Source of the DNA: Candidatus Omnitrophota bacterium
GTDB taxonomy: Bacteria; Omnitrophota; Gorgyraeia; Tantalellales; Tantalellaceae
NCBI GenBank assembly: GCA_035403965.1
Contig: DAONGE010000008.1
Coordinates: 1-59,091 of the forward strand
Reading direction: 5' to 3'
Length of the DNA stretch: 59,091 nucleotides
The notes below the pieces were generated by a model that made no database searches, was not told the origin of the DNA, and saw only the letters and a list, made by a program, of their open reading frames with translations. Numbering within the stretch: the stretch's first letter is position 1; every line of letters starts with the position of its first letter. Positions 1 through 59,091 of this stretch are shown here, piece after piece. The translations under genes and the position numbers were made by a program.

Positions 1-3
1 TTC

Positions 4-156
4 GGAGAATTTTCTGACAATTTTGGCGCCTGCGGAACTCGCCTTAACGTGACATACGTTCTTTACCAGAACGTATGTTACGTTAAAGCTCAAACAGTCC
101 TCGGCGGTCTTGTCATTCACATTCCAAGCCTTCCCAAAATAGTCATAAAATTCTCC
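4..156. repeat. MITE-like 153-bp inverted-repeat element, copy 1 (left flank cut by window edge)
   Basis: Left end GGAGAATTTTCTGACAATTTTGG (4-26) is the near-perfect reverse complement of the right end CCAAAATAGTCATAAAATTCTCC (134-156). A central 17-bp hairpin lies at 46-84 (AACGTGACATACGTTCT / loop TTACC / AGAACGTATGTTACGTT). Same length as, and roughly nine-tenths identical to, 42788-42940. Confidence 0.75.
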
Positions 157-219
157 GGGAAATCGTATTCACTCCATCCCTTCTTGTTTCGCCAAGTCAC
201 CCGAACGGAAGATCGCATA

Positions 220-344
220 TATAGCTACGGCGGGCATGTCAGATTTGCCGTTATCCGATTAAAAATAATTTACGCATCAGCGCGAGTCAAACGCCGGGAG
301 ATTAAAAATGAAAAGGCGAATCAGGCATGCTCGCCGTAGCTATA
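220..344 (+). repeat. Stem-enclosed conserved core element, copy 1 (possible structured RNA or palindrome-targeting insertion)
   Basis: 19-nt arms TATAGCTACGGCGGGCATG (220-238) and CATGCTCGCCGTAGCTATA (326-344) pair completely, with one G233-T331 wobble. An inner stem pairs GATTTGCC (242-249) with GGCGAATC (315-322). The 65-nt apical segment 250-314 recurs at 32387-32451. Confidence 0.7.
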
Positions 345-443
345 CAGGGAGAACCCTTCATTTCAGTATTTACCGGTGCGGAACGATATATGTGGCAAGG
401 CGCTAATTTAGGGCTATATTTCCCGGGTTTGGTATTACACATG

Positions 444-471
444 TTCTCATTGCAAAAAAGGCAGTTATAAT
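444..471 (+). promoter_or_regulatory. Candidate sigma70-type promoter upstream of the parvulin lipoprotein gene
   Basis: TTCTCA (444-449), 16-nt spacer, TATAAT (466-471). It lies about 70 nt upstream of the ATG at 541. Confidence 0.4.
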
Positions 472-540
472 ATATATTATTGTCTTACAGGCGCCGTTGG
501 CTTAGCAGTGGGTATACGGCGGATATATAACGGAGAGAAA

Positions 541-1416
541 ATGATGACTTTCAAAAATAAAATGGCATATGCCGGGCTTATGTGTCTAATCGTTCTGGGT
601 CTGTCCGGATGCGGCGATAAGGGGAAGGGCCGTGAGGTTGTTGCTAAGATCGGTAAGGCCGCTATCACAGTCTCCGATTTCAATGAAAGAGTGTCCAACC
701 TTCCGGCGAGATTCCAGGACGTTATCAGCAAGAGAAAAAAAGAGTTTTTGCAGGAAATAATCAACGATACGCTTCTATATCAGGCGGCATTGAAGAGAGG
801 GCTTGATAAAGATAAGGATGTTCAGAAGGTTATTGACGAGGCGAAGAAAAAGATAGTAATTGCCCGTTATTTGAAGGATAATATTGACGATAAGATCGAG
901 ATAACCGACGCGGAGATCCTGCAGTATTACAACGAGCATCAAAATGAGTTTATGACGCCCGAGATAATAAGGGCCTCTCATATTCTGGTGGCGACTCAGG
1001 ACGAAGCATTGAACATATTGGGTGAAATAATGAAAGGCGGGTCTTTTGAGGATCTGGCCCGAACCAGGTCGATAGATCCTACGGCTCAAAAAGGCGGTGA
1101 TATTGGGTATTTTCCAAAAGGGCAGTTGATAGCCGAATTCGAGGCTGCGTGCGAAAAGCTCAAAGTAGGGGAGGTCAGCGAACCGGTCAAGACCAAACTC
1201 GGATACCATATAATAAAGCTGACGGACAGAAAGAGCGCGACCGCGAAACTGCTTAAAGATGTGAAGGAAGATATCAAGGCGAGGATGAAGGTAAAGAAGC
1301 GGCAGGAGATGTTCACGGCGCTTTTGAATAATCTGTCAAAAGAAACCAAAGTGGTTGTTAACGAAGATGCATTGCGTGATACCGGTGTCGCGGACTCCGG
1401 AAACGCGGGCAAATAG
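541..1416 (+). CDS. Parvulin-type peptidyl-prolyl isomerase lipoprotein (PrsA/PpiC-like)
   Basis: ORF 508-1416. The internal ATG at 541 gives MMTFKNK... with lipobox LSGC. Parvulin signatures: RASHILV, GGDIGYF, LGYHIIKL. Confidence 0.8.
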   Translation: MMTFKNKMAYAGLMCLIVLGLSGCGDKGKGREVVAKIGKAAITVSDFNERVSNLPARFQDVISKRKKEFLQEIINDTLLYQAALKRGLDKDKDVQKVIDEAKKKIVIARYLKDNIDDKIEITDAEILQYYNEHQNEFMTPEIIRASHILVATQDEALNILGEIMKGGSFEDLARTRSIDPTAQKGGDIGYFPKGQLIAEFEAACEKLKVGEVSEPVKTKLGYHIIKLTDRKSATAKLLKDVKEDIKARMKVKKRQEMFTALLNNLSKETKVVVNEDALRDTGVADSGNAGK

Positions 1417-1453
1417 ACGTTGTGAGAAAATTGAATTTTAAAAGGAGGTAGTC

Positions 1454-2416
1454 GTGAGTATGGGCAGAATGGGAAAGATTTTGATAGCGGCGATGGTCTC
1501 GACGATGATGAGTATCGGACCTGCTATGGCAGAAGTGGTCGACAAGGTTATCGTTGTCGTGAATGACGAAACTATTACGCAGAGGGAATTTGATCGCGCT
1601 TTTACGCAGATACAGAAAAGCTACGAAGCGAATTTTAAAGGGGATGAACTGGCTCGTCGTCTTGAGGAAGCCAAGAAGGCGCTTATGGATCAGATGATCA
1701 ATACTAAGCTGGCTATGAGTCTTGCGAAAAAAGCCGGTATCAAGGTTGATGAAAAAGAGCTCCAGAACAGGATTGATATGATCAAGTCATATTATCCGTC
1801 GGAACCGGAGTTCCTGAAGGCGCTGAGTGACAGAGGAACGAATCTTACTGAGTTCAGAAAAGAGATTACCGACCAGATGATGGCGCAGCAGCTTGTGGAA
1901 AAAGAAGTATCGTCGAAGATCGTCATACCTCCGGGAGAGATAACAGATCTTTACGAAAAGAACAAGGAAAAACTGATAGCGCCGAGAAGGATCAAGGTGG
2001 CGGAGATCATGGTTCGTAAGGACCAGACGGCTCCGGCTGAAACATCCAAGGCAAAAATAGCCGACATAAAAAGCAAGATCGAAAAGGGTGCGGATTTCGC
2101 TGAGATCGCGAAAAAAGAATCTAACGGTCCGTATGCCCAGAATGGTGGAGAAATGGGATTTGTCGCACAGGGGCAGCTTCTTCCCGAGATGGATTCTGTG
2201 ATATTCAAGACCGAAAAAGGGAAGATTACGGATGTAATCGAAACCCAGATGGGATACCATATTTTTAAAATAGAAGAGATTGAAGAATCCAGACCTCTTA
2301 AACTTGAGGAAGTAAGTGATTTTCTTAAAGGTCAACTTTTCAGAAAAAAGTTCGAAGAAAATCTGATGAAATGGCTTGAAGAGAAAAGAAAAAATGCTTA
2401 TATCGCGTACAAATAG
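1454..2416 (+). CDS. surA: SurA-like periplasmic chaperone / parvulin PPIase
   Basis: AGGAGG at 1443-1448 precedes the GTG start. Signal peptide ends in PAMA. An N-terminal SurA-type helical region is followed by a parvulin domain (VAEIMV, GGEMGFV, MGYHIFKI). The gene sits directly upstream of pdxA-rsmA, as in E. coli. Confidence 0.7.
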   Translation: MSMGRMGKILIAAMVSTMMSIGPAMAEVVDKVIVVVNDETITQREFDRAFTQIQKSYEANFKGDELARRLEEAKKALMDQMINTKLAMSLAKKAGIKVDEKELQNRIDMIKSYYPSEPEFLKALSDRGTNLTEFRKEITDQMMAQQLVEKEVSSKIVIPPGEITDLYEKNKEKLIAPRRIKVAEIMVRKDQTAPAETSKAKIADIKSKIEKGADFAEIAKKESNGPYAQNGGEMGFVAQGQLLPEMDSVIFKTEKGKITDVIETQMGYHIFKIEEIEESRPLKLEEVSDFLKGQLFRKKFEENLMKWLEEKRKNAYIAYK

Positions 2417-3413
2417 ACCCCGCGTTATAATTACGATGGGAGATCCGGCTGGAATAGGACCGGAATTGATAGCAAAAGTAGTGGCAAGCCGTGAAATAGA
2501 GCGGCTTGCCACTTTTGTTATTATCGCCGATCGGCGGCTTATGGAGGATCTGTTTGAAAAGCCGGTATTGAAAAATGTTTTCTTCGCTGAAATATCATCC
2601 GATAAGAAAATCCCGAAAATCGAGCCCGGATATATCAATGTTATTGATCCCGGTCCTGCGCTTGGTAGTATAATCGCCGGAAAGGCGACGAACGCCGGGG
2701 CGAAAAAGGCCCTGGATTGTATTGATCTTGCAGTTAAACTGATTAAGGATAACGACGATAAATCTTTTGCGCAGGCAATAGTGACTGCTCCCGTTAACAA
2801 AGCTGCGATCGCTGAGATCTGTCACGGTTTTATGGGACACACGGAATATCTTCAGGAAGCTTTTGGCGTGAAGAGGACTACCATGGTATTGTCCGGAGAC
2901 AGATTGAAAGTGATACCGCTTACGCGGCATATTCCACTTAAGGATGTAGCTTCGCATGTCACGGTGGACGAGATAGTTGGAACGATAGCCCAGACGGTAG
3001 AGTATAGAAGGATGGTGGCGGGAAAAGACGACGCGGTGATCGGCGTGTGTGCTTTGAATCCGCATGGCGGTGAGAACGGAAAGATAGGACGTGAGGAGAT
3101 CGACTTGATTTCTCCCGCGGTCGAAAAGGCGAAAAAAAATTACGCGCGTATAGAAGGTCCGATACCGGCTGATGTGGCGTTCTATAAAGCATTGCAGGGA
3201 AAACTTGATATTGTAATCGGCATGTATCACGACCAATGCCTGGCTCCTTTTAAAATGCTTGAATTTGAGACAGGGGTGAACATGACGCTGGGCTTGGGGT
3301 GTGTAAGGACTTCACCGGATCATGGTACAGCGTTTGATATTGCCGGAAAAGGTATCGCATCCTCCGGATCGATGGAACAAGCAGTTAGACTCGCCATTAA
3401 AGCAATAAGCTAG
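2394..3413 (+). CDS. pdxA: 4-hydroxythreonine-4-phosphate dehydrogenase
   Basis: Motifs ITMGDPAGIGPELI, MGHTEYL, LNPHGGENG and SPDHGTAFDIAGKG. Start placed at ATG 2394 (the ORF opens at 2376), which overlaps the surA-like stop. Confidence 0.85.
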   Translation: MLISRTNRPRVIITMGDPAGIGPELIAKVVASREIERLATFVIIADRRLMEDLFEKPVLKNVFFAEISSDKKIPKIEPGYINVIDPGPALGSIIAGKATNAGAKKALDCIDLAVKLIKDNDDKSFAQAIVTAPVNKAAIAEICHGFMGHTEYLQEAFGVKRTTMVLSGDRLKVIPLTRHIPLKDVASHVTVDEIVGTIAQTVEYRRMVAGKDDAVIGVCALNPHGGENGKIGREEIDLISPAVEKAKKNYARIEGPIPADVAFYKALQGKLDIVIGMYHDQCLAPFKMLEFETGVNMTLGLGCVRTSPDHGTAFDIAGKGIASSGSMEQAVRLAIKAIS

Positions 3414-3431
3414 AGAGAATACGGGAGAGAT

Positions 3432-4292
3432 ATGGATCTCAAGGACGTCAAGCCCTTATGGGAACAATATGGGTACAGACCAGATAAAAGACTGGGGCAG
3501 AATTTTCTTTCCGATAAGAATGTGCGCGATAATATCGTGGACGCGCTTTTGCTTGACCGGGATACGACGGTTATAGAGATCGGCCCCGGGTTCGGGGTAA
3601 TGACCTTTGATATAGCTAAAAAATGTAAAGAATTGTATGCCGTCGAAAAGGATGAAAGGATATCGGACATCATGGAGTCGGTATTCGAACAAGCCGGTAA
3701 TATCAAGCTTACACGGGGTGACATTCTTGCAACCGATATCATGCGATTCGTTCCGAGTAACGGCAAAATACTGGTTTTCGGTAATATCCCATACTACATA
3801 ACAACGCCGATAATAGAAAAGATCATAGAGAATAGAAAATCGATTTCAAGGGCATATCTGCTTACGCAGGATGAGTTCGCGTCGCGTATCGTTTCGCCTC
3901 CGGGGTCGAAACAGTACGGGTCTATCAGCTGTTTTGTGCAATTTTATACAAAGGCTAAAAAGGTCTTTAAGGTCAGTAAAAATTGTTTTTATCCGCGGCC
4001 GCAGGTGGATTCCGCCTTATTATCCCTTGAAATACTTCAGGAGTCCCCTGTAAAGGTCAAAGACGAGGATTTGATGTTCGCTATTATAAGGAAATCGTTC
4101 ACACAACGTCGGAAAAAAATTTCAAACACACTGCCGCATGGGGAGTTTCTAGGTATTGAAAAAGGACGTTGGAATGAGATACTCGAGACTGCCGGAGTGG
4201 ATGCTGGTGCTCGTCCGGAGGTTTTGAGCCTTCAGGATTATGCGCGTATATGTGACGTTGTTCACGAAGGCAAATATAACTTTAATATATAA
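3432..4292 (+). CDS. rsmA: 16S rRNA (adenine1518/1519-N6)-dimethyltransferase
   Basis: Motifs LGQNFLSDKNV, the SAM-binding VIEIGPGFGVMT, and VFGNIPYYITTPI. Confidence 0.9.
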   Translation: MDLKDVKPLWEQYGYRPDKRLGQNFLSDKNVRDNIVDALLLDRDTTVIEIGPGFGVMTFDIAKKCKELYAVEKDERISDIMESVFEQAGNIKLTRGDILATDIMRFVPSNGKILVFGNIPYYITTPIIEKIIENRKSISRAYLLTQDEFASRIVSPPGSKQYGSISCFVQFYTKAKKVFKVSKNCFYPRPQVDSALLSLEILQESPVKVKDEDLMFAIIRKSFTQRRKKISNTLPHGEFLGIEKGRWNEILETAGVDAGARPEVLSLQDYARICDVVHEGKYNFNI

Positions 4293-4339
4293 ATATAATA
4301 AGAGGCCAGCTTCCTGTTTATTGACATTTATTCCGGATT

Positions 4340-4672
4340 GTGTTAACTTTGAACGATATGAAATCAGAAAGATCTAACGATAACGGGGCTATAACCGAGG
4401 ACGTTGTGAGGTATGTCGCGAAACTTTCGCGGTTGTCTTTCAGCGATGAGGATGTAGCCAAATACAAGAAACAGATTGGGGAGATACTCGGCTATATCAC
4501 CCAACTCAATGAGGTGGATACCGCGGATACCCAGCCTACATCCCATGTACTTCCTTCCATGAAAAATGTTTTCCGCGAAGATCTGGTAAAAACTTCTTTA
4601 TCACCCGATAAAGCGCTTAGTAATGCGCCTGACAAACAGGGCGATTTTTTCAGGGTTCCGAGGGTGATATAA
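4340..4672 (+). CDS. gatC: Asp/Glu-tRNA(Asn/Gln) amidotransferase subunit C
   Basis: About 100 aa, with LSRLSFSDEDVAKYKKQIGEILGYITQLNEVDT, immediately followed by gatA (stop and start abut). The start may instead be ATG 4358. Confidence 0.85.
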   Translation: MLTLNDMKSERSNDNGAITEDVVRYVAKLSRLSFSDEDVAKYKKQIGEILGYITQLNEVDTADTQPTSHVLPSMKNVFREDLVKTSLSPDKALSNAPDKQGDFFRVPRVI

Positions 4673-6094
4673 ATGGATACTTTGACCTCTTCCGGCATAA
4701 AAGGTTTCAGGGAATGGATCAAAAAAGCAAATAAATCCATCGGTGATTTTACCGGAATTTTTGTCGACCGTGCTAAGGATATGGATCGTGAGATAAAAGG
4801 TTTTATCGAAATAGACAAAAAAAGTATTGTCTCACGCGCAGAACAGAATAAATGCCAGACGGATGGAAGACTTTGGGGTATTCCGATCGGGATAAAAGAC
4901 AATATCTGTATTGAAGGTGAGCTTACTACATGTGCTTCGCGCATACTGCAGGGCTTTAGACCTCCTTACAATGCAACGGTTATAGAGAAACTTACGTCAA
5001 ATGGCGCGGTACTTTTCGCCCGTGCGAATATGGACGAATTCGCGTTCGGCTCGTCTTGCGAAACTTCCTGTTATGGACCGACAAAAAATCCCCACGATCT
5101 TTCAAGGATACCGGGGGGATCAAGCGGCGGTTCAGTGGCTATAGTGGCGTCGGGTCAGGTAGCGGCCGCTTTAGGGTCGGACACCGGCGGTTCTATAAGG
5201 CAGCCCGCGTCGATGTGCGGCGTTGTAGGTTTAAAACCGACGTACGGCCGAGTTTCACGTTACGGTCTCATCGCTTTCGCGTCGAGTCTTGATCAGATAG
5301 GTCCGATAACGCGGAACGTTACGGATAGCGCCGAAATGCTTGAGATCATTGCCGGTTACGACGAAAAAGACTCCACGTCCGTGAACATCGAAGTCCCAAA
5401 ATATGTTAATGCGTTAAAAAAAGATATAAACGGAATGACAATCGGCGTTCCGAAAGAGTATTTTATAGATGGTATAGAAAAAGATGTTCTTGAGAATATC
5501 CAGGCGGCGATAAAGACGCTCAAGAGTATGGGGGCTAAAATCGTGGATGTGTCGCTGCCGCATACGAAATACGCGGTGAGTTGTTATTATATTATCGCGC
5601 CGGCCGAAGCGAGTTCGAATCTTGCCCGTTATGATGGTGTGCATTACGGATATCGCAGCAAGAATGCCGCGGATCTGGTGGAAATGTATACTGCTTCACG
5701 TACCGAAGGATTCGGCCAGGAGTCGAAACGACGTATACTTCTGGGAACATATTCGTTGAGTAGCGGTTATTATGACGCATATTATCTAAAGGCGCAGAAA
5801 GTACGCACTAAAATCTCGGATGATTTTAAAAAAGTTTTCAGCGTATGCGATTGTGTCGTTACTCCGACTTCTCCGACCACGGCGTTCAAAATAGGCGAGC
5901 GTATGGACGATCCTTTGCAGATGTATTTATCCGATATTTTTACCATATCCGCGAATATGGCGGGAATACCGGCCATATCTGTCCCGTGTGGGAAGGACAA
6001 AAAAGGTCTCCCTGTAGGGATACAGTTCATGGCCAAACCTTTTGCGGAAGAGACTTTATTTAACGTGGCCTACGCGTTCGAACAGGGCGTGTGA
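4673..6094 (+). CDS. gatA: Glutamyl-tRNA(Gln) amidotransferase subunit A
   Basis: Amidase signature GGSSGGSVAIVASG and GSDTGGSIRQPAS; 473 aa. Confidence 0.95.
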   Translation: MDTLTSSGIKGFREWIKKANKSIGDFTGIFVDRAKDMDREIKGFIEIDKKSIVSRAEQNKCQTDGRLWGIPIGIKDNICIEGELTTCASRILQGFRPPYNATVIEKLTSNGAVLFARANMDEFAFGSSCETSCYGPTKNPHDLSRIPGGSSGGSVAIVASGQVAAALGSDTGGSIRQPASMCGVVGLKPTYGRVSRYGLIAFASSLDQIGPITRNVTDSAEMLEIIAGYDEKDSTSVNIEVPKYVNALKKDINGMTIGVPKEYFIDGIEKDVLENIQAAIKTLKSMGAKIVDVSLPHTKYAVSCYYIIAPAEASSNLARYDGVHYGYRSKNAADLVEMYTASRTEGFGQESKRRILLGTYSLSSGYYDAYYLKAQKVRTKISDDFKKVFSVCDCVVTPTSPTTAFKIGERMDDPLQMYLSDIFTISANMAGIPAISVPCGKDKKGLPVGIQFMAKPFAEETLFNVAYAFEQGV

Positions 6095-6104
6095 GAGATG
6101 AAAA

Positions 6105-7550
6105 ATGAGCTATAGAGACAAATATGAAACAGTTATAGGGCTGGAAGTTCATGTCCAGCTGAACACGAAGACCAAGGTGTTCTGCGGTTGCAGTAACCTT
6201 TTTGGTGCGGGGCCGAATACGCAGGTATGTCCGGTTTGTCTCGGCATGCCGGGTGTCCTGCCGGTTCTGAATAAACAGGCCCTTGCGCTTTCTATAAAGA
6301 TCGCGTTGGCGCTCGGTTGTGATATTCAGAAAAATATGAAATTCGATCGAAAGAATTACTACTATCCGGATCTGCCAAAAAACTATCAGATCAGTCAGTA
6401 CGATATGCCGCTTGCTTTTAAAGGGTGTATCGATATCGAGCTTGAAGACGGTTCGGCAAAAAGAATAGGCGTGACGCGCGCTCACATGGAAGAGGACGCG
6501 GGAAAACTTATGCACGATACTGGAGGGGTATACAGTCTTGTCGATCTGAATCGTACCGGTACGCCGCTTCTGGAGATAGTTTCGGAACCGGATATCAGAA
6601 CGCCGCAGGAAGCGCATTCCTATCTTACCGTGCTTAAACAGATAATCAAATATCTCGGCGCGTCGGATTGTAATATGGAAGAAGGAAGCTTGAGATGCGA
6701 CGCGAATATTTCTGTACGCCTTAGAGGAGAGAAAAAACTCGGTACGAAGGTGGAAATAAAGAACATGAATTCGTTCAAGGCCGTCAAGGACGCGCTTACG
6801 CATGAGGAAGATAGACAGATGGATCTTCTTGAAGATGGGGAAAAAATAATGATGGAAACCCGGCTCTGGGACGATAAAAAAGGTGTCACCGCTTCGATGC
6901 GTGCCAAAGAAGAATCCCATGATTACCGATATTTTCCGGAACCCGATCTTGTTCCGTTCGAGATATCTCACGATCTGATGGAGGATATCCGTTTATCCCT
7001 ACCGGAATTGCCGGATAAAAAATTTGAACGTTTTATGAATGTGTATAAACTCGACAAGAAAGATATTGAGGTAATAATTCTTGAAAGAGAAGTCGCTGAT
7101 TTTTATGAAGATGTGGTCAAGGGGTTCAATGACGCGCAGAATGTCGCGAATTGGGTAAAAGGCGAAGTGATGATGCATATGAATGAGCGCGGTGTGGATA
7201 TCGCGGGGTTGAAACTTGCGCCTGCGGATCTCGCGAGCCTTGTTAAAATGGCAAAAGAAGGGGCGTTGAGCTATCTTGTGGCCAAGGAAGTATTAAGGGA
7301 ATGTATTGATACCGGCAAAAAGCCAGAAAGTATAGTGGCCGAAAAGGGACTTCGTCAGGTATCCGATCAGGGTGAGATAGAAAAAATAGTCGATCAGGTA
7401 ATAGCCGCCAATCCGAAGAGTGTGGAAGATCTTAAAGCAGGGAAAGAGAATGCGATAAGTTTTCTGGTCGGACAGGTTATGAAAATGTCTAAAGGGAAAG
7501 CCAATCCCAGAATGGCTAACGAGATCCTCCGGTCAAAACTTGTCGGATAA
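6105..7550 (+). CDS. gatB: Asp/Glu-tRNA amidotransferase subunit B
   Basis: Motifs YETVIGLEVHVQLNTKTKVFCGC and RAHMEEDAGK, plus a C-terminal YqeY-like tail; 481 aa. Confidence 0.95.
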   Translation: MSYRDKYETVIGLEVHVQLNTKTKVFCGCSNLFGAGPNTQVCPVCLGMPGVLPVLNKQALALSIKIALALGCDIQKNMKFDRKNYYYPDLPKNYQISQYDMPLAFKGCIDIELEDGSAKRIGVTRAHMEEDAGKLMHDTGGVYSLVDLNRTGTPLLEIVSEPDIRTPQEAHSYLTVLKQIIKYLGASDCNMEEGSLRCDANISVRLRGEKKLGTKVEIKNMNSFKAVKDALTHEEDRQMDLLEDGEKIMMETRLWDDKKGVTASMRAKEESHDYRYFPEPDLVPFEISHDLMEDIRLSLPELPDKKFERFMNVYKLDKKDIEVIILEREVADFYEDVVKGFNDAQNVANWVKGEVMMHMNERGVDIAGLKLAPADLASLVKMAKEGALSYLVAKEVLRECIDTGKKPESIVAEKGLRQVSDQGEIEKIVDQVIAANPKSVEDLKAGKENAISFLVGQVMKMSKGKANPRMANEILRSKLVG

Positions 7551-7588
7551 TTTTTAATACGCATACCAAATAAGGAGAAACATCGCCT

Positions 7589-9010
7589 ATGAAAAAGATA
7601 AACAAGATATTTTTGGGCGTAGTATTAGTCGCATGTCTTGTTGTCGCCGGGTTGGTGCAGGCAGAAGGCCCGGTAAAAAATTTTAATGGCAAAGAGCTTT
7701 TTCAGGAAGTCCAGCTTTTTGCTGACGCCCTTACGCTTATAAACGCGGATTATGTGACCGAGATAAAGGTCAAGGATCTTGTGTACGGCGCCATAAAAGG
7801 TATGGTGGATAAACTTGACGGTTATAGTCAATTTTTGCAGCCTGAAGATTACAAAGATCTGACGGATGAGACCCGCGGGGAGTTCGGTGGTATCGGGATA
7901 GAGGTTGGAGTTCGGAAAGGTATACTTACGATAATTGCGGTAATGGACGATACACCCGCTTCTGCTGCCGGTCTTAAATCTCAGGACAAAATAGTGAAGA
8001 TCGGCGATGAGATAACGAGAGATATTACGCTGGATGGAGCCGTTAAAAAACTTCGAGGTAAACCGGGTACAAAGGTCAATCTTTCCGTGGTCCGGGAAGG
8101 AGAAAGTAAGGTTATTAAATTCGAGATTGAGCGAGCGGTTATAGTGCTTAAAAGCATAAAGGACAAAAAGATTATAGAAGGCGATATCGGTTATATCCGT
8201 ATAGCGGAGTTTCAGGAAAAAACAGGCGAAGATCTGGAAAAAGCCGTTAAGGAACTTTTGAATAACGGAGCTAAAAGTTTTGTTATGGATCTCAGAAATA
8301 ATCCGGGCGGGCTTCTTGATGCGGCTGTGGATGTTTCGGAACTTTTTCTTGAACCTGGTAAGTTGATAGTTTATACCCAGGGAAGAACTCCGGAAAGCAA
8401 AATGGAATTTAGGTCTAAAAATACTTCCGGATTTAAGGATATGCCGATTGTTGTCGTGGTTGACGCTGGTTCCGCCAGCGCGGCGGAAATATTTGCGGGA
8501 GCTATGAAGGACAATAAAAGGGCGCTTATTATCGGCGAACGTACGTTCGGTAAAGGGTCGGTGCAGACCGTTATCCCTCTTCGGGACGGGGCGGGGCTCA
8601 GACTGACCACGGCGAATTATTTTACGCCGTCGGGTAAAAATATCAATGAAAAAGGCGTAGATCCGGATATAACCGTTAAATATGTGGCCGAGACCGGCGG
8701 GAAAAAACCGGAAGATCTTAAAAGCGTTGATGAGATCTTTGAAGAACTGGAAGTGGAAAAAGAGGACGCGAAAAGAAATAACAACTCGGAAAAGATTACG
8801 GCGACGAACGGAAAATTGCCAGAAAAAATAAAAGACAAGACAACTCCTGCCGTTACGGATAACAATCAGTCCGCCGGAACGGACAAGGAAGGTAAAAAAG
8901 ATCAGGAGATATCCGAATATGATAATCAGCTTGCTGCGGCTATCAATGTCCTAAAGGGTATAAAATTATACGAGAGTTACAAGAGCGGTCTTCCGTCAGA
9001 AGGGAAATAA
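7589..9010 (+). CDS. Carboxy-terminal processing (S41) peptidase with PDZ domain and K/E-rich C-terminal tail
   Basis: Signal peptide; motifs EFGGIGIEV, DLRNNPGGLLDAAV, GSASAAEIFAGAMKDN and TFGKGSVQT. A low-complexity tail of about 90 aa follows. Confidence 0.9.
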   Translation: MKKINKIFLGVVLVACLVVAGLVQAEGPVKNFNGKELFQEVQLFADALTLINADYVTEIKVKDLVYGAIKGMVDKLDGYSQFLQPEDYKDLTDETRGEFGGIGIEVGVRKGILTIIAVMDDTPASAAGLKSQDKIVKIGDEITRDITLDGAVKKLRGKPGTKVNLSVVREGESKVIKFEIERAVIVLKSIKDKKIIEGDIGYIRIAEFQEKTGEDLEKAVKELLNNGAKSFVMDLRNNPGGLLDAAVDVSELFLEPGKLIVYTQGRTPESKMEFRSKNTSGFKDMPIVVVVDAGSASAAEIFAGAMKDNKRALIIGERTFGKGSVQTVIPLRDGAGLRLTTANYFTPSGKNINEKGVDPDITVKYVAETGGKKPEDLKSVDEIFEELEVEKEDAKRNNNSEKITATNGKLPEKIKDKTTPAVTDNNQSAGTDKEGKKDQEISEYDNQLAAAINVLKGIKLYESYKSGLPSEGK

Positions 9011-9014
9011 GTCA

Positions 9015-10217
9015 ATGGCTCGCAGGAGACGTTTCAAACCTAAACAATTATGGCAGTTTGTGGGAGTTATCGCGGGGGCGGTTATACTGTTAAGTCTGGT
9101 AATGCCGCGAAATATAAATACTGTCATCACTACTATCGAAGAAAAAGTTTCTACTGTTCTCAGATCACACGGGCTTACCGACAGTTGTGTGATGTTTCAG
9201 GATGCTGTTACATGGCATAAAGGTAACCTGTATGGTAGGACGGTTACATATGTATATCGTCCGGATGTCGTGTGCAAGGATTCCGGGATATTGGCCGAGA
9301 TAAGAGACGAGATAAAAGGGATAAGGGGTTCTTCCTGCCGTCAGTCCATATATGATCCCGACGGGAAAAATACAGGTGGAATGCGGTATGATGTTTTGAT
9401 GCGCGGTAATATCGTTTGTACCGCCATAGTAGGGAATATCATAGTTCCCGGAGGGAAGATATCTGCCCCTAAAGTTGTTACGCCTGAAAAGGCGAAAGGG
9501 AAGACGGAATCTTCCGTACAGCCGATTGTTCCTGGTAAAGCGAAACCGGTTAGAGGAGCGCGCATAGCGATCGTTCTCGATGATTTCGGATATACAAAAG
9601 CCAATTTCGCGCGTTTATCCAGAATAAAATATCCGGTGACATTTTCGGTTCTGCCCAATAAAGAATATACTTCCGATGCCGTGGATCTGGCCGGGAAAAC
9701 CGGGAATGAGGTTATACTACATTTTCCGATGGAACCGGAATCATCGCGGGTAGGCCTCGAGAAAAATACTATAATGACAACTATGGATCCTAAGACGGTA
9801 CGGACGATATTTTCGGACGATCTTGATTCCGTGCAAGGCGCAAAAGGGGTCAATAATCATATGGGATCGAAAGCTACAAAGTCGGAACGTGTGATGAAAA
9901 TCGTTCTTGAAGAAATAAATAGACGTAATATGTTTTTTTTGGACAGTCTTACATCCGGAGGTTCTGTCGGATACAAACTTGCGGAGAAGATGGGGATTCC
10001 GTGCGCGAAACGTGACGTGTTTCTCGATGATGTTCAGACTAAGAGCGAAGTGATAAAGCAGATGAAAAGGGCGCGTGATATCGCTTTAAAGAACGGCTTC
10101 GCGGTGGCGATAGGGCATGACCGGTCCGCTACGATAGAAGCACTTTTGGAAATAATGCCGGAATTCGCTGAAGAGAATATCAGGTTTGTTAAGCTTTCCG
10201 AAGTAGTGGAAGAATAA
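9015..10217 (+). CDS. Divergent polysaccharide deacetylase family protein (YibQ-like) with N-terminal TM and an unassigned segment of about 170 aa
   Basis: C-terminal half carries RIAIVLDDFGY, GVNNHMGSKAT and FFLDSLTSGGSVG. The N-terminus has a single TM helix. Confidence 0.75.
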   Translation: MARRRRFKPKQLWQFVGVIAGAVILLSLVMPRNINTVITTIEEKVSTVLRSHGLTDSCVMFQDAVTWHKGNLYGRTVTYVYRPDVVCKDSGILAEIRDEIKGIRGSSCRQSIYDPDGKNTGGMRYDVLMRGNIVCTAIVGNIIVPGGKISAPKVVTPEKAKGKTESSVQPIVPGKAKPVRGARIAIVLDDFGYTKANFARLSRIKYPVTFSVLPNKEYTSDAVDLAGKTGNEVILHFPMEPESSRVGLEKNTIMTTMDPKTVRTIFSDDLDSVQGAKGVNNHMGSKATKSERVMKIVLEEINRRNMFFLDSLTSGGSVGYKLAEKMGIPCAKRDVFLDDVQTKSEVIKQMKRARDIALKNGFAVAIGHDRSATIEALLEIMPEFAEENIRFVKLSEVVEE

Positions 10218-10225
10218 GAGGCTTA

Positions 10226-11221
10226 ATGATCACCATTGGCATAGAAACATCATGTGACGAGACGGCCATCGCCGTTGTAAAGGACGGCAAGGTCCTGTCC
10301 AATGAGGTGTCGTCCAGCGTTCATCTCCATTCCCAGTACGGAGGGGTGGTTCCCGAGATAGCTTCCAGATATCATACCGAATATATTTATACCGTTTTCA
10401 AAAAATCCATGGATGATGCCGGGCTGACTCCGAAGGATATAGAACTTATAGCCGTAACGAAAGGTCCGGGGTTGCCGGGTTCGCTTCTTGTAGGGATATC
10501 GTTCGCGAAATCGCTGAGTTACGCGTTAAATATTCCGCTTGTGGGAGTAAATCATCTGTATAGCCATGTGTTTTCAGCTTTTATCGGCAAAAATGTGAAA
10601 GTCCAGGATATGTTGCCTTTTACCGGGATGATAATTTCCGGCGGGCATACGACTATATATGATTTTTCGGATATCTTACGCGGAGACATACTTGGAGAGA
10701 CATTGGATGACGCCGTAGGCGAGGCTTATGATAAAGTGGCGAAAATATTAGGGCTCGGATATCCCGGAGGGCCGGTTGTCGAGGAAAGAGCGAAGCGGAA
10801 CGGAGGTCGACAAGAGATAAAATTCCCGCGTTCGTTCATGAAAGAAAGTCCTGGCATTGATTTCAGTTTCAGTGGAATAAAGACCGCCATAATGTATTAC
10901 TGGAAGGATGCGAAAAAAACTGAGGACGAAAAGGATAGGGTATGTTTTTCTTTCCAGCGTGCCGTTACCGATATAATAGATCGGAAGATCGCGGACGCAG
11001 CCGATAGGACAGGAATGAAACGGTTCGTTGTAGGAGGGGGAGTTTTGTGTAATTCTGCCATACGTGGTGTTGTCGAAGAAAGATGCAGGGAAGAAGGGGT
11101 AGAGCTTTTTATGCCGGATAGACAGTATTGTACGGATAACGGTGCGATGACGGCTTTTCTGGGTGAAATGTTGTATATAAAAGGCGTGAAGTCGGATCTT
11201 TATTTGAATGTTGAGATATAA
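10226..11221 (+). CDS. tsaD: tRNA N6-adenosine threonylcarbamoyltransferase
   Basis: Motifs ITIGIETSCDETAIAVV, GGVVPEIASRYH and VNHLYSHV. Confidence 0.9.
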   Translation: MITIGIETSCDETAIAVVKDGKVLSNEVSSSVHLHSQYGGVVPEIASRYHTEYIYTVFKKSMDDAGLTPKDIELIAVTKGPGLPGSLLVGISFAKSLSYALNIPLVGVNHLYSHVFSAFIGKNVKVQDMLPFTGMIISGGHTTIYDFSDILRGDILGETLDDAVGEAYDKVAKILGLGYPGGPVVEERAKRNGGRQEIKFPRSFMKESPGIDFSFSGIKTAIMYYWKDAKKTEDEKDRVCFSFQRAVTDIIDRKIADAADRTGMKRFVVGGGVLCNSAIRGVVEERCREEGVELFMPDRQYCTDNGAMTAFLGEMLYIKGVKSDLYLNVEI

Positions 11222-11232
11222 ATGCGGAGGGT

Positions 11233-11697
11233 ATGAATATGGATGTTATGACCATGGTAATAAGAATGGTACTGTCAGGAGTTCTCGCGGGATTGATAGG
11301 TTTTGAGCGTGAATGGCACGGGCGTCCGGCTGGATTTAGGACACATATGCTGGTGTGCATCGGATCTACACTGTTCACGATAGTTTCTATCCTTATGGCT
11401 CAGGCGTACAGTAACATCGGGGCCAGCGATCCAGCACGTATCGCGTCGAATATTGTCACGGGCATAGGTTTTCTCGGTGCCGGTGCGATTATACGGGGTG
11501 ACGCGTCGATACAGGGACTTACCACGGCGGCGAGTATATGGGCGGTGGCCGCTATAGGGATGGCAGTTGGTGTAGGGCTTTATACTATCGCGGTTATTAC
11601 GACGGTTATCGTTTTAATAGTTCTTTTCCTTTCGAAATTCGAACGTCATCTTGAACTTAAAGATGACAACGGAAACAATGGAAAGAACAGAAAATAG
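11233..11697 (+). CDS. MgtC/SapB family membrane protein
   Basis: Motif LIGFEREWHGRPAGFRTHMLVC followed by four to five hydrophobic helices. Confidence 0.8.
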   Translation: MNMDVMTMVIRMVLSGVLAGLIGFEREWHGRPAGFRTHMLVCIGSTLFTIVSILMAQAYSNIGASDPARIASNIVTGIGFLGAGAIIRGDASIQGLTTAASIWAVAAIGMAVGVGLYTIAVITTVIVLIVLFLSKFERHLELKDDNGNNGKNRK

Positions 11698-11764
11698 TTT
11701 TAACTTGTGTTTGCATAGTGTATAATAAAGTTAAATATTTTAAGAGTTTTGAAAGGAGGTCAAG

Positions 11765-12313
11765 ATGCGAAGACGTGAAAGAGAAGAGCTAAAGACGGTT
11801 TTACAGACTGAAGAGAAATTTTTAGATATAAGCGCCGCAATGCAGGGAACGCTTCGTTTTGATGACCCTGTAAACATAAAAATTAACGGTAAGTTTGAAG
11901 GTTCGCTTAACGCTAAAGGAAAACTTGTAATAGGGAGCCAGGCTGTTGTTAAAGCGGATATCAACGGAGAGGTTATTGAAATAGCCGGAACTGTGACGGG
12001 CAATATTAGGGCCGAAAAAGTAGTCCGTGTGGACGCGACAGCAAAGATCGAAGGAGATATAGTGTCTCCGGCTTTTTCCGCACAGGAAGGCGCCATTATA
12101 AACGGCAGATTGAAAATGGAAAGCGTTGCGATACTTAACAATCTCGCTGAACTTATGACTGTGTATCAGGTAGCCCGATATCTCGAAGTTAACATGGAAA
12201 AGATCAACGAATGGGCCGCCACGGGTATTTTGCCGGCGATGAACGATAACGGCGAATGGATATTTGATAAGAATAAAGTGGATGAATGGGTCACACAGGG
12301 TAAAGTGAGGTAA
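11765..12313 (+). CDS. Bactofilin-domain protein fused to a C-terminal excisionase/MerR-type HTH domain
   Basis: Residues about 25-120 show the beta-helical bactofilin pattern (INGKFEGSL..GKLVIGSQAVVKADINGEVIEIAGTVTGNIRAEKVVRVDATAKIEGDIVSPAFSAQEGAIINGRL). The C-terminus, MTVYQVARYLEVNMEKINEWAATGILPAM..GEWIFDKNKVDEWV, matches the HTH_17 pattern. RBS AAGGAGG lies upstream. Confidence 0.7.
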   Translation: MRRREREELKTVLQTEEKFLDISAAMQGTLRFDDPVNIKINGKFEGSLNAKGKLVIGSQAVVKADINGEVIEIAGTVTGNIRAEKVVRVDATAKIEGDIVSPAFSAQEGAIINGRLKMESVAILNNLAELMTVYQVARYLEVNMEKINEWAATGILPAMNDNGEWIFDKNKVDEWVTQGKVR

Positions 12314-12319
12314 TTTCCG

Positions 12320-12685
12320 ATGCCGGAGAAGTTGCTGACTATCGAAGAATTGGCAGAATATTTGGGTATAAGCGAGGATAAGGTGAACGTGCTCGTAAAA
12401 GAAGGGGTTATATCCGGTTATAAAGTAGGCGGAGAATTTCTCCGTTTTAGAAAAGACCAGATAGATGCTATACGCTCCGAGATATCTTCCAGTATAAGCG
12501 ATAATGACAGGATCCCGTCACAAATAGTGAGGTCAAAAGTCAAAGAGCGGCACAATGCTGTTATAAATTTTAAAAACAATTCGTTGACCGATCGTGTTCT
12601 CGATTTCTTTTATTTCTATGATTTTTATCTTATTTCAAGCGTGATCATCGCCGTGCTTGTTATCATTATCTTCAATAGCAAATGA
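12320..12685 (+). CDS. Excisionase-type HTH domain protein with C-terminal transmembrane anchor
   Basis: The segment LLTIEELAEYLGISEDKVNVLVKEGVISGYKVGGEFLRFRKDQIDAI forms an HTH_17-like domain. The C-terminal FYLISSVIIAVLVIIIF is a predicted TM helix. Confidence 0.6.
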   Translation: MPEKLLTIEELAEYLGISEDKVNVLVKEGVISGYKVGGEFLRFRKDQIDAIRSEISSSISDNDRIPSQIVRSKVKERHNAVINFKNNSLTDRVLDFFYFYDFYLISSVIIAVLVIIIFNSK

Positions 12686-12762
12686 TATTATTGTCCCGCG
12701 AGGTGTTTTGACGTGGGTTTTAGAATATTGTTTTGATATCCGTTCAGCAATTACCGATAAAG

Positions 12763-13737
12763 ATGAAATTAATCTATAGGTTCGTCCTGTGTCTGTTGAT
12801 ATCGTCTTCAAGCGCTGATTTTTCATGCGCCGATACGCTTCTTCTCAAAAGCGGAGAAAAAGTAAAAGGTTTGATACTTAACGAATATAAGGACCGCATT
12901 GTTATTTCTACCGCCGGTGGAGAGCGATATTACATGAAGTCCGCGGTAAAAGGTGCTTTTTATGATGATGAATATCGTGAACTTTTGCAGAGGGCCAGAA
13001 ACGAAGTAAAAAGAAAACAGTACGTAAAAGCATACTACACTTACAGGGATGTTTTAAAGATAGAAACTGCCAATCAGGAAGCTAAGGAACGTGAGGTGTT
13101 CCTTTACAAATTTCTGTATTCTGAACCGAATCGCGATATCGAACGAGCGATTGAAAAAAGAAATGACGAGGAAGGAAGCAACGAAAAATCGGTTGATGTT
13201 ATCGATAAAGCCCAGAAAAAGATCGGTTTTATGCTCATGCAGGGTGATAAATATGTAAAATTGGGCCCGCATGTACCCCGGGGCGGGGTTGTGGCTAATA
13301 ACGGGGGGCCGCGGCAGGGCGATGAGATCATTGCCGTGTGGGGTGAAATGGCTGCTTATATGGATGTGATTGATGTGGCGGAGATAATCGCGGGGCCGTA
13401 TGAAAGTACGGTTTTATTGCAAAGGAAGATCAAAGTCAATGCCGGAAAATCAAAATCCGGTATCCCTGGGTTTTTCGACGGAGTCAGAGATGTTATAGGC
13501 GCCGATATCGTGATTACTGAGAGAGGGCTAGTTGTCCGAGATCTATCGGAAAACGGCCCGTTCAAGCGAGCCAGTATCCGGCAAGAGGACATCGTGTTCG
13601 CTGTTAACGGCCGGGAGGTTTCATATATGCCGATCGCCGACGTGAGGAAACTTATTAAGAATGAACAGGGAAAGGAAATGGAGTTTACCATTCATCGTAC
13701 CATAAACCTTTGGGCAAAGGAGGACGGACATGAGTGA
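12763..13737 (+). CDS. Secreted protein with two PDZ-like domains
   Basis: ATG 12763 gives MKLIYRFVLCLLISSSSA, a signal peptide. PDZ-like segments: GDEIIAVWGEMAAYMDVIDVAEII and QEDIVFAVNGREVSYMPIADVRKLI. Confidence 0.55.
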   Translation: MKLIYRFVLCLLISSSSADFSCADTLLLKSGEKVKGLILNEYKDRIVISTAGGERYYMKSAVKGAFYDDEYRELLQRARNEVKRKQYVKAYYTYRDVLKIETANQEAKEREVFLYKFLYSEPNRDIERAIEKRNDEEGSNEKSVDVIDKAQKKIGFMLMQGDKYVKLGPHVPRGGVVANNGGPRQGDEIIAVWGEMAAYMDVIDVAEIIAGPYESTVLLQRKIKVNAGKSKSGIPGFFDGVRDVIGADIVITERGLVVRDLSENGPFKRASIRQEDIVFAVNGREVSYMPIADVRKLIKNEQGKEMEFTIHRTINLWAKEDGHE

Positions 13738-14296
13738 GATAATGAGAAGGACGAGGCTTTTGATAGCCCAGCGTTTTCAGATCCGTTATGTGATCTCTAT
13801 TGTGGCGTTCATGTTCATTGTGGCCTTTTTGGCGGGGTATACCGTTTATGTCACGGCGTGGCTTATGATGGGAGAGAAACTGGCCGCCGTGTATCCGCAG
13901 AGTTTTCTTCTTGAGATTGTGAACAATGTTAACACCGTGCTGTTTTTGCGTCTTTTATGTTTGTGTCCTCTTGTCATGTTGGTGGGACTTATGCTTTCCA
14001 GCAGGATCGCCGGACCTATGTTCAGAATAAAGAGGCATTTGAACAAAATGGCCGGCGGACATTATGAAGGTGTGCTGAAACTGAGGGAAAGGGACGAACT
14101 CAAAGATATAGCCGAGGCTGTCAACATGATGGCCGTGAAATTAAGGGCGGATAGCGGAAAAAGGCGAAGCGAGGCCGAAGTGTTTAGGCGTGATCTGGAC
14201 GAATTGTATGCGGATGTATGCGCCGGAGGCAGGGAAGAATGTGAGTGTGTGATCTCCAGAATGAGGTTGCGGCTTGATAAGTTGGTAGGTGTTTAA
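13730..14296 (+). CDS. Membrane protein with two TM helices and a HAMP domain, no recognisable output domain
   Basis: Two hydrophobic helices are followed by IAGPMFRIKRHLNKMAGGHYEGVLKLRERDELKDIAEAVNMMAVKL. The start overlaps the previous stop by 8 nt. Confidence 0.55.
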   Translation: MSEIMRRTRLLIAQRFQIRYVISIVAFMFIVAFLAGYTVYVTAWLMMGEKLAAVYPQSFLLEIVNNVNTVLFLRLLCLCPLVMLVGLMLSSRIAGPMFRIKRHLNKMAGGHYEGVLKLRERDELKDIAEAVNMMAVKLRADSGKRRSEAEVFRRDLDELYADVCAGGREECECVISRMRLRLDKLVGV

Positions 14297-14327
14297 AATC
14301 CGGGTTTCAGATATTTAAGAAAATCGC

Positions 14328-14355
14328 TTGACTTATACTGGAACGTGAATATAAT
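14328..14355 (+). promoter_or_regulatory. Near-consensus sigma70 promoter upstream of polA
   Basis: TTGACT (14328-14333), 16-nt spacer, TATAAT (14350-14355). This leaves a leader of about 150 nt before the ATG at 14508. Confidence 0.55.
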
Positions 14356-14507
14356 AAATTGTCAGTAATACATTTCAATTTCAAATCCAAAATAACAGAA
14401 AAGGTTTTGTTGTCCGTTTCGCCGCTTTCAGGGCGAATGTAGAAACATAAAAATCCAGTCATTCTATCATATGAGATACTTCCGACCTTTTAAGGTTATC
14501 AATAAAA

Positions 14508-17159
14508 ATGGGTAAAAAAAGCGAAAAGATTTTTTTTATAGACGGCAATTCATTTTGTTATAGGGCGTTTTACGCTATACAGGACCTGGCCACATCGAAA
14601 GGTATGCCCACCAACGCCATATACGGCGTGATAAACATGCTGAATAAGCTGATAAAGGAAAATAGCCCGGAGATGCTGGCTGTTGTTTTTGATCTTAAAG
14701 GTCCGACCAAACGTCATGAGAAGTTCGCGGAATACAAAATACAGCGTAAACCTATGCCGGAAAGTCTTGTGGATCAGATGCCGCGTATCAAGGAGATCAT
14801 CGCGGCGAATAGGATAAAGATGTACGAAAAGCAAGGGTATGAGGCGGACGATATTATCGCCACCCTCGCCGAAAAGGCCAAAAAAGAAGGATATCAGGTC
14901 GTTATTGTATCCGCGGATAAGGACGCGCTTCAACTGGTGGATGACGATATAACGGTTCTGAGCCCACATATAAAGGAAAGTAAATCGTATAACGCGGACG
15001 AAGTTCTGAAGAAATACGGGGTTTTGCCCGGGGCGATGATAGATCTTATGGCGCTTATGGGGGATGCCAGTGATAATGTTCCGGGAGTAGAGGGAATCGG
15101 CCAGGTGACGGCCCAGAAATTGATATCGGAATACGGAACCATTGAAAAGCTGTATGAAAATTTTGAAAAGATAAAATCAGATAATGTACGGGGTAAGCTT
15201 GAACGTGGGCGAGATATGGCTTTTTTGAGCAAAGAATTGGTGACCTTGTATTGGGATGTACCTGTGGAACTTGATATCGACGCTATGAGGGCTTCTTCCC
15301 CGGATACGGAAAAACTGGCTGAACTTTATCGGGAATTCGAATTCAGAACACTTCTTAAGGAACTAAATGCGGCATTGCCAGTGAAAATTACCGTACATGA
15401 GGAATGTGAATATTTTTTTGTTTCAGAAAAAGAAGTGCCCAGTATTTTGAATAAAATCAAAAAACTTAAAGATATCGCTTTCAGCCTGGATATAACGGAT
15501 GGAGAGATCAAAGGTGTGGCATTTTCCTGGGAAAAGGGAAAGTCGTGGTATATATCGGTTTTGGGCGCAGCTGAGGAGTTAAAGGATATTTTGTCCGGGG
15601 AGAAATCTCTCAAAATAGGATACGATATAAAATCCGATATGATACTTTTAAAAAAATCCGGTTATGATATCGGCGGAAAACTTTTTGACGTGATGATATC
15701 GGATTATCTTCTGGAACCAGCGGTGAACGGCCGGGATCTGGAAAACATGGCTGCGCGGTGTCTGGAATATACTTTTATCTGTGATAAAGGCGATGTTTTG
15801 TGGGACGATAAAGGCCAGGCGACGCTTGATTTTTCACAAAAAAAATCAGACGACCATAAGAAATTTTGTGAGAGAGCGGATGTTATATATAGACTATATC
15901 TGTCGCATCAGGACGAAATGACTAAAAAACAATTGGATCAACTCTTCAACGATGTAGAGATGCCGCTAGTGCCTGTTCTTGCCGTGATGGAGGAAGAAGG
16001 TATAGGGATAGACACGGTATATGTGGGGAAAATGTCCGAGAAGGTCCAAAAAGAGATCGAGACGATCAGCGGTAAAATATATGAGTCGGCAGGTGGTGAA
16101 TTCAATATTAATTCCCCGAAGCAGTTGCAGCATATACTTTTTGATAAGATGAACCTTCAGCCTGGTAAAAAAACAAAGACCGGAGTGAGTACCGACGAGT
16201 CTGTTCTTTTAAAACTTGCGCAGAAGCATGAATTACCTGCGATGATACTAGAGTATAGAGCGCTTAATAAACTTAAAACAACGTATTACGAACCGATCCT
16301 TGATATGACGGATAAAAAAACATCCAGGTTACATACGCATTTCAACCAGGCAGTGACGGCGACCGGAAGACTTTCTTCCAGCGAACCGAACCTCCAGAAT
16401 ATACCGATACGGACCGAAAGGGGCAAGGAAATAAGGCGTGCATTTGTACCTGGCGGAAAGAAACGCGTGCTTATCGCCGCGGATTATTCTCAAATAGAGC
16501 TTAGGGTGCTAGCGCATCTTTCCGGGGATAGAAATCTTTCAAAGGCTTTTGAGAACAGCGAAGATGTGCATAAATATACAGCTTCGCTGATCTTCAATGT
16601 CCCGATAGACGCGGTAACAGACGAAATGCGGGGTATGGCCAAGACCGTTAATTTTGGCATAGTTTATGGTATGGGGGCTTTTCGATTGGCTAAAGACCTT
16701 GGGATAAGTATGTCCGAGGCTGAAAATTTTATTAAATCATATTTTGAAAGATACGAAGGTGTGAAAAATTTTATCGACGACACTTTGGATTTCTGCCGGG
16801 CGAACGGATATGTGGTTACATTGCTTAACCGCAGAAGATTTATCTCGGAAATAAACAGTACTAATCAGAATATAAAAGGTTTCGCGGAACGGGCTGCGAT
16901 AAATACGCCTGTGCAGGGATCTGCGGCCGATCTTATAAAACTTGCTATGCTTAGATGTCATGAGGTGTTCAAGAACACTGATACCAAAATGTTGCTGCAG
17001 GTCCATGACGAACTTATTTTCGACGTACCTGTCTCTGACAAAAAAGAGGTTGGGGAAAAAATAAAACGTACGATGGAATCCGTTATGGAACTTAAAGTTC
17101 CTCTAAAGGTGGATGTTGAGTGCGGGTCGAACTGGCTTGACATGGAAGATCTGGGGTAA
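14508..17159 (+). CDS. polA: DNA polymerase I
   Basis: 883 aa with 5'-nuclease, 3'-5' exonuclease-like and polymerase domains. Motifs DYSQIELRVLAHLSGD, AKTVNFGIVYGMGAF and LLQVHDELIFDV. Confidence 0.95.
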   Translation: MGKKSEKIFFIDGNSFCYRAFYAIQDLATSKGMPTNAIYGVINMLNKLIKENSPEMLAVVFDLKGPTKRHEKFAEYKIQRKPMPESLVDQMPRIKEIIAANRIKMYEKQGYEADDIIATLAEKAKKEGYQVVIVSADKDALQLVDDDITVLSPHIKESKSYNADEVLKKYGVLPGAMIDLMALMGDASDNVPGVEGIGQVTAQKLISEYGTIEKLYENFEKIKSDNVRGKLERGRDMAFLSKELVTLYWDVPVELDIDAMRASSPDTEKLAELYREFEFRTLLKELNAALPVKITVHEECEYFFVSEKEVPSILNKIKKLKDIAFSLDITDGEIKGVAFSWEKGKSWYISVLGAAEELKDILSGEKSLKIGYDIKSDMILLKKSGYDIGGKLFDVMISDYLLEPAVNGRDLENMAARCLEYTFICDKGDVLWDDKGQATLDFSQKKSDDHKKFCERADVIYRLYLSHQDEMTKKQLDQLFNDVEMPLVPVLAVMEEEGIGIDTVYVGKMSEKVQKEIETISGKIYESAGGEFNINSPKQLQHILFDKMNLQPGKKTKTGVSTDESVLLKLAQKHELPAMILEYRALNKLKTTYYEPILDMTDKKTSRLHTHFNQAVTATGRLSSSEPNLQNIPIRTERGKEIRRAFVPGGKKRVLIAADYSQIELRVLAHLSGDRNLSKAFENSEDVHKYTASLIFNVPIDAVTDEMRGMAKTVNFGIVYGMGAFRLAKDLGISMSEAENFIKSYFERYEGVKNFIDDTLDFCRANGYVVTLLNRRRFISEINSTNQNIKGFAERAAINTPVQGSAADLIKLAMLRCHEVFKNTDTKMLLQVHDELIFDVPVSDKKEVGEKIKRTMESVMELKVPLKVDVECGSNWLDMEDLG

Positions 17160-17167
17160 CTCTTATT

Positions 17168-17758
17168 ATGAAAAAGGTCAAGGTCATAGGTATTACAGGC
17201 ATATTTGCGTCCGGGAAGAGTACGGTATCGGATATGCTGGAGGCAAAAGGCGCCGTGAAGATAGACGCCGATAGAATTGGCCACAGCCTGCTTGAGAAGA
17301 ATGCGGGCGTAAAAAATGAACTTGTCGCGGTGTTCGGCGCCGGGATTTTGTCGAATGGCAAGATCGACAGAAAGAAACTTAGAAAGATAGTGTTCAACGA
17401 CGAAAAAAAATTGTCCCGACTTAACGATGTGATGCATCCGGCGATCATCCGGGAGATAAAAAAAGAATATGAATCCGTCGTTGACGGAATAGTAGTGATC
17501 GACGCTCCGCTTTTATTTGAAACGGGGCTTGCCGATACAGTGGATCTTGTGGTAGTGGTTGCCGCTGATCCGGAAACCGTGATAAAAAGGGCTTCATCCC
17601 GTGGGTTTAAGGAAGAAGAGACGAGAGGCATTATAGATGCGCAGATGCCTATCGAGGAAAAGAAGAAACTCGCGGATTTTGTCATTGATAATAACGGGAA
17701 TAGAGATAATACAAAACAAGGAGTGGAAAAGTTATGGAAAAAGATTCAAGACCTGTAA
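17168..17758 (+). CDS. coaE: Dephospho-CoA kinase
   Basis: P-loop [14 protein letters not shown]; 196 aa; conserved position downstream of polA. Confidence 0.9.
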
Positions 17759-19119
17759 GAAGCAGGAGAACTCAGGAACAGGAAGGGGAAGTTGCGCAGT
17801 CTGCGCAGTCAGCACCGGCGGCGCCATCGGCTCCGGCTCCACAGAACAACGGGGTGCATGGGCCTGAACTCAACATCGTAAAACTTAAAAACATGAAAAT
17901 ATCGGAGCTTTCGGATCTCGCGAAGAATCTTGGCATCAACGGTCTAAGCGGATTAAAAAAGCATGATCTTATTTTCAAGATATTGCAGGCGCGTGTCGAA
18001 AAAAGCGGACTTGCGTATGGGCAGGGTGTGCTTGAAGTCCTGGACGATGGTTTCGGTTTTCTTAGGAGTCCGGATTATAATTATCTTCCGTGTCCGGACG
18101 ATATTTACGTGTCTCCATCACAGATACGCAGATTTAATCTGAAAACCGGTGATACGGTTAGCGGACAGGTCCGTCCGCCGAAAGAAGGCGAAAGATATTT
18201 CGCTCTTTTAAAGGTCGAGGCCGTTAATTTTGAGGATCCGGAAACCGCGCGTAACAGGATATTGTTCGAGAACCTGACGCCGCTTTATCCCAACGATAGA
18301 TTCGTTCTTGAAACGACATCCGAAGAGATCTCGATGAGGATAATGGACCTTTTGACCCCGGTCGGGAAAGGACAGAGAGGGCTTATAGTAGCTCCGCCGT
18401 ACAGCGGGAAAACGGTGCTTCTTCAGAAATTCGCCAACGCGATCAGCAATAATTGTCCCGACGTTAAATTGTTCATACTGCTTATCGATGAAAGGCCGGA
18501 AGAAGTTACCGATATGCAACGTTCCGTAAAGGCTGAGGTTATTAGCTCAACGTTCGATGAACCGGCACAGCGGCATACTCAAGTCGCTTCGATGGTGATC
18601 GAAAAAGCTAAGCGCCTCGTGGAGCATAAACAGGACGTTGTTATACTTCTTGATTCCATCACGCGTCTCGCGCGTGCGTATAATACGGTGGCTCCTCATT
18701 CCGGAAAGATACTTTCCGGTGGAGTGGATTCGAACGCGCTTCATGAACCGAAAAGATTTTTCGGGACTGCCCGTAACATCGAAGAAGGCGGAAGCCTTAC
18801 GATAATCGCCACGGCGCTTGTCGAGACCGGAAGCAGGATGGATGACGTTATTTTTGAAGAGTTCAAAGGTACCGGCAACATGGAAATACAGCTGGATAGG
18901 TCGCTGTTCCAGAGAAGGATATATCCGGCTATCGATATCAAAAAGTCGAACACGCGTAAAGAGGAACTTTTGATAAAGAAAGATGAACTTCAGAGAATAT
19001 GGCTTATGCGTAAAGCGCTGTCTGACCTTGATAGCGCGGAATCCATGCAGCTTTTGATCGATAGGATGAGAAAGACAAAATCGAACAAAGAATTTCTGGA
19101 AAATATGAGTAAGCTGTAA
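17734..19119 (+). CDS. rho: Transcription termination factor Rho (with low-complexity N-terminal extension of about 45 aa)
   Basis: Walker [16 protein letters not shown], motif [13 protein letters not shown], and the N-terminal SAP-like [14 protein letters not shown]. Overlaps coaE by 25 nt. Confidence 0.95.
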
Positions 19120-19207
19120 TATTTTACCGGGGACTGTTAGGAAAAAAGCAAGTTTGTGGTTTTTGTCCGATATGTTTTCTGTTGGAACAAAATATCAAAT
19201 AAATCAC

Positions 19208-19235
19208 TTGATATTTTGTTTCTTTTTAGTACAAT
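19208..19235 (+). promoter_or_regulatory. Candidate sigma70 promoter for rpmE-prfA-prmC-murA
   Basis: TTGATA (19208-19213), 16-nt spacer, TACAAT (19230-19235). Confidence 0.5.
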
Positions 19236-19287
19236 ATGACATATTTCTTTAAGTACTTAAAAATAGAAAGGTTACAGGAGGTTAGAA

Positions 19288-19503
19288 GTGAAGAAAGGTA
19301 TACATCCGGAGTACGTAGACGCAACTATAGTATGCGCGTGTGGAAATACGGTTCACACAAAATCTACTAAGAAAAATGTTCACGTTGAAATATGTTCAAA
19401 ATGTCATCCGTATTTCACGGGAAAACAGAAACTCGTTGATTCCGCCGGTATGGTGGATCGTTTTACAAAACGTTACGGCGCGAAAAAAGACGCTGGGAAA
19501 TAA
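19288..19503 (+). CDS. rpmE: 50S ribosomal protein L31 (zinc-binding type)
   Basis: GTG start after [15 protein letters not shown] at the N-terminus, plus CAC and CSKCH cysteine pairs. Confidence 0.9.
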
Positions 19504-19597
19504 TATCATCGGGTTTTTAAGTACATCGTGCGATTTGACCGACAATGAATGAATAATCTTAAAGGCGCATTCAAAGCGTTAATGTGATCGACGGATA

Positions 19598-20674
19598 ATG
19601 TTTGATGAACTTTTAGAGAAAAAGAAACAGTTTGAGCAACTGGAGAAGGAGCTTTCATCTCCGGAGCTTTTGGCTGACAAAGAGGGTTTTCGAAAAAAAT
19701 CCAAGGAATATGCGGATCTTAAGGAACTTATAACCGAATTCGAAAAATATTCGGTTCTTGAAAAAGAAAAAAGCTCTTTGGAAAAGATATTGGAAGAGGA
19801 AGATGCGAAAAGCGAGTATTACGCTCTCGCTTCGGCCGAGCTCCCCACTATCGTCAGCGCTCTGGAAGCGAAAAAGCGCGATATTGAGGACATTTTGCTG
19901 AATGAGAACACCGCGGATTATAAGCGGAACGTTATCATGGAAGTGCGCGCCGGGACGGGCGGGATAGAGGCCAGTCTTTTTGCCGCGGATCTTTATAAAA
20001 TGTACACGAAGTTCGCGGCTTCTAAAGGTTGGAAGACGTCCGTGATGGGAATGAGCGAATCGGAACTTGGCGGCTATAAGGAAATAATATTTTCCGTTGA
20101 GGGCCATAACGTTTTTAAGTTTCTCCAGTTCGAGATGGGAACACACAGGGTTCAGCGAGTGCCGGAGACCGAAGCGTCCGGAAGGATACATACTTCGGCG
20201 GCTACGGTCGCTGTTCTGCCGGAACCGGAGGATGTGGATCTTGAGATAAATCCTCAGGATTTGAAGATAGACACATATAGATCTTCTGGCGCGGGCGGGC
20301 AGCACGTTAACACGACGGATTCGGCGATACGTATAACGCATTTACCGTCGGGGCTTGTTGTTAGCTGTCAGGATGAACGGAGCCAGCATAAGAACAAGGC
20401 GAAGGCGATGCGGGTTCTGAAAGCGCGACTACTTGAACAGATGAAACTGGTGCAGGCGAAAGAAATTTCGGCCGAACGAAAAAAGCAGGTGGGGACCGGG
20501 GACAGGTCGGAAAAGATCAGAACGTATAATTTTCCTGAGAACAGGGTCACCGATCACCGGATAAAGGTTTCGCTTTATAACCTTCCTGTTTTTATGGATG
20601 GGAAGATGGACGAGCTTATAGACGCTCTGATAGAAGAGGACAGAAAACTGAAATTGCAGTCGGTGGACAAATGA
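19598..20674 (+). CDS. prfA: Peptide chain release factor 1
   Basis: GGQ motif SGAGGQHVNTTDSA; 358 aa. Confidence 0.95.
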   Translation: MFDELLEKKKQFEQLEKELSSPELLADKEGFRKKSKEYADLKELITEFEKYSVLEKEKSSLEKILEEEDAKSEYYALASAELPTIVSALEAKKRDIEDILLNENTADYKRNVIMEVRAGTGGIEASLFAADLYKMYTKFAASKGWKTSVMGMSESELGGYKEIIFSVEGHNVFKFLQFEMGTHRVQRVPETEASGRIHTSAATVAVLPEPEDVDLEINPQDLKIDTYRSSGAGGQHVNTTDSAIRITHLPSGLVVSCQDERSQHKNKAKAMRVLKARLLEQMKLVQAKEISAERKKQVGTGDRSEKIRTYNFPENRVTDHRIKVSLYNLPVFMDGKMDELIDALIEEDRKLKLQSVDK

Positions 20675-21357
20675 GGGAATATTCCGAGACTGTTCCTTTT
20701 CAATACGAAGATGGTTTTGTGAATTTTATGGGGTTGGAAATTAAGGTCGATCCCAGGGTGTTTATCCCTAGGCCGGAAACGGCGCTTTTGGTGGAGATCG
20801 TCGCGAGATACTGTGAAGAAAAAGATTTCTGTAAAGCGCGTATACTGGATATGTGTACCGGCAGCGGGGCGATAGCGTTGGCGATAGCGAAAATGGTGTC
20901 GGACACGCAGATAACGGCTGTCGATCTTTCGACGGACGCGTTAAAAGTAGCCGAGGAGAACGCGAAGAGGCTGGGGCTTGACGGTAGAGTAAAATTTGTT
21001 CATTCGAATATGTTCGATTTTTTGCGGGACGGTGGGATAGAAGAATACGACGCAATAGTTTCCAATCCCCCGTATGTTTCGAAAAAAGATTACGAAAAGA
21101 CCGATGCCTGGGTAAAAGCCGAACCTAAAATGGCATTGTACTCAAGCGAAGAAGGAATGGATCACATAAATATTCTGGCCAAAGAAATCCCGGGATATTT
21201 AAAAGACGGAGGTTTTACTGCTTTGGAAATAGGGTATGATCAGTCTGAAAATGTTAAAAAGATTTTTTCAGAATATGGGTTTCAGAATATAAAAGGGCAC
21301 AGGGATTTTAACGGATTTGAACGTGTGATAACCGGGTGGAAACTTAAAAATGGATAA
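20671..21357 (+). CDS. prmC: Release-factor glutamine N5-methyltransferase, short form lacking the usual N-terminal helical domain
   Basis: Motifs IVSNPPYV, FIPRPETALLVE and the SAM motif DMCTGSGAIA. ATGA overlap with the prfA stop. Only 228 aa. Confidence 0.8.
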   Translation: MREYSETVPFQYEDGFVNFMGLEIKVDPRVFIPRPETALLVEIVARYCEEKDFCKARILDMCTGSGAIALAIAKMVSDTQITAVDLSTDALKVAEENAKRLGLDGRVKFVHSNMFDFLRDGGIEEYDAIVSNPPYVSKKDYEKTDAWVKAEPKMALYSSEEGMDHINILAKEIPGYLKDGGFTALEIGYDQSENVKKIFSEYGFQNIKGHRDFNGFERVITGWKLKNG

Positions 21358-22642
21358 GTTGGTAATAGAAGGCGGGAAAAGACTGACCGGGACCGTGAAG
21401 GTAAGCGGTTCTAAAAACTCATGTCTGCCTATTCTCGCCGCGTGTCTTTTGACAAGCGAGGAATGTAAAATAAAGAACGTTCCGGATCTTCGCGATGTGA
21501 ATACGATGATAAAGATCCTAAACGCTTTAGGGCGTGGCGCCGAACGCGTCGGGGATACGGTCATTGTAAAGGCTGGAGAAGTTACGAATCGGGTCGCCAG
21601 TTACGATCTTGTCAGCACGATGAGGGCTTCGATAGTGGTGCTTGGACCGATACTCGCGAAATACGGAGACGCGAAGGTTTCGTTTCCCGGCGGATGCGTT
21701 ATCGGCCCCCGTCCGATCGATCTACACATAAAGGGTTTGAGAGGACTTGGCGCGGATATATCCGTCAGAGAAGGATATCTTACCGCGAAGGCCAGATCTA
21801 AAAGGCTTATTGGCAGCAAGGTATATCTGGGCGGGCATTTCGGTTCGAGTGTTTTAGGAACCGATAATACAATGATGGCCGCTGTTCTTGCTGAGGGCGA
21901 AACCATAATAGAAAATGCGGCATGCGAGCCGGAGGTTACGGATCTCGCGAATTTTCTTGTGGCGCTTGGAGCGAAGATACACGGAATTGGAACTCCGACA
22001 TTGTGTATAAGTGGCGTAAAAAAACTGAAGGGCGCGGAGTATTCGATAATACCTGATCGTATCGAGGCTGGTACATATATGATGGCGGCGGCGATAACGG
22101 GCGGTCGTCTTTTTGTCGAGGATGCGCGGGTTATTCATAATCTCGCTTTGATAGATAAATTGAAAGAGATCGGTGTTAATGTCGAAGAAATGGATAATGG
22201 TGTGGAAGTTTCGCATGTGGGTGGGCTTTTAAAAGCTACACATATAACCACGAACACTTATCCCGGTTTCCCGACGGATCTTCAGGCGCAGATGATGAGC
22301 ATAGCGACCATAAGCGACGGGATTAGCGTAATAACGGAAAAAATATATCCGGAAAGATTTATACACATAAGCGAATTGAATAGAATGGGCGCTAACATAA
22401 TGCTTGAAGGTTCCACAGCTATAGTGCACGGAGTGAAGGCGCTTAGCGGTGCGCCGGTCATGGCGTCGGATCTCAGGGCATCCGCAGGACTTGTTCTTGC
22501 TGGGTTAGTCGCCGAGGGCGAGACTGAGATATCGAGGGTTTATCATATTGACCGCGGGTACGAAAAGATCGAGGAAAAGCTTTCGGCGGTTGGAGCTAAG
22601 ATATGGCGTGTGAAAGAACAGAAAACGGAAAAAGAGCCGTAA
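21350..22642 (+). CDS. murA: UDP-N-acetylglucosamine 1-carboxyvinyltransferase
   Basis: Catalytic Cys loop FPGGCVIGPRPIDLH; 430 aa. Confidence 0.95.
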   Translation: MDKLVIEGGKRLTGTVKVSGSKNSCLPILAACLLTSEECKIKNVPDLRDVNTMIKILNALGRGAERVGDTVIVKAGEVTNRVASYDLVSTMRASIVVLGPILAKYGDAKVSFPGGCVIGPRPIDLHIKGLRGLGADISVREGYLTAKARSKRLIGSKVYLGGHFGSSVLGTDNTMMAAVLAEGETIIENAACEPEVTDLANFLVALGAKIHGIGTPTLCISGVKKLKGAEYSIIPDRIEAGTYMMAAAITGGRLFVEDARVIHNLALIDKLKEIGVNVEEMDNGVEVSHVGGLLKATHITTNTYPGFPTDLQAQMMSIATISDGISVITEKIYPERFIHISELNRMGANIMLEGSTAIVHGVKALSGAPVMASDLRASAGLVLAGLVAEGETEISRVYHIDRGYEKIEEKLSAVGAKIWRVKEQKTEKEP

Positions 22643-22689
22643 GGTTTAACGGCTTAGAGACCGGTAATATTAACCAGGAGGAAAAGTAC

Positions 22690-22929
22690 ATGGAAGTGGC
22701 TTTAAGAATGAAGATGTTCGGAACGAAAAAGACGCCGTTTTTCCGTATAGTGGCTATCTGCAAACCCAAAGCTCGAGGCGGAAAGATCCTTGAAGAAATA
22801 GGAAACTATGATCCGAAAAAAAAGGGTGAACAGGTTACGATAAAAAAGGACAGAGTCGACTATTGGATCAAGAACGGGGCGAGGCCGTCCGAGACGGTGA
22901 AAAGCATCATAAAAAAGTACTGTAAGTAA
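22690..22929 (+). CDS. rpsP: 30S ribosomal protein S16
   Basis: ATG 22690 is preceded by AGGAGG. MKMFGTKKTPFFRIVA matches the S16 N-terminus. The ORF-track start at 22603 overlaps murA and is unlikely. Confidence 0.9.
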   Translation: MEVALRMKMFGTKKTPFFRIVAICKPKARGGKILEEIGNYDPKKKGEQVTIKKDRVDYWIKNGARPSETVKSIIKKYCK

Positions 22930-22933
22930 AACG

Positions 22934-23635
22934 ATGCGGATCGATATCATTACTCTTTTTCCCGGTATGTTCAAAGGCGCGATGGAAGAGTCGATGCTGA
23001 AACTGGCGAAAAAGAAGGGTTTGGTAGAAATAACGGTACGCGATCTCAGGGATTGGACACACGACAGACACCGAACGGCGGACGATAAACCGTTCGGCGG
23101 TGGTCCTGGGATGGTGATGAAGGTAGAGCCGGTAGATGAGGCTCTTGCGGAAATAAAAGGGGAAATTAAAAAAAACGCGCGGTCTCGGGTGATATTAATG
23201 ACGCCTCAGGGGCAGAAGTTCGAACAGAAACTAGCGCGGTCTTTGGCAGAGTACGATCATCTGGTATTTTTGTGCGGGCACTATGAGGGCGTGGACGAAA
23301 GGATACGCGGAATGGTGGACAACGAGATCTCCATAGGTGATTATGTTCTAACAGGCGGAGAGCTCCCGGCTATGGTAGTGTGTGACGCGGTTATCAGGCT
23401 AATCCCGGGTGTTCTCGGAAGAATGAGTTCTTTGCATGAGGAATCTTTTGAGAACGGGATGTTAGAGTACCCACAATATACGAGGCCCGCCGAGTACAAA
23501 GGGATGAAAGTCCCTGAAGTGCTTTTGTGCGGAGACCCGAAAAAAATAGAGAAATGGAAAAAACAGAAGGCCGTGGAACGGACAAGAGATCGCCGGCCGG
23601 ATCTTCTGGAGAACAAAAAAAATAAAGAATCTTGA
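22934..23635 (+). CDS. trmD: tRNA (guanine37-N1)-methyltransferase
   Basis: Motifs [13 protein letters not shown] and [13 protein letters not shown]. Confidence 0.95.
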
Positions 23636-23678
23636 TGAAAACTGGCCGGTGTCAGTCGGTCATTTAAAGGAGGAAGTA

Positions 23679-24038
23679 ATGAGTAACAGCAGCATAATGG
23701 AAAATTTTGAGAAGAAACATAAAAAAGAGAACAAATACGTTTTTGAGGTCGGTGATTCCGTGGACGTATCGTTCAGGATAACCGAAGGCGATAAGACCCG
23801 CGTTCAGCTTTTCAGCGGGGTCGTGATCGGGAAAAAAGGGACCGGTATCAACGAGATGTTCACGGTAAGGAGAATATCGTACGGTGAAGGCGTTGAAAGG
23901 GTATTCCCGTTGTATTCGCCGCTTATCGAGAGTATCGAGGTCACTAAGCAGGGTAAAACACGCCGGTCGAAACTATATTATCTCAGGGAAAGAACCGGTA
24001 AAAAGGCCACAAAGGTAAAAGAGAAGCTTGGAGAATAA
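23679..24038 (+). CDS. rplS: 50S ribosomal protein L19
   Basis: AAGGAGG lies upstream of ATG 23679. Motif [29 protein letters not shown]. Confidence 0.9.
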
Positions 24039-24675
24039 TACTTCTTTAGGGAAGTACAGCCTGCGATTTTCTTACGAGCAGGCGGCCATGGACGAGGGGC
24101 ACCGGATCGTGGCGGGTATAGACGAAGCCGGGCGAGGTCCTCTCGCGGGCCCAGTGGTTGCGGCCGCTGTTGTAGTGAACGACAGGAATTTTTTGGAACG
24201 CATGGACGATTCAAAAAAAATGACCGCGAGAAGCAGGGAACGTTCTTATAAAGAGATATTTGAAAAATGCGATGTCGGGGTTGGCATGGCCAGTGTGGAA
24301 GAAATAGATAAATTTAATATTCTGAACGCTACCCTTTTGGCCATGGAACGGGCCGTGGCGGCGCTTAAGAACAATCCTGATTATTTGTTGATCGACGGCA
24401 GTAGAATGAACGTAAAAGTGCCGCAAAAAAGAACATGCCTTATAGCCGGTGAAAGCAAAAGCACATCGATCGCATGTGCTTCTATCGTAGCTAAAGTTAC
24501 CAGAGACAGAATAATGGATGAAGAGGATAAAAAATATCCTCTTTACGGTTTTGCAAAGCATAAAGGGTACGGAACAAAAGCCCATATCGACGCCATAAAC
24601 AAAGCGGGGCTTTCGCCGATACATCGTTTAAGTTTCGGACCTTTTGGAGGGAAGAACGCGACCGCGGCGTTTTAA
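24028..24675 (+). CDS. rnhB: Ribonuclease HII
   Basis: Motif [22 protein letters not shown]; conserved position after rplS. Confidence 0.9.
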
Positions 24676-24715
24676 ATCCGCGCATTTCATCACGTATTGA
24701 AAAAAAGGAGAACCT

Positions 24716-26416
24716 ATGAGTCTTAATCATGACGAACGGGTAGTGTCAGAGATCATGCCCAGGCCTATCGAAGAGATAGCCAAGAAAGCAGGCATCCCTG
24801 CCAAAAGCCTTAAACTGCAGAGTAAATACGTCGCGAAGGTACCGGCCGATCTTCTTGAAGAATCCTTTAAAAATAAAAAAGACGGGAAGCTTATAGTTAT
24901 GACGTCGATCACGCCGACTATGGTAGGCGAAGGTCAGACCGTGAATACGATAGCGCTTTCCATGGCTTTCAATAAAATGGGCAAAAAGTCAGTGGCCAGC
25001 ATGATGCAGTCCGCGTACGGTCCTCTTTTTAGTATGAAAGGCGGCGCTACCGGCGGAGGGTTCGCACAGCTTATGCCCGCCGAAGAGATAAATCTTCATA
25101 TGGTTTCGGATTTCCACGCGGTAGAAGCAGCGCAGAATATGTGCGCGGCGGTTCTTGATAATAATTTTTTCTGGGGGAATACCTGCAAGTTTAATAAGGA
25201 TCATATTACATGGCATAGAGCCGTAGATATGTGCGACAGATCGCTCAGGAACGTTACGATAGGCGGAGGCGGGAAACTGCACGGTGTTAATAGACGCACC
25301 GGAGTCGATATAACCGGCGCGTGCGAATGTATGGCCATATTGGGACTTTCAAAAAATCTAAAACAACTGCGCGCTAAACTCGGCAGCGTTGTTGTAGGGT
25401 ACAGCGAGAGTGGCAAACCTATTACGGCCGAGGAATTGAAAGTGGCCGGTGCCATGGCTGTTGTTTTGCGGGAGGCGCTTAATCCGAATATAGTGCAGAC
25501 TTCGGAGCACACGCTGGCTTTTATGCACACATGTTCTTTTTCAAATATGATCCATGGTTCAGGATCTTTGATCGCGGATCTTATGGCGCTTAAGCTGTCG
25601 GAATACGCTGTGGTAGAGACAGGTTTTGGCGCGGATCTCGGGGCGGAAAAATATTTCGATATAAAATGCAGACAAAGCGGGATGAAGCCGGACGTAGCCG
25701 TTATCAACTGTTCGGTAAGGGCGCTTAAAATGCACAGCGGAGATTTCGCGATGAAGAACGGTCATCTCCCTGACGAATTGAAGAGAGAGGATCTTTCTGC
25801 CGTTGACCGGGGGTGCTCGAATCTTGAAAAACAGGTTGAGAACCTTAAAATGTTCGGGATACCTATAGTCGTTTGTGTCAATAGGTTCGACAGTGATTCT
25901 AAGAAAGAGGTGGATGTAGTTATACGAAGAGCTCAGGCTCTGAACGTGCGCGTTGCGGTAAGTGAGGCGTACAAAATTGGCAGTAAAGGGGCGCATGATC
26001 TGGCGAAACAGGTGATCGAAGCATCCAAGGAAAAATCCGCGTTCAGGTACATGTATCCGGTCGATATGAGCATACGCAACAAGATAGAGCGTATCGGAAA
26101 GTCGATGTACGGCGCGACCGAGGTTAAATATTCCGAGGAAGCTGTGAAAGAGATGGCGTTGATAGAGAATGCGAAACTCGATCAACTCCCGATAAGTATA
26201 GCCAAGACGCATCTTTCACTTTCGGATAATCCGAAAAGAAAAGGCAGACCGCGCGGATTCACGCTCAGCGTTGAAAATGTGGAGGCTTTTAACGGCGCCG
26301 GTTATATTGTCGCCAGGTGTGATGGTATGACGAGCATGCCGGAACTTCCGAAAAATCCGCGGCTTGAGAAAATAGACATAGATCTTAAAACAGGCAAGAA
26401 CAAGGGGATAATGTAA
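24716..26416 (+). CDS. fhs: Formate--tetrahydrofolate ligase homologue with divergent active-site motifs
   Basis: Full-length FTHFS-like protein of 566 aa (DMCDRSLRNV, VRALKMHSG, RTGVDITGACE). The canonical GEGK(T/S)T P-loop reads GEGQTV; Gln74 is codon 24935-24937. Confidence 0.8.
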   Translation: MSLNHDERVVSEIMPRPIEEIAKKAGIPAKSLKLQSKYVAKVPADLLEESFKNKKDGKLIVMTSITPTMVGEGQTVNTIALSMAFNKMGKKSVASMMQSAYGPLFSMKGGATGGGFAQLMPAEEINLHMVSDFHAVEAAQNMCAAVLDNNFFWGNTCKFNKDHITWHRAVDMCDRSLRNVTIGGGGKLHGVNRRTGVDITGACECMAILGLSKNLKQLRAKLGSVVVGYSESGKPITAEELKVAGAMAVVLREALNPNIVQTSEHTLAFMHTCSFSNMIHGSGSLIADLMALKLSEYAVVETGFGADLGAEKYFDIKCRQSGMKPDVAVINCSVRALKMHSGDFAMKNGHLPDELKREDLSAVDRGCSNLEKQVENLKMFGIPIVVCVNRFDSDSKKEVDVVIRRAQALNVRVAVSEAYKIGSKGAHDLAKQVIEASKEKSAFRYMYPVDMSIRNKIERIGKSMYGATEVKYSEEAVKEMALIENAKLDQLPISIAKTHLSLSDNPKRKGRPRGFTLSVENVEAFNGAGYIVARCDGMTSMPELPKNPRLEKIDIDLKTGKNKGIM

Positions 26417-26417
26417 A

Positions 26418-27023
26418 ATGGATGTTAGCTCCTATTTGAGCGAATCGTTGTATGTATATCTCAAGGACCTTTCCGATAAAAAAATGGTGCCGGGCGGTGG
26501 TAGCGCAGCGGCTTTGGTGGCTTCCGTCGGCGCGGCTCTTAACATGATGGTTCTTAATTATTCGATAAAAAAGGATAATGCGTCTAAGAATGAAGATCTG
26601 ATAGTACTTAAAGCCAGACAGGATAAAATCCTGGAAACTCTGGTTAAAATCATAGATGAAGACTGTATCGCTTTTGAGGAACTTATGTCCGTTCTGAAAG
26701 ATGGCGCCGATGCGGAAGATAAATACAAAAGAGCTGCTGGAGTGCCGATGCGTATATGCCGCGAAAGTTGTTCCTGTATGGAGATCGCTTTATTCCTAGT
26801 GGAGGCTGGGAACAAGAACCTTATTACTGACGTAGGGTGTGCGGTGCATATGCTCGAAGGAGCATTCTTTTCGGCTTTATACAACGTGCGCGTGAACTTG
26901 AAGTATATAAAGGATAATGCGTTTAAAGCTGGATATGAGACCGAGCTGGGGGAGATGTCTAAAATGGTGAAGGGTTCTTTATCTGAAATTGAACAAAAAT
27001 TGGACGCAGCTCTTCGTATCTGA
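26418..27023 (+). CDS. fchA: Cyclodeaminase/cyclohydrolase family protein (methenyl-THF cyclohydrolase FchA-like)
   Basis: Motif PGGGSAAALVASVGAALNMMV, typical of the FTCD C-terminal domain family. Starts 1 nt after the fhs stop. Confidence 0.75.
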   Translation: MDVSSYLSESLYVYLKDLSDKKMVPGGGSAAALVASVGAALNMMVLNYSIKKDNASKNEDLIVLKARQDKILETLVKIIDEDCIAFEELMSVLKDGADAEDKYKRAAGVPMRICRESCSCMEIALFLVEAGNKNLITDVGCAVHMLEGAFFSALYNVRVNLKYIKDNAFKAGYETELGEMSKMVKGSLSEIEQKLDAALRI

Positions 27024-27033
27024 AAGGAATAAA

Positions 27034-27897
27034 ATGGCGCAATTGGTTGACGGACGCATGATCGCCAAAGAAATACAGACCGCCGTGTGCGAAAAATGCG
27101 CGGCGCTTAAGGCGTCTTCTCGGCCTTTGCCGAAGCTAGTTTCTGTAATAGCGGGGACATGTGACGGGTCCGAGATATATATAAAAGCCCAGACTCAGGC
27201 CGCGGCGAATACCGGCATAGTATTTGAGACGTGCAAACTCAGCGGCAGCGTCACACAGAGCGAGCTTATGAAAAAAATAGGCGCGCTTAACGTCGATCCG
27301 TCAGTAACCGCCGTTATTATACAGCATCCTCTGCCGGCGGGAATAGATCACGATAAGGTAATATCGGCGATAAATCCCGAGAAAGACGCCGAAGGGACAC
27401 ATCCGTGCAATCTTGGCAGAATATTCCGCCGCGAGGCCGACATTGTTCCATGCACACCCGGCGCGGTAATGAAGATATTAAGTTATCACAAGATAGATTT
27501 GTATGGTAAGGATGTGGTTATTATCGGGCATTCCCCGATAGTAGGGAAACCGTTAAGCCTTATGATGCTCAACGAAACCGCGACTACGTCGGTATGTCAC
27601 ATCGGCACGGCTAAAATAGGGCATATACAGGATTATACAAGGCGCGCCGATATACTCGTTGTTGCCGTTGGGAAAAGTGAAATGGTAAAAAGCGATTGGA
27701 TAAAAGAAGGGGCAATAGTTATAGACGTTGGCATCAATAATGTCGCGGGAAAGATCACAGGGGATGTGGATTTTAACGGTGTGAAAGATAAAGCGTCGCT
27801 TATAACGCCAGTTCCGGGCGGGGTTGGACCGATAACTGTGGCTATTTTAATGAGGAACGTTTTAAGGGCGTACAGGACACAGCATGAAAACATTTAA
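27034..27897 (+). CDS. folD: Bifunctional methylene-THF dehydrogenase / methenyl-THF cyclohydrolase
   Basis: ATG 27034 gives MAQLVDGRMIAKEI. Motifs IIQHPLP, GHSPIVGKP and ITPVPGGVGPITVA. Confidence 0.9.
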   Translation: MAQLVDGRMIAKEIQTAVCEKCAALKASSRPLPKLVSVIAGTCDGSEIYIKAQTQAAANTGIVFETCKLSGSVTQSELMKKIGALNVDPSVTAVIIQHPLPAGIDHDKVISAINPEKDAEGTHPCNLGRIFRREADIVPCTPGAVMKILSYHKIDLYGKDVVIIGHSPIVGKPLSLMMLNETATTSVCHIGTAKIGHIQDYTRRADILVVAVGKSEMVKSDWIKEGAIVIDVGINNVAGKITGDVDFNGVKDKASLITPVPGGVGPITVAILMRNVLRAYRTQHENI

Positions 27898-28762
27898 AGA
27901 AAAACTCGACGAGAAAATATTTGTTATAACGACCGAGATCGGGCCGCCTAAAGGCGTGTCTATGACGGGAATAATCGAAGAACTTAAATCCGTACGCGGA
28001 AGAGTAGACGCTGTGAACGTTACCGATCAACAAAGTGCGGTAATGAGGCTCGGTTCTATTGCGGCCAGCAAGACGCTTCTTGATAACGGATATGAACCGA
28101 TATGCCAGGTGACATGCCGCGACAGGAACCGGATCGCGCTTCAGTCTGATGTCTTGTCGGCCGGGGTGCTGGGGATAAAAAATATTCTTGTTATGACGGG
28201 CGATCATCCTCTTTTAGGCGATCATCCTGCCGCGAAACCGGTGTATGATCTTGATTCCGTTAACCTGCTGAGTGCCATAAAATCTTTGCAGGAAGGATAC
28301 GACCTTGCGGGCAAGCGCCTTGAAAGCGCGCCGTCTTTTTGTGTCGGCGCCGTAGTGAATCCCGGGGCGGAACCTCTTGAACCGGAAATAATAAAGATGG
28401 AGAAAAAAATAGAAGCCGGCGCTTTTTTCTTCCAGACACAGGCGATATTCGACATAAAAAAATTCGAGATATTTCTCAACAGTATCTCTCACTTTAGGGA
28501 CAAGATACGGCTCTTGGGTGGAATAGTACCGATAAAATCCCTAAAAATGGCGCAGTATATGAACGATCACATACCGGGTGTTTTTATACCTGAAAGTATT
28601 ATGCAGAGACTTGAGAAGACGACCGATATAACGGAAGAATCCGTCGCTATCGCGGCGGACCTTATGTCGGCTCTCCGCGAGAGATGCGACGGTATTCATT
28701 TTATGCCTATCCGTGCAAATCATCTTGTAGCGAAAGTTTTGGACAAATCCGGCGTCAGGTAA
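27884..28762 (+). CDS. metF: Methylenetetrahydrofolate reductase
   Basis: MetF family, 292 aa (TEIGPPKGV, NVTDQQSAVMR, VMTGDHP). Overlaps the folD stop. Confidence 0.8.
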   Translation: MKTFKEKLDEKIFVITTEIGPPKGVSMTGIIEELKSVRGRVDAVNVTDQQSAVMRLGSIAASKTLLDNGYEPICQVTCRDRNRIALQSDVLSAGVLGIKNILVMTGDHPLLGDHPAAKPVYDLDSVNLLSAIKSLQEGYDLAGKRLESAPSFCVGAVVNPGAEPLEPEIIKMEKKIEAGAFFFQTQAIFDIKKFEIFLNSISHFRDKIRLLGGIVPIKSLKMAQYMNDHIPGVFIPESIMQRLEKTTDITEESVAIAADLMSALRERCDGIHFMPIRANHLVAKVLDKSGVR

Positions 28763-28792
28763 TTTTTCCTTCCACCGGGAAAGGACCATCCC

Positions 28793-29608
28793 ATGAATAA
28801 GGATAAGTTCACCGTACTAGATTTCAGAAAAAAGAAAGAAACCGGCTCAAAAATTACTATGCTTACGGCATATGATTACTCGATGGCTAAACTCATAGAT
28901 GCTTCCGGGGTTGACGCGATTTTAGTCGGAGATTCCCTGGGGATGGTCGTGCTCGGATATGATTCCACGGTGCCGGTCACGATGGAAGACATGATACATC
29001 ATACAAAAGCAGTGCGCCGCGGGACGGAAAGGGCTTTTCTTATAGGTGATATGCCGTTCATGTCATATCAGGCGAGTGACGAAGAGGCGATAAGGAACGC
29101 CGGGCGTTTCGTGAAGGATGCGGGATGTGACGCTGTAAAAATAGAATGGTGTGAACACGCGCCCGGCCGGGCACAGGCAATATATCGGTCCGGGATATCT
29201 GTTATCGGGCATGTCGGCCTTACGCCTCAGACCATCGGCCAGCTTGGCGGATATAAGGTGCAGGGGAAAGACGCGGAGTCCGCGTCGCATCTGTTAGATA
29301 GCGCTCTCGCGCTGGAAAAAGCGGGATGTTTCGCTATCATACTTGAATGCGTGCCGGTCGAACTTTCAAAAAAAATAACGGCGAGATTAAAAATACCCAC
29401 TATTGGCATAGGCGCGGGATCTGACTGCGACGGGCAGGTGCTTGTTACATATGACATCGTCGGATATTTCGATAAATTCGTTCCGAAATTCGTAAAACAG
29501 TATACGAATGTCAATTCGGCTATTACGGAGGCATTACGGTCATTCAAAAAAGAAGTTGAGACCGGTGCTTTTCCGGATGACGCGCATTCGTTCCATTCCG
29601 GGAAGTGA
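28793..29608 (+). CDS. panB: 3-methyl-2-oxobutanoate hydroxymethyltransferase
   Basis: Motifs MLTAYDYSMAKL, LVGDSLGMVVLGY and GHVGLTPQ. Confidence 0.95.
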   Translation: MNKDKFTVLDFRKKKETGSKITMLTAYDYSMAKLIDASGVDAILVGDSLGMVVLGYDSTVPVTMEDMIHHTKAVRRGTERAFLIGDMPFMSYQASDEEAIRNAGRFVKDAGCDAVKIEWCEHAPGRAQAIYRSGISVIGHVGLTPQTIGQLGGYKVQGKDAESASHLLDSALALEKAGCFAIILECVPVELSKKITARLKIPTIGIGAGSDCDGQVLVTYDIVGYFDKFVPKFVKQYTNVNSAITEALRSFKKEVETGAFPDDAHSFHSGK

Positions 29609-29611
29609 TAT

Positions 29612-30766
29612 ATGGACGTAAAAAAGACCTGCAAGGAAACTTTAGAAAAAGTTATGTCGCTGGGAGCGCGGAAACCAAAACGTATATTTATCGCCGCTAC
29701 CAAACAGAATGTCGGTAAGACCACGGTCTCGCTCGGGATTGTTTCGGTTTTTAAGGAGCATTTCGAGAGGGTGGGTTTTATAAAACCGGTAGGCCAGCGT
29801 TACCTTATCGAGAATGGTTTTAAAGTGGATGAAGACGCTGTACTCATGCAGAGAATATTCAATTTTGGTTTTGCGATAAAGGATATGTCCCCGATAGCGG
29901 TGGAGAAAGGATATACTGAGCGTTTTATCGACGGTGCTATTGCGGGAGATCTTTCACAAGAGATACGTGATTCTTTCTCGCGCATAAGCGAGCAGTCTGA
30001 TGTCGTTGTCATCGAAGGTACGGGACACGCGGGAGTGGGGTCCGTGTTTGACCTTTCCAACGCCCAGGTCGCGAATATGCTTGATGCGAAGGTCATTCTG
30101 GTTTCGTCAGGAGGTATAGGTAATCCGATAGACGAAGTGATGCTTAATAAAGCGCTTTTTGACAAATATAACGTGAAACTTGCCGGTGTCGTTGTTAACA
30201 AGGTAAAAGCCGATAAATATGAAAAGATCGCCAGTTATGCACGGCGAGGTCTTGAGCGGCTCGGAGTGAACGTTATAGGCGTTTTGCCGTATTTTGATAC
30301 TTTAGACGCGCCTACTTTACAAGATATACGTGAAGAACTGGATATGCATGTGATATGCGGCGAACAGTACCTTTCAAGGCAGATGAAAAAAATACTGGTC
30401 GGTGCCATGGAAGTAAAGGATGCGGTACAGTATTTTGAGGATGATTGTTTGATGATAACTCCCGGTGATCGGCTTGATCTAATCACGTTATTCATGAAAA
30501 TGCATACGGGACGATATAAAATAAAAAGGCATATGACGGGCATTGTGTTGTCCGGAGGGATAAATCCTCCGAGACGTATCTTTAACATGCTCCGGGAAGC
30601 GGATATTCCGACGCTTGTCAGCAGGTACAATACATATGAGGTCGCGGCGCGTATACACGATCTGAGCGTGAAGATAAAATCGCGCGACAAAAATAAGGTG
30701 AAATTAGTTGTGGATATGGCCCGGCAATATATAGATTTTGAGCAGGTACTGAACGCGCTTTCCTGA
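29612..30766 (+). CDS. BioD-like P-loop + DRTGG domain protein (resembles the N-terminal regulatory region of long phosphotransacetylases, no Pta catalytic domain)
   Basis: P-loop IFIAATKQNVGKTTVSLG; DRTGG-type segment ITPGDRLDLI; 384 aa. Confidence 0.6.
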   Translation: MDVKKTCKETLEKVMSLGARKPKRIFIAATKQNVGKTTVSLGIVSVFKEHFERVGFIKPVGQRYLIENGFKVDEDAVLMQRIFNFGFAIKDMSPIAVEKGYTERFIDGAIAGDLSQEIRDSFSRISEQSDVVVIEGTGHAGVGSVFDLSNAQVANMLDAKVILVSSGGIGNPIDEVMLNKALFDKYNVKLAGVVVNKVKADKYEKIASYARRGLERLGVNVIGVLPYFDTLDAPTLQDIREELDMHVICGEQYLSRQMKKILVGAMEVKDAVQYFEDDCLMITPGDRLDLITLFMKMHTGRYKIKRHMTGIVLSGGINPPRRIFNMLREADIPTLVSRYNTYEVAARIHDLSVKIKSRDKNKVKLVVDMARQYIDFEQVLNALS

Positions 30767-30798
30767 TCCGGTCCGGATATAAAAATAAAAGAGGTTAT

Positions 30799-31878
30799 AT
30801 GAGAGTAGCAGTCGCGATGTCGGGCGGCGTAGATTCAAGCGTCGCCGCGATAGAGCTGAAAAATAAAGGATATGATGTTATAGGGCTTACGATGAAGACA
30901 TGGCCGACCGAGGAGTGCGGTGCGGCTGGTGAAAAGCTGTGCTGTTCGCTCGAGTCGATACAGTATGCACGCAGTGTGGCGGAAGACCTGGATGTTCCGT
31001 ATTATGTGGTAAACCTTTCGGAAGAATTCGCACGGGAGGTCACCGGATATTTCGCCGAAGAGTACGCTAAAGGGAGAACCCCGAATCCGTGTGTTTTCTG
31101 TAACAGTAAGGTTAAATTCGGACATTTGCTTTCAAAAGCCAGACAGATCGGTGCCGAGCGTATCGCTACCGGGCATTATGCGCGCATAGTGAATAAAGAC
31201 GGCAGGTATTTTATCGCTGAGGCGGTGGACCGCAAAAAAGATCAGACATATTTTTTATACGATATTGCTAAGGACGCACTTTCTTTTATTGATTTCCCGG
31301 TCGGTGAATACACAAAGGATCAGGTAAGGGCCATCGCTAAAAAGAACGGTTTTATGTCGGCGAACCGTGAGGAAAGCCAGGATATTTGTTTCGCGACGGC
31401 GGACGGCGATTATAGGAAGTATCTTGCGAAAATAGGGGTGAAAGCCTTTACTCCCGGAAATATAGTGGATATGTCCGGTAAGGTCGTCGGAAAACACGAG
31501 GGGATCGCGTCGTACACCATCGGGCAACGCAAAGGTCTCGGGGTCGCGATGGGCGAGCCGGTTTATGTCCTTAAGATCGATACCGTGAAAAATGTTGTTG
31601 TCTTAGGTCCCAGAGAACACGCGATGCGTAAGGCCGTGCGCCTTAAAGGGATGAACTGGTTCATAGACGAGAGCGAATACTCAAAACCTTTCGAAACAAT
31701 GGCCAAAATAAGATACGCTACTCCGAAAACAAAAGCGGCCGTTACGGTAAGAGAGAAAGACGATGTGCTCGTTGAGTTTGCCGAGCCGCAATTCGCGCCG
31801 ACCCCGGGCCAGGCCGCGGTTTTTTATGACGGGGATCTGGTGATAGGCGGGGGATGGATAGAGGAAGTGGTTGGGTAG
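30799..31878 (+). CDS. mnmA: tRNA 2-thiouridine(34) synthase
   Basis: PP-loop VAVAMSGGVDSSVAA, plus NPCVFCN; 359 aa. Confidence 0.95.
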   Translation: MRVAVAMSGGVDSSVAAIELKNKGYDVIGLTMKTWPTEECGAAGEKLCCSLESIQYARSVAEDLDVPYYVVNLSEEFAREVTGYFAEEYAKGRTPNPCVFCNSKVKFGHLLSKARQIGAERIATGHYARIVNKDGRYFIAEAVDRKKDQTYFLYDIAKDALSFIDFPVGEYTKDQVRAIAKKNGFMSANREESQDICFATADGDYRKYLAKIGVKAFTPGNIVDMSGKVVGKHEGIASYTIGQRKGLGVAMGEPVYVLKIDTVKNVVVLGPREHAMRKAVRLKGMNWFIDESEYSKPFETMAKIRYATPKTKAAVTVREKDDVLVEFAEPQFAPTPGQAAVFYDGDLVIGGGWIEEVVG

Positions 31879-31956
31879 GAAGTTTTTTAAAGTGTCATGT
31901 ATCATGTTTTATGTGTCCGGGGTCAGGGGTGGGCAGGTCAATTGCACGGTGCAAGA

Positions 31957-31985
31957 TTGACAAAGTAGTCATATTCCCATATAAT
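31957..31985 (+). promoter_or_regulatory. Consensus sigma70 promoter for tRNA-Met
   Basis: TTGACA (31957-31962), 17-nt spacer, TATAAT (31980-31985), about 20 nt upstream of the tRNA 5' end. Confidence 0.7.
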
Positions 31986-32005
31986 GATTCGGAATTTTAC
32001 ACTGT

Positions 32006-32082
32006 GGCGGGGTAGCTCAGCTGGTTAGAGCATACGGCTCATACCCGTAGTGTCGGTGGTTCAAGTCCACTCCCCGCTACCA
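32006..32082 (+). tRNA. Elongator tRNA-Met (anticodon CAT), CCA encoded
   Basis: Hand-folded cloverleaf. Acceptor GGCGGGG/CCCCGCT; D arm GCTC-AGCTGGTTA-GAGC. Anticodon arm TACGG-CTCATAC-CCGTA; 5-nt variable loop. T arm GGTGG-TTCAAGT-CCACT; discriminator A; CCA. There is no 1-72 mismatch and no GGG/CCC anticodon stem, so it is not an initiator. The sequence closely resembles bacterial elongator Met tRNAs, but Ile2(CAU) is not formally excluded. Confidence 0.85.
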
Positions 32083-32110
32083 CTTATCCTCGAATTTCGA
32101 ATCTCGAATT
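32075..32110 (+). repeat. Direct repeat copy 1 (tRNA 3' end plus TCGAAT-rich flank), att-like
   Basis: CGCTACCACTTATC (32075-32088) followed by CTCGAATTTCGAATCTCGAATTTC. It recurs at 32214-32250. Confidence 0.7.
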
Positions 32111-32213
32111 TCTTCCCCCAAATTGTTTATTATTAGTCCTTTAATCCGTGTGCGTATGATTTCCATAGCCCTGTATTTTGCGGAGGTCAAATGATCCCAA
32201 TCCCTCGAAATAA

Positions 32214-32250
32214 CGCTACCACTTATCTGCTATTCTCGATTTTCGATTTA
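32214..32250 (+). repeat. Direct repeat copy 2 (duplicate of the tRNA-Met 3' end), att-like
   Basis: CGCTACCACTTATC (32214-32227) is an exact 14-nt match to the tRNA 3' end. It is followed by TGCTATTCTCGATTTTCGATTTAC, which resembles the flank of copy 1. Confidence 0.7.
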
Positions 32251-32347
32251 CTCCCGGTTAGAATTTCAGTTTTTTGATCCAAATTTAATTAGGAGTTAGG
32301 GGATGGGAGTTTGGAGAGGGAACGTTTCAAACTTCAACTTCTTTAGA

Positions 32348-32490
32348 GCGTCCGGCCGGGGGATCCGAGTACTGGAACGATTTGCCGTTATCCGATTAAA
32401 AATAATTTACGCTACGGCGCGAGTCAAACACCGGGAGATCAGAAATGAAAAGGCAAATTGTGAAGCACGCAGGATCTCCCGGCCGGACGC
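32348..32490 (+). repeat. Stem-enclosed conserved core element, copy 2
   Basis: 19-nt arms GCGTCCGGCCGGGGGATCC (32348-32366) and GGATCTCCCGGCCGGACGC (32472-32490) pair completely, with one G32361-T32477 wobble. An inner stem pairs GATTTGCC (32379-32386) with GGCAAATT (32452-32459). The apical 65 nt (32387-32451) match 250-314 at all but about 7 positions. Confidence 0.7.
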
Positions 32491-32497
32491 GCAGAAA

Positions 32498-32526
32498 TTG
32501 ATTTATTCCCGGTTTGGTGTTATACT
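32498..32526 (+). promoter_or_regulatory. Candidate promoter with extended -10, immediately 3' of repeat copy 2
   Basis: TTGATT (32498-32503), 17-nt spacer, TATACT (32521-32526) preceded by TGT. The box TTCCCGGTTTGGTGTTATAC resembles 420-440 next to copy 1. Confidence 0.5.
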
Positions 32527-32581
32527 GAATCCCAAGACCATGGTTTTTACCGTTCAGTACTTATCAAGGTAAAAGAGGTGG

Positions 32582-33088
32582 TTGGTGGAAGTGACAAGAT
32601 CTCTCAAAAGATTCGGGTTACTTTCCTCACCGGAACAGGGGTTGTCCGAAAGATCCCCCCAGGATGAGGTTGTGGATATTCGTTTCCATGACCTTGAAAA
32701 TAAAATAGACGCTCTCAAAAAATGGTTCTCAGGGATAGACCTTGAGAAAGCCCGTATCGATCTCATTAAAGAACAATACGACAATAAACTAAGTTCCATA
32801 CAGGAAGAAATGTCCTCGCGCATAAGATGCATCGAAGAAACCCTTTGTAAAATTGAACATATGAATGAAAGATATCGCGAATGGGAAGAGGTCCTGCGCG
32901 CTTTTTTGGGTGAAGTCATTACCCTCATCAATGAAAAGAACGCCAGGATAGAAAAGCTAGAGAGCGAAAGATCCCAGAGAACTTTGTCGCGAGACGATGA
33001 TAGCATCTCATCCGATCTAAAAAAGATATTCCCTTCAGGTTCCTCAAGCGCGATCCTTTCCGAACTATTGGCAGAATATAAAAAATAG
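32582..33088 (+). CDS. Hypothetical coiled-coil protein
   Basis: 168-aa ORF with heptad-rich E/K/L composition. AGAGGTGG lies upstream. The start is ambiguous (TTG 32582, GTG 32585 or GTG 32591). No recognisable family. Confidence 0.45.
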   Translation: MVEVTRSLKRFGLLSSPEQGLSERSPQDEVVDIRFHDLENKIDALKKWFSGIDLEKARIDLIKEQYDNKLSSIQEEMSSRIRCIEETLCKIEHMNERYREWEEVLRAFLGEVITLINEKNARIEKLESERSQRTLSRDDDSISSDLKKIFPSGSSSAILSELLAEYKK

Positions 33089-33156
33089 TGTCATGTGGCC
33101 CTCAACCAATGTTGCGGAGTGAGCCATGTGTTAAGTAATGCCAATCTCCCGATTTT

Positions 33157-33196
33157 GGAGAATTTTCTGACAATTTTGGCACCTGCGGAACACGCC
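33157..33196. repeat. Partial copy (left arm only) of the MITE-like element
   Basis: GGAGAATTTTCTGACAATTTTGGCACCTGCGGAACACGCC matches positions 4-43 with three mismatches. The hairpin and right arm are absent. Confidence 0.7.
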
Positions 33197-33409
33197 CTCC
33201 CAGGTATATCTTCTATTCGCCTGTTCGGAAGTTCTGCGCCCTTTAGAAAAATACCCTGTTATTTTTGAACTCCAGGCGTTTGATGCTTCGCTGAAGCGTA
33301 AAATATTTTTATCTTTTGCGGGTATTTTTCTTAAGTGCTCGAACATTCCGAACAGACTAATTGTCGATAAAGCGTTTTTAAGGTTTAAGTATATTTCCGA
33401 TCTTTTCCA

Positions 33410-33441
33410 ATGGCTACGGGGGACATGTCCCCCGTAGCCAT
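33410..33441. repeat. Perfect 32-bp palindrome related to the closing stem of the core element at 220-344, but without any insert
   Basis: ATGGCTACGGGGGACATGTCCCCCGTAGCCAT. Its half-site, TGGCTACGGGGGACATG, matches TAGCTACGGCGGGCATG (222-238) at 14 of 17 positions. Confidence 0.8.
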
Positions 33442-33557
33442 GCAGGAACAACTTTGTACTCAAATATTTAACGACGAGAAACAGCACGTATGACACAAAA
33501 AGACAATCATCAGTTTTGTATTTAAGTGTGAATGATCTGTGTGCTACAAGTTGGGGA

Positions 33558-33836
33558 CTATTCGTCGTAGTAGCCGGGTTTTCGATTTTTGTGTTTGCTC
33601 TGAAGTTCATATAATCGCTGAAGCTGTTTCAGGTAGCTTTCGTTATTGTCGTTCCAGATGCCGTTGTTTTTGTACATCGTGACTTTGCCGGTTATGTTAT
33701 TCACGAGTACGTCCTGTTTTTTCCCTCCCGGGACATTTAAGGTTTCTTCTCGATCTAAAAGAAATATCGCGTATGCGTTTGAAGAAAGGAACGTTGCGAT
33801 CAGGATAGCCGTTAACAAGATATGTTTCGCTTTCAT
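33558..33836 (-). CDS. Small secreted hypothetical protein (92 aa)
   Basis: ATG at 33836 gives MKAKHILLTAILIATFLSSNAYA, a signal peptide. The ORF-track start at 33872 is a TTG that coincides with a -35 box. Confidence 0.45.
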   Translation of the reverse strand: MKAKHILLTAILIATFLSSNAYAIFLLDREETLNVPGGKKQDVLVNNITGKVTMYKNNGIWNDNNESYLKQLQRLYELQSKHKNRKPGYYDE

Positions 33837-33843
33837 GGAACAA

Positions 33844-33872
33844 ATATTATCATCGAATCCATGATTTTTCAA
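33844..33872 (-). promoter_or_regulatory. Candidate promoter placing the TSS at or next to the ATG of the small secreted protein gene (leaderless candidate)
   Basis: On the minus strand: TTGAAA (33872-33867), 17-nt spacer, TAATAT (33849-33844), then 7 nt to ATG 33836. No Shine-Dalgarno is present. Confidence 0.4.
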
Positions 33873-33943
33873 TAGGTATTAGGGAAAAACAAAACGACGA
33901 GAAATATATGGATTAGCGTAAAAAATAGTTAGAAATAAAGTAA

Positions 33944-33971
33944 TTGACAATATTAAGGAAAGTGCTATAAT
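33944..33971 (+). promoter_or_regulatory. Consensus sigma70 promoter of an orphan short transcription unit
   Basis: TTGACA (33944-33949), 16-nt spacer, TATAAT (33966-33971). Confidence 0.6.
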
Positions 33972-34056
33972 AAATTTAGCCGATAAAAAAGTTAAAAGTG
34001 GCTGTATTTAGAAAGACCAAAAAGACCGAATTTGAAGTGGATGCAGGAAGGTGTGA

Positions 34057-34108
34057 AAAAGATCCCGTTTCCTCAATGCGGGGGCAGAGAGGAGGCGGGA
34101 TCTTTTTT
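34057..34108 (+). terminator. Strong intrinsic terminator about 130 nt downstream of the 33944 promoter
   Basis: AAAAGATCCCGTTTCCTC (34057-34074) pairs with GAGGAGGCGGGATCTTTT (two G-U pairs) around a 14-nt loop. A run of six T follows (34103-34108). Confidence 0.7.
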
Positions 34109-34274
34109 ATTCCTTTAAGATAATTCAAAGACACTGCTACATACAATTAAGAACCGCTTTCCCAAAACCTTGTTCCAGGTAGCTTCATACTTAGATCGCA
34201 AACGCGATAATTTTCAAAAAATGGAACTTTTTTACGATAATCATTGTCTAAAATTGCAAAGGACGGAGGTTTCT

Positions 34275-35039
34275 ATGATTACTTACTTATTGAAGGGCAA
34301 AACATTTAAGGTTTTGATTTTAATGTTGGTTTTGGTATTTTCAGTTTCAGCGAATTTGTCCGCTTATGCCGATAGAGGTCATGGGCATGGTCCAGGTCCT
34401 GGTCCATGCGGTCCGGGACCTGGTTGGGGACCTGGACCGGGGCCTGGTTGGTTCTGGTTCGGGGCGGCAATGACCGCAGTAGCTGTTGGCACTGTTCTTG
34501 CTTCGATCCCGCCGCGTAGTACTGTTGTTGTGGTGGATGGTGTTTCGTACTATTATTACAACAATGTATATTACCGGACCTGTTCAGGCGGATATGTTGT
34601 GGTAAACGCACCGGTAATTCCCGTGACCTGTCAGCCTGTTATTGTCAACGGTGTTACCTATTATAATGTCAATGGAGTGACTTATGCGACTACACCCGTA
34701 GTCGCGCAGCCGGCTCAAGTGATCATTACAGATTCCGCGGTGCCTGTGCAGACGGTTCAGACAGTGACTACGCCGGTACAAACTGTTCAAAATGCACAGG
34801 TAGTTCAATCGCAAACTGTTCAGACACAGCAGACTAGTCAGCCGACTCAAAATGCCGCTGTTCAGTCGGTAGAAGTAAAAGCGTCGACGGATTCTTTTAC
34901 GGTAAATGTCCCGAATTCACAGGGAACATATACGCCGGTGACTTTGAAAAGATCCGGGAGCGGTTTTATTGGGCCGCAGGGTGAGTATTATACGGAATTT
35001 CCAAGTATCGAACAATTGAAAGCCATGTATACAAAATAA
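34275..35039 (+). CDS. Secreted/membrane hypothetical protein with Gly-Pro-rich and Q/T/V-rich low-complexity regions
   Basis: GGACGGAGG RBS precedes ATG 34275. Signal peptide MITYLLKGKTFKVLILMLVLVFSVSANLSAYA. Then GHGHGPGPGPCGPGPGWGPGPGPGW, a hydrophobic helix, YYYYNNVYY, and VQTVQTVTTPVQTVQNAQVVQSQTVQTQQ. Confidence 0.55.
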   Translation: MITYLLKGKTFKVLILMLVLVFSVSANLSAYADRGHGHGPGPGPCGPGPGWGPGPGPGWFWFGAAMTAVAVGTVLASIPPRSTVVVVDGVSYYYYNNVYYRTCSGGYVVVNAPVIPVTCQPVIVNGVTYYNVNGVTYATTPVVAQPAQVIITDSAVPVQTVQTVTTPVQTVQNAQVVQSQTVQTQQTSQPTQNAAVQSVEVKASTDSFTVNVPNSQGTYTPVTLKRSGSGFIGPQGEYYTEFPSIEQLKAMYTK

Positions 35040-35044
35040 AAATG

Positions 35045-35074
35045 ACGCCCCCGAAGTTCAGACTTTGGGGGCGT
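35045..35074 (+). terminator. Stem-loop terminator candidate after the 34275 gene (no U tract)
   Basis: ACGCCCCCGAAGT / loop TCAG / ACTTTGGGGGCGT: a 13-bp stem with one G-U pair. Confidence 0.5.
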
Positions 35075-35147
35075 TAAGCTGGTGGATGTTTGTATATCCC
35101 ACATTTCTGTCCGGATGAGTAAATTCAAAAATAAAATCAGATTTATG

Positions 35148-35176
35148 TTGATAAATTTTTACTAAAATTGTAAAAT
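35148..35176 (+). promoter_or_regulatory. Candidate promoter for the PEP-CTERM protein gene
   Basis: TTGATA (35148-35153), 17-nt spacer, TAAAAT (35171-35176). Confidence 0.5.
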
Positions 35177-35222
35177 AAATGCAAAGTTACATTGGTTCAG
35201 TTATTAAATCAAAGGAGTGATC

Positions 35223-35831
35223 ATGGTAAAAAGAATATTCGCACTGATAATGGTAAGTTTAGTTTTGGTTTCGGTTTCCGCGTTCGCTGAAGATAATATC
35301 GCGTTGAACGCGAGCGTTAAAGCGAACAGTATTTTTCAATCATATTTCGCGTCATTAGCGGTTGATGGGAATAAAGATTCCCAGTGGAGCGCGATATGGT
35401 GGGGGTCAAGTTCAAATCCATACTATCTTATGGTAGATCTTGGCAGTGTACAGAATCTTTCACATATCGATCTGTATGGGAAGGATACTTTAATGGGAAC
35501 GAGGCTCAGCTACATCAACTATAACCTTTACTATAGCACGGAGTCCAGCGCGTGGGACAGCAATCTTACGTCGGCATGGGGACTTATGACATCAGGATCT
35601 TTAAAGGATACTTCGAGCGATTATTGGGATAGTATCAATTTTGACGGGGCTGCTGCCAGATATCTGAAATTTGAGGTTACAGGCGGCACAGAGTTCGCAC
35701 ACTTGTATGAGTTGGAAGCGTATAAAGCACAAGGTGGGGTTGATATCCCTTCTACTCCTGAGCCGGTTTCATCCGTATTGTTCGGGATCGGTGCTGTGAT
35801 CTTTGGGATAAGAAGAAAATTCGCGAAATAA
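35223..35831 (+). CDS. Discoidin (F5/8 type C)-like domain protein with PEP-CTERM sorting signal
   Basis: AAGGAG precedes ATG 35223. There is a signal peptide. The segment NIALNASVKA..AVDGNKDSQWS..YLMVDLG..ARYLKFEV..LYELEAY is discoidin-like. C-terminus: PEP + VSSVLFGIGAVIFGI + RRKFAK. Confidence 0.7.
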   Translation: MVKRIFALIMVSLVLVSVSAFAEDNIALNASVKANSIFQSYFASLAVDGNKDSQWSAIWWGSSSNPYYLMVDLGSVQNLSHIDLYGKDTLMGTRLSYINYNLYYSTESSAWDSNLTSAWGLMTSGSLKDTSSDYWDSINFDGAAARYLKFEVTGGTEFAHLYELEAYKAQGGVDIPSTPEPVSSVLFGIGAVIFGIRRKFAK

Positions 35832-35850
35832 TTCGATCTGAATAAAAAAC

Positions 35851-35886
35851 AAAGGCCGGACATTATTGTCCGGCCTTTTTGTTTTT
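35851..35886 (+). terminator. Intrinsic terminator
   Basis: AAAGGCCGGACA / loop TTAT / TGTCCGGCCTTT, followed by TTGTTTTT. Confidence 0.8.
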
Positions 35887-35999
35887 ATGGACCGGGGCGT
35901 TGCTTAATTTTCAGTGGGATACTATACTAATATACGCTGAATTGGACGAAAAATTTCCGGCCGTGTTTTAAAATGACAAATCCAGGGAGAAGGTTCGCA

Positions 36000-36341
36000 A
36001 TGAAAAAAAATAATGAACGAGCTGGTGATAATAAAGGGAAGGCTATAAAACTGGCCGGATGTATCGGGTATTCAAAAGACTCGGTAATAAGCAAAACCCT
36101 TCTTGATAAAGGAACAGGTACTTTGACTTTATTTGCTTTTGATAAAGGGCAGGGCCTCAGTGAACATACCGCTCCGTTCGACGCTACGGTATTCGTGGCG
36201 GAGGGAGAGGCAAGTATCACGATCGGCGGAAAAAAGAAGATCGTTAAAAAAGGCGAACTAGTCATAATGCCGGCCGGTGTGACACATTCTTTAAAGGCCG
36301 AAAAGCGGTTCAAGATGATGCTGATCATGATAAGAAAATAA
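36000..36341 (+). CDS. Cupin domain protein
   Basis: GGGAGAAGG lies upstream of ATG 36000 (the ORF opens at 35973). Cupin strands LSEHTAPFDATVFVAEGEA and GELVIMPAGVTHSL. Confidence 0.65.
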   Translation: MKKNNERAGDNKGKAIKLAGCIGYSKDSVISKTLLDKGTGTLTLFAFDKGQGLSEHTAPFDATVFVAEGEASITIGGKKKIVKKGELVIMPAGVTHSLKAEKRFKMMLIMIRK

Positions 36342-36365
36342 CATTCGGGAAGACAGAAAGGCTAA

Positions 36366-37109
36366 ATGAAAAAATTATCGAATATAGGGGTTAAAATAAA
36401 CTCCAGGATCGGCAAAGCCATACACGATTACAAACTGATCGAAGAAGGCGATAAAATACTGGTGGGGGTCTCAGGCGGCAAGGATAGCCTTACACTGCTT
36501 AAATTTCTGAAAGATATACAGGGCTGGGCGCCGGTCAAATTTGATATTATCGCGTATCATGTGCTTACCGATATCCAGTCCGAGCCCGAAGAACATGAAA
36601 AATTCCTGCGGGAAGTTTTTGAAACTATCGGCGTTAAGTACAAAATAAAAAAAATAAAGATCCCCGACGATAAAAAAGTAAAGTCCGGATGCTTCTGGTG
36701 TGCGTGGAATAGGCGTAAAACCTTGTTCAAGGCCGCGGATAAATTAGGTTGCAACAAAGTAGCGCTCGGACACCATAAAGACGACATTGTTGAGACAATG
36801 CTTATGAACCTTTTTTATAACGGTGAGATATCGGCGATGAATCCCAGACAGGAACTTTTTGGAGGAGAGGTTATCATAATTCGTCCGCTTTGTTATGTTG
36901 AAGAGGAGATGACGGCGAAATTCTCGAAAGAGAACGGTTTTTACGGCCGGACATGCCAGTGCCGGCTTGCCGGTGACAGTAAACGCAAGTTCGTAAAGGA
37001 TCTGATACGCGAGGTGGAAAGATCAAACCCGAAGATAAACGTGAAATCCAATATTTTCAGAAGCGTCTCAAGGATACGCGAGGGATACATAGATCTTAAG
37101 AACGGTTGA
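36366..37109 (+). CDS. PP-loop ATPase of the TtcA (tRNA 2-thiocytidine) family
   Basis: PP-loop VGVSGGKDSLTLL; cysteine motifs CFWCAW and CQC, typical of Fe-S-dependent TtcA-like thiolases. Confidence 0.8.
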   Translation: MKKLSNIGVKINSRIGKAIHDYKLIEEGDKILVGVSGGKDSLTLLKFLKDIQGWAPVKFDIIAYHVLTDIQSEPEEHEKFLREVFETIGVKYKIKKIKIPDDKKVKSGCFWCAWNRRKTLFKAADKLGCNKVALGHHKDDIVETMLMNLFYNGEISAMNPRQELFGGEVIIIRPLCYVEEEMTAKFSKENGFYGRTCQCRLAGDSKRKFVKDLIREVERSNPKINVKSNIFRSVSRIREGYIDLKNG

Positions 37110-37132
37110 GGCTGGCAGGAGAAAGGGATAAT

Positions 37133-37492
37133 ATGAAAGTGATACCACTCAAAAAATGTGAGAAATTCATATCAGGGGACCACTGTGTTCTCCGCGAGAT
37201 GCTTCACCCCGATAAAATGAAGGCGGCGTTCAGGTATAGTTTGGCGCATGCCACACTTAAACCCGGGCTTGCGTCGACTCCGCACAAATTGCGTACGTCC
37301 GAGGTTTATTATATTGTTAACGGCAGGGGCCTTATGCATATTGATAAAGGATCCGCGAAAGTGAAAGCGGGGGATACGATATATATCCCGCCCCATTCGC
37401 GGCAATATATAAAGAACACCGGGAAGAAAACCCTGGAATTTTTGTGTATCGTGGATCCAGCATGGAGAGCGCAAGATGAAGAAGTATTCTAA
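37133..37492 (+). CDS. Cupin domain protein
   Basis: GGAGAAAGGG lies upstream of ATG 37133. Motifs SEVYYIVNGRG and GDTIYIPPHSRQYIKNTG. Confidence 0.65.
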   Translation: MKVIPLKKCEKFISGDHCVLREMLHPDKMKAAFRYSLAHATLKPGLASTPHKLRTSEVYYIVNGRGLMHIDKGSAKVKAGDTIYIPPHSRQYIKNTGKKTLEFLCIVDPAWRAQDEEVF

Positions 37493-38699
37493 GCCGGAAC
37501 TTGTTTCTCCCGCCGGAGATTGGAGCGCGATGCGCGGCGCGGTCGAGTCGGGCGCCGACAGCGTGTATTTCGGTGTAAAAGGCCTTAATATGCGCGCCTC
37601 AGCGTCTAATTTCGACGCGTTCGAGATGAAAAAGATCATGAAATATCTGCATGACGCCGGAAAAAAAGGATATCTCACGCTGAATGTCGTTGTTTTTGAC
37701 GATGAACTGCCTAAGATCAAAAAAATACTAAGGAACGCCGCTGACGCTAAAGTTGACGGAGTGGTCCTGTGGGATACGGCCGTTCTTAAACTTGCTTCAA
37801 GCCTTGGACTGAATGTTCATCTTTCGACGCAGGCGAGTGTGGCGAATTATGATGCCGTTAAATTTTATTCGTCACTTGGTGTGAAACGGATAGTGCTCGC
37901 GAGGGAGTGCTCTCTGGTGAAAATAAAGAATATCATAGATCGCATCAAAAAAGATAAGCTTAAATGCTCAGTCGAGGTTTTTATACACGGAGCGATGTGC
38001 GTAAGTATCTCGGGTCGATGTTTCATGTCGCAGGTCTCGTTCGGGAAATCGGCTAACCGGGGTGAATGTGTTCAACCGTGCCGCAGGGAATATACAATTA
38101 CGGACGAGCAGGACGGACTTAAATATGTGATCGGTAAAGATTATGTCCTAAGCCCGAACGATGTTTGCGCGGTCGGGATAATAGACGATCTTATAAAAAT
38201 CGGCGTCTCGGCTTTTAAAATAGAAGGAAGGACTCGAGCGCCGGAATACGTGAAAGTGGTCACGGCGGTTTACCGTGAAGCGATAGACGCTTTTTTTGAC
38301 GGACGGCTTGATCCAGATCTGAAGAAAAAATTATATGAACGCCTCGGCGAGGTGTATAACCGCGGGCTATCGTCCGGATTTTATCTTGGAGAGCCGGATG
38401 GACGGCGGAGTCGCGAACCCGAGAACATCTATGAGAAAGTTTATCTCGGCGAGGTAGTGACATTTTATAAAAAGATAGGTGTTGCCAGTGTTCGCTTGAA
38501 TAACGGTGGTTTAAAAATAGGTGACGAGATATTGATCTACGGGAATACGACCCCGGCGGGATTTATTAAAGTTGATGGTCTTGAGAAAGATCACACGAGC
38601 GTACGGTCCGCACAAAAAGGCCAGGAAGTTGCTATTAAGGTCCCGTTTGTGGCGCGTCCTCATGATAAAGTCTTCATTTGGCGCAATAAACTTTCATGA
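37476..38699 (+). CDS. Peptidase U32 family protein (RlhA/TrhP-type RNA hydroxylation factor family)
   Basis: N-terminal PELVSPAGDWSAMRGAVESGADSVYFG and a conserved Cys cluster (CVQPCRREY). Overlaps the cupin gene by 17 nt. Confidence 0.85.
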   Translation: MKKYSKPELVSPAGDWSAMRGAVESGADSVYFGVKGLNMRASASNFDAFEMKKIMKYLHDAGKKGYLTLNVVVFDDELPKIKKILRNAADAKVDGVVLWDTAVLKLASSLGLNVHLSTQASVANYDAVKFYSSLGVKRIVLARECSLVKIKNIIDRIKKDKLKCSVEVFIHGAMCVSISGRCFMSQVSFGKSANRGECVQPCRREYTITDEQDGLKYVIGKDYVLSPNDVCAVGIIDDLIKIGVSAFKIEGRTRAPEYVKVVTAVYREAIDAFFDGRLDPDLKKKLYERLGEVYNRGLSSGFYLGEPDGRRSREPENIYEKVYLGEVVTFYKKIGVASVRLNNGGLKIGDEILIYGNTTPAGFIKVDGLEKDHTSVRSAQKGQEVAIKVPFVARPHDKVFIWRNKLS

Positions 38700-38779
38700 T
38701 AGAATCCCGCGCTTCACTTTTTTGCCCTTGACTATTAAAAATAAATGCCTCATAATTAGCTAAATCTTGCGAGGTGAAT

Positions 38780-39625
38780 ATGTACAGAATCACAAAAAAG
38801 AAACAACTTAATCAGGATATCACTCTTATCGAGTTTGAGGCCCCTGATATCGCGCGGTCCGCGCACGCAGGGCAGTTCGTGATATTCTGCATCGACGAAT
38901 TCGGCGAAAGATTCCCACTTACTATCTATGACTATGACCGTTCACGCGGTACGGTCACCGTTGTGTGCCAGGCAATAGGCGTCAGCACAAAAAAACTTTG
39001 CACGATGAACGTAGGCGATAATATCAACGATGTTGTAGGGCCTTTGGGTCACGCGACAAAGACGAAAAATATCGGTAAAGTCATTTGTATCGGCGGTGGG
39101 GTTGGGACGGCCGAGGCGTATCCGATAGCTAAAGCGCTGAAGGAAGACGGTAACGATGTGACGGTCATCATCGGCGCGCGCAATAAGGAACTTGTGATAT
39201 GCGAGGACGAGATACGAGGCTTCTGTGACAAGGTATTCATTACTACAGACGACGGTTCGCACGGGCGCAAAGGGTTTGTTACTGACGTTCTTAAAGAATT
39301 GATAGAAAAAGACAGATACGATCTTGTTTTTGCCATCGGTCCGATCATAATGATGAAGATGGTATCCGTGATGACCAAGGCCAAAGGTGTCCGTACGATG
39401 GTTTCGCTCAATTCCATAATGATAGACGGGACGGGAATGTGCGGCGGGTGCCGCGTACAGTATGACAACCAGACGAAGTTTTGTTGTGTCGACGGTCCGG
39501 AATTTGACGGGCATCTTGTCGATTTCGACGAGCTTATGGTAAGGCAGGCCCGTTATAAGGATAAGGAAAAACTTGCGTTGGAAAGATATGGCGAAAAATG
39601 CAGAATAGGACTAGGCCGTGGATAA
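38780..39625 (+). CDS. nfnA: FAD/NAD(P)-binding, [2Fe-2S] subunit of NfnAB-type or GltD-type oxidoreductase
   Basis: Dihydroorotate-dehydrogenase-electron-transfer-like fold with a C-terminal GMCGGCRV...CCVDGPEFDG cluster motif. Directly followed by its partner gene, which overlaps it. Confidence 0.75.
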   Translation: MYRITKKKQLNQDITLIEFEAPDIARSAHAGQFVIFCIDEFGERFPLTIYDYDRSRGTVTVVCQAIGVSTKKLCTMNVGDNINDVVGPLGHATKTKNIGKVICIGGGVGTAEAYPIAKALKEDGNDVTVIIGARNKELVICEDEIRGFCDKVFITTDDGSHGRKGFVTDVLKELIEKDRYDLVFAIGPIIMMKMVSVMTKAKGVRTMVSLNSIMIDGTGMCGGCRVQYDNQTKFCCVDGPEFDGHLVDFDELMVRQARYKDKEKLALERYGEKCRIGLGRG

Positions 39626-41021
39626 TAACGAAAAATTTACGCATGTCAGGATGAGAGAACAAGCTCCGGAAGAAAGAAGAAAGAACTTCAAGGAAGTCCC
39701 TTACGGATACAGCGAAGAAGAGGCTTTGAAAGAAGCGGCTCGTTGTCTCGGATGTAAAAAGCCTCCGTGCGTGGCCGGATGTCCCGCGGAAGTTGATATC
39801 CCCACTTTCATAAAAGCCATAAAAGAAAAACGGTTCAAGGATGCAGTCAATGTCATAAAAAACACAAATACGCTTCCCGCGGTTTGCGGCCGTGTATGCC
39901 CGCAGGAGGATCAGTGCGAAAAGAACTGCGTGCTCCAAAAAACCGGTAAAGGGCCCGTAAAGATCGGGAACCTTGAAAGGTTCGCGGCTGATACGGACAG
40001 GGCGAACGCCGACAATGGATCCGGTTCTGTAGCAACGATCGCGCGGCACGGGAAAAAAGTCGCTGTGATCGGCGCCGGGCCTTCAGGCCTTACATGCGCT
40101 TCGGATCTGGCCAAAAAAGGATACAGGGTCACGTTGTTCGAAGCATTGCATCGTCCGGGCGGGGTGCTTGTTTACGGTATTCCGGAATTCAGGCTTCCGA
40201 AAGACATAGTTTATAAAGAAGTCGATGAGATAAAAAAACTCGGCGTGGAACTTAAAATGAATTTTGTCGTAGGAAAAACGAGTACGCTCGATGATCTCAG
40301 GAAAGAGGGCTTTGAGGCGTTTTTTATCGGCACGGGAGCCGGACTTCCGTGGTTCATGGGGATAGAAGGCGAGAATCTCAGCGGCGTTTATTCGGCCAAT
40401 GAATTTCTTACCAGGGTCAATCTTATGAAGGCATACCGTTTCCCCGAGTATGATACGCCTGTTACGGTCGGGAAAAGAGTAGCGGTTGTCGGGGCCGGTA
40501 ACGTGGCGATGGATTCGGCGCGTTGCGCGTTGAGGCTCGGCGCGGAAAAGGTATATATCGTTTATCGCCGCACAGAAGCGGAAATGCCGGCCAGGATAGA
40601 TGAGATACATCATGCCAAGCAGGAAGGTGTGGAATTACATCTTCTTACGAATCCGGTAAAAATACTCGGAGACGAGAAGGGGAATATAAAAAGTCTGGTG
40701 TGTATAAAAAATAAACTTGGAGAGCCGGATTCAAGCGGACGTCCGAGACCAGTACCGATAGAAGGTTCGGAGTTTGAAATGCCGGTTGAAACTGTGATAA
40801 TGGCTATTGGGAACGGACCCAATCCGCTTCTTATCGCCAGCATACAGGGGTTGACGACAAATAAACGCGGAAATATCACGGCGGACGATAAGGGGCATAC
40901 GAATATCCCGGATGTATTCGCCGGTGGGGATATCGTTACCGGAGCGGCGACTGTTATTGCGGCCATGGGGGCCGGGAAAGTCGCGGCTCGCGCGATGGAC
41001 GAATATTTGTCCTCGAAATAA
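39618..41021 (+). CDS. nfnB: NADPH-dependent glutamate-synthase-small-chain-like oxidoreductase (NfnB-type)
   Basis: Motifs CLGCKKPPCVAGCPAEVDIP and CGRVCPQEDQCE, the dinucleotide fold VAVIGAGPSGLTCA, and VFAGGD. Confidence 0.8.
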   Translation: MDNNEKFTHVRMREQAPEERRKNFKEVPYGYSEEEALKEAARCLGCKKPPCVAGCPAEVDIPTFIKAIKEKRFKDAVNVIKNTNTLPAVCGRVCPQEDQCEKNCVLQKTGKGPVKIGNLERFAADTDRANADNGSGSVATIARHGKKVAVIGAGPSGLTCASDLAKKGYRVTLFEALHRPGGVLVYGIPEFRLPKDIVYKEVDEIKKLGVELKMNFVVGKTSTLDDLRKEGFEAFFIGTGAGLPWFMGIEGENLSGVYSANEFLTRVNLMKAYRFPEYDTPVTVGKRVAVVGAGNVAMDSARCALRLGAEKVYIVYRRTEAEMPARIDEIHHAKQEGVELHLLTNPVKILGDEKGNIKSLVCIKNKLGEPDSSGRPRPVPIEGSEFEMPVETVIMAIGNGPNPLLIASIQGLTTNKRGNITADDKGHTNIPDVFAGGDIVTGAATVIAAMGAGKVAARAMDEYLSSK

Positions 41022-41112
41022 TGTTTAGATGTTTTATCTTGACTTATGGTTTTGCGTAAGAAATAATGATTAGGCGGATACAAAGAAGTATCCTTGTAAC
41101 TCAAGAGACAAA

Positions 41113-41156
41113 GGCGTTCTCTTCCTTATATTTTAGGAGGGGAGCGTCTTTTTTTT
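41113..41156 (+). terminator. Intrinsic terminator downstream of the nfnAB-like operon
   Basis: GGCGTTCTCTTCCT (41113-41126) pairs with AGGAGGGGAGCGTC (41135-41148), including four G-U pairs. A run of eight T follows (41149-41156). Confidence 0.65.
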
Positions 41157-41230
41157 GTGAGGTATGTGACTAAAAAATAGACATTTAATGTTCACGCGAT
41201 TCGCACTTTCAGCTATTGATAGTGCCGTGA

Positions 41231-42643
<1,413 letters not shown>

Positions 42644-42668
42644 TAGCGCCGGTAAGGTTGGTCAAAAA

Positions 42669-42702
42669 GGGCGGGGTGTGTAAAACATCCCGCCCTTTTT
42701 TT
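42669..42702 (+). terminator. Intrinsic terminator of gdhA
   Basis: GGGCGGGGTGT / loop GTAAA / ACATCCCGCCC, followed by seven T. Confidence 0.8.
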
Positions 42703-42787
42703 GATTATTCGCGATCCTTCAGTTTAATTGCACTGCATATTATCTGGTGAAACGAGAAGTTTTGTTGTTCAGACGATTCCCTTTTTT

Positions 42788-42940
42788 GGAGAATTTTCTG
42801 ACTATTTTGGCGCCTGCGGAACTCGCTTTAACGGGTCATTCGTTCTTTATCGGAACGTATGCCCCGTTAAAGCTCAAACAGTCCTCGGCGGCTTTGTCAT
42901 TTGTATTCCAAACCTTCCCAAAATAGTCATAAAATTCTCC
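42788..42940. repeat. MITE-like 153-bp inverted-repeat element, complete copy
   Basis: Ends GGAGAATTTTCTGACTATTTTGG (left) and CCAAAATAGTCATAAAATTCTCC (right). The central hairpin at 42830-42868 shows compensatory changes relative to copy 1. Similarity to copy 1 continues about 40 nt beyond the right end, up to TTTCGCCAGGT. Confidence 0.8.
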
Positions 42941-43080
42941 GGGGAATCGTGTTCACTCCAAAACTTCTCGTTTCGCCAGGTACTGAAAAATTACAAATTG
43001 CTTTGCGTGAAGACAATTCTATACCGTATACACATAGTGTTTAGCGGATTAGGAATGATGGCATTCGGAATATTTTTTTC

Positions 43081-43108
43081 TTGTATTGCATGAAAAAGTT
43101 GGTAGAAT
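43081..43108 (+). promoter_or_regulatory. Candidate promoter (extended -10) for fba
   Basis: TTGTAT (43081-43086), 16-nt spacer, TGgTAGAAT (43100-43108). Confidence 0.5.
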
Positions 43109-43166
43109 AAATGTCTCAAAGAGAATGGCGCTTTTCTAAAACAAATTCAAAAGGAAGGGTGAGATC

Positions 43167-44138
43167 ATGGTTTCGTATAAAGAGTTGGGTTTAGTAAACA
43201 CACGCGAGATGTTCGCCAAGGCTATGAAGGGTAAATACGCTATTCCAGCGTACAATTTTAACAATATGGAACAATTGCAGGCTATAGTCACGGCCTGTAT
43301 CGAAACGAAGTCTCCGTTCATACTGCAGGTGTCAAGCGGGGCGAGGAAATACGCCAATCAGATACTGCTAAGGCATATGGCTAAGGGCGCTATGGAAATA
43401 ATTAAGGACGCGGGTGTTAGCATCCCGGTCGCTCTTCACCTTGACCATGGCGATACGTATGAATTGTGCGTTTCATGTATTGAAAGCGGTTTTTCTTCCG
43501 TTATGATAGATGGTTCGGCTCACAAATACGCGGATAACGTGATACTTACGAAAAAGGTCGTTGAGTACGCGCATAAACACGATGTCACTGTTGAGGGAGA
43601 GCTCGGGGTTCTTGCGGGGATAGAGGACGAAGTGAGTCATGAGCAGACACACTACACGAAGCCCGAGGAAGTTGAGGACTTTGTCAAGAAAACAGGGGTA
43701 GACAGCTTGGCGATATCGATCGGGACATCACACGGCGCGTACAAGTTCAAGATAAAACCGGGAGAGTCGGTTCCGCCTCTCAGATTCGATATATTGGAAG
43801 AATGCGAGAAAAGGATACCGGGTTTTCCGATAGTTCTTCATGGCGCGAGTTCAGTAATGCCGGAATACGTGGAAATGATCAATAAATACGGCGGCAAAAT
43901 GGATAACGCGGTTGGCGTGCCTGAGGAACAGCTTAGAAAGGCCGCGGCTTCCGCCGTGTGTAAGATAAATATAGACAGCGATGGACGGCTTGCCATGACG
44001 GCTAAGATACGCGAAGTATTCGCGACTAAACCGGGCGAGTTCGATCCGCGTAAGTATTTAGGACCTGCACGTGAAGAGCTTGTTAAAATGTACAAGCATA
44101 AAAATGAGCATGTACTTGGCAGCGCCGGGAAAGCATAA
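43167..44138 (+). CDS. fba: Class II fructose-1,6-bisphosphate aldolase
   Basis: Motifs IPAYNFNNMEQLQAIV, ALHLDHGD and VLHGASS; 323 aa. Confidence 0.9.
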   Translation: MVSYKELGLVNTREMFAKAMKGKYAIPAYNFNNMEQLQAIVTACIETKSPFILQVSSGARKYANQILLRHMAKGAMEIIKDAGVSIPVALHLDHGDTYELCVSCIESGFSSVMIDGSAHKYADNVILTKKVVEYAHKHDVTVEGELGVLAGIEDEVSHEQTHYTKPEEVEDFVKKTGVDSLAISIGTSHGAYKFKIKPGESVPPLRFDILEECEKRIPGFPIVLHGASSVMPEYVEMINKYGGKMDNAVGVPEEQLRKAAASAVCKINIDSDGRLAMTAKIREVFATKPGEFDPRKYLGPAREELVKMYKHKNEHVLGSAGKA

Positions 44139-44158
44139 TAGAAAAGAGAGTTGATTAG

Positions 44159-44197
44159 ACGGGGCAGGCTTTGATAAACGGCTTGCCCCGTTTTTTT
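44159..44197 (+). terminator. Intrinsic terminator of fba
   Basis: ACGGGGCAGGC ... GCTTGCCCCGT stem, followed by seven T. Confidence 0.8.
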
Positions 44198-44223
44198 ATG
44201 AAGAAAGCAAAAAGGGGACGGAT

Positions 44224-45294
44224 ATGAAAGATATGATATTTTTCGGGATAAGTGTAGCGCCGATCGTTTATCTGCCGGTAGCGTATGTGTTGTGGGTCGC
44301 AGTGCTTCTTTTGGCCAAAAAATTATTTTATATTAAAATAAGGAATCTTGCTGCGCATACGGCTACAAAGATGGATGATATCTTTCTTGAGGCGTTGAAT
44401 ATGCCGCTTATACTTTTCATATTAGCCAGTGGTGTTTTTGTGTTGCAGAATACCTTTGGCGCGACTATGCCGTCCGATATTCTCAATATGGTCAATGTAA
44501 CGTTTAAAGCTATAGTGATCGTGGCTCTTGTCATGTTCTTTGAGAAATTCCTGAACGGGCTTGTCTCAAATTATTTTCTTGCCATACACGCTCTGCAGGG
44601 GTCGCTCGGAATGATCAAGCTGGTTATACGGATACTTGTGGTAGGAATAGGTTTTCTTATTTTGTTGGATAATTTCGGGGTCTCTATCGCGCCGATATTG
44701 GCTTCTCTCGGTATAGGATCTTTGGCGGTAGCGCTGGCGTTACAACCGACGCTTGAAAATTTTTTTTCAGGCATACAACTTATAATAGATAAACCGATAT
44801 CGATCGGGCAGTTTATCAAACTTGAGTCCGGCGAAGAAGGGATAGTAGAGAATATCAGCTGGCGCTCGACCTGGGTAAGAACCCTTTCAAATAACATTAT
44901 AGTGTTGCCGAATAAGGCCCTTGTCAATTCGCGCATAATGAATTATCACTATCCGGAAAAAGAGATGGCTGTTGTCGTGAAGGTAGGTGTGGATTACGGC
45001 TCGGATCTTTCTTTTGTCGAAAAGGTTACGCTTGAGGTGGCGAAGGATGCCATGCAGGCCGCTAAGGGCGCGGTCCGTAGCTTTGATCCGGTAATTAGAT
45101 TCCATACCTTGAACGATTCCAGTATAGATCTTAACGTTGTCATGCGTGTTAAAGAATTCACCGATATGTCAGAACTTAAACATGAGTTCATAAAACGTCT
45201 GCATATCAGATATAAAAAGGAGGGTATCGTTATACCTTTCCCGATGCGTATGATAGCTTATGCTAAGGATATGGATAGGTCCGGGCGTGTCTAA
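44224..45294 (+). CDS. Mechanosensitive ion channel (MscS) family protein
   Basis: Multiple N-terminal TM helices. The pore-helix/beta-domain segment GIGSLAVALALQPTLENFFSGIQLIIDKPISIGQFI is typical of MscS. Confidence 0.8.
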   Translation: MKDMIFFGISVAPIVYLPVAYVLWVAVLLLAKKLFYIKIRNLAAHTATKMDDIFLEALNMPLILFILASGVFVLQNTFGATMPSDILNMVNVTFKAIVIVALVMFFEKFLNGLVSNYFLAIHALQGSLGMIKLVIRILVVGIGFLILLDNFGVSIAPILASLGIGSLAVALALQPTLENFFSGIQLIIDKPISIGQFIKLESGEEGIVENISWRSTWVRTLSNNIIVLPNKALVNSRIMNYHYPEKEMAVVVKVGVDYGSDLSFVEKVTLEVAKDAMQAAKGAVRSFDPVIRFHTLNDSSIDLNVVMRVKEFTDMSELKHEFIKRLHIRYKKEGIVIPFPMRMIAYAKDMDRSGRV

Positions 45295-45302
45295 TCGGTG
45301 TT

Positions 45303-46151
45303 TTAATCGTTTTTGACCGAGTATTTCGCGGCTAAGCCGCGATAATAGGCGCCTTCTTCACTTTTACCGTGTTTTTCTGAGCCTTGCGCGAATATGAGGC
45401 ATTTTTTTGCGAGCTCGTTCCGCGTAATAATATTGTTTTCAGGATCTAGTTTTCCGGAATCTATCATTTTCTGAAGAGCCTTGATCCGGAACCTGTCTAA
45501 TCCCCATATCTTGAACGAAAGCTGATCCGGCCTGCCGCCGTCTTTCAGCGTAAGAGGGGCTTCTATGAGTTTTACCTCGAATTTATTCGTGGCGCGTAGC
45601 CAGAAATCATAATCTTCGCAGGCTTCCAGATCCTCGTCGAAAGTGCCCACTTCGTCGAATACGCTTCGATGGATGACGACCGTAGATATGCTTATACAAC
45701 AAAGTGGGAGAGCGTTTTTATATACGTGGCCCGTAGGTTTTTTGTGTTTTGGTTTCTGGGAAAGCAGGTTGCCTCCGCTGAACCATATTTCATTTGTGTG
45801 GAATATTTTTATGTCTGGGAAATTATTGATATATTCGTCCGCGACCTTGAGTTTGTTTATGTCCCACCAATCATCGGAATCCAAAAACACGATATGTTCG
45901 TTTTGGGTCAGTGACAGCCCGTGATTTCTGGCCCGTGATACGCCCTTATTGTCTTGGTAGCGATACACGATCCTTTTGTCATTGTAAGAAGATATGAGGT
46001 TTTTTGTTCCATCCATTGATCCGTCGTCAATTATGATCAATTCAAAACCGCCGTATGTCTGAGCAAGTACGGAATCAACGGCCTTTTTCAGGAATTCTTC
46101 CCGGTTATAAGTCGGGATTATAACGGAAAATAAGTTTGGCGACATAATCAT
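45303..46151 (-). CDS. Family 2 glycosyltransferase
   Basis: Motifs FSVIIPTYNREEFLKKAVDSVLAQTY, IIIDDGSMDGT and LDSDDWW (DxD). Confidence 0.85.
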   Translation of the reverse strand: MIMSPNLFSVIIPTYNREEFLKKAVDSVLAQTYGGFELIIIDDGSMDGTKNLISSYNDKRIVYRYQDNKGVSRARNHGLSLTQNEHIVFLDSDDWWDINKLKVADEYINNFPDIKIFHTNEIWFSGGNLLSQKPKHKKPTGHVYKNALPLCCISISTVVIHRSVFDEVGTFDEDLEACEDYDFWLRATNKFEVKLIEAPLTLKDGGRPDQLSFKIWGLDRFRIKALQKMIDSGKLDPENNIITRNELAKKCLIFAQGSEKHGKSEEGAYYRGLAAKYSVKND

Positions 46152-46223
46152 CGGGATATTATATAATATTTTCGGAGAAAGTGGCGGATAGTTGATAACA
46201 GTTCACAAGAAAGGCGGTTATCC

Positions 46224-46622
46224 ATGAAGATGCGGATCAATTTCGAAGGGAAAAGGAAATTTGTCGCTGAAACACGGGGTTTTGAGATAGCGGTGGACGT
46301 GCCGCAGGAAAAAGGCGGGGATAACACCGCTCCGATGCCGCCGGAATATCTGGTGGCTTCTCTCGGTTCATGCATGGGAATTTTTGCGACGGCATATCTG
46401 AAGAACGCGGGCCTTGAGACATCCGGATTTTCGATAGATATGGATTGGGACCTGTCGGCCGACGGGAACAGAGTGGGGCGGATTTCGGCCGTAATCAATA
46501 CGCCTAAAACAGCTCTTGGTGATAGGAAGAACGCGATGCTTGCCGCGGCTTCAAAATGCCTTATTCACAATACATTGCGTGAATGCCCCGAGATAAAGAT
46601 AGAACTCGGTAGCGAAAAGTGA
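46224..46622 (+). CDS. OsmC/Ohr family protein
   Basis: Two conserved Cys contexts, VASLGSCM and KCLIHNTL; 132 aa. Confidence 0.8.
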   Translation: MKMRINFEGKRKFVAETRGFEIAVDVPQEKGGDNTAPMPPEYLVASLGSCMGIFATAYLKNAGLETSGFSIDMDWDLSADGNRVGRISAVINTPKTALGDRKNAMLAAASKCLIHNTLRECPEIKIELGSEK

Positions 46623-46652
46623 AATCTGAGGATTATCGTTTGAAAGGGAAAA

Positions 46653-47129
46653 ATGGGAAAAAGAAAATTCATGGTGTCAGTAATCGGCGGGCATAAATGC
46701 GACGAGAAGGTCGCAGCGATAGCCGAGCGTGTGGGAGAGATAATCGCCGAGTCCGGGGCGGTGCTTGTTTCGGGAGGTTTAGGCGGGGTTATGGAATCAG
46801 CCTGCCGTGGAGCGAAAAAAGCGGGAGGTCTTACGATAGGGATCGTTCCGGGTAATAAAAAAGAAGTGGCGAACCGATATGTCGATATCGTTATTCCGTC
46901 CGATATGGGGTATTCACGGAATACTTTGGTGGCTGGCGCGGGCGATATAGTTGTAGCTATATCCGGCGAATACGGGACTTTGTCCGAAATATGTTTTTCA
47001 GAGATAGGGCATAAAAAAATATACGGGCTTGATACATGGGATGTTCCAGTCGTGAATAAGATATCCTCTCCGGAGGATATAAAATCGGTGATAGAACAGG
47101 CCATGTCGAAAGTCGGTTCAGAACGGTAA
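46653..47129 (+). CDS. TIGR00725 / LOG-like (SLOG superfamily) protein
   Basis: Motifs VSGGLGGVMESACRGA and ISGEYGTLSEI (a GGxGTxxE-like motif); 158 aa. Confidence 0.7.
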   Translation: MGKRKFMVSVIGGHKCDEKVAAIAERVGEIIAESGAVLVSGGLGGVMESACRGAKKAGGLTIGIVPGNKKEVANRYVDIVIPSDMGYSRNTLVAGAGDIVVAISGEYGTLSEICFSEIGHKKIYGLDTWDVPVVNKISSPEDIKSVIEQAMSKVGSER

Positions 47130-47132
47130 GAT

Positions 47133-48434
47133 ATGGCAGGAAAATTACTTCTTATTAACCCATGGATATATGATTTTGCCGCATATGATTTTTGGCTGAA
47201 ACCCTGGGGATTCATAAAAATCGCCGGGATATTAAAACGCTCCGGCTGGGATGTGACCTTTATCGATACCTTGGATAGAGGACATCCGTCCGTTAAAAAT
47301 GATGCGAAAACTTCACGGAACGGTACCGGTAAATTCCATTCGGAAAATATCCTTAAACCCGTGGTTTTGAAACGTATCCCGCGTAAGTACAAAAGGTATG
47401 GTATCCCACTTGCCGTTCTTAAAGGGTTATTACCCGAGCAGAAGTTTGATTACATTCTTGTTTCGTCCGGGATGACCTATTGGTATCCCGGGGTTTTTGA
47501 TATGATAAGGATCTTGCGTGAAAAATACGGTGGAACTCGGATCATCCTTGGCGGGACATACGCGAGCCTTTGTTATGATCATGCTGTCAAAAAAAGCGGC
47601 GCGGATGAGGTCATTCATACAAAGAATCTTTCTAAACTTTCTGATGCTCTGGGATGCGGGATAGATCTCTCTCCGGGAACTGTTCTTGACGAGAACGCTG
47701 ATTATGGTTTGTATAACGATCCGGTTTATGCTGTTTTACGTATATCTTTGGGATGCCCATATGATTGTGTATACTGCGCTCAAAAACAGATATCACCTCC
47801 TTTTATGCTAAAGAATATGAACAGGGCTTTAGAGGAAATATCCGAATTATATGAAAAGGGTATCCGTAAATTCGCTTTTTATGACGATGCCCTGCTTTTT
47901 GATCAGGCCTACATAAAGGAATATCTTAGTAATATTATAGATATAAACATAAAGGCGGAATTTTACACTCCGAACGGTTTGCACGCGCGCTTTATCTCTA
48001 AGGATGTGGCGCGCATGATGAAGGGCTCGGGATTTGTCTCCCCTATTGTGAGCCTTGAAACGGTTTCCCGCGATAAAGAAAATACCTGGCATTCTAAAGT
48101 GACGAAAGAAGAATACACCGAAGCGGTGAACAATCTGAAAGAGGCGGGATATAAGAAAGGTGAATTCTCCACATACCTTTTATTAGGGGCGCCTGGTAGC
48201 AGTCTTATTGAAGTGAAAGAAGCGGTGGACTTTGTCCATTCGCAAGGAGGGATGGTGTCTTTAAGTGAATTTTCACCCGTTCCTGGAACCGCGATGGCTG
48301 ATCGATATATCAAAGAAATAATGGACGAGCCGCTTTTTCACAATAACAGTGTGTTCCCGAATTTTTCCATGACTGATTGGCCGGACATAAATCGACTTAA
48401 GTTGTACGCAAGGGGCCTAAATTCAGGATTTTAG
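47133..48434 (+). CDS. Radical SAM protein with N-terminal B12-binding-like domain
   Basis: CX3CX2C motif LGCPYDCVYCAQ. The N-terminal Rossmann-like segment (LLLINPW..., ILVSSGMTYW) resembles the class B radical SAM architecture. Starts 3 nt after the previous stop. Confidence 0.8.
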   Translation: MAGKLLLINPWIYDFAAYDFWLKPWGFIKIAGILKRSGWDVTFIDTLDRGHPSVKNDAKTSRNGTGKFHSENILKPVVLKRIPRKYKRYGIPLAVLKGLLPEQKFDYILVSSGMTYWYPGVFDMIRILREKYGGTRIILGGTYASLCYDHAVKKSGADEVIHTKNLSKLSDALGCGIDLSPGTVLDENADYGLYNDPVYAVLRISLGCPYDCVYCAQKQISPPFMLKNMNRALEEISELYEKGIRKFAFYDDALLFDQAYIKEYLSNIIDINIKAEFYTPNGLHARFISKDVARMMKGSGFVSPIVSLETVSRDKENTWHSKVTKEEYTEAVNNLKEAGYKKGEFSTYLLLGAPGSSLIEVKEAVDFVHSQGGMVSLSEFSPVPGTAMADRYIKEIMDEPLFHNNSVFPNFSMTDWPDINRLKLYARGLNSGF

Positions 48435-48692
48435 GGCTTATGTAAGGTGCATTAATTTACGGCAGTATGATTCTTTCCCGTATTTTTATACAAAATCACG
48501 ATCTGTTTTAGTTAGCGGAAATGCTCACATTTGTTAGACATTAAAAAAGCATGATATTCTTTTTTGCTTTCCTCGTGTATTTGGGTAAACTTTGATGTAG
48601 GCGAAATAAAAGATAGTTTTGGTAAAATGGCTAAGGACTTTTAAAAACTGTTTAGAGACAAACAAGTAAGATCACGATAAAAGGAGGATTAA

Positions 48693-51600
48693 ATGAAGCC
48701 CAATAAATTTATATCGGTCCTTTTGTGTTTATCGCTTATGAACGGCTCCTATATATGTTATGGGGACAATACGTTAAGTACCACAATAAATACCAGCACT
48801 GTAATTTCCGAGTCAAATACGTCTAATCAAAGTGCTGTTCAAACCGCCGTTAGCACGAAAAATGAAGTTGAGAATTTCGTCAACTCAACGGACGAGTCAA
48901 AAAGTGGACTACATATTTCGTCCGATCTTATGAATACCACGGGGAAGGTAACATTGTCCAACGGGGTTATACAATATTTTAACACAACAACTGGCCTGAT
49001 CACAAAACAGATAAATAATGATACAAATAGGACGACTCTCGCTTTTAGATATACGGGAGAGGAATTGACAACGGTGACACAAACATACAGTGCGTCAGTC
49101 CCGGCAGGCGCAGCTAAAAGCACGATCTTCAATATGAGCACATTGAAAACCGAAGAGACATATTCTGATGGATCGGTATACGCAGCTGGGTTTACGTACT
49201 CGGCGATATATGTCGATGGTACCGGAGTTGTTATCTGGCAATCGTCAGTGAGCGACAATAAAACATTATTGCGTCGTACTTTATCAGACGGAACGGTTAA
49301 ATATTATGACTCATATGGCAATGTTACTAAACAGATATTGAATGACACATATAAAACGACTTTAGCTTTTACATATACTAGTAATGTTTTGACGAAGGTT
49401 GTTAAGACGCGAAAGACAGTCGCAGTGGACGATCCCGCAATAAGTATCACATATAACTTGCTTACTATGACAGCTACGGAAATTGACGCGGATGGTTCAT
49501 ATTATCAATCGAAGTTTACATATTCGCCATTGGCCGAAAATGAAAAAGGGGTGGTGGTGTGGCAGGCCACTTTAACGGGAACCAAAATATTGGTTCAGCG
49601 CAGTCTTTCTGACGGAACGGTCCAATATTTTGATACGAATGGTAATATGACCAGACAGATATCCAATGATGCGAATAAAACTACGCTGTCCTTTACCTAT
49701 ACTAATGGTGCTTTGACTAAGATAACGCAGACCTGCGGGAAAACACCTACAAATGGGGCCGCGCTAAGTATCACCTATGATCTGGTTAAGTTAACTCTAA
49801 GTGAGAAATATGCAGATGGGTCATATTATTCTGGGAATATAACGTTTGCGGGTTTAAGTGCCGATACGACTACCGGTTTTGTGACACCGTCGATAACAAT
49901 CGTTGGTAATAAATGGCTTTCACAGCGCACGCTGGCCAATGGGACATTGCAGTATTTCAACTCAAATGGCGATATCACAAGGCAGATAACAAATGATGCG
50001 AATAAAACCACGTTATCTTTCAGCTATACGAATAATGCTCTGACGAAGATAACTAAAACTTATGGTGTTAATCCGACAGATGGTTCGGCGATCAGTATTA
50101 CATATGACCTGGTGAAGTTGATAGCAAGTGAAAGGTATTCGGATGCATCATATTATAGTTTTAAATTTACATATGCAGGACTAAATGCTGATACAACGAC
50201 AAAGGTTGTGACCCCGGGGATTACGATGACAGGTAACAAGTGGCTTAGTCAGCGTACATTATCAGATGGGACTTTGCAGTATTTTGATGCAAATGGTTAT
50301 ATAACAAAACAGGTCGCGGCGGACGCAAATAAAACGACATTGTCGTTTACATACGCTAATAATGTTTTGACGAGAGTAATAAAAACTTACGGAGTGAATC
50401 CCACGGACGGGTCGGCAATAAGGACAACATTTTATCCGGGGACTTTGACGGCGACAAAGCAATATGCAAACGGGACGACTGAAGCAATGAAATTTATATA
50501 CACGACGGTTTCAGGGGGATCGTCTGATACGGGAAATAGCGTATTGGCTAAGTGGGTTGTTGGAACTACAGAGGTTGTTACGCATATATTCGCCATTAAA
50601 ACAGACAATACAGTTCCAGTTGCGCAGGGGCAAACTCTTGCGGTTAATCAGGATACGGATCTTAATATCACGCTTGTGGGAACTGATGAGGAATCCGCGA
50701 TACTAACATATACTATCGTAACGCAGCCGCAGCATGGAACGATCGTTAGTGACGCTAACAATGCCGCGAAATTCGTTTATACTCCCGCGGCGGGGTTTAG
50801 TGGGACGGATTCGTTCACATATACCGTGAATGATGGTCTCGCGACGTCCGAAGTGGCGATAGTTAGTATCGAAATAAAAGATACCGTTCCTCCGGAAGTG
50901 ACCCTTACAAGCACGGTGTTGACGAATTCTTCGAATTATAAACTTACATATACAGTAGATGGCGTGATCTGTGAAGAGAATATAACGCTTAGCGAGGGAG
51001 TGAACACGATAATAAGGGATGCGATGGATACCGCCGGGAACAAAACCACTAAAACATGGGAAATAACCCTGGATACTGTCGCACCGGTAGTGTCATTAGT
51101 GAGCGCTTCCTTGACGAATAATCCGACGTACGCATTGCAATACAGCGTGGATGGTAAAACGGTTGAGGAATCAGTGACACTAGCTAGCGAGGGCAATAAT
51201 ACGATCACTAGAACTATAAAAGACGCGGCCGGAAATCAGACGGTGGCTACCTGGAGTATAAAATTAGATACGATTGCACCAGCAATATCCGCTGTTGCTT
51301 CGTCATCGGTGGAAGCGACCTCGGCTAATATCAGCTGGACAACCATTGAAACCGCGACTACGCAGATAGAATACGGACTTACGACATCGTATGGCACAAC
51401 TACCAATTTACTTTCGTCTTTAGTTACACAACATAGTCAGGCTATAACCGGGCTTACAGCGGTGGCCACATATCATTATAGGGTTATATCCAAGGATAGC
51501 GCTGGTAATATATCTGTATCGGATGATATGACCTTTACCACAAAAGAGGCCAGTACCACCATCCCGGTCGCTAATGCGCAGACCGTATCAATGCTGGAAG

Positions 51601-54600
51601 ATAGTTCCCAGACCATAACTTTGACCGGAACGGATCCCAGCGGAAGGCCTCTCAGTTATGTTGTAGTGAACAATCCCACTAAGGGTATTCTTACGGCTGT
51701 TGATGGGGATGCGTCAAAATATATATATACTCCGCTTAGTAATGTAGCAGGGTCAGATGAGTTTACTTTTAGAACCGTTACTTCCGACGGGGTGTATTCG
51801 GAGTTGGCCAAAGTGACATTGAAAATTTCAAAGGTTACAGATCTCCCGATAGCGTTTTCACAGATCGTTGATGTAAAAAATACCACCACAGTCATTTTAG
51901 GTGGGAGAACCCCGGATTCAGAAACGCTGACGTACACGTTGGTATCGCAGCCCGCACATGGTACTTTAACCGCGACCTCAACCGCGAATATATACATATA
52001 TACACCGGTTGCCGGGTATGTAGGGACTGATACCTTCCAGTTCAAGATCAAGGATAACACTGAATATTCCGCAGCGGCTACTGTACTATTGAGGGTCAAT
52101 GCTCCGACGGTTTTGAACACCGTGCCTACGTGTAGCGCGTACGTGTTCAATAACGCGGATAATACGAGGACTATTTCTATAGATACGAAAGACGCTGAAC
52201 AATCCGCGTCGTCAATGGTATATACCGTTACAACCGCTCCGACGAAAGGTACAGTTGTGCAGGACGCGACGGATCGTTCAAAATGGATATACACACCTGG
52301 CACCAGCTTTGATTCGGCTGGGGATACGGTCACGTTTTCAGTAAGTGACGGGATAGGGCAAGCGTCTCCGGTCATAGTCTTTGTGGGATCGGCAAATAGT
52401 TCCGTTGTAGTGTCTGATGATGGAGGACAGATCGATTTTTCAAAGTTCACGGCAGGGACCCAGTTCGTTATTTCCGGAACAGTTGGGTCAAATTGCGGGA
52501 CATTCACGTCGGTAGACGGCTCAACCTCAAAATATTATTTTACGCCGTCATGGAGTATCTATTGGGAGGGAATGACGGACAGAACGGTTACAATAAAATA
52601 TACGTCTGATGTGGATCCGGCAACGGTTCATTCTATAGATCTTAGGATAAATTATATCGATGATCCCGCTGTGGTCTCGCCGGTTAAAGATATGGTATGG
52701 ACTACTGGGGTGCCGTTGAACTTCGGGGTGTTCGCTACAGATCTTGATACGGCGAACGTGGGGATATATGTTACTGGGACGACTTCAAGCGGTTCCGATA
52801 TATCTTCGCAGTTAAATTGGTCTGATTTTTACGCAAGTCCTACGACTAACATATATCAACAGGAGATCTGGACCCCGACAAAAACGGGGACATATATATT
52901 GACCGTGCATTCCGGGGATAGTTCCCAGACTTTTAACGTTATAGTGAAAAGTCTGGCCACTACTCAAACAACGGTTCCTGTTTTTACGGCGCCTTCCGAT
53001 GTTCTAGTTTATGGCAGCGGTAATCATCAGAGAAAATTGGTGACAAACATATCAGCGGTTGACGAAGGCGGAAAAGACGTTGTTGTGTCTATGACGTCAG
53101 TTAAGAAAGACGGCGTGGATTATACCGCATCTATAACCGATTATTATTATGACAATCTTACAGGAGAGTTTTTCTGGTATCCCGGAGTTGACGAAGAATT
53201 AGGTAAATATGAATTTACGTTCACCGCGATAGACGCCGATGGACATAAATCAACAAAGACGATAAACATGACGGTAACGTTACCGCCTGTTGTGACAGGA
53301 ACTAGCGAGTTTACGGCTTTTATTAAAGCACATGAGAACGAAATACACGGTTACTCGGATATCGTATACCGTAACGCGGATGGATGGCATGCCAGTGTGA
53401 ATGCTTCTTATTCTGAGCAAATAGATGTCGGCGCAAGTGCTTCATATGGTTTGTGCGTGTGTGACGAGGGTGATGATGTTATATTCACAAATTCATCGAC
53501 TGCGTATACGGTCGCCGGTGGAGATAATGTTACTAAAGCGATGCTTAACAATAGTGGGAAGCTGATGACCAGCTTGTATAACGCATTTGTGAGTAAAGAT
53601 GGTTGTTCCATGGCGTTTTCCCCTGGGCATGTAAGCGACGGGAGAAGAGACGCGGAATTTAACATCGGAAAAGTTGCTTATGTGTATTCATCGATGGGGT
53701 CTTCCCATAGCGAAGCTGCCGCGGTAGAAGCTTATATGAAGACCGCAGGTGCTTTCAAAAAAGAGGTGTATGATTATCTTAAAGAGAACGGTCTTTTGTT
53801 GGCGACAATAGTGTATTTAGACCATTGGACGCGCATGAATGCGGATCCGGAAAAATATCTTTCGCGGGAATCATATCCCAGCTTTAACGTGAGTGCCGAA
53901 ATTGATGCGATGGCTATGGTCAAAGCCGCGTATGCGATGACGCTCGATACGATACCGTCTTTGCCGCAGTTGAAAATGGTCAGTCAGCCTGAGACCGGGA
54001 CTTTAGGTGTGGATTATTTTGATTCAGGTACTCGGTCAGTTCTGTATGAAACCCCGTTGTCTATCGCTACTATCTATTATGAACATACTGCGACAAAAGT
54101 GTTCGAACTTGATGCATCATCAAGTATATCAGCGGCAGGAACGAACATTGTTGAGTATAACTGGGTGGTCGCTCAAGGGGACGCTTCGAAAGTGCGTATT
54201 ATCAAATTGAATGAATCCGGATCGAAAGTTCGTATTGAGATCGATTATAGTGGATCGACTACGGTCGCTAGCAGTGGCTATGGCGATGATATCATATCGA
54301 ACCTGACGGCGATCGCATTGTATACCAAAACCGATAAGGGCGTGTATTCCATCCCAGCGTATTTTTCGTCATATACCATACCAAACGAACAGAGGACATA
54401 TGATACTAATGGAAAGATCCTTGGAATAACGTACACAACGGCGGAATGTCCGCGCGGAGTCGGATTTCAAAAAAGCTGGACAAAGGATGTGTACAATTAT
54501 GACGATAACGGTAATCTGCTGGGATGGACAAGGTATTACAAAGGGGTTAAGGAGTATTATGGTGCTAACGGAATGGTTATCGTAAGTAAGGATTCACTCG

Positions 54601-54989
54601 GCCGTTTAGTCACGGGAAACGCTGTTACTTACAAGATAGTATCCTCCGTTATGACCCCGACTGTCGTCACCAGTATTTTGTATAAGTATACTTATGCTTC
54701 TGATACGGATTTTACCGGCAGGCTCAGCGAGTTTCAGTATGATTGTGTAGGTACTTCTGGTACTTCATATTCGGTGCAGAATATTACCGTGTATGATGCG
54801 GATGGGACACTGACGGAAATATGGCAGTATATCGGAGGAACGTTAAAAAGCAAGATCAAAGTGACAAGTACTGCCACAAATTTTTATAATGCATCAGGAA
54901 CGCTTCTTAGTACGGCTACCGCCGCGGGATATCTAGTCCCAAATTTTTATAACATTATGCAATGGTGGTTGACGTTGATGAAACTTTAA
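48693..54989 (+). CDS. Giant (2098 aa) secreted repeat protein: YD-like tandem repeats, cadherin/VCBS-like and FN3-like beta-sandwich modules, unassigned globular region, C-terminal YD-like repeats
   Basis: AAGGAGG RBS; signal peptide MKPNKFISVLLCLSLMNGSYICYG. Five repeats of 108-109 aa. Several modules carry the signature Y(T/I)YTP..G..G.D.FT(Y/F). The FN3-like segment reads ANISWTT...IEYGLTTSYG...YHYRV. C-terminal YD-like hairpins include YDTNGKILGITY and YNYDDNGNLLGWTRYY. Confidence 0.85.
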   Translation: MKPNKFISVLLCLSLMNGSYICYGDNTLSTTINTSTVISESNTSNQSAVQTAVSTKNEVENFVNSTDESKSGLHISSDLMNTTGKVTLSNGVIQYFNTTTGLITKQINNDTNRTTLAFRYTGEELTTVTQTYSASVPAGAAKSTIFNMSTLKTEETYSDGSVYAAGFTYSAIYVDGTGVVIWQSSVSDNKTLLRRTLSDGTVKYYDSYGNVTKQILNDTYKTTLAFTYTSNVLTKVVKTRKTVAVDDPAISITYNLLTMTATEIDADGSYYQSKFTYSPLAENEKGVVVWQATLTGTKILVQRSLSDGTVQYFDTNGNMTRQISNDANKTTLSFTYTNGALTKITQTCGKTPTNGAALSITYDLVKLTLSEKYADGSYYSGNITFAGLSADTTTGFVTPSITIVGNKWLSQRTLANGTLQYFNSNGDITRQITNDANKTTLSFSYTNNALTKITKTYGVNPTDGSAISITYDLVKLIASERYSDASYYSFKFTYAGLNADTTTKVVTPGITMTGNKWLSQRTLSDGTLQYFDANGYITKQVAADANKTTLSFTYANNVLTRVIKTYGVNPTDGSAIRTTFYPGTLTATKQYANGTTEAMKFIYTTVSGGSSDTGNSVLAKWVVGTTEVVTHIFAIKTDNTVPVAQGQTLAVNQDTDLNITLVGTDEESAILTYTIVTQPQHGTIVSDANNAAKFVYTPAAGFSGTDSFTYTVNDGLATSEVAIVSIEIKDTVPPEVTLTSTVLTNSSNYKLTYTVDGVICEENITLSEGVNTIIRDAMDTAGNKTTKTWEITLDTVAPVVSLVSASLTNNPTYALQYSVDGKTVEESVTLASEGNNTITRTIKDAAGNQTVATWSIKLDTIAPAISAVASSSVEATSANISWTTIETATTQIEYGLTTSYGTTTNLLSSLVTQHSQAITGLTAVATYHYRVISKDSAGNISVSDDMTFTTKEASTTIPVANAQTVSMLEDSSQTITLTGTDPSGRPLSYVVVNNPTKGILTAVDGDASKYIYTPLSNVAGSDEFTFRTVTSDGVYSELAKVTLKISKVTDLPIAFSQIVDVKNTTTVILGGRTPDSETLTYTLVSQPAHGTLTATSTANIYIYTPVAGYVGTDTFQFKIKDNTEYSAAATVLLRVNAPTVLNTVPTCSAYVFNNADNTRTISIDTKDAEQSASSMVYTVTTAPTKGTVVQDATDRSKWIYTPGTSFDSAGDTVTFSVSDGIGQASPVIVFVGSANSSVVVSDDGGQIDFSKFTAGTQFVISGTVGSNCGTFTSVDGSTSKYYFTPSWSIYWEGMTDRTVTIKYTSDVDPATVHSIDLRINYIDDPAVVSPVKDMVWTTGVPLNFGVFATDLDTANVGIYVTGTTSSGSDISSQLNWSDFYASPTTNIYQQEIWTPTKTGTYILTVHSGDSSQTFNVIVKSLATTQTTVPVFTAPSDVLVYGSGNHQRKLVTNISAVDEGGKDVVVSMTSVKKDGVDYTASITDYYYDNLTGEFFWYPGVDEELGKYEFTFTAIDADGHKSTKTINMTVTLPPVVTGTSEFTAFIKAHENEIHGYSDIVYRNADGWHASVNASYSEQIDVGASASYGLCVCDEGDDVIFTNSSTAYTVAGGDNVTKAMLNNSGKLMTSLYNAFVSKDGCSMAFSPGHVSDGRRDAEFNIGKVAYVYSSMGSSHSEAAAVEAYMKTAGAFKKEVYDYLKENGLLLATIVYLDHWTRMNADPEKYLSRESYPSFNVSAEIDAMAMVKAAYAMTLDTIPSLPQLKMVSQPETGTLGVDYFDSGTRSVLYETPLSIATIYYEHTATKVFELDASSSISAAGTNIVEYNWVVAQGDASKVRIIKLNESGSKVRIEIDYSGSTTVASSGYGDDIISNLTAIALYTKTDKGVYSIPAYFSSYTIPNEQRTYDTNGKILGITYTTAECPRGVGFQKSWTKDVYNYDDNGNLLGWTRYYKGVKEYYGANGMVIVSKDSLGRLVTGNAVTYKIVSSVMTPTVVTSILYKYTYASDTDFTGRLSEFQYDCVGTSGTSYSVQNITVYDADGTLTEIWQYIGGTLKSKIKVTSTATNFYNASGTLLSTATAAGYLVPNFYNIMQWWLTLMKL
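48954..50590 (+). repeat. Five in-frame tandem repeats of 324-327 nt inside the giant gene
   Basis: Units start at 48954, 49281, 49605, 49932 and 50259, each beginning L(S/A)(D/N)G(T/V)(V/L)(Q/K)Y(F/Y)(D/N)..G.(I/V/M)T(K/R)Q. The middle units are the most similar to each other. Confidence 0.85.
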
Positions 54990-54998
54990 AACAGTTCT

Positions 54999-55037
54999 CC
55001 CGTCCTTGCCGCTTAACAAAAAGACGGCAAGGACGGG
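54999..55037 (+). terminator. Perfect 13-bp stem-loop after the giant gene (no U tract)
   Basis: CCCGTCCTTGCCG (54999-55011) and CGGCAAGGACGGG (55025-55037), with a 13-nt loop. Confidence 0.5.
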
Positions 55038-55212
55038 GTGGGTAAGTGATCCCTTCTGTTATTCCTGTGGATCCGGCCGCAAAAATTATTATTGCCGTCC
55101 TTTTGGTCAATGTAAGTCTTTAGACATAAAATCGTATAATTATTTTTTATTTTTATTCCAGGTAAGGTATTATATTGATTAATGTTTTCTGATCCTACTA
55201 TGAAAGGTTTAA

Positions 55213-56376
55213 ATGAAAATATCACGCCGGCATAAACGGACGCCGTTCCGTACGATAGTAACGCGAAAGATATCGGATATTCCGAAAGAACACTGGAACG
55301 CTGTTTATCCTAATGTTCTGGAAGGGTATGATTTTTTTAGAACGCTGGATGAGTCGAACATCGATCAATTTGCGTTTTATTATATCATTGTGTATGAACA
55401 AAAAAAGCCGGTCGGCGCGGCGCCGTGTTTTCTCCTAGATTATTCTCTTGATACAAGTATCAACGGCCCTTTGCGGCGTATATCTAACGCGATATGCAAG
55501 GTCATGCCTCGGATATTCAGTATCCGCGCTTTTGTATGCGGGATGCCGATCGGGCAAGGACAAATAGGTATCGCGCATGACGCCGATAAGGTCGTGAAGG
55601 TTATTATGCGGCGCATGGAGCAGATGGCTAAAAAAAACAGGGCATCGGTTATCGCTTTTAAGGATTTTGATCAGGCCGCCTGCGCTGTGTTGGATCCGAT
55701 ACAGAAAGAAGGGTTTAAAAAAATAGAAGGGCTTCCTACCACGATTCTTAACGTGTGGTTCAAGGATTTTGAGGAATATCTCAATACCCTTTCAGGCGGA
55801 AATAGATATGATCTGAGGCGGAAATTTAAAAAGGTGGACGGTAAGGTCAAAATAGACTTTGAGGAAGTTGTTCGTCTTGAAGGCGAAGCGCTGAAAGATG
55901 TGTATAAATTGTATCTTGATATCGTGGAACGTCATGATATGAGATTCGAATTGCTGCCGATCGATTTTTTTATAAATATATCAAAGAACATGCCGCAAAA
56001 TTCGCGTTATTTTCTTTGGCGTATCGACGGTAAACTTGTGACATTTCTTTTTTGTTTTATATCTAAGGATCTTTTCTTGGACTATTATGTCGGGTTGGAC
56101 TATTCTGTAGCGCATAAATACCATCTTTATTTTGTGAAATTCCGTGATATGATTAATTGGTGCATAAAACACAAGATCCCAAAATATGAGATGGGGTTTA
56201 CGGGGTATGAACCTAAACGGAGGCTCGGTTTCGATTTTGTTCCGTTCTATTTTTACGTGAAGCTCCGGAATAGTATGCTTCGTCCGGTGTTCGACCTTTT
56301 ATGTAATTTTTTAAAATTTGAGAATTTCGATCCAGTACTTAAAGAAGTAAAGAAAGAGCGCAGACATGCTAAATGA
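55213..56376 (+). CDS. FemAB-like / GNAT-fold acyltransferase family protein (tentative)
   Basis: 387 aa. The overall pattern (HWNAVYPN...FFRTLDES..., YDLRRKFKKV, two-lobed length) resembles BioF2-like/CelD-like/FemAB-like acyltransferases. This assignment is from memory of family patterns only. Confidence 0.4.
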   Translation: MKISRRHKRTPFRTIVTRKISDIPKEHWNAVYPNVLEGYDFFRTLDESNIDQFAFYYIIVYEQKKPVGAAPCFLLDYSLDTSINGPLRRISNAICKVMPRIFSIRAFVCGMPIGQGQIGIAHDADKVVKVIMRRMEQMAKKNRASVIAFKDFDQAACAVLDPIQKEGFKKIEGLPTTILNVWFKDFEEYLNTLSGGNRYDLRRKFKKVDGKVKIDFEEVVRLEGEALKDVYKLYLDIVERHDMRFELLPIDFFINISKNMPQNSRYFLWRIDGKLVTFLFCFISKDLFLDYYVGLDYSVAHKYHLYFVKFRDMINWCIKHKIPKYEMGFTGYEPKRRLGFDFVPFYFYVKLRNSMLRPVFDLLCNFLKFENFDPVLKEVKKERRHAK

Positions 56377-56785
56377 ACGCCTTACTTTTAAAGTGTTTTT
56401 TTTGATCATTCTGAACGATATCGGGGATACTTTGTCCCAGCTTATAATGAAAAAAGGACTTATCCAGACCGGCATCGATAGCGTGACATTCGGGAATATA
56501 GTGGAATTCATAGCCAGAAATTCCACATCACTGCTTTTGTGGATCGGTATATTGATATATACGCTGAACTTTTTTATTTGGATAGCTGTATTGTACAAAG
56601 TGGATCTCAGCGTCGCTATGCCAGTGGGAAGTACCTGCTATATTCTGGTGCCGATAGCTGCGGTGATATTTCTTGGTGAACACGTGGGATTATTAAGGTG
56701 GATCGGGATCGCTTTGATAATTTTGGGAATCCATTTTGTGACACAAAGTAAAAACACTCCGAGAAAGGTAGCATCCTGTGCTTAA
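56366..56785 (+). CDS. Small four-TM EamA/DMT half-transporter (first of a pair)
   Basis: 139 aa with four hydrophobic helices. Overlaps both the upstream and the downstream gene. Confidence 0.55.
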   Translation: MLNERLTFKVFFLIILNDIGDTLSQLIMKKGLIQTGIDSVTFGNIVEFIARNSTSLLLWIGILIYTLNFFIWIAVLYKVDLSVAMPVGSTCYILVPIAAVIFLGEHVGLLRWIGIALIILGIHFVTQSKNTPRKVASCA

Positions 56786-57149
56786 GATCGTATTAATAGT
56801 CCTGATAGCCGAAATATTCACCGCGGCGGGGCATATCCTGTTCAAAAAAACCACGAATGAGCTTGGGACGCATAAACTGGGAAATATAGAAGGCCACGGG
56901 CGTTTTATCGCCGATGTTATCAAACGTCCTGCGATATGGGTGGGGTTCGTGTTGATGGGGCTTGGGCTTGTCGCTTGGATAATAGCCCTTTCCCAGGGGG
57001 ATCTCAGTCTGGTTTTTCCTTTAGGAAGTATTCAGTACCTTATTATTCTTTTTTCAGCTAAAATTTTTCTGGGCGAGGAGATCGACCGTATGAAATTAAT
57101 CGGGACGCTTCTTGTCGTGGCCGGGATCGTTTTAATAACGATCAGCTGA
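56778..57149 (+). CDS. Small four-TM EamA/DMT half-transporter (second of a pair)
   Basis: 123 aa, GTG start, four hydrophobic helices. The paired arrangement is reminiscent of ArnE/ArnF. Confidence 0.55.
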   Translation: MLKIVLIVLIAEIFTAAGHILFKKTTNELGTHKLGNIEGHGRFIADVIKRPAIWVGFVLMGLGLVAWIIALSQGDLSLVFPLGSIQYLIILFSAKIFLGEEIDRMKLIGTLLVVAGIVLITIS

Positions 57150-57201
57150 TAAATTATTAAAGTGTGATTAATTTAACTTACGTTAAATAAAGTAAAGCCG
57201 G

Positions 57202-57230
57202 TTGACTGCGTGGGTTATTTCAAATATAAT
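57202..57230 (+). promoter_or_regulatory. Consensus-like sigma70 promoter
   Basis: TTGACT (57202-57207), 17-nt spacer, TATAAT (57225-57230), 35 nt upstream of ATG 57266. Confidence 0.6.
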
Positions 57231-57265
57231 AATGTCGTTCGTGATAACGTTTAAAAGGCAAGTTA

Positions 57266-57790
57266 ATGTATTACGAATCCGTTTTTAAGGCGTTCAACAA
57301 AAATAAGATCCAATATCTTGTCGCCGGAGGGCTTGCGGTGAATTTGCACGGCGTACCGCGTATGACGCCGGACCTTGACGTTCTTGTCGCGGCTGACGAC
57401 GTGAATCTGAAAAAGATCGTGACCGTTCTGACGTCTTTGAAATATACGAATCGTCTCCCGGGTAACGCCGAGCATCTCGCGGACCGGGAAAAACGGGAAG
57501 CGTGGATAAAAAACAGGAATCTTACGGCGTATACTTTTTATAATAAAAAAGAGCCGTTCATGGAAGTCGATATATTGCTTGTATCGCCCGTAAGCTTTGA
57601 AGAAGCGTATAAGCGCAGGGTTGTTAAAAAGGGCAGAGGGATATCGATCCCTATAGTGTCGATGGAAGACCTGATTACCATGAAATGGGAAGTTAAACGG
57701 GAGACGGATCTCGACGATATTAGAATGTTGAAGATGCTAATTTATCACAGGGATAGGAATGATAAAAAAGACAGTAAAAGAAGAAAATAA
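57266..57790 (+). CDS. Minimal nucleotidyltransferase-fold (Pol-beta superfamily) protein
   Basis: AGG-x13-DLDVLV in YLVAGGLAVNLHGVPRMTPDLDVLVAADD fits the hG[GS]x9-13Dh[DE]h motif; 174 aa. Confidence 0.5.
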   Translation: MYYESVFKAFNKNKIQYLVAGGLAVNLHGVPRMTPDLDVLVAADDVNLKKIVTVLTSLKYTNRLPGNAEHLADREKREAWIKNRNLTAYTFYNKKEPFMEVDILLVSPVSFEEAYKRRVVKKGRGISIPIVSMEDLITMKWEVKRETDLDDIRMLKMLIYHRDRNDKKDSKRRK

Positions 57791-57965
57791 ACGCTTTCTG
57801 GAAATGATACTGAAATTCCAGAGTTCATCCGTAGCCGCACGGCTTGATTGGCTTGAAGAGGCCAATCGTCTTACCTATTCTGTTCTTACTAAGAGCGAAC
57901 GATCCGTGCGTAAAAAATTATTAAGCCGGGATCAGATCGTAAGATCCGAGACATCACTGAAGTGA
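57759..57965 (+). CDS. Hypothetical 68-aa helical protein overlapping the nucleotidyltransferase gene end
   Basis: ORF only, with a 32-nt overlap on the upstream gene. No recognisable motif. Confidence 0.25.
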   Translation: MIKKTVKEENKRFLEMILKFQSSSVAARLDWLEEANRLTYSVLTKSERSVRKKLLSRDQIVRSETSLK

Positions 57966-57988
57966 TCTAAAAAATATAAGGAGCGAGT

Positions 57989-58981
57989 TTGAAGTCAGAA
58001 CAACAAATTATTATGGTCACAGGTGGTTCGGGTTTTATAGGGTCGAATTTTGTGCGGTATATGCTCAAAAAATATAAGAACTATAAGATCGTGAACTTTG
58101 ACGCGCTTACATATGCCGGTAATCCGGATAACCTAAGGGATATAGCTTCTGATAAACGATACAAGTTCGTTAAGGGCAATATAGCAAAAAGGAACGATGT
58201 GAAAGCCGTTATGAAAAACGTGGATTATGTCGTTCATTTCGCCGCGGAGTCGCATGTGGATAGGAGCATAAAGAGGTCGGAAGTATTTATAAAAACGAAT
58301 ATCGTCGGGACACATATGCTTCTTGAGCTGGCGAGGGAAAATAAAATTAAAAAATTCGTGCATGTTTCCACAGACGAGGTGTATGGAAGTCTTGGTTCTG
58401 CGGGATATTTTACGGAAAAAAGTCCGATAAGCCCGAATAGCCCTTATTCGGCAAGCAAGGCCTCCAGCGATCATCTGGTCAGGGCGTATTGTGAGACATA
58501 TAAGTTCCCCGGAGTGATAACGAGGTGCTCAAATAATTATGGGCCGTATCAGTTCCCGGAGAAACTTATACCGCTTATGATAACTAATGCGCTGAACGAC
58601 AAAAGCCTGCCTGTTTACGGCGACGGTTTGAATGTACGCGATTGGTTATTTGTCGAGGATCACTGCTCGGCGATCGACACCGTTCTGCACAAAGGCCGTG
58701 TGGGGGAAGTGTACAATATCGGCGGAAATAACGAATGGAAGAACATCGATATAGTAAAGACCATATTGAAAGAGCTGAACAAACCGGAAACCCTGATAGA
58801 ATTTGTGACGGATAGGCTCGGGCATGACCGGCGTTACGCGATAGACGCGACAAAGATAAAAAACGAATTGGGTTGGTCCCCGGCTACCGGTTTCAACGAA
58901 GGTATCAAAAAAACGATCAAATGGTATCTCGCGAACCCAAAATGGATCGCCCGCATCAAAAGCGGCGCGTACCGACGCTAG
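57989..58981 (+). CDS. rfbB: dTDP-glucose 4,6-dehydratase
   Basis: Motifs VTGGSGFIGSNF, YSASKASSDHLV and HVSTDEVYG. AAGGAG precedes the TTG start at 57989. Confidence 0.95.
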   Translation: MKSEQQIIMVTGGSGFIGSNFVRYMLKKYKNYKIVNFDALTYAGNPDNLRDIASDKRYKFVKGNIAKRNDVKAVMKNVDYVVHFAAESHVDRSIKRSEVFIKTNIVGTHMLLELARENKIKKFVHVSTDEVYGSLGSAGYFTEKSPISPNSPYSASKASSDHLVRAYCETYKFPGVITRCSNNYGPYQFPEKLIPLMITNALNDKSLPVYGDGLNVRDWLFVEDHCSAIDTVLHKGRVGEVYNIGGNNEWKNIDIVKTILKELNKPETLIEFVTDRLGHDRRYAIDATKIKNELGWSPATGFNEGIKKTIKWYLANPKWIARIKSGAYRR

Positions 58982-59091
58982 ATCGGGACGTTTCCAAAAT
59001 CAATCCCAGACCTGTCCCAACGTTAAGATCAGATCTGTTGTAAATGCTCAGTAATTAGGTAACACTTTTGGTACAATAATACCGAAAGGAG

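Follow-up and report, generated by a model that had tools for sequence, protein, structure and literature searches.

We describe here a genuine, new and lineage-specific family of dispersed hairpin repeats of Candidatus Omnitrophota, represented by 22 distinct copies in about 274 kb of DNA, which comprises the window (the whole stretch of 59,091 nucleotides that was analysed, with three copies) and related metagenome contigs. An earlier, sequence-only reading of the window had taken the family for one of two loci, those called copies 1 and 2 below; a third copy lies in the same window in the opposite orientation. At a probability that we would put at roughly one half, the repeats are non-autonomous selfish DNA resembling MITEs, REPINs or BIMEs, for whose maintenance a folded single strand would serve and whose uniformity would come from recombination between the copies. 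Omnitrophota are uncultured and, to our knowledge, their mobile DNA is essentially undescribed.

The copies were collected with an exact 22-mer of the core, then with an nhmmer profile of the core, and then with a covariance model (CM) built from ten long copies. The exact 22-mer is carried by 16 metagenome loci (JGI contig segments). Several contigs, the Logan contig of the window locus among them, terminate within copies, as commonly happens where a repeat breaks an assembly. At the syntenic mnmA-tRNA-Met loci of three related Omnitrophota (66-68% MnmA identity) the CM search returned no element, and plain terminator hairpins are found there instead. The exact pattern scan of GTDB representative genomes gave 0 matches, no match was obtained in viral contigs, plasmids and phages, and a search of the literature on Omnitrophota repeats brought nothing relevant. 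All five GTDB matches to a degenerate pattern were rejected: two (L020 and L023) are situated in apparent coding sequence, and the remaining three, from GC-rich unrelated taxa (Alphaproteobacteria, Mesorhizobium, Streptomyces), are presumed to be due to chance. The Rfam covariance-model scan returned only tRNA-Met in the whole window at gathering score and nothing over the elements at E<=10 in 32300-33480, in agreement with the earlier remark that they resemble no known RNA family. The window is JGI contig Ga0116247_10000322, and the best homologues of its MnmA, 66-68% identical, bear the names Omnitrophota or Omnitrophica, which places the organism in Candidatus Omnitrophota. The features of the window are collected in Table 1.

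Table 1. Positions of the hairpin repeats, their parts and two associated repeats in the window
Feature	Position	Strand	Details
Copy 1	220-344	+	short form, type I; 125 nt; CM match 212-351, E=1e-20
Copy 1, outer stem	220-238/326-344
Copy 1, spacers	239-241 and 323-325		3 nt each
Copy 1, inner stem	242-249/315-322
Copy 1, core	250-314
Copy 2	32348-32490	+	long form, type II; 143 nt; CM match 32347-32490, 145 bits, E=3e-34
Copy 2, outer stem	32348-32366/32472-32490
Copy 2, inner stem	32377-32386/32452-32461
Copy 2, core	32387-32451
Copy 2, internal-loop module, 5'	32367-32378		GAGTACTGGAAC
Copy 2, internal-loop module, 3'	32460-32471		GTGAAGCACGCA
Copy 3	33217-33359	-	long form, type III; CM match 33216-33360, 145.6 bits, E=3e-34
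Copy 3, outer stem	33356-33346 and 33344-33341, with 33234-33219
Copy 3, inner stem	33331-33320/33256-33245		AGAAAAATACCC/GGGTATTTTTCT
Copy 3, core	33319-33257
Core-less perfect palindrome	33410-33441	.	ATGGCTACGGGGGACATGTCCCCCGTAGCCAT; paralogue of the copy 1 outer stem; inverted-repeat search
Foldback repeat 'MITE A'	1-197	+	nested inverted repeats; directly upstream of copy 1; distinct from the hairpin family

The apical core which the sequence-only reading had noticed in copies 1 and 2 is indeed shared, and the common block proved to be larger, covering 80 nt (242-321 versus 32379-32458) with 91% identity. Its count of about seven differences was accurate, but not the placing of four of them in the tetraloop, where three of the four bases differ (ATCA versus TACG). 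In the pattern search of the window the core halves match only at 250-275/32387-32412 and 280-317/32417-32454, with a chance expectation of 0. The 19-bp outer stems were also found as described, each with a single non-Watson-Crick pair (G233-T331 and G32361-T32477) at the sixth pair from the loop; the outer inverted repeats of copy 2, 19 nt each, are 95% complementary according to the inverted-repeat search. The geometry of the two copies, claimed to be identical, is only similar, since copy 1 has spacers of 3 nt between outer and inner stem and copy 2 has spacers of 12 nt. Nor is the position of the wobble a conserved one: the other type I copies have G-C at this site, and at pair 5 or 6 of the type II copies G-T, G-A or a shifted G-T is found. 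The outer stems of copies 1 and 2 are unrelated because these copies belong to different subfamilies, type I and type II. That both stems stay paired was correctly seen; their novelty as free-standing sequences was not upheld, each stem recurring in its own subfamily, that of type I in L009, L010, L012 and L007 (four further copies, each of 125 nt) and that of type II in L013, L014, L017 and L003. Compared with shuffled controls, copies 1 and 2 fold with z values of -7.8 and -7.9, respectively, and the fold energies of the + and minus strands are -55.6 versus -46.2 kcal/mol for copy 1 and -67.5 versus -63.0 kcal/mol for copy 2. Spurious ORFs of 89-96 amino acids run across both copies. The GGGAG-N8-ATG start ('MKR') read in the core is absent from types III-V and from E12/E13 (ATG changed to ATA), and a coding or leader-peptide reading was rejected, as the ATG is not conserved and the ORFs starting from it diverge at once.

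About six subfamilies were distinguished, which have an A-rich core of approximately 62 nt in common and in which the nested stems are swapped. The core consensus is GAUWAAAAWWAWUUACGC-N4-GCG..CAAACGCCKGGAGWUYARAAAURA, with GA.UA.AA.UA..UUACGC-N4-GCG...C.AAC.CC.GGAG...A.AAAU.A.A.G as the invariant positions and with a hypervariable stretch of 4 nt between CGC and GCG. Long forms of four stem types all measure 141-147 nt and type I copies all measure exactly 125 nt, type I being devoid of the internal-loop segment. Inverted repeats are present in every intact copy; their sequence varies by subfamily and, in the outer part, also by individual copy. The outer stem (P1) has 10-20 bp across the copies, and the inner stem (P2) is replaced wholesale from one subfamily to another (GAUUUGCC/GGCAAAUC, CAAGUUGCC/GGCAACUUG, AGAAAAGCCC/GGGCUUUUCU, AGAAAAAUACCC/GGGUAUUUUUCU and CAAUUC/GAAUUG). 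Long forms additionally contain a conserved 2x3 purine internal loop, with 5' C-GA-G opposite 3' C-GCA-G, and beside it a covarying helix of 2+2 bp (GU:AC versus GC:GC; CU:AG versus UU:AA versus CC:GG), split by one position which is never paired (A.C, A.G, C.C or A.A). On inspection, we rejected a kink-turn reading of the GA/GCA loop, which would break the 4-bp GUUC/GAAC helix of type III, as well as an IHF site or a DnaA box in the core, where only partial matches were noticed.

The stems are maintained as paired despite the changes in their sequence. Among the ten long copies 95.7% of cells pair, compared with 28-45% in slid-partner controls, and both-sided changes were noted in 12 of 21 pairs, which upholds the original view of a structured hairpin with conserved unpaired parts. 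Private compensated changes of the outer stem occur within subfamilies too (GCAACGG/CCGTTGC, GGTGGG/CCCACC and CTGGGATGG/CCATCCTAG). Pairs of the outer stem were counted by hand, because the bulged T of type III blocks a single consensus structure on the MAFFT alignment. The hand-curated helices contain 448 Watson-Crick, 16 G-T, 3 A-C and 11 other pairs, which, when shared ancestry is allowed for, makes about 12 independent G-T events versus 3 A-C events on the + strand, a tally partly sensitive to the delimitation of helices and to the excluded conserved A.C position. This excess of G-T weakly favours a folded + strand, either of RNA or of single-stranded DNA. The CGC/GCG mini-hairpin is invariant and gives no covariation evidence either way. 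Covariation is equally expected of DNA hairpins or inverted repeats, and does not discriminate them from a structured non-coding RNA.

All copies turned out to be intergenic, as had been proposed for checking, and are placed between unrelated housekeeping genes (for example mfd/surA, tRNA-Met, terC, cheW, a lipase and a radical SAM gene), about seven of them in the same orientation as the neighbouring genes and about six in the opposite one. No conserved promoter or terminator was detected outside the element, the flanks being unrelated between subfamilies, and the genes of the window located downstream of elements have promoter-like sites of their own after the element. Most type I copies are preceded by a foldback element of about 240 nt and a 23-nt linker, and their left flanks are 89-94% identical. 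Copy 1 thus belongs to a composite repeat cluster of this kind; the MITE A repeat directly upstream of it (1-197) is repeated at 42785-42981 with 88% identity. A REP-like hairpin (ATAGATTCCCGCTAAATGCGTGCGGGAATGACA) adjoins many other copies, and at L012/L015 four copies are gathered within 5 kb.

About a third of the copies are truncated, hybrid or interrupted. The left arm has been lost in E13, an unrelated insertion sequence (IS) lies within both E18 and E20, and solo arms were found as well. Two hybrids, E19 (type I on the left, type IV on the right) and E21 (type III on the left, type I on the right), are unable to form stems. In E08 the internal loop has become a perfect duplex through at least five concerted changes, the result that templated quasipalindrome correction brings about in DNA.

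Comparison of closely related strains pointed to the core as the site of change. The same-species NCBI MAG GCA_035352475.1 (L037) is 99.87% identical to the window over 4,573 nt, and all six differences fall within 33269-33288, inside the core of copy 3, where the type III GCGAAGCATCAAACGCCTGGAGTTC is replaced by the type I/II-like GCGCGAGTCAAACGCCGGGAGATC. The tract is gene-conversion-like, with a paralogous copy as its source. The only difference from the L004 sample in 1,730 nt, at position 295, is also in a core, and in each of the two hybrid copies the change of subfamily falls within ..ACGCC(G/T)GG|AG.. and has left a small scar at the junction. The confinement of strain differences to cores, taken together with the switch points of the hybrids, indicates that the core is recombinationally active. 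Presence/absence polymorphism was not seen at any one locus between the samples, whose populations are nearly clonal. Judging from these sequences, exchange between copies can explain a uniform core accompanied by diverged subfamily stems without strong purifying selection. The composite loci E01 and E03, a duplicated pair, agree throughout their internal 105 nt and have flanks that are 73-84% identical; such a pattern would fit inter-copy exchange, and selection would fit it too.

According to the reading that we prefer, that of selfish DNA, the elements would be mobile and would spread or persist by means of a single-stranded, folded + strand, which an enzyme encoded elsewhere in the genome would recognise, and exchange between copies, by recombination or gene conversion, would largely account for the uniformity of the shared core. 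No transposase, RAYT, recombinase or integrase was found in the Pfam-annotated window, IS608 TnpA and E. coli RayT used as tblastn probes (in approximate sequence, so that the negative carries little weight) gave no match in about 270 kb of this organism, and in none of the 16 metagenome loci from the same 270 kb does a core lie beside a transposase ORF. Against this reading also count the lack of an unambiguous target-site duplication and of presence/absence polymorphism at any one locus. Furthermore, the centre is conserved and the ends are variable, the reverse of what MITEs and REPINs display, and an asymmetric internal loop, an unpaired core, covarying stems and the excess of G-T on the + strand would be expected of a functional RNA as well.

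The elements might accordingly be read as a structured RNA family, the + strand being transcribed as an sRNA or within neighbouring transcripts and serving, for example, in protein binding, in termination, or in stability or processing by RNase III, which we hold to be unlikely. Its stems would covary while the loops and the core stay conserved, as is the case; G-T exceeds A-C on the + strand, this strand folds more stably than the minus strand in copies 1 and 2, several type II copies have a terminator-like T-run after the 3' arm, and the identical interior of E01 and E03 between less similar flanks is of the kind a selected RNA may leave. Against an RNA gene, which the sequence-only reading had put forward, stand the lack of a conserved promoter upstream of the outer stem or of a terminator outside the element, flanks that are unrelated between subfamilies, and the promoter-like sites that the downstream genes of the window possess after the element. 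Because orientation is mixed, read-through would in many cases yield transcripts of the antisense strand. Broken or hybrid copies are numerous, the repeats are clustered, no Rfam match exists, and the mini-hairpin of the core brings no covariation to its aid. Finally, the core varies between near-clonal strains by a conversion-like tract, which fits concerted evolution better than purifying selection.

Another explanation limits the mobile part to a unit of about 81-87 nt, inner stem and core, which would insert in the middle of palindromes already present, for instance REP-like hairpins or terminator stems, so that the outer stems would be target DNA, complementary beforehand. In our opinion this is rather doubtful, even though the window offers a candidate for an empty site or an excision product in the core-less palindrome at 33410-33441. 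At its centre this palindrome carries CATG only once, whereas type I copies read CATG-[87 nt]-CATG, and insertion with a 4-bp duplication would give arms of exactly 15+4 = 19 bp; it could equally be a deletion product. Furthermore, a unit of about 86-87 nt (P2, the core and 3 nt on each side) is found in three unrelated palindromic contexts, those of types I, VI and II, among them a very different 16-bp palindrome in E08. In type II copies the outer part of the stem has diverged about five times as fast as the interior without losing its pairing, and the A- and T-runs on either side of it recall an intrinsic terminator. Targeting of REP hairpins by insertion sequences is on record (PMC1525189, PMC12288879). 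On the other hand, types I and II have outer stems that form repeat families of their own, with homologous flanks, which implies movement of these stems together with the element or with larger composites, and about 270 kb contained no empty palindrome of types II-V. The junctions CATG (type I) and GATC (type II) are duplicated but palindromic, and with such sequences a target-site duplication and stem pairing look the same; in types III-V the non-palindromic junctions (GTTC/GAAC, ATCC/GGAT) are inverted repeats with no direct repeat.

More speculatively, the 62-nt apex, the GA/GCA loop and the always-mismatched position could form one recognition module on the folded + strand, the stems being free to change. 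The family would then represent either a new class of mobile element recognised at the hairpin apex by a single-strand-specific recombinase, which may cut near ..ACGCCGG|GAG.., or a new class of multi-copy structured RNA of an Omnitrophota lineage; we would not expect this to be the case. The sequence ..ACGCCGG|GAG.. is where both hybrid copies switch.

A double-stranded DNA site, i.e. a portable minus-strand promoter (TTGACT-17-TATTTT) or a platform for a nucleoid-associated protein between inverted repeats, comparable to BIME-1 of E. coli, is very improbable. In its favour are the promoter-like sequence of copies 1 and 2, although this agrees with the consensus at only 9 of 12 positions, the persistence of the hexamers in type III, where the spacer is 18 nt, and an A/T-rich conserved centre between the inverted repeats. 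Against it, types IV and V have degraded hexamers (TTCGCC..TACTTT, TTGCCT..TATTTC), in copy 2 the promoter would fire toward the + strand tRNA gene, no consistent gene follows on the minus strand, the core has no good IHF consensus on inspection, and neither the need for paired arms nor the G-T bias would be explained.

For annotation the family is of practical consequence, as its elements break assemblies, create spurious ORFs and might readily pass for a novel RNA gene. In addition, the family displays concerted evolution: conversion tracts and hybrids are seen at its core. Should the internal loop and the core prove to be the module by which an enzyme or an RNA-binding protein recognises the element, the copies would provide a compact natural set of stem variants for its study. 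The finding is less exceptional than two copies had suggested; what is unusual is the conserved apex and internal loop combined with interchangeable stems, by which the common MITE and REPIN pattern is reversed.

A REP unit is a short palindrome with a GTAG-type head, and in REPINs two such units form an inverted pair around a less conserved spacer. The present repeats are like REPINs in being short (about 100 nt), non-coding, intergenic and multi-copy, with a long hairpin predicted in single-stranded DNA or mRNA, and in both cases clusters are accompanied by defunct singlets (PMC3116915; PMC3333891). REPINs are thought to move as single strands with the help of RAYT (PMC3116915; PMC3333891), and compensatory changes across the hairpin are common in such mobile DNA (PMC3116915). 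They differ in that the ends of REPINs, the REPs, are conserved and the spacer is the least conserved part (PMC3116915), whereas in the present family conservation lies in the centre and the ends differ from one subfamily to another. Moreover, the arms of this family are not self-palindromic REPs.

IHF-binding BIME-1 of E. coli consists of two inverted units around a conserved central motif, and its modules combine. The likeness of BIME-1 (RIB/RIP) to our family lies in the mosaic, modular build of intergenic repeats (PMC2817692, PMC3333891 for BIMEs). Unlike BIME-1, the core described here has no recognisable IHF consensus, the arms are single and not complete palindromic units, and the host belongs to another phylum, with no sequence similarity between the two families.

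With MITEs such as Correia/NEMIS, ERIC and RUP the family has in common a size of about 100-150 nt, inverted repeats, the lack of an ORF, intergenic location, length subtypes (here 125 versus about 145 nt) and promoter- or terminator-like features (PMC3184786). At 125-147 nt the 22 copies are below 300 bp, contain no conserved ORF and are intergenic, as MITEs are. In MITEs, however, the terminal inverted repeats are conserved and bound by the transposase and the target-site duplication is clear, while here no terminal inverted repeats are common to all copies and the duplicated junctions of types I and II, being palindromic, look the same as stem pairs; a parent IS with matching ends was not found in about 270 kb.

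The suggestion of a hairpin recognised by a protein, as with attC sites or IS200/IS605 ends, came closer to the selfish-DNA reading than that of an RNA gene did, without either system itself being matched. The boxes of attC, R''/R' (RYYYAAC/GTTRRRY), stand at its base. An attC site has conserved outer R/L boxes around a variable centre and occurs in cassette arrays of a single orientation next to intI, whereas our repeats have no conserved basal boxes, are dispersed in both orientations and have no integrase in the annotated window. The ends of IS200/IS605 elements are short asymmetric hairpins without terminal inverted repeats, in contrast to those of this family. What the repeats have in common with attC sites and IS200/IS605 ends is the type of substrate that they would offer, namely single-strand hairpins recognised strand-specifically by their structure, mismatches and bulges.

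Differences between closely related sequences were found in the cores of the hairpin element. Over 4.5 kb compared between the window and L037, a MAG of the same species deposited at NCBI, all six differences fall within the core of copy 3 (type III), at 33269-33288, and over 1.7 kb compared with L004, from another sample, the only difference, at position 295, is likewise located in an element core, that of copy 1 (type I). Judged by its sequence, the 33269-33288 cluster looks like a gene-conversion tract with another subfamily as donor.

The outer stem of copy 1 has a core-less paralogue, the perfect 32-nt palindrome ATGGCTACGGGGGACATGTCCCCCGTAGCCAT at 33410-33441, which lies 50 nt from copy 3. 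On the 3' side of copies 1 and 2 we noticed a common 20-nt motif, TTCCCGG(G)TTTGGTRTTAYAC (421-440 and 32506-32525), with two matches observed against 0.02 expected; the one following copy 2 overlaps a promoter-like site with a TG-extended -10 (TTGATT-17-TATACT) of the downstream gene.

The window carries a second repeat family, a foldback element of ~240 nt with nested inverted repeats (CTTGGCGAAACGAGAAG...CTTCTCGTTTCGCCAAG), whose central 19-22-bp hairpin (41-62/68-89) also contains a G-T pair. This repeat, together with a 23-nt linker, precedes most type I copies. Many copies of the hairpin element are adjoined by a REP-like hairpin, ATAGATTCCCGCTAAATGCGTGCGGGAATGACA, not found within the window, the variants of which covary (ATCCCCGA/TCGGGGAT, ATGCCCGA/TCGGGCAT). 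Type IV copies are interrupted in the 5' internal loop (GAG^CATTG) by an unrelated insertion sequence (IS) with a terminal inverted repeat of about TGTTATGYAAAGTGTCAAGCTTCC, and contig breaks fall inside it.

Locations of the additional repeats (window or metagenome loci)
Repeat	Location	Remark
~240-nt foldback	window 1-197	extends upstream (L030 ~930-1183)
~240-nt foldback	window 42741-42982	
~240-nt foldback	window 33147-33195	fragment
REP-like hairpin	L017:5443-5475, L009:3121-3153, L012:4530-4562, L008:3699-3731	others exist
IS in type IV copies	L012:4768-4862, L013:1-105, L006:10530-10623	

Four tandem repeats of ~325 nt each, 64-70% identical, occupy 49260-50375 inside the ORF 48693-54989, whose product of ~2,000 aa carries Cadherin_5/Big_9 domains. 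The tRNA-Met 3' end (CGCTACCACTTATC...) at 32075-32116 recurs 139 nt downstream, at 32214-32255, with 76% identity; this duplication may be a scar left by integration of an element at the tRNA. Repeated tRNA 3' ends occur in the relative L028 as well.
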